DNA of 14,555 nucleotides from a virus (taxonomy: Duplodnaviria; Heunggongvirae; Uroviricota; Caudoviricetes). Below, piece by piece: positions 1 to 14,555 of the stretch. The stretch is taken from the IMG/VR virus record IMGVR_UViG_2695420373_000007. One strand, 5' to 3'. The translations under genes and the position numbers were made by a program. The notes under the pieces were generated by a model. That model was not told where the DNA came from, ran no database searches, and worked only from the letters and a program-made list of their open reading frames with translations. The first letter of the stretch is position 1. The number at the start of each line of letters is the position of its first letter.

Positions 1-881
1 TGGGTAGCGTATGTATTTTTCCAGTAATACGTCGTGTCACCACAAATCCACGGCACATCTGCAGCACTGCCACCATGACACTGCGCGTTAAACACAGTGA
101 GGTCAGCACGAAACTGCTTCAGCATGGCTGTAAACAGCGCAGGTTGCTGTGCGTAGGTGGCGGCGCTCATGTCAAACTCTCCCTGCATCCAGCACACCGC
201 CAGCAACACATTTTTCGGGTTCTTCTGTAATGCAGCTTTAGTGCGCGCAATCAGGTCCTGATATAACGGTTTACCCACACCCCAGCGCGCCGAATCCTGG
301 CTGGCCCCCGCGTCCGCACTGAATGTCCCCTCCGCGCCCTGGGTGAATGCCGAACCACCACGACAGCATGGTACCAGCAGGATCCCCGCGTTATTCGGGA
401 TATACGGGAGCAGTTTTTTGGCAATATGTAAGCCCTGGCCGACACAGCCGTACTGCCCTTTGCTCAGGTCTGCCTTCGGATGATTCAGCGTACTCATATC
501 CTGCACATCATGCAGACAGTGGTCAGCCGGGATGATGTCGTTATACGTACAACTCTCTCCACCCGGAGTTACCGTGCTGCGGCGCGCCAGCTGTTTAATG
601 CGCGGATCCGGAGCATCGTAAGAATCCGGTAACGGAAGCCCTTCACCGTAGGCCATGCCGTTGGACTGTCCGGCAAGCACAACCACGTAGAACCAGTCCG
701 GCTCAGATGAAGGGCCGACCTGTGGATCTCCTTCAATAGCCACCGCCTGCATCAGTGTGTACGGCGTAATGGCAACCGGTCCGCCATATGGCTGCCAGCC
801 CTCTTTCAGTTTGTGTGTCAGCTTTTCCGCAAGGTCTGACGGCGACGCCGCCCTGACAACATCATAGTGTTTAAATGCCAT
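1..881 (-). CDS. Sialate O-acetylesterase-like protein (prophage NanS-p/YjhS-like), 5' part only; the gene runs off the window at position 1
   Basis: Open frame on the minus strand from ATG at 879-881 to the window edge, preceded by SD GGAGG (reverse complement of 885-889). Hand translation starts MAFKHYDVVRAASPSDLAEKLTHKLKEGWQPYGG (DUF1737-like N-terminus) and contains VVVLAGQSN, the SGNH/GQSN block typical of sialate 9-O-acetylesterases. Not in the ORF track because no stop lies inside the window. Position next to the phage tRNA trio matches the nanS-p position of Stx-type phages. Confidence 0.7.
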   Translation of the reverse strand, partial: MAFKHYDVVRAASPSDLAEKLTHKLKEGWQPYGGPVAITPYTLMQAVAIEGDPQVGPSSEPDWFYVVVLAGQSNGMAYGEGLPLPDSYDAPDPRIKQLARRSTVTPGGESCTYNDIIPADHCLHDVQDMSTLNHPKADLSKGQYGCVGQGLHIAKKLLPYIPNNAGILLVPCCRGGSAFTQGAEGTFSADAGASQDSARWGVGKPLYQDLIARTKAALQKNPKNVLLAVCWMQGEFDMSAATYAQQPALFTAMLKQFRADLTVFNAQCHGGSAADVPWICGDTTYYWKNTYAT

Positions 882-1074
882 GAATCCTCCCGGCCGGGAT
901 AATATTGTGAGTAAAATGAGGAGCGGGCTGAAGTCCGGAGGTTACAGGACAATGGCAGAAGAGAGACAACAGCCCGCAATACGAAAAAGGCCGCGCTATT
1001 GCGCAGAGTGATTACTGTCGGATATTATTCGCCAGCTGAAATATTACTTCACGTTTTGTTGTTTATTCCTTGCC

Positions 1075-1103
1075 GCCCGCGTCTCCCTGCGCGGGCTTTT
1101 TTT
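1075..1103 (+). terminator. Intrinsic terminator-like hairpin (GCCCGCG-N8-CGCGGGC followed by T7)
   Basis: Perfect 7-bp GC-rich stem at 1075-1096 immediately followed by TTTTTTT at 1097-1103. Confidence 0.5.
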
Positions 1104-1105
1104 GT

Positions 1106-1133
1106 CCATAAGAAAGCCCCTCCGGAGAGGGGC
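1106..1133 (-). terminator. Intrinsic terminator-like hairpin on the minus strand (GCCCCTC-CGGA-GAGGGGC with U-rich tail UUUCUU)
   Basis: 7-bp stem at 1116-1133; on the minus strand it is followed by TTTCTT. Together with the 1075-1103 hairpin it forms a back-to-back terminator pair. Confidence 0.45.
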
Positions 1134-1330
1134 TGGAGAGTGGCGCTATGTGCCATTGCATGGTGCCGGGTGCCTCCCGGTGAATTCAGTACCAGCACCT
1201 GAATCCGCGATTATCCCATATACCTACTCGCTGATTGCCCCTCCGCACAGGGGGATTCACCATGCCAGTTTCTTTTAACAAACTCCCCGCAAACCAGACA
1301 ACAGTCAACCGCCTGAATTGTGAGACATTT

Positions 1331-1356
1331 AAAAAAAAGGCCCGCAAAAGCGAGCC
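1331..1356 (-). terminator. Intrinsic terminator immediately downstream of the tRNA cluster
   Basis: Minus-strand RNA would read GGCUCGC-UUUU-GCGGGCC (7-bp stem with one G-U pair) followed by UUUUUUUU (plus-strand A-run 1331-1338). Confidence 0.6.
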
Positions 1357-1370
1357 AGGGAAAATAAGTG

Positions 1371-1447
1371 TGGCGCGTTGTACTGGATTCGAACCAGTGA
1401 CCGATTGCTTAGAAGGCAATTGCTCTGTCCGGCTGAGCTAACAACGC
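1371..1447 (-). tRNA. argO: tRNA-Arg, anticodon UCU (reads AGA/AGG)
   Basis: 77-nt cloverleaf folded by hand from the reverse complement: acceptor GCGTTGT/ACAACGC, D-stem GCTC/GAGC, anticodon stem ATTGC/GCAAT with loop CTTCTAA, T-arm ACTGG-TTCGAAT-CCAGT, 3' GCCA encoded. Symbol is by analogy with the ileZ-argN-argO trio of lambdoid/Stx phages. Confidence 0.85.
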
Positions 1448-1460
1448 ATGATGCAGATAA

Positions 1461-1537
1461 TGGACCGCCATCGGGGACTTGAACCCCGCGCAGCCAGCTT
1501 CGAAGGCTGGCGCTCTATCCCGATGAGCTAATGGCGG
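1461..1537 (-). tRNA. argN: tRNA-Arg, anticodon UCG (reads CGA/CGG)
   Basis: 77-nt cloverleaf: acceptor CCGCCAT/ATGGCGG, D-arm GCTC-ATCGGGATA-GAGC, anticodon stem CCAGC/GCTGG with loop CTTCGAA, T-arm CGGGG-TTCAAGT-CCCCG, 3' TCCA. The C1-G72 pair is unusual but the fold is complete. Symbol by analogy. Confidence 0.75.
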
Positions 1538-1544
1538 TATGTGA

Positions 1545-1620
1545 TGGTGGCCCTTGCTGGATTTGAACCAGCGACCTGGCGATTATGAGTCGCTCGCTCT
1601 CACCACTGAGCTAAAGGGCC
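1545..1620 (-). tRNA. ileZ: tRNA with anticodon CAU; Ile2 (lysidine) type by analogy with phage ileZ, Met elongator not excluded
   Basis: 76-nt cloverleaf: acceptor GGCCCTT/AAGGGCC, D-arm GCTC-AGTGGTGA-GAGC, anticodon loop CTCATAA, T-arm GCTGG-TTCAAAT-CCAGC, 3' ACCA. Sequence resembles the E. coli minor tRNA-Ile as I remember it. Confidence 0.8.
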
Positions 1621-1660
1621 GGGAGCCGCATAATAACGACGCGTAATTAATTCTTCAATA

Positions 1661-2719
1661 TCATCCGTTCTGGCTGACTAAATCCTGTACTTCCCGAACC
1701 GTCTGCTCAAAACGTTCAGTCTCCAGCTCAACGCCAATTGCACGACGCCCGAGCGCCAGTGCCGCTTTCACTGTCGAACCCGACCCCATGAAAAAATCTG
1801 CAATCAGGTCACCCGGACGACTGCTAGCGCTGATTATCTGCTGCAGCATTTCTGCCGGTTTTTCGCACGGATGTTTCCCGGGATAGAACTGCACCGGTTT
1901 ATGCGTCCACACATCGGTATACGGCACCTGCACCGTCACGCCAAAATACCGCCGCAGATGCTTATATTCACTCAGCAGTTCCATATACTGCCGGTTCAGC
2001 TCACTGTATGTGCTGACCAGTTGGTAATGGGACTTTTCCAGTTCTCCCCGCTGATGTTTCTCTTCTGCCACCCGGGCAAACAGCGACTGTAATTTCAGAT
2101 AATCGCTTTCGTTCGGTAGCTGCCACTGACTGGCACTGAACCAGTGCGACACCATGTTTTTCTTTCCTGTGGCATCTGCAATCTGTTTTGCCGTTATCCC
2201 AAGAGCAGCACGCGCATCACGAAAGTAAGAAATCAGCGGGGCCATCACATGCTGTTTCAGTGCCCTGCCCTTCGCCTCATCGCCATCATCTTTCGGACGA
2301 TACGGCCCCTGATAATGTTCCGCGAACAGAATGCGTTCTGTGGCCGGAAAATACGCCCGCAGGCTTTCCTTGTTGCACCCGTTCCAGCGTCCGGACGGCT
2401 TCGCCCAGATAATATGGTTCAGCACATTGAAGCGTTCACGCATCATGATTTCAATGTCAGATGCTAGGCGATGGCCACAGAACAGGTAAAGACTTCCGGC
2501 AGGTTTCAGCACCCGCCAGAACTGCGCCAGACACTGGTCCAGCCACTTCAGGTAATCATCGTCGCCCTTCCACTGGTTATCCCAGCCCTCGGGCTTCACT
2601 TTAAAGTATGGCGGGTCTGTGACTATCAGATCGACAGAGTTTTCCGGTAAGGTCTGGATAAATTCCAGGCAATCAGCGTTGATTAACTCACAACTGGATA
2701 TTTTTACAGTATTAGCCAT
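1661..2719 (-). CDS. DNA methyltransferase, beta-class amino-methyltransferase (N6-adenine or N4-cytosine), phage orphan-MTase type
   Basis: 352-aa ORF. DPPY catalytic motif near the N-terminus (LIVTDPPYF) and an AdoMet-binding FxGxGxT motif near the C-terminus (DFFMGSGSTVKAA); this motif order defines the beta class. No adjacent restriction endonuclease gene. Confidence 0.8.
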   Translation of the reverse strand: MANTVKISSCELINADCLEFIQTLPENSVDLIVTDPPYFKVKPEGWDNQWKGDDDYLKWLDQCLAQFWRVLKPAGSLYLFCGHRLASDIEIMMRERFNVLNHIIWAKPSGRWNGCNKESLRAYFPATERILFAEHYQGPYRPKDDGDEAKGRALKQHVMAPLISYFRDARAALGITAKQIADATGKKNMVSHWFSASQWQLPNESDYLKLQSLFARVAEEKHQRGELEKSHYQLVSTYSELNRQYMELLSEYKHLRRYFGVTVQVPYTDVWTHKPVQFYPGKHPCEKPAEMLQQIISASSRPGDLIADFFMGSGSTVKAALALGRRAIGVELETERFEQTVREVQDLVSQNG

Positions 2720-2856
2720 AGATCAATAAGCACTTCTCTGATAGGCTCATACCGCTTTTGCGCAAAGCAGATGGGCCTGAGGTTTGCTTGTGACCCCAAC
2801 GCATGAGCAGATGGCTGGCAGGTGCCGCTAACACCCACCAGCCGCCCATTACCACA

Positions 2857-2882
2857 AATAAAAAAGCCTTCACTGAGGAAGG
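2857..2882 (-). terminator. Intrinsic terminator (GCCTTC-ACTGAG-GAAGGC then U-run) at the end of the small ORF
   Basis: 6-bp stem at 2865-2882; on the minus strand it is followed by TTTTTTATTT (plus-strand A-run 2857-2864). Confidence 0.55.
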
Positions 2883-3079
2883 CGTCTGTAACAACCGAAC
2901 TGATAATCTGCCAGACCCGCCATAACAAGCTGGGTCAGTATTAACTGGCAGCGTTCGCGTGAAAGATAAGTGTTCTGCGCAATTTCCCCGGCGGTCGCCG
3001 GTTCGGTGACGCTTAATTCATTAAACACCACTCTGGCGGTTTCGGTCATATCCTGCTGTTTTAGCATGCCTTTTTCCAT
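2870..3079 (-). CDS. Small hypothetical protein (about 65-69 aa) between the tR'-like terminator and the methyltransferase
   Basis: Internal-start version of ORF 2870..3190; the annotated 5' end would overlap the upstream terminator, so an internal ATG (3077-3079 or 3065-3067) is more plausible. Followed by its own terminator. No recognisable motif. Confidence 0.3.
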   Translation of the reverse strand: MEKGMLKQQDMTETARVVFNELSVTEPATAGEIAQNTYLSRERCQLILTQLVMAGLADYQFGCYRRLPQ

Positions 3080-3190
3080 TTTCCGGTTAACGTGACATAC
3101 CAATAACTCTTGTCGAAAAAGCCAGCAAGTTGAAAGACCGGTATTAGCAACCACCAGCGCGTTTAACGCCCCGTGCCGTTTTTCAGTCAT

Positions 3191-3214
3191 AAAAAAACCC
3201 GCAAAAAGCGGGCT
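3191..3214 (-). terminator. Strong intrinsic terminator about 75 nt downstream of the Q-like gene (tR'-like)
   Basis: Minus-strand RNA: GCCCGC-UUUUU-GCGGG followed by UUUUUUU (plus-strand A7 at 3191-3197). Confidence 0.7.
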
Positions 3215-3291
3215 CTTTCAAATGTCCATGTCTGCTATTCGCCTCGCGGTACAGCTTTGCGAAGCTTACCGGAATTGAAGCAGTTTTTACG

Positions 3292-3858
3292 TCAAAAAGC
3301 AATAACTTTTTTCTCTATACCAAAAGCCATAACCATTGGTTTGTACAAAATAAATTCTGCCACCTTTAGCCAATGCTCAATGCGTCTTTCACAGGTTCTT
3401 AAACTCCATTCCGGATGTGCATCATTCAGCAGTTCAGCCATTTTGCGCTTAGTCATCCCCCGCCCCACATAACGCTGACTCAGAACATTGAGCAGCCCGG
3501 GATAACCTGCCAGTACTTCACCAATAACCCTGTCGATTATTAACGCCTCTGAATCGGTACAATGTGCCAGCCAGCTTTTTTGATTGCCGTTGATCATATC
3601 CCGCAAAAAAGCCTCAAGTTCAGGTTTGTCCAGACCCGCTTTTTTCATCCTCCGGAGCGCCTCGTTAATTGCCGTTTTTGTCAGCTTTTTAGAGGTCAGT
3701 AATTGGTTGAACATATTTCCCGTCTTACCGTCGCCAATATACGACCAACGCCCCCACATACGCAGTTTCCCCTGGATCCAGACACTTTCCAGCGTTTTCA
3801 GGCGTAAATGCTCACCGCTTTTGCCTGTAATTTCCGGGTATATCATATTTATGCTCAC
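3292..3858 (-). CDS. Putative late-gene regulator in the antiterminator Q position (Q-like by position only)
   Basis: 188-aa ORF whose start overlaps the RusA stop (ATGA). It is the last gene before a short leader and a strong terminator, which is the canonical Q - PR' - tR' arrangement. No similarity to lambda Q that I can see by eye. Confidence 0.4.
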   Translation of the reverse strand: MSINMIYPEITGKSGEHLRLKTLESVWIQGKLRMWGRWSYIGDGKTGNMFNQLLTSKKLTKTAINEALRRMKKAGLDKPELEAFLRDMINGNQKSWLAHCTDSEALIIDRVIGEVLAGYPGLLNVLSQRYVGRGMTKRKMAELLNDAHPEWSLRTCERRIEHWLKVAEFILYKPMVMAFGIEKKVIAF

Positions 3859-4220
3859 TCACTTTCAATTTTGTAAATCTTCACGCCCAGCCGCCCACCA
3901 GAAACGAGCTGACCGCGCACAATATTGATTTCATCAAACTGCTCGTCGTCTATAAGTAGTCCGGCATGCGTAAGCGCATCCAGTGGTGCCTTCAGGATAT
4001 TGTCCAGGTCGCGGCGGCGCTTATCCGGTGGCTCTGCAATAATCTTTATCGCCAGCCTTCCGGACAGGTTTAATTTCAGCCACTGCTGGCGAACAATAAG
4101 TGCCACATCCCGGCGATAACGCTCACCGGCTTTTGACACAAAATATGTGCTGCCACGACGTCGCCAGTAGGTGTTCACCGTCGGCGGGTAAGGCAAAACA
4201 AATTCTATGCGTTCAGTCAT
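3855..4220 (-). CDS. rusA: RusA-family Holliday junction resolvase
   Basis: 121-aa protein with the RusA hallmarks: PPDKRRRDLDNILKAPLDALTHAGLLIDDEQ (compare E. coli RusA DRRRRDLDN...KA.FDAL...DD) and the N-terminal LPYPPTVNTYW block. Confidence 0.85.
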   Translation of the reverse strand: MTERIEFVLPYPPTVNTYWRRRGSTYFVSKAGERYRRDVALIVRQQWLKLNLSGRLAIKIIAEPPDKRRRDLDNILKAPLDALTHAGLLIDDEQFDEINIVRGQLVSGGRLGVKIYKIESE

Positions 4221-5276
4221 TCATGCTTTCCACTTCAGGACACCCGAATTTCTCGCGTGCATTAAAAAACGAATCAGCAACAACAGCTGGCTGCCGTGTT
4301 TTTCTTCAAAATCTTTTACCCCGGCGTGCAGTTCGTTATGACATTTACGGCACAGCGGAATAACAAACAAATCATCAGCCTTTGTTCCCATCCCTCCCAG
4401 TCCATGACCAATGATGTGATGCGGATCATCTGCCTGATTACCGCACGTCATGCATTTCTGCGTTTTTACCCAGCGCGTGTATACAGGCATCTCTTCCCGT
4501 TGTGGTTTCTGGCGCTGGAGATACTGAGCCGGTGACTCCGGATCAACGGCAATGCTGACCACCGTCTTTTCCTGTGGCGGGTTTTGCTGGTGGGCGTGAG
4601 GCAGCAGCGCAAGATTTTTTGTGCGCTGCTTCAGTATGCTGGTGGCGGTCTGCTCTCCCGGTACGATGTCGCTTTCGCGGTACACCGAGCGGATTTTTTC
4701 CGCACGCAATCCCAGAGAACGACGTAATACTGCCTCCGGCAATACGTCCGCTACCTGATTGCAGACCGCCCACCAGGATAATTCAGCCAGCGATAACTCC
4801 CGCTCCTGTGTACCGTTTATTGCGTGGCGGATGACGTCAATCATCCAGGATGTCAGGTTTTGTTGAGCAAGTTGCCCGAGTGATTCGGAGGTCTGGTCGC
4901 GCAGCTGGTTGTCGCAGTGCCAGCACAACACCATTGCGCCGGTACCATAACGGTGAATGACGGTTTCACTGTGGTGATAATCGCCGTGTGGCCACTGGCA
5001 GGATTTAACATGGCGCAGTAACCAGTCAGACAATGCGCCAGCGCCACCAGCAGCACGAATCACTCGTTCGTCGCTGAAAAATGGCAGTAATGATTTATCC
5101 TCCGCCAGCGGCTGGCGAACGGCAGGAACGACCCCGGACGACAGATTACGCATGCTTTTCGGTTCCGGCTCCACCAGTACCCGGGTATTGTGGAATACCG
5201 GCATGGATTCACGGCCCGGCTTAACGATCACCAGCCCGAGTTCCGGTACCAGAACAGGTCGAAGTAATACCCGCAC
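4221..5276 (-). CDS. DUF968-family prophage protein (YdfU-like) with a C-terminal HNH/zinc-binding-like motif
   Basis: 351-aa ORF, GTG start with SD GGAGG 4 nt upstream. C-terminus carries CMTCGN...HHIIGHG...CRKCHNELH (Cys/His cluster). Size and position (between a small protein and rusA/Q) match ydfU of the Qin prophage as I remember it. Confidence 0.6.
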   Translation of the reverse strand: MRVLLRPVLVPELGLVIVKPGRESMPVFHNTRVLVEPEPKSMRNLSSGVVPAVRQPLAEDKSLLPFFSDERVIRAAGGAGALSDWLLRHVKSCQWPHGDYHHSETVIHRYGTGAMVLCWHCDNQLRDQTSESLGQLAQQNLTSWMIDVIRHAINGTQERELSLAELSWWAVCNQVADVLPEAVLRRSLGLRAEKIRSVYRESDIVPGEQTATSILKQRTKNLALLPHAHQQNPPQEKTVVSIAVDPESPAQYLQRQKPQREEMPVYTRWVKTQKCMTCGNQADDPHHIIGHGLGGMGTKADDLFVIPLCRKCHNELHAGVKDFEEKHGSQLLLLIRFLMHARNSGVLKWKA

Positions 5277-5277
5277 G

Positions 5278-5556
5278 TTACCTCCAGATGCGTTGCTGGA
5301 ATGTGCGGGACGGACGCGGTGGGCGTTCAGAGTAAGGAAGCCTGACGGAGATTATCCAGTGACGATAATCGAGGCTGAGGGCTTTCTTAATCCCGTATCC
5401 GTGTCTGCGGTAGCACTGAATTAGCCATTCAGCTTGTTCTTCAGTACATGGGGGATGCTGGTACCAATCAGATTTGAATGTGCGGGAACGCCGCCCGTGC
5501 CTGCTGGCAAAGACAGCTGAATTATCAGAATTGTGTGATTTGGTATTGTGCGCCAT
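5278..5556 (-). CDS. Small hypothetical prophage protein (92 aa), Rem/YbcO position
   Basis: The only ATG in ORF 5278..5637 is at 5554-5556; the annotated TTG 5' end overlaps the upstream terminator hairpin. Stop is 1 nt before the DUF968 start. Confidence 0.45.
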   Translation of the reverse strand: MAHNTKSHNSDNSAVFASRHGRRSRTFKSDWYQHPPCTEEQAEWLIQCYRRHGYGIKKALSLDYRHWIISVRLPYSERPPRPSRTFQQRIWR

Positions 5557-5632
5557 CGTCTTTCTCTGCTGGCGCAGCAGGTGCCAGTTGTTCAGGCTGA
5601 CGTGCGAATTGTAAACCAGAATGCCAGGAAAA

Positions 5633-5655
5633 AACAAAACCCGCCGAAGCGGGTT
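5633..5655 (-). terminator. Terminator hairpin AACCCGC-CGAA-GCGGGTT with flanking T/A runs; copy 1 of a 23-bp repeat
   Basis: 7-bp stem and tetraloop; T-rich on both sides, so potentially bidirectional. Identical 23-mer recurs at 6981-7003. Confidence 0.6.
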
Positions 5656-5956
5656 TTGTCAGTACTGAACATCAAGCTGCGTGCTTGCCACTACAACTGC
5701 AAAGTGGGATCGGGAAAGGCTTCCCTTTTTTCGCGTGGCGCATTACACCATCTACACACACAGAGTAGCGAAAAATGATCTCACATGGACAGCCACATTT
5801 GCGACAGGTACCCATTGCCATGATTTCGTTTTCCCTGCTCACCTGTGAATCCACACAGGTTGCACTTTGTTGGGAGAACCACTACACTTCGCTTGTCTAC
5901 AAAAAGTGTTGTGATTGGATTATCTCCATACACTACGGAATGTGTTAGCGCACTTT

Positions 5957-5983
5957 CCGTCCCTAAAAGCCCTGTTAGCGCAG
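5957..5983 (-). terminator. Hairpin AGCCCTG-N6-CAGGGCT just downstream of the peptidase gene
   Basis: 7-bp stem directly after the stop at 5989. The T-tract is stronger on the plus strand (TTTTACAT) than on the minus strand, so orientation is uncertain. Confidence 0.4.
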
Positions 5984-5988
5984 GGCTT

Positions 5989-6465
5989 TTACATATAAAA
6001 ATCGAACGACATCTGTTGTGTTCTCACGCCAATTGTTTCCAGTACGATATCCGCAAATGTATCTGCCTGCCATTCTGCATCCTCAATACGAGTAGGTTCT
6101 TTAACTGAAAAGTGTAAAACTGCTTTGTGTCCAAGAAGCAAATGACCTAGCTCGTGGAAGATAACAGCAAGTGCATGCTCTTCCCCAAGGCAAGCATTCA
6201 CATATATTTTATTGGGAACCGTAATTGTTAGAGAAGCGGGGTCACAATGTCCGATAGTTAGATCATACGTCAGAGCCTCCCACTCTTTGTCGGTCCTGAC
6301 GTCAAGAGTAACCCCATAAATTGACAGGCTTTCAAAGAACATATCATAACGCTTTCTTTTGCGCTTTGAGGCTGTAAGACCAATAGCATTACAGAAGTTT
6401 ATAGCTCTGTAGGCTATTTCTTCTTCTTGCATCGGTGACACCCTGTTACCTCTCATTTGATACAT
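5989..6465 (-). CDS. ImmA/IrrE-family zinc metallopeptidase (COG2856 / peptidase M78-like)
   Basis: 158-aa ORF with HEXXH in IFHELGHLLLGH. Its SD GAGGGG lies inside the last codons of the upstream HTH gene; the stop of the HTH gene is 2 nt before this ATG, so the two form an operon. Confidence 0.7.
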   Translation of the reverse strand: MYQMRGNRVSPMQEEEIAYRAINFCNAIGLTASKRKRKRYDMFFESLSIYGVTLDVRTDKEWEALTYDLTIGHCDPASLTITVPNKIYVNACLGEEHALAVIFHELGHLLLGHKAVLHFSVKEPTRIEDAEWQADTFADIVLETIGVRTQQMSFDFYM

Positions 6466-6467
6466 AA

Positions 6468-6827
6468 TTACCCCTCATTGTTATTAATCTTTTGCAATAA
6501 ATCTGCAAAACTCTTTAGCTGTTCCGGCGTAAACTGCGACTTAGCGAATCCCGCTACAAGCATTTTCTGTTGCTGAGACAAACCGTTTACTGGAACTGAG
6601 TCATTCGCAACTGCCGCTAACTCCTGTAACCCTTCAATTTCTACACCTTTGGCCTTGAAGTAAGAATCAATCTTCTTAACCCACTTCAGAGGTATTTTTT
6701 TGCTACCAGTTTCTAAACCGCTAAGAAACGCTGGCGTAGTGCCCAGTTCTTGAGACATAGTCAGAAGAGTACTGTCAGTATCGATCCTCGCTTTTCTAAC
6801 GGCCTTACCGAATTCAGTGAGTGCCAT
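6468..6827 (-). CDS. XRE-family helix-turn-helix transcriptional regulator
   Basis: 119-aa ORF; the N-terminal 60 residues have the XRE HTH pattern (KARIDTDSTLLTMSQELGTTPAFLSGLETG). First gene of the operon with the ImmA-like peptidase. Confidence 0.7.
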   Translation of the reverse strand: MALTEFGKAVRKARIDTDSTLLTMSQELGTTPAFLSGLETGSKKIPLKWVKKIDSYFKAKGVEIEGLQELAAVANDSVPVNGLSQQQKMLVAGFAKSQFTPEQLKSFADLLQKINNNEG

Positions 6828-6980
6828 GATTTTATCCTCAATTTGTTGATTTAGCAGACTTGCCTAACGCAAGCCTGATGGGCGCTTAAATTCTAATTCC
6901 TAAAATTTACCATATACGAAAGCAAAGTAAACCTTTTTAGTTAAAAAAATCTCCTTTAAGGGAATTTTTTTCACAAAAAG

Positions 6981-7003
6981 AACAAAACCCGCCGAAGCGG
7001 GTT
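6981..7003 (-). terminator. Terminator hairpin, copy 2 of the 23-bp repeat, downstream of hok
   Basis: Identical 23-mer AACAAAACCCGCCGAAGCGGGTT to 5633-5655; on the minus strand the stem is followed by a T-rich tail. Confidence 0.6.
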
Positions 7004-7071
7004 AAGTGCGGGTGCGTTGAGGATGCCTGACACATCAGAGGTGGCGAGGGATTTCTCCCCCGCCAGGTCTC

Positions 7072-13610: not shown

Positions 13611-13799
13611 ATGGAAACGTTATTACCAAACGTTAATACGTCTGAAGGTTGTTTTGAAATTGGTGTCACTATCAGTAACCCTGTATTTACTGAAGATGCC
13701 ATTAACAAGAGAAAACACGAACGGGAGTTATTAAATAAAATATGCATTCTTTCAATGCTGGCCCGTTTACGTCCGATACAAAAAGGATGCTGGCAATGA
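13611..13799 (+). CDS. Hypothetical small protein (62 aa), first gene of the early-left block
   Basis: ATG 13611 with SD GAGGA 8 nt upstream; the ORF-track 5' extension (13506) overlaps the inverted repeat and has no SD. Confidence 0.5.
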   Translation: METLLPNVNTSEGCFEIGVTISNPVFTEDAINKRKHERELLNKICILSMLARLRPIQKGCWQ

Positions 13800-13987
13800 A
13801 TACAGCATTTGCACTTGTTCTGACAGTTTTTCTTGTTTCCGGTGAGCCAGTTGATATTGCAGTCAGTGTTCACAGGACAATGCAGGAGTGTGTGACTGCA
13901 GCAACCGAACAGAAAATTCCCGGTAACTGTTACCCTGTCGATAAAGTTATTCACCAGGATAATAACGAAATCCCGGCAGGTCTTTAA
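13796..13987 (+). CDS. Hypothetical small protein (63 aa) with a hydrophobic, signal-peptide-like N-terminus
   Basis: ATGA overlap with the preceding gene (13796-13799), SD AAGGA. Product MNTAFALVLTVFLVSGEPVDIAVSV... then a polar region with two Cys. Confidence 0.5.
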   Translation: MNTAFALVLTVFLVSGEPVDIAVSVHRTMQECVTAATEQKIPGNCYPVDKVIHQDNNEIPAGL

Positions 13988-14079
13988 AACAGTTCCGTAA
14001 TAAACATCCGATTTCATTCTTATATGCCAGCAATGGCAGGGATTTGTTCACCCTTAAATCTGTAATGAGGTAAAACAAA

Positions 14080-14555
14080 ATGAGTAAAGTCTTTATTTGC
14101 GCCGCCATTCCGGACGAACAGGCAATAAAGGAAGAAGGTGCAGTCGCTGTAGCCACTGCCATTGAAGCTGGCGACGAACGCCGTGCTCGAGCAAAATTTC
14201 ACTGGCAATTCCTGGAACATTATCCGGCTGCTCAGGACTGCGCTTATAAATTTCTTGTTTGCGAGGATAAACCCGGTATACCCCGCCCTGCCCTCGATTC
14301 CTGGGATGCTGAATATATGCAGGAAAACCGCTGGGATGAGGCGTCTGCTTCCTTTGTCCCGGTTGAGACTGAATCCGATCCGATGAACGTCACTTTTGAC
14401 AAGCTGGCCCCTGAAGTACAGAACGCTGTCATGGTTAAGTTCGACACATGTGAAAACATCACCGTTGATATGGTGATTAGCGCACAGGAATTGTTGCAGG
14501 AAGACATGGCAACATTCGACGGACATATCGTTGAAGCGTTGATGAAAATGCCAGA
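14080..14555 (+). CDS. Hypothetical acidic protein, 5' part only; runs off the window end
   Basis: ATG 14080 with SD GAGGT 9 nt upstream; open to the window end (at least 158 codons; MSKVFICAAIPDEQAIKEEG...). Absent from the ORF track because there is no stop in the window. Confidence 0.55.
   Translation, partial: MSKVFICAAIPDEQAIKEEGAVAVATAIEAGDERRARAKFHWQFLEHYPAAQDCAYKFLVCEDKPGIPRPALDSWDAEYMQENRWDEASASFVPVETESDPMNVTFDKLAPEVQNAVMVKFDTCENITVDMVISAQELLQEDMATFDGHIVEALMKMP

Follow-up and report, generated by a model that had tools for sequence, protein, structure and literature searches.

The window, a stretch of 14,555 nt from an Escherichia coli lambda-like (lambdoid) prophage, carries two identical terminator-like hairpins that bracket a three-gene cassette. 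We consider it probable that this cassette is a moron, exchanged through recombination over the short homology that a shared terminator provides, and not the result of a target-site duplication. One Rho-independent terminator sequence would serve two adjacent transcription units, the right copy ending the hokD mRNA and the left copy ending an autonomous XRE/ImmA/49-aa moron. The window covers part of the prophage, from the immunity region through the tRNA genes.

The hairpin repeat and the cassette

The exact 23-mer AACAAAACCCGCCGAAGCGGGTT occurs only twice in the window, both times on the + strand (Table 1), which agrees with the initial report of identical hairpins in direct orientation. A search allowing up to 3 mismatches revealed no further copy in the window, and 200 dinucleotide-preserving shuffles gave 0 matches, for a chance expectation of 0. 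The repeat grows to 27 nt if one mismatch is accepted (5629-5655 versus 6977-7003). The sole inverted repeat at the ends of the cassette is the palindrome of the hairpin itself. The terminator scan classed both copies as terminator-like on the - strand, where each consists of a 7-bp GC stem, a UUCG loop, and a U-tract. By these features both are predicted to be Rho-independent (intrinsic) terminators. The right copy reads AACCCGC-UUCG-GCGGGUU on the - strand, followed by UUGUUCUUUUU; its stem was placed at 7003-6986 by the terminator scan and it folds at -14.0 kcal/mol. In the left copy, flanking A/T residues lengthen the stem to 12 bp (5633-5660), the tail is UUUUCCUGG, and the fold reaches -19.2 kcal/mol with a z-score of -4.5. 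Folding gives a perfect stem structure of 18-28 nt.

Table 1. Features of the slot and its flanks (positions in the window).
Feature	Position	Strand	Remarks
92-aa phrog_1212 gene (5278-5556) with 76-nt leader	5278..5632	-	Constant left flank of the slot
Left hairpin	5633..5655	-	Predicted cassette terminator; 16 nt past the stop codon (5672) of the 49-aa ORF
Cassette (putative moron)	5656..6980	-	Low GC; three genes and a regulatory region
49-aa Cys-rich ORF, MAMGTCRKCGCPCEIIFRYSVCVDGVMRHAKKGKPFPIPLCSCSGKHAA	5672..5821	-	Third cassette gene; unannotated
Conserved hairpin AAAAGCCCUG...CAGGGCUUUU	5964..5991	-	Overlaps the ImmA stop codon; from folding
ImmA/IrrE-type Zn metallopeptidase (Peptidase_M78), 158 aa	5989..6465	-	
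HTH (XRE-type) protein, 119 aa	6468..6827	-	First cassette gene; ORF
Cassette upstream regulatory region	6828..6980	-	From alignment; conserved across lineages to ~6945
Right hairpin	6981..7003	-	Predicted terminator of the hokD transcript; 68 nt past the stop codon (7072) of hok
hok/mok/sok type I toxin-antitoxin locus (hokD type)	7072..7396	-	Resident transcription unit; the right hairpin is its predicted terminator

The initial annotation described the segment between the hairpins as AT-rich, with an XRE/ImmA operon and about 330 bp of non-coding DNA. Its composition is indeed foreign, with a GC content of 0.39-0.44 inside the cassette against 0.52-0.56 in the flanks. The supposedly non-coding stretch, on the other hand, codes for a protein, since it holds a conserved ORF at 5672-5821. 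This frame is open and of equal length in 10 of 10 relatives. Its substitutions against relatives fall mostly at the third position of codons, with counts at positions 1/2/3 of 0/0/17, 0/1/16, and 1/1/21. The product has 6 conserved Cys and no family in Pfam, PHROGs, PADLOC, or NCBIfam. Its gene thus joins the XRE/ImmA module in a corrected annotation. No RNA family was found by Rfam at gathering thresholds in 5656-5988. Across the whole window, the Rfam matches at these thresholds were only sok, DicF, STnc100, and three tRNAs.

The XRE-type protein is labeled "helix-turn-helix domain-containing protein" in RefSeq and matches HTH_VI (1e-6) and, weakly, capH in PADLOC, with no Pfam match. The peptidase passes the cutoff of Pfam PF06114 (2.4e-5) and matches the phrog_87 metallo-protease (7e-17). 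PADLOC matched it weakly to capP and RmrA. These three weak matches were all that pointed to a known defence system, NCBIfam giving none above its cutoffs. The hairpin that overlaps the end of the peptidase gene keeps its stem in a Klebsiella phage that has a different loop, and it might act as an internal terminator or attenuator upstream of the small ORF. In the upstream block, the motif TTTACT-N16-TGgTAAATT resembles by eye an extended -10 promoter, while a consensus scan found no site at its threshold. Positions 6946-6980 are a lineage-specific linker that runs to the hok terminator.

All genes around the slot read leftward, on the - strand. The slot lies in the early-right (nin-like) region, between the replication genes and a Q-like antiterminator, and RusA and DUF968/HNH nuclease genes are found directly downstream of it. 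The assignment of the right flank is given by Pfam HOK_GEF (2.9e-23), Rfam sok (114 bits, 7222-7396), and the RefSeq label hokD. The left neighbor had first been called rem-like; it is in fact a 92-aa phrog_1212 protein whose K-12 homologue adjoins the true rem gene. No recombinase gene was found among the ORFs scanned in the window.

Alleles of the slot and their breakpoints

We searched 5426 E. coli genomes and counted the cassette as present at 98% identity or more. It occurs in 48 of them, and ~2365 have the slot without it, typically with a single hairpin joining the same flanks. In all, the slot is present in roughly 4780 genomes. One such empty allele measures 853 bp across the slot, i.e., the window minus 1348 bp, which is the cassette plus one hairpin copy. 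In it, one hairpin separates left and right flanks that are those of the window. Many related prophages show the arrangement that the initial annotation had proposed to look for, in which hokD directly adjoins the left-hand gene and the hairpin is present once. The hairpin 3' of hokD is the same in K-12 Qin and in the empty alleles. This precise presence or absence, together with the distinct base composition and an apparent terminator of its own, fits the proposed identification of the segment as a moron. An isogenic empty allele was not found: the best empty alleles in one piece have flanks of just 96.4% identity, and the comparison therefore did not capture a recent gain or loss of the cassette. 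Contig searches of species-representative genomes with the ImmA protein and with the ImmA alignment retrieved no relatives that could provide a donor context.

The cassette is found in backgrounds that differ much more than it does. It shows 0-2 mismatches per 1325 nt between the window and prophages with flanks diverged by 5-14%; at the same loci the left flank differs at 37-49 of 355 nt and the hok region at 10-20 of 397 nt. On the left, the divergence persists to 5625-5628, 5-8 nt short of the hairpin, and then drops from 10-14% to ~0.1%; at least three different haplotypes of the left flank show this step. In two backgrounds, the right side begins to differ at 7009 or 7031, at or near the hairpin. 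Hence, a near-identical mosaic block is bordered by pre-existing identity, as expected from a short-homology joint. Other breakpoints lie outside the hairpins: the left one of locus L007 is ~70 nt further left, and several right ones fall inside hok, past 7150. This implies that ordinary flank homology also carries the cassette.

The alleles found in the slot include rem, a Doc toxin pair, ImmA-type pairs, a lipoprotein, and a methylase-ATPase pair. Among these alternative cargos, the Doc toxin pair, an ImmA-like pair, and the lipoprotein are all bracketed by the ~20-nt core of the hairpin. In total, the same core brackets four other cargos (L100, L104, L003/L153/L154, and L048), and in each of them the hok-side hairpin has an A-tract specific to the cargo. 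The repeat length differs among cargos (20, 23, or 35-81 nt, the latter in L146). In L146, three direct hairpin copies, 752 and 784 bp apart, bracket a GNAT cassette. Between hokD and the 92-aa/DUF968 genes there is thus a cargo hot spot, with the shared core as its seam, and this spot could be mined for accessory or defence genes. That other cassettes are bracketed alike, and that breakpoints coincide with the hairpins, bears out the earlier suggestion of a site of recombinational exchange.

Origin of the repeated hairpin

The initial annotation had also suggested that the cassette inserted with a duplicated boundary. The core of the left hairpin follows the small ORF in every cassette lineage (74-100% nucleotide identity). 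Klebsiella-type lineages have this 3' hairpin without hok and without an upstream copy, and because of this the left copy is not a product of the insertion; it is the ancestral terminator of the cassette itself. The cassette would have arrived with this terminator, matching that of hok by chance over the ~20-nt core AAAACCCGCCGAAGCGGGTT, which is a very common enterobacterial terminator sequence. Through homologous recombination inside this short identity, the left flank and the cassette would then be joined in register, most likely by phage Rad52-type recombinases, which need only about 23-27 bp of identity. The published minimum for pairing is 23-27 bp with Red-beta, as opposed to 31-34 bp with RecA (PMC3945230), and the 23 exact nt of the repeat, or 27 with one mismatch, are at the borderline, i.e., at the lower limit for efficient recombination. 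Recombination between the direct copies would precisely delete the cassette and leave an empty slot with one hairpin. We infer both the pathway and the direction of the event, insertion or deletion. In the lysogen, the hairpins would insulate each transcription unit; during lytic growth, antitermination would have to read through them for Q to be expressed.

One might instead suppose that two units merely share a generic terminator, that the hairpin is irrelevant to the movement of the cassette, and that exchange relies on the longer homology in hok and the DUF968 region. The core is certainly generic. Its 20-22 nt are the terminator of the rplM-rpsI operon, which in the E. coli core genome lies 30 nt past rpsI, and all 5426 E. 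coli genomes have 2-15 copies of it. Other phages have the exact 23-mer at ~10 unrelated sites, some of them in high-GC contigs (0.59-0.64). The cassette owned its terminator before meeting hok, and the breakpoints outside the hairpins also fit this explanation. It is nevertheless unlikely, given the abrupt step in divergence just before the left hairpin in several haplotypes and the unrelated cargos bracketed in the same way. Moreover, the left copy has the A-tract of the recipient type and is joined in exact register to the flank of the empty site. Many unrelated copies were originally expected to make the sequence a generic terminator instead of a cassette boundary. This expectation is partly borne out, but the boundary role stands: in ~1.2 Mb of related prophage neighborhoods we found no core copies outside the slot, and genericity therefore does not cancel it. 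The hairpin is both a generic terminator and a cassette boundary, and these are not alternatives.

Both copies could also derive from the hok terminator if the cassette entered a single resident hairpin and copied it on entry, whether as a long target-site duplication or because a circular cassette integrated at the hairpin in Campbell fashion. Both have the hok-type tail AACAAAA (+ strand), 3 nt past the generic 20-nt core, and they match over 27 nt with one mismatch. Its presence in K-12 and in the empty alleles marks this tail as native to hok, and the empty sites resemble exact pre-insertion sites. Still, three extra matching bases in an A-rich tail weigh little, and the cassette has its 3' hairpin even where the upstream copy is absent. 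The dependence of repeat length on the cargo makes a fixed target duplication unlikely. We found no transposase in or beside the cassette and no terminal inverted repeats, nor an integrase, and overall we regard this origin as improbable. A transposon with its target-site duplication was ruled out by the variable repeat length in the absence of these elements. A point against the exchange that we favor is that the cassette relatives L140-L143 have an upstream hairpin with the same core beside genes other than hok, which requires either a very common terminator or the co-transfer of both hairpins.

In the recombination that we favor, the shared terminator serves as passive homology. A more speculative proposal, to which we give only a small chance, is that the rpsI-type hairpin is a portable cassette-exchange site, with core-ended units captured and lost at hairpin-marked slots of the nin region. 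If so, enterobacterial lambdoid prophages would have a system akin to integrons but free of integrase, in which toxin-antitoxin and defence-type cargos are assembled. The neighboring RusA and DUF968/HNH nucleases might help, and the three-hairpin array of L146 would be an example. That the hairpin is the recognition site, like attC or REP, of a dedicated recombinase or structure-specific nuclease is very improbable: several cargos share it, L146 looks array-like, and nuclease genes are adjacent, but neither the window nor the annotated relatives have a tyrosine or serine recombinase close to the slot, the short perfect stem with UUCG loop and U-tract is that of an ordinary terminator, the cassettes have their own regulatory regions, and the identical sequence terminates a ribosomal protein operon.

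Comparison with known systems

The closest known locus is that of hokD (relF) in K-12 Qin, where ydfU, a 92-aa ORF, rem, hokD, relE, and relB form the same neighborhood, with the same hairpin directly downstream of hokD. Whereas the window has XRE/ImmA/49-aa and two hairpins, K-12 has a rem cargo, a single hairpin, and a different junction at the 92-aa gene.

According to PMC4104026, which cites Juhala et al. (2000), and to the review PMC3594210, the classical morons of lambdoid phages have been described mainly on the downstream side of PR' or within the late region, and illegitimate recombination was proposed as their origin. Like them, the cassette is an extra unit present or absent among related prophages at a precise intergenic point, with a different base composition and its own putative terminator, in a region that tolerates insertions. 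Unlike in classical morons, a terminator core common to both sides forms the joint, and several alternative cargos use this one seam.

With Rad52-like phage recombinases, homologous recombination is relaxed and accepts short or diverged homology (De Paepe et al., 2014, PMC3945230). The near-identical mosaic block between short pre-existing similarities resembles these cases, and 23-27 nt matches the Red-beta minimum. They differ in that a functional terminator of only ~20-27 nt provides the homology here, in place of a diverged segment of a gene. An older "linker" idea of this kind was reportedly part of the modular theory of phage evolution, from Susskind and Botstein in 1978.

The order of an HTH protein followed by an ImmA/IrrE-type metallopeptidase is shared with ImmR/ImmA of ICEBs1 and with CapH/CapP of CBASS. 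The capH and capP matches, however, are only weak (E 0.004-0.01), and in E. coli no effector operon lies next to the pair. The XRE/ImmA pair of Klebsiella-type phages is divergent from an SppA-like gene.

Integron attC sites are imperfect hairpins of 57-141 nt with extrahelical bases, and integron cassettes are promoterless. The slot is similar to an integron in having alternative cassettes in one place, with a hairpin-forming repeat after each. It differs in lacking an integrase, in its perfect short terminator, in the upstream regulatory block of the cassette, and in a repeat identical to housekeeping terminators. An integron-like attC was ruled out, given that no recombinase is found near the slot, that the stem is perfect and of 18-28 nt, and that the cassette has its upstream regulatory block.

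We found no description of this particular slot with its bracketing hairpins in the open-access literature searched, where the general frameworks of morons and relaxed recombination are described. The locus is a tidy example of the known mosaicism of phages, and not of a new mechanism: a common terminator would at once insulate transcription units and offer the short homology at which diverged prophages gain, lose, and pass on cassettes.

The hairpin repeat and the unit it encloses

The window corresponds to the early-right arm of a lambdoid (Qin-like) prophage of E. coli. Read from its right end, the order is a CI-type repressor (on the + strand), YdaT, a replication organiser, DUF977, hok/sok, the cassette (the low-GC XRE/ImmA/49-aa unit), a 92-aa phrog_1212 gene, DUF968/YdfU, RusA, a Q-like antiterminator, a DNA methylase and three tRNA genes. 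The equivalent neighbourhood of K-12 Qin reads ydfU, 92-aa ORF, rem, hokD, relE, relB. The gene left of the module, initially annotated as rem-like, is a different one, the 92-aa phrog_1212 gene, which adjoins rem in K-12. Within the replication-organiser gene we observed six tandem 12-nt repeats (TCTTTATCTGTA) followed by GTGAC-rich repeats, which are probably origin iterons. A perfect 19-nt inverted repeat lies shortly past DicF.

Two exact copies of the 23-mer AACAAAACCCGCCGAAGCGGGTT flank the cassette in direct orientation. A search of the window allowing up to three mismatches returned no other match, and 200 shuffles of the window gave none. With one mismatch, the repeat finder extends the repeat to 27 nt. 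Every gene in this section of the window lies on the - strand, where both copies read AACCCGC-UUCG-GCGGGUU and then a U-rich tail. Both were scored terminator-like by the terminator scan, with predicted folds of -19.2 kcal/mol (left copy) and -14.0 kcal/mol (right copy). The exact 23-bp repeat of a terminator was thus borne out. Only three bases of the 23-mer (AAC) lie outside the generic 20-nt core.

The enclosed 1325 nt have a GC content of 0.39-0.44, against 0.52-0.56 on both sides, in agreement with the AT-rich segment initially described. The XRE/ImmA pair it was said to contain is present, but the approximately 330 nt taken as non-coding hold a conserved 49-aa ORF. Its frame is open and its length unchanged in all 10 relatives examined, and substitutions relative to them fall at codon positions 1/2/3 as 0/0/17, 0/1/16 and 1/1/21. 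At the level of sequence comparison, this third-codon-position bias shows purifying selection. Searches of Pfam, PHROGs, PADLOC and NCBIfam assigned the protein to no family. The conserved hairpin overlapping the ImmA stop codon keeps its stem and differs in its loop relative to a Klebsiella phage, and might serve as an attenuator or internal terminator before the 49-aa ORF. A promoter-like site follows this hairpin. The linker that separates the conserved, putative promoter block of the cassette from the hok terminator was observed in the E. coli version only, and shows no relation to the linkers at this place in four relatives of the cassette (L140-L143).

Positions of the repeat copies and of other features in the window
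Feature	Position	Strand	Source
STnc100 sRNA	1104-1294	-	Rfam, 138 bits
Three tRNA genes	1374-1620	-	Rfam
23-mer, left copy	5633-5655	+	
49-aa ORF, third cassette gene, six conserved Cys, unannotated	5672-5821	-	
Promoter-like site	5948-5919	-	
Hairpin at ImmA stop codon	5964-5991	-	
HTH protein, 119 aa	cassette		profile libraries
ImmA/IrrE (Peptidase_M78) protein, 158 aa	cassette		profile libraries
35-nt linker	6946-6980		
23-mer, right copy	6981-7003	+	
Six tandem 12-nt repeats	10276-10370		
GTGAC-rich repeats	10367-10405 and 10627-10665		
DicF	13385-13436	+	Rfam, 76.7 bits
19-nt inverted repeat	13446-13464 / 13575-13593		

Occupancy of the slot and movement of the cassette

The initial annotation had suggested looking for a single hairpin in related prophages, and this comparison was positive: in many E. 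coli genomes the same left flank and the same hok flank are linked via one copy. The matched stretch in NZ_CP047576 is 853 bp, i.e., the query minus exactly 1348 bp. Of the 5,426 E. coli genomes searched, 2,365 covered a synthetic "empty" query at a single place, and none gave an isogenic empty allele; the cassette was present at >=98% identity in 48 genomes. The hairpin was present in 128 viral contigs and annotated loci, the majority of which have an empty slot between hokD and the 92-aa gene. Others carry a Doc-family toxin (TIGR01550, 1.5e-37) with a 59-aa partner (L100, L038, L048), a spr1629-like ImmA-type protein with a 197-aa partner (L104), a 130-aa lipoprotein-like ORF (L003, L153, L154), a cytosine (C5) methylase with a 703-aa ATPase-like protein (L091), or rem (L005/L152, K-12). 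The slot is a hot spot for cargo, with the hairpin as its seam, and seems to gather toxin-antitoxin and defence genes.

Two copies of the core flank the Doc, spr1629-like and lipoprotein cargos, just as two flank the cassette of the window; the shared repeat is 20 nt in these alleles versus 23 nt in the window. In bracketed alleles the left copy retains the constant A-tract of the left flank, and the A-tract of the hok-side copy differs by cargo; in the lipoprotein allele the hok-side copy is damaged. In the L048 type, the Doc cargo again follows the window's 23-mer, and its left neighbour is an entirely different one.

To map breakpoints, all cassette-bearing loci were aligned to the window. 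In L007, L111 and L136 the cassette differs at 0-2 of 1325 nt, compared with 37-49 of 355 nt in the left flank and 10-20 of 397 nt in hok/sok; L139 differs at 20 of 1325 and 44 of 355 nt (cassette and left flank). Left-flank differences end at 5625-5628, 5-8 nt from the hairpin, in six loci (L111, L136, L019, L114, L129, L139), and the left breakpoint of L007 lies ~70 nt left of the hairpin. On the right side the first differences appear at 7009 (L139), at 7031 (L111, L136), and past 7150 in the others. Judging from these alignments, the cassette has clearly moved as a unit between diverged prophages; the left joint is usually the left hairpin, and the right joint is the right hairpin or a point inside the well-conserved hok region. 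This supports the initial proposal of a site of recombinational exchange, and weakens the explanation that the hairpins match by coincidence and have no role in recombination.

Separate ancestry and wide occurrence of the hairpin

Relatives of the cassette in other contexts share 74-85% nucleotide identity with it, and the core lies ~20 nt past the end of the small ORF in every lineage. The Klebsiella-phage lineages lack hok and have no hairpin upstream of the cassette, its neighbour on that side being an SppA-like gene transcribed divergently. As the core is present even there, the left copy is an ancestral terminator belonging to the cassette itself. The right copy follows hokD, with the same tail, in K-12 and in empty alleles, and is therefore native to hok. 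Hence, the two copies did not come from duplicating one target, and the idea of a boundary duplicated by insertion is not supported.

Two other arrangements fit this separate ancestry. L146, a Klebsiella-type phage contig (reverse complement), has direct cores at 986, 1738 and 2522 (spacing 752 and 784 bp), within a repeated stretch of 35-81 nt made of the hairpin and an ORF 3' end (...RHCSMI*). In L140-L143 another hairpin, a slight variant, is found on the upstream side of the cassette beside non-hok genes; this may reflect co-transfer of both hairpins or just a common terminator. The L146 copies bracket a GNAT acetyltransferase cassette adjoining the XRE/ImmA cassette, in an array-like manner. 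In five loci (L006, L146, L148, L150, L151) a conserved 331-aa SppA-like protease gene is divergent from the XRE/ImmA/49-aa cassette. This Klebsiella-type arrangement resembles a CapH/CapP-style regulator beside an effector; in the E. coli version the SppA-like partner has been lost.

The hairpin itself is widespread. With a 36-nt query around the hairpin, every one of the 5,426 E. coli genomes gave 2-15 matching places (median 6). Of the copies in the core genome, the best is 30 nt past rpsI (locus L155, 1195-1228; AAAAAAACCCGCCGAAGCGGGTTTTTT); the ribosomal protein operon rplM-rpsI has a terminator with the hairpin's core. The exact 23-mer also occurs at ~10 unrelated intergenic sites in viral contigs of evidently different hosts, some high-GC, several with GC 0.59-0.64 (L010, L028/L047/L105, L109, L122, L056, L059; the others are L040, L046, L077). 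These likely reflect convergence on a favoured terminator with a GC stem, UUCG loop and U-tract. Yet the core was never found outside the slot when ~1.2 Mb of neighbourhoods from related prophages were examined. The initial annotation had opposed a generic repeated terminator to a cassette boundary: the core is indeed generic, but in these neighbourhoods it is confined to the slot. Hence, it is a generic terminator that here is also a cassette boundary.

Probable recombination at the shared terminator

The best-supported explanation is that two adjoining transcription units end in the same terminator, with recombination in the shared identity. Recombination inside the shared 20-27 nt would add or remove the cassette in register. 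Since minimal efficient pairing is 23-27 bp for Red-beta versus 31-34 bp for RecA (PMC3945230), a phage Rad52-type recombinase would be the most plausible agent. In a lysogen, the hairpins would insulate hok and the cassette, and antitermination through both would be needed for transcription to reach the Q-like gene. A more novel reading, in which the hairpin would be a portable site for exchanging cassettes, is very unlikely. A transposon-like target duplication does not fit the variable repeat length and the lack of transposition features, and a dedicated integron-like system does not fit the lack of an integrase near the slot and the hairpin being an ordinary terminator. The RusA and DUF968/HNH nucleases next to the slot might have a role.

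In the searchable literature we met no description of this particular hairpin-bracketed slot. Terminator-bounded morons and relaxed homologous recombination at short homologies are already established (PMC3594210, PMC3945230, PMC4104026).

What the first reader, a model, noticed from the sequence alone, without database searches (positions are those of the whole stretch)
5989..6827. XRE-HTH plus ImmA/IrrE-type metallopeptidase operon embedded in the late-regulatory region
A 119-aa XRE regulator and a 158-aa HEXXH peptidase (HELGH) form a tight operon (2-nt gap, SD inside the upstream gene) in AT-rich DNA between hok and the rem-like/DUF968/RusA/Q block. ImmR/ImmA-type pairs are protease-based derepression switches and are also found as sensor modules of toxin-antitoxin and defense systems. 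It could be the missing induction switch for the Ala-variant repressor, a regulator of hok or of the unknown gene block, or a stand-alone sensor. A CTTGC-N5-GCAAG palindrome at 6853-6867 in its leader is a possible autoregulatory operator.
Basis: partly seen in the sequence, partly recalled or inferred. Interest (0 to 1): 0.7.

Follow-up and report, generated by a model that had tools for sequence, protein, structure and literature searches.

The report
Repressor-protease prophage cassette with hidden gene
The repressor-plus-protease gene pair is real and already annotated in public genomes, but it is only two-thirds of a 1.3-kb mobile prophage cassette that also carries a folded RNA leader and an unannotated 49-residue basic protein, probably the output the pair controls.

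Summary
The two ORFs exist as described: a 119-aa XRE-type HTH protein (6827-6468, minus strand) and a 158-aa HEXXH peptidase (6465-5989). The peptidase passes Pfam's Peptidase_M78 cut-off and models onto IrrE/PprI. RefSeq already names the pair "ImmA/IrrE family metallo-endopeptidase" plus HTH protein in 56 of 5,426 complete E. coli genomes, so the pair itself is ordinary. The unit is larger, though. An empty-site comparison shows a 1.32-kb cassette (5656-6975) bracketed by 27-bp direct repeats at the hok terminator. It also holds a ~165-nt conserved, covarying RNA leader absent from Rfam and a 49-aa basic Cys-rich ORF (5821-5672) with a clear coding signature. A small basic ORF occupies this position in nearly all ~50 related loci from Gamma- and Betaproteobacteria, in lambdoid, Mu-like and P22-like prophages. 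The cassette travels independently of immunity regions and of hok, so it is not this prophage's induction switch. Most likely it is an autonomous protease-gated derepression module whose output is the small protein. Cleavage, signal and output function are inferred.

The parts
5656..6975 (-). Inserted three-gene cassette (moron): promoter and operator, XRE, M78 peptidase, structured spacer, small ORF.
   Evidence: Empty-site comparison with E. coli EC5502 (L065). Empty-site positions 152-606 match window 5201-5655 and positions 580-1003 match window 6976-7400, so 27 nt are duplicated in the window.
6976..7002 (-). Upstream copy of the 27-bp direct repeat; it contains the hok terminator hairpin AACCCGCTTCGGCGGGTT.
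5629..5655 (-). Downstream copy of the 27-bp direct repeat. It is part of the strong terminator after the small ORF (stem 5660-5633, 12 pairs, followed by a T run).
6927..6945 (-). Candidate XRE operator: inverted repeat TTTAACT-AAAAA-GGTTTAC (family consensus TTCAACC-N5-GGTTGAA). Its right half overlaps the -35 box.
   Evidence: 22 of 32 homologous leaders score at least 11/14 against 2% of control windows, always 50-135 nt upstream of the ATG. The window copy scores only 10/14, and its assignment rests on positional homology.
6904..6931 (-). Putative cassette promoter: -35 TTTACT (6931-6926), 16-nt spacer, TGG-extended -10 TAAATT (6909-6904).
   Evidence: Read from the sequence, with the same arrangement in homologs. 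It falls below the threshold of the consensus scan. Inferred; the transcription start is not mapped.
6855..6877 (-). It is a 9-bp stem with a 5-nt loop in the 5' UTR; the CTTGC-N5-GCAAG core is at 6859-6873.
   Evidence: z = -1.84. The sequence is not conserved, and a hairpin at this place is not a family-wide feature (mean z = -0.25 over 31 leaders).
6468..6827 (-). XRE-family HTH protein, 119 aa, with an invariant C-terminal motif GLxxxQxMLVAGFAxS.
   Evidence: The family profile matches ClgR in the PDB at 8e-6 and PADLOC HTH_VI at 1e-6. Pfam HTH_31 is below its cut-off for this sequence alone.
5989..6465 (-). M78/COG2856 (ImmA/IrrE-type) zinc metallopeptidase, 158 aa, with no GAF domain. 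It has H104-E105-x-x-H108 and the invariant E131-W-Q-A-D-x-F.
5838..5993 (-). Conserved structured spacer RNA with six helices. H1 5964-5991; H2 5935-5960, with the twin 10-mer TGCGCTAACA at 5973-5982 and 5943-5952; decoy GGAG 5924-5927 pairing with anti-SD CTCC 5873-5876; H6 5842-5859.
   Evidence: RNAalifold finds 32 pairs. 96.6% of cells are paired against 32-50% when partners are slid, and 12 pairs change on both sides against 6.6 in shuffles, with 0 of 500 shuffles reaching 12. The covariance model scores 120-155 bits on the sense strand and about 20 bits antisense. No Rfam match.
5672..5821 (-). Unannotated small ORF of 49 aa, basic (pI 9.2), with five invariant Cys (CxxCxxxC…CxC): MAMGTCRKCGCPCEIIFRYSVCVDGVMRHAKKGKPFPIPLCSCSGKHAA.
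   Evidence: Found at the same position and strand in related loci. Coding signature: codon-position differences 2177/2238/4252, and 38% synonymous in frame against 9% in shifted frames. The AF2 model is all-beta with pLDDT 79. No Pfam or PDB match.

Best explanation
This is an autonomous three-part prophage cassette (a 'moron') built around a protease-gated repressor switch of the ImmR/ImmA, DdrO/IrrE and CapH/CapP kind. The proposed working is as follows. The XRE protein, as a dimer, binds the inverted repeat that overlaps the -35 box of the cassette's only recognisable promoter and keeps the whole operon low. On a stress signal, the small GAF-less M78 peptidase cleaves the XRE protein in its invariant C-terminal segment; by analogy the signal is DNA damage, single-stranded DNA or phage infection, and the cut is predicted after F94. 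Repression then collapses and transcription runs through the weak hairpin H1 into the ~165-nt leader. The leader gates translation of the third gene: an anti-Shine-Dalgarno CUCC can pair either with an upstream decoy GGAG or with the real SD. The 49-aa basic, probably zinc-binding, beta-protein is the output. Its tight two-level control, and its persistence together with XRE when the peptidase is lost, suggest that it is harmful when made freely, for example a growth-arresting or anti-phage effector. Shown here: gene content, family membership of the peptidase, cassette boundaries, near-universal three-gene architecture, conserved operator-like repeat, coding status of the small ORF, covarying RNA structure, and independence from phage immunity regions. 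Inferred: cleavage, the signal, the translational switch and the function of the small protein.
For: The peptidase is M78: Pfam above its cut-off and a PHROG metallo-protease match, invariant HExxH plus E-W-Q-A-D-x-F-A aligning with the CapP active-site motifs, and an AF2 model (pLDDT 85.8) whose best matches are PprI/IrrE and the M. tuberculosis XRE-COG2856 regulators. The XRE gene is directly followed by the peptidase gene in 50 of 53 loci. A small basic ORF lies 150-240 nt downstream on the same strand in essentially all of them, including the hand-annotated phage H66 (gp69, gp68, gp67). The small ORF is coding. The cassette boundaries enclose all three genes. The operator-like repeat over the -35 box is conserved from Enterobacterales to Burkholderiales and Neisseria, matching the invariant recognition-helix region of the XRE protein. 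The leader structure covaries and is strand-specific, and anti-SD geometry recurs in three lineages. The module sits in moron positions of unrelated prophage types. L045 lacks the peptidase and L025 has it truncated before HEXXH, yet both keep XRE and the small gene. Literature: repressor cleavage in the C-terminal dimerisation region after a hydrophobic residue in CapH (F82|R83; 10.1101/2022.04.27.489752), DdrO (L106|R107) and ImmR (F95|M96) (PMC6868357); COG2856-Xre pairs predicted to control 'a still unknown third component' (PMC2701414).
Against: No step of the mechanism was tested. The window's own operator copy scores only 10/14, no better than a few other sites in the window. No conserved promoter or mapped transcription start shows that the small ORF is co-transcribed. 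H1 looks like a weak terminator, and two promoter-like sites were flagged inside the spacer. The small protein has no detectable homolog of known function, so 'harmful effector' rests on context only, and only two natural variants support it. At least two apparently unrelated small-protein families fill the third slot. Some COG2856/XRE pairs act without cleavage (Rir/Crh; PMC6868357). The peptidase lacks the GAF and linker domains through which CapP and IrrE sense ssDNA.
Confidence: 0.5

Rival explanations
1. Three-component toxin-antitoxin reading. The small basic protein is a toxin, the XRE protein neutralises it directly by protein-protein binding as well as repressing transcription, and the peptidase is the trigger that destroys the antitoxin. 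This is the 'three-component TAS' predicted by Makarova et al. in 2009.
For: XRE and the small gene persist together without a functional peptidase in L045 and L025. The XRE protein is unusually conserved, at 60-75% identity across orders, including a C-terminal domain with no DNA-binding role. The cassette is mobile and patchy, in about 1% of E. coli genomes. The prediction is in PMC2701414.
Against: The small gene is separated from the pair by a long structured spacer rather than being translationally coupled as in typical type II modules. No toxin fold or family was detected. Two unrelated small-protein families pair with one conserved XRE protein, which is hard to reconcile with specific protein-protein neutralisation.
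Confidence: 0.17
2. Classical two-gene type II toxin-antitoxin system: the peptidase is the toxin, cleaving a host target as the Lit protease does, and the XRE protein is its antitoxin and autorepressor. The small ORF would be incidental.
For: Some databases label homologs 'toxin' or 'toxin-antitoxin system'. There are weak sub-threshold similarities to Lit/Peptidase_U49 (precomputed PF10463 on several homologs). Order and spacing are TA-like.
Against: COG2856 proteins were not toxic when overexpressed in S. pneumoniae or E. coli (PMC4257102). Every characterised XRE/M78 pair works through the repressor (PMC6868357; 10.1101/2022.04.27.489752). This reading does not explain the near-universal third gene, its leader, or the loss of the peptidase with retention of the other two genes.
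Confidence: 0.1
3. The small protein is not the output but a cofactor of the switch. It could be an activator or inhibitor of the peptidase (a RapI-like trigger), or a nucleic-acid-binding partner that recognises the hairpin-displayed TTGRCR loops. The XRE protein's real targets would lie elsewhere in the host or phage genome.
For: The protein is basic and beta-rich, with a sub-threshold hint to an Arm DNA-binding domain in one flavour. The TTGRCR motif is enriched 3.5-fold in spacers, often in hairpin loops. In Enterobacterales the H6 element reads CTGT-N8-ACAG, resembling an SOS box, so the small gene could have separate control.
Against: Nearly identical small proteins (window and L008) accompany different loop sequences. 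No conserved promoter for independent expression was found. No operator-like sites beyond background occur elsewhere in the window. CTGT-N8-ACAG is absent from the Rheinheimera copies, which instead keep a hairpin with a different stem.
Confidence: 0.12
4. One reading: the pair is the missing induction switch of this prophage, with the peptidase cleaving the CI-like repressor whose S24 nucleophile Ser is replaced by Ala. Alternatively, it regulates hok.
For: The CI-like protein at 11552-12268 does read GDAM where S24 peptidases have G-[DE]-S-M, while keeping LKKV, so RecA-stimulated self-cleavage is doubtful and another inducer is needed. ImmA-type proteases do control induction of ICEBs1 and phage phi105 (PMC6868357).
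Against: A 100% identical cassette lies in a prophage with a different immunity region. Relatives occur beside many immunity types and in Mu-like, P22-like and other phages, far from immunity genes. The cassette is an insertion into a site that is empty in thousands of E. coli prophages that still carry hok. The peptidase's partner XRE protein has its own conserved operator within the cassette, and none lies near cI/cro or hok.
Confidence: 0.05

Closest known systems
ImmR/ImmA of Bacillus subtilis ICEBs1 (and the c-phi105/ImmA pair of phage phi105)
   Same: Same gene order, with the HTH repressor first and a small single-domain M78/COG2856 peptidase immediately after it in one operon. The peptidase is about 160 aa with no GAF domain. 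It is carried on a mobile element, and the repressor has an N-terminal HTH and a C-terminal domain that is cleaved in ImmR (F95|M96; PMC6868357).
   Different: ImmR/ImmA is the element's own immunity and excision switch and controls a divergent excision and transfer operon. Here the pair is a cargo cassette unrelated to the host phage's immunity region, and its likely target is a small gene downstream on the same strand. There is no detectable sequence similarity beyond the HTH and the HExxH region, and the signal is unknown.
CapH/CapP regulators of CBASS and other defence operons
   Same: CapP is the best sequence match among solved structures (7t5t, E = 0.015), with aligned HExxH and E-x-QAD-x-FA motifs. 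There are weak PADLOC capH and capP matches. The logic of repressor, protease and a potentially dangerous output would be the same.
   Different: CapP has three domains (peptidase, HTH-like linker, GAF) and senses ssDNA in an inter-domain groove, whereas this peptidase is a single 158-aa domain. capH/capP always lie upstream of and opposite to the regulated operon (10.1101/2022.04.27.489752); here everything is co-directional. The outputs there are large known defence systems; here it is a 35-49-aa protein.
DdrO/IrrE (PprI) of Deinococcus
   Same: IrrE/PprI gives the best structural matches to the peptidase model (8sln, 3dti). It is an XRE repressor with a C-terminal dimerisation domain cleaved near its end.
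   Different: IrrE carries a GAF-like domain and is chromosomal, controlling a DNA-repair regulon; irrE and ddrO are not an operon. Fold-search E-values here are modest (about 0.02, TM 0.5).
Predicted Xre-COG2856 'three-component TAS' (Makarova, Wolf and Koonin 2009, PMC2701414)
   Same: That paper proposes this architecture in concept: a COG2856 protease that cleaves an Xre repressor controlling a third, toxic or unknown component, abundant in prophages.
   Different: There the third components were RelE or PIN toxins, usually with a fused Xre-COG2856 protein. Here the proteins are separate and the third component is a new family of tiny basic proteins preceded by a structured RNA.
PD-lambda-2 (Vassallo et al. 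2022, PMC9519451) and RosmerTA RmrA
   Same: Experimentally supported anti-phage systems that contain an Xre-HTH and M78-type peptidase module. PADLOC RmrA profiles give weak hits to the peptidase.
   Different: Both use a fused HTH-peptidase protein with other partners (HigB and a P4 antitoxin-like protein; RmrT). The hits here cover only the HExxH region, at E of about 1e-3.

Membership tests
Peptidase family M78 / COG2856 (ImmA/IrrE) | Match to the curated family profile above its cut-off. | tested here: met
   PF06114 at 24.6 bits against a gathering cut-off of 22, E = 2.4e-5. phrog_87 'metallo-protease' at 7e-17. RefSeq names the identical protein an ImmA/IrrE family metallo-endopeptidase. 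The Pfam margin is small.
Peptidase family M78 / COG2856 (ImmA/IrrE) | HExxH zinc site plus a downstream Glu ligand in an E-x-x-A-[ND]-x-F-A helix. | tested here: met
   H104, E105, H108 and E131-W-Q-A-D135-x-F137 are invariant in 22 homologs and align with the CapP motifs.
Peptidase family M78 / COG2856 (ImmA/IrrE) | IrrE-like metallopeptidase fold. | tested here: met
   AF2 model with pLDDT 85.8. The top Foldseek PDB hits are PprI 8sln (probability 1.00, TM 0.50), IrrE 3dti and the M. tuberculosis XRE-COG2856 regulators 6cz6/6cyy. E-values are only about 0.02.
XRE-family HTH repressor | Match to an HTH_3 or HTH_31 type profile. | tested here: inconclusive
   This sequence alone is below Pfam's cut-offs (HTH_31 15.9 against 27; HTH_3 13.5 against 23). 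The family profile matches ClgR at 8e-6 in the PDB, PADLOC HTH_VI scores 1e-6, and many homologs carry precomputed PF01381 or PF13560. The HTH assignment is safe, but formal Pfam membership of this sequence is not met.
ImmR/ImmA-type derepression switch | Repressor gene followed by the peptidase gene in one operon, with a peptidase lacking extra sensor domains. | tested here: met
   2-nt gap with the SD inside the XRE gene. The same adjacency holds in 50 of 53 loci. The peptidase is 158 aa in a single domain.
ImmR/ImmA-type derepression switch | The peptidase cleaves its partner repressor on a signal. | not testable with these tools
   Only an analogy is available: the invariant MLVAGF94-A95KS motif lies 25 residues from the C-terminus, against the documented sites F95|M96, L106|R107 and F82|R83 (PMC6868357; 10.1101/2022.04.27.489752).
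ImmR/ImmA-type derepression switch | The pair is the immunity, excision or induction switch of the element that carries it. | tested here: not met
   The cassette is an insertion at the hok terminator. An identical copy lies beside a different immunity region. Relatives are in late-gene or integrase-proximal moron positions of unrelated phages.
CapH/CapP defence regulators | CapP architecture: peptidase, HTH-like linker and C-terminal GAF domain. | tested here: not met
   The protein is 158 aa, and the model shows only the peptidase domain with an N-terminal alpha/beta extension. The CapP match covers residues 86-153 only.
CapH/CapP defence regulators | The pair lies upstream of, and on the opposite strand to, the regulated operon. 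| tested here: not met
   All three cassette genes are co-directional, and nothing divergent lies within the cassette. Only the Klebsiella phage copy has a divergent neighbour pair, a hypothetical protein plus SppA.
Type II toxin-antitoxin system (Xre-COG2856) | One product is toxic and is neutralised by the other. | not testable with these tools
Published tests of other COG2856 proteins found no toxicity (PMC4257102).
Known RNA families (Rfam 15) | Covariance-model match for the spacer at 5822-5988. | tested here: not met
   There is no match in this interval even at E up to 10; only sok (RF01794, 114 bits) upstream of hok.
Known small-protein families (Pfam incl. DUF2188, DUF3892, YnfU; PDB folds) | Profile or fold match for the 49-aa protein. 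| tested here: not met

The most novel reading that the evidence does not exclude
The cassette represents an unrecognised, widespread class of minimal three-component prophage systems. A conserved XRE repressor and a single-domain M78 protease gate a tiny (33-49 aa) basic beta-protein through both transcription and a dedicated structured RNA leader. The small protein would be a new kind of effector, for instance an abortive-infection or growth-arrest factor. The hairpin-displayed TTGRCR loops, identical in the two hairpins of most loci in the Enterobacterales/Rheinheimera group and flipping orientation together between loci, would be recognition sites for an unidentified factor.
Probability: 0.3. 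Interest if true: 0.75.

Novelty: new variant of a known kind. Interest (0 to 1): 0.55.

Why it matters
XRE/M78 pairs are among the commonest unexplained two-gene modules in phages and mobile elements, and for most of them nobody knows what they control. Here comparative evidence points to a concrete, testable output: a small protein that gene callers almost never report, preceded by an RNA element absent from Rfam. If the small protein proves to be the effector, this would be one of the smallest protease-triggered response modules known. It would also give a handle on many 'orphan' ImmA/IrrE-HTH pairs in prophages of E. coli, Klebsiella, Neisseria meningitidis, Vibrio cholerae, Pseudomonas and Burkholderia pseudomallei, and would argue for looking for unannotated small ORFs next to such pairs. 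It also corrects an annotation (peptidase start) and removes an attractive but unsupported link to prophage induction.

Tried and rejected
- **Palindrome as XRE operator.** Rejected. Its sequence is not conserved, while the XRE recognition region is invariant.
- **A positionally conserved 5'-UTR hairpin across the family (my own idea).** Rejected. Mean z is -0.25, with 7 of 31 leaders below -1.5.
- **Twin loop 10-mers pairing with another site in the cassette.** No complementary or further copies were found.
- **Twin loops as XRE half-sites, or co-varying with the small protein.** Rejected. L002 and L008 loops (CTAGGA) are unlike the operator, and the window and L008 have near-identical small proteins but different loops.
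- **A conserved sigma-70 promoter for the small ORF.** None found. The two promoter-like sites in the window's spacer are not conserved.
- **H6 as a LexA box.** CTGT-N8-ACAG is present in all Enterobacterales copies but absent from Rheinheimera, with no associated promoter. Left unresolved; the hairpin reading is preferred.
- **H6 as a second XRE operator.** It scores 10/14 in the window, which is background level.
- **Rfam.** No match for the spacer.
- **Pfam, NCBIfam, PHROG and PADLOC for the small protein or the 60-aa ORF version.** Nothing found.
- **DUF2188/DUF3892 link suggested by Lau et al.** No match.
- **Long 'repeat' homologs P0191 and P0202.** These are low-complexity artefacts.
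- **PD-lambda-2.** A different architecture.
- **The second E. coli allele in complete RefSeq genomes.** Absent.
- **Extending the covariance model to Vibrio, Pasteurellaceae, Burkholderiales and Neisseria.** No significant hits; their spacers differ in sequence.
- **Homology between small-protein family A and the 'VxVRAYxRxRxG' family.** Not detected.
Full report
**1. The observation.** The window is the early-right/nin region of a lambdoid E. coli prophage, read on the minus strand. ORFs 6827-6468 (119 aa) and 6465-5989 (158 aa) exist as described. They are separated by 2 nt, with a GAGGGG Shine-Dalgarno inside the first gene. The DNA has 40-43% GC, against 50-56% in the flanks. The neighbours are hok (PF01848), a Rem-like ORF, DUF968, RusA and a Q-like antiterminator. 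The CTTGC-N5-GCAAG palindrome is real but lies at 6859-6873, six bases from the stated position, and it is part of a 9-bp stem at 6855-6877. A palindrome of that size is not statistically remarkable.

**2. What the two proteins are.** The 158-aa protein passes Pfam's Peptidase_M78 threshold, narrowly (24.6 bits against 22), and matches PHROG 87 'metallo-protease' at 7e-17. In 22 homologs H104, E105, H108 and the E131-W-Q-A-D-x-F helix are invariant. A family profile aligns these motifs with CapP, the closest solved structure by sequence. An AlphaFold model (pLDDT 85.8) finds PprI/IrrE and the M. tuberculosis XRE-COG2856 regulators as best matches, with modest E-values. The protein is a single domain of ImmA size, without the GAF domain of IrrE and CapP. 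The conserved N-terminus MYQMRGxRV supports the 158-aa start; RefSeq's 147-aa call removes it. The 119-aa protein falls below Pfam's HTH cut-offs on its own, but its family profile matches ClgR (8e-6) and many homologs carry HTH_3 or HTH_31. It is strikingly conserved, at 60-75% identity out to Vibrio, Pasteurellaceae and Aeromonas, and it has an invariant C-terminal block GLxxxQxMLVAGFAxS. RefSeq already annotates the pair as 'ImmA/IrrE family metallo-endopeptidase' plus 'helix-turn-helix domain-containing protein' in 56 of 5,426 complete E. coli genomes. As a gene pair, then, it is known.

**3. The unit is bigger than the finding.** I fetched 53 related loci from Gamma- and Betaproteobacteria. 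The peptidase gene directly follows the XRE gene in 50 of them, and no other flanking gene is shared. A small ORF, however, recurs 150-240 nt downstream of the peptidase on the same strand.

- About 37 loci carry a homologous family with a Cys-rich form (CxxCxxxC…CxC, as in the window) and a Cys-less form; the two forms are related at hhalign probability 97%.
- Most of the remaining loci carry a second small basic family, VxVRAYxRxRxGxxExVxxHxRSxP, that is not detectably related to the first.
- In the window the gene is 5821-5672 and encodes MAMGTCRKCGCPCEIIFRYSVCVDGVMRHAKKGKPFPIPLCSCSGKHAA.
- It is coding. Among 18 Cys-type genes, third-position differences are twice those at positions 1 and 2. 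38% of codon differences are synonymous in frame, against 9% in the shifted frames. Length stays at 44-49 aa and five Cys are invariant.
- It is essentially unannotated: 2 hits among 5.8 billion clusters, 12 credible hits among 1.84 billion representatives, no Pfam family and no PDB fold.
- The AF2 model is a five-stranded beta structure (pLDDT 79, shallow alignment). All flavours are basic, with pI 9.2-11.6.
- The hand-annotated Pseudomonas phage H66 shows the same layout: gp69 HTH, gp68 of 160 aa, a 196-nt gap, the 36-aa gp67 and a terminator.

**4. Cassette boundaries.** Thousands of E. coli genomes have hok and the Rem-like region adjacent. Aligning one of them (EC5502) with the window shows that 27 bp containing the hok terminator are duplicated, at 6976-7002 and 5629-5655, and bracket 1.32 kb (5656-6975). 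That segment holds the promoter region, XRE, the peptidase, the spacer and the small ORF. The three genes are therefore one inserted unit, a moron.

**5. Regulatory elements.** Upstream of the XRE gene, 22 of 32 leaders carry an inverted repeat close to TTCAACC-N5-GGTTGAA, scoring at least 11/14 against 2% of control windows. It lies 50-135 nt before the ATG, and its right half doubles as a -35 box. The window copy is TTTAACT-AAAAA-GGTTTAC at 6945-6927, followed by -35 TTTACT, a 16-nt spacer and an extended -10 TGG-TAAATT. Given the invariant HTH, this is the likely operator. No operator-like site above background lies elsewhere in the window.

**6. The spacer.** In Enterobacterales and Rheinheimera the ~165 nt between the peptidase stop and the small ORF form a conserved structure of six helices.

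- 96.6% of cells are paired, against 32-50% when partners are slid. 12 pairs change on both sides, against 6.6 ± 1.4 in shuffles, and 0 of 500 shuffles reach 12.
- A covariance model scores 120-155 bits on every sense-strand copy, including three copies of a second E. coli allele that were not used for training. It scores about 20 bits on the antisense strand. Rfam has no match.
- The invariant GGUUCUCC (CTCC at 5876-5873) pairs with an invariant upstream AUGGAGG (5927-5924) and is also complementary to the small ORF's SD. In Gilliamella and Vibrio a CUCC or CUCUC element pairs directly with the SD. I read this as translational gating, which is an inference.
- In other lineages the spacer has a similar length but a different sequence.

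**7. Unexplained features.** The first two hairpins carry the same 6-10-nt loop sequence in 10 of 14 Enterobacterales and Rheinheimera sequences, although that sequence differs between loci and even flips orientation (TGTTGACGCA against TGCGTCAACA). More generally, TTGRCR in either orientation is enriched 3.5-fold in spacers across the family, often in hairpin loops. Helix H6 reads CTGT-N8-ACAG in Enterobacterales, which resembles an SOS box, but no promoter accompanies it and Rheinheimera keeps a hairpin with a different stem.

**8. Context and function.** An identical cassette lies in a prophage with a different immunity region. A second allele occupies the same hok-rem slot beside several immunity types. 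A Klebsiella phage carries the module without hok. Relatives sit among tail genes of Neisseria meningitidis Mu-like prophages, between lysis and portal genes of a Vibrio cholerae prophage, next to the integrase of Pseudomonas phage H66, and after mor in a Pasteurella Mu-like phage. This distribution argues against the cassette being this prophage's induction switch or a regulator of hok, even though the CI-like repressor does have Ala in place of the S24 nucleophile. Two natural variants keep XRE and the small gene without a functional peptidase, which suggests that the repressor and the small gene form the indispensable pair.

**9. Mechanism and comparison.** The best-supported model is a protease-gated derepression switch like ImmR/ImmA, DdrO/IrrE and CapH/CapP, with autorepression through the operator over the -35 box. 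The XRE protein would be cleaved in its invariant C-terminal segment. The documented sites are F95|M96, L106|R107 and F82|R83 (PMC6868357; 10.1101/2022.04.27.489752), and here I predict F94|A95. The small protein would be the gated output. The cassette fails two defining features of CapH/CapP (domain architecture and divergent orientation) and one of ImmR/ImmA (being the element's own switch). So it works like these systems, but I do not file it as a member of either. It matches the concept of Makarova et al. (PMC2701414) of an Xre-COG2856 pair controlling an unknown third component, with a new kind of third component. A reading in which the peptidase is the toxin is disfavoured by published non-toxicity (PMC4257102) and by loss of the peptidase in natural variants.

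**10. Verdict.** The pair itself is ordinary and already annotated. The cassette as a whole, with its hidden small gene and structured leader, is a new variant of a known kind and is worth an experiment. Overall interest is 0.55.

Noticed in passing
window 11552-12268 (+): The CI-like repressor (HTH_3 plus Peptidase_S24) reads V-E-G-D-A149-M where S24 self-cleaving repressors have the nucleophile Ser, while keeping L-K-K-V. It is probably not self-cleaving, so this prophage may need an antirepressor or another inducer.
   Followed up: partly
window 5943-5952 and 5973-5982 (minus-strand hairpins H2 and H1); L017, L046, L005 and others: The two hairpins after the peptidase stop carry the same 10-mer (TGCGCTAACA here). 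The 10-mer differs between loci, and the two copies change together and even flip orientation together. There are exceptions (L026, L007, L004, L059-L062). No partner sequence or binding factor was identified.
   Followed up: partly
spacers of 49 distinct loci (peptidase stop to +170 nt): The motif TTGRCR, or its complement, is enriched 3.5-fold (53 hits against 15.0 ± 3.9 in shuffles and 16 in a coding control). 24 of the 53 hits lie in the loop of a perfect stem of at least 4 bp. This holds from Enterobacterales to Neisseria, Burkholderiales and Pseudomonas phage H66.
   Followed up: partly
window 5843-5858 (-): CTGTGTGGATTCACAG matches CTGT-N8-ACAG (the LexA-box core, recalled from general knowledge) about 25 nt before the small ORF. 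The pattern is present in all Enterobacterales copies but not in Rheinheimera. It could equally be just hairpin H6. LexA binding was not evaluated with a proper matrix.
   Followed up: partly
window 5989-6465 (-); L001 9090-9533: RefSeq/PGAP calls the peptidase as 147 aa from an internal Met. The conserved N-terminus MYQMRGxRV and the SD two codons upstream support the 158-aa start.
   Followed up: yes
L003 6858-7011 and 7205-7358 (Providencia rustigianii): The structured leader plus small gene is tandemly duplicated. The two small-protein copies have diverged (MAMGYCPRCKNACEV… and MATGYCPKCGSSCEV…).
   Followed up: no
L045 6001-6637; L025 6363-6918: Natural variants. L045 has XRE followed by the small gene with no peptidase. 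L025 has the peptidase truncated before HEXXH, with the small gene only 35 nt downstream.
   Followed up: partly
L002 8022-9219 (Klebsiella phage ST13-OXA48phi12.4): In this phage a 71-aa hypothetical protein and an SppA-like S49 peptidase are transcribed divergently from the XRE gene, an arrangement reminiscent of CapH/CapP-regulated operons. It was not seen in the other loci examined.
   Followed up: no
window 7222-7396 (-) and 7072-7284 (-): A complete hok/sok locus lies just upstream of the cassette: sok RNA (RF01794, 114 bits) and hokD. The 27-bp duplication that brackets the cassette includes the hok terminator.
   Followed up: yes
window 1371-1620 (-): Three prophage-borne tRNA genes lie downstream of the Q-like gene and a DNA methyltransferase (1661-2719): Arg-tct, Arg-tcg, and a CAT-anticodon tRNA that ARAGORN calls Met and RefSeq calls Ile.
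   Followed up: no
window about 10260-10330 (-), within ORF 9687-10799: The replication-region protein contains a perfect (DKDT)n repeat (…TDKDTDKDTDKDTDKDTDKDTDKE…), a likely hot spot for length variation.
   Followed up: no
window 5278-5637 (-): The Rem-like ORF (phrog_1212; PF27490 in homologs) is annotated at different lengths in different genomes (86-92 aa, against the 119-aa TTG-start ORF here). Its start is uncertain.
   Followed up: no
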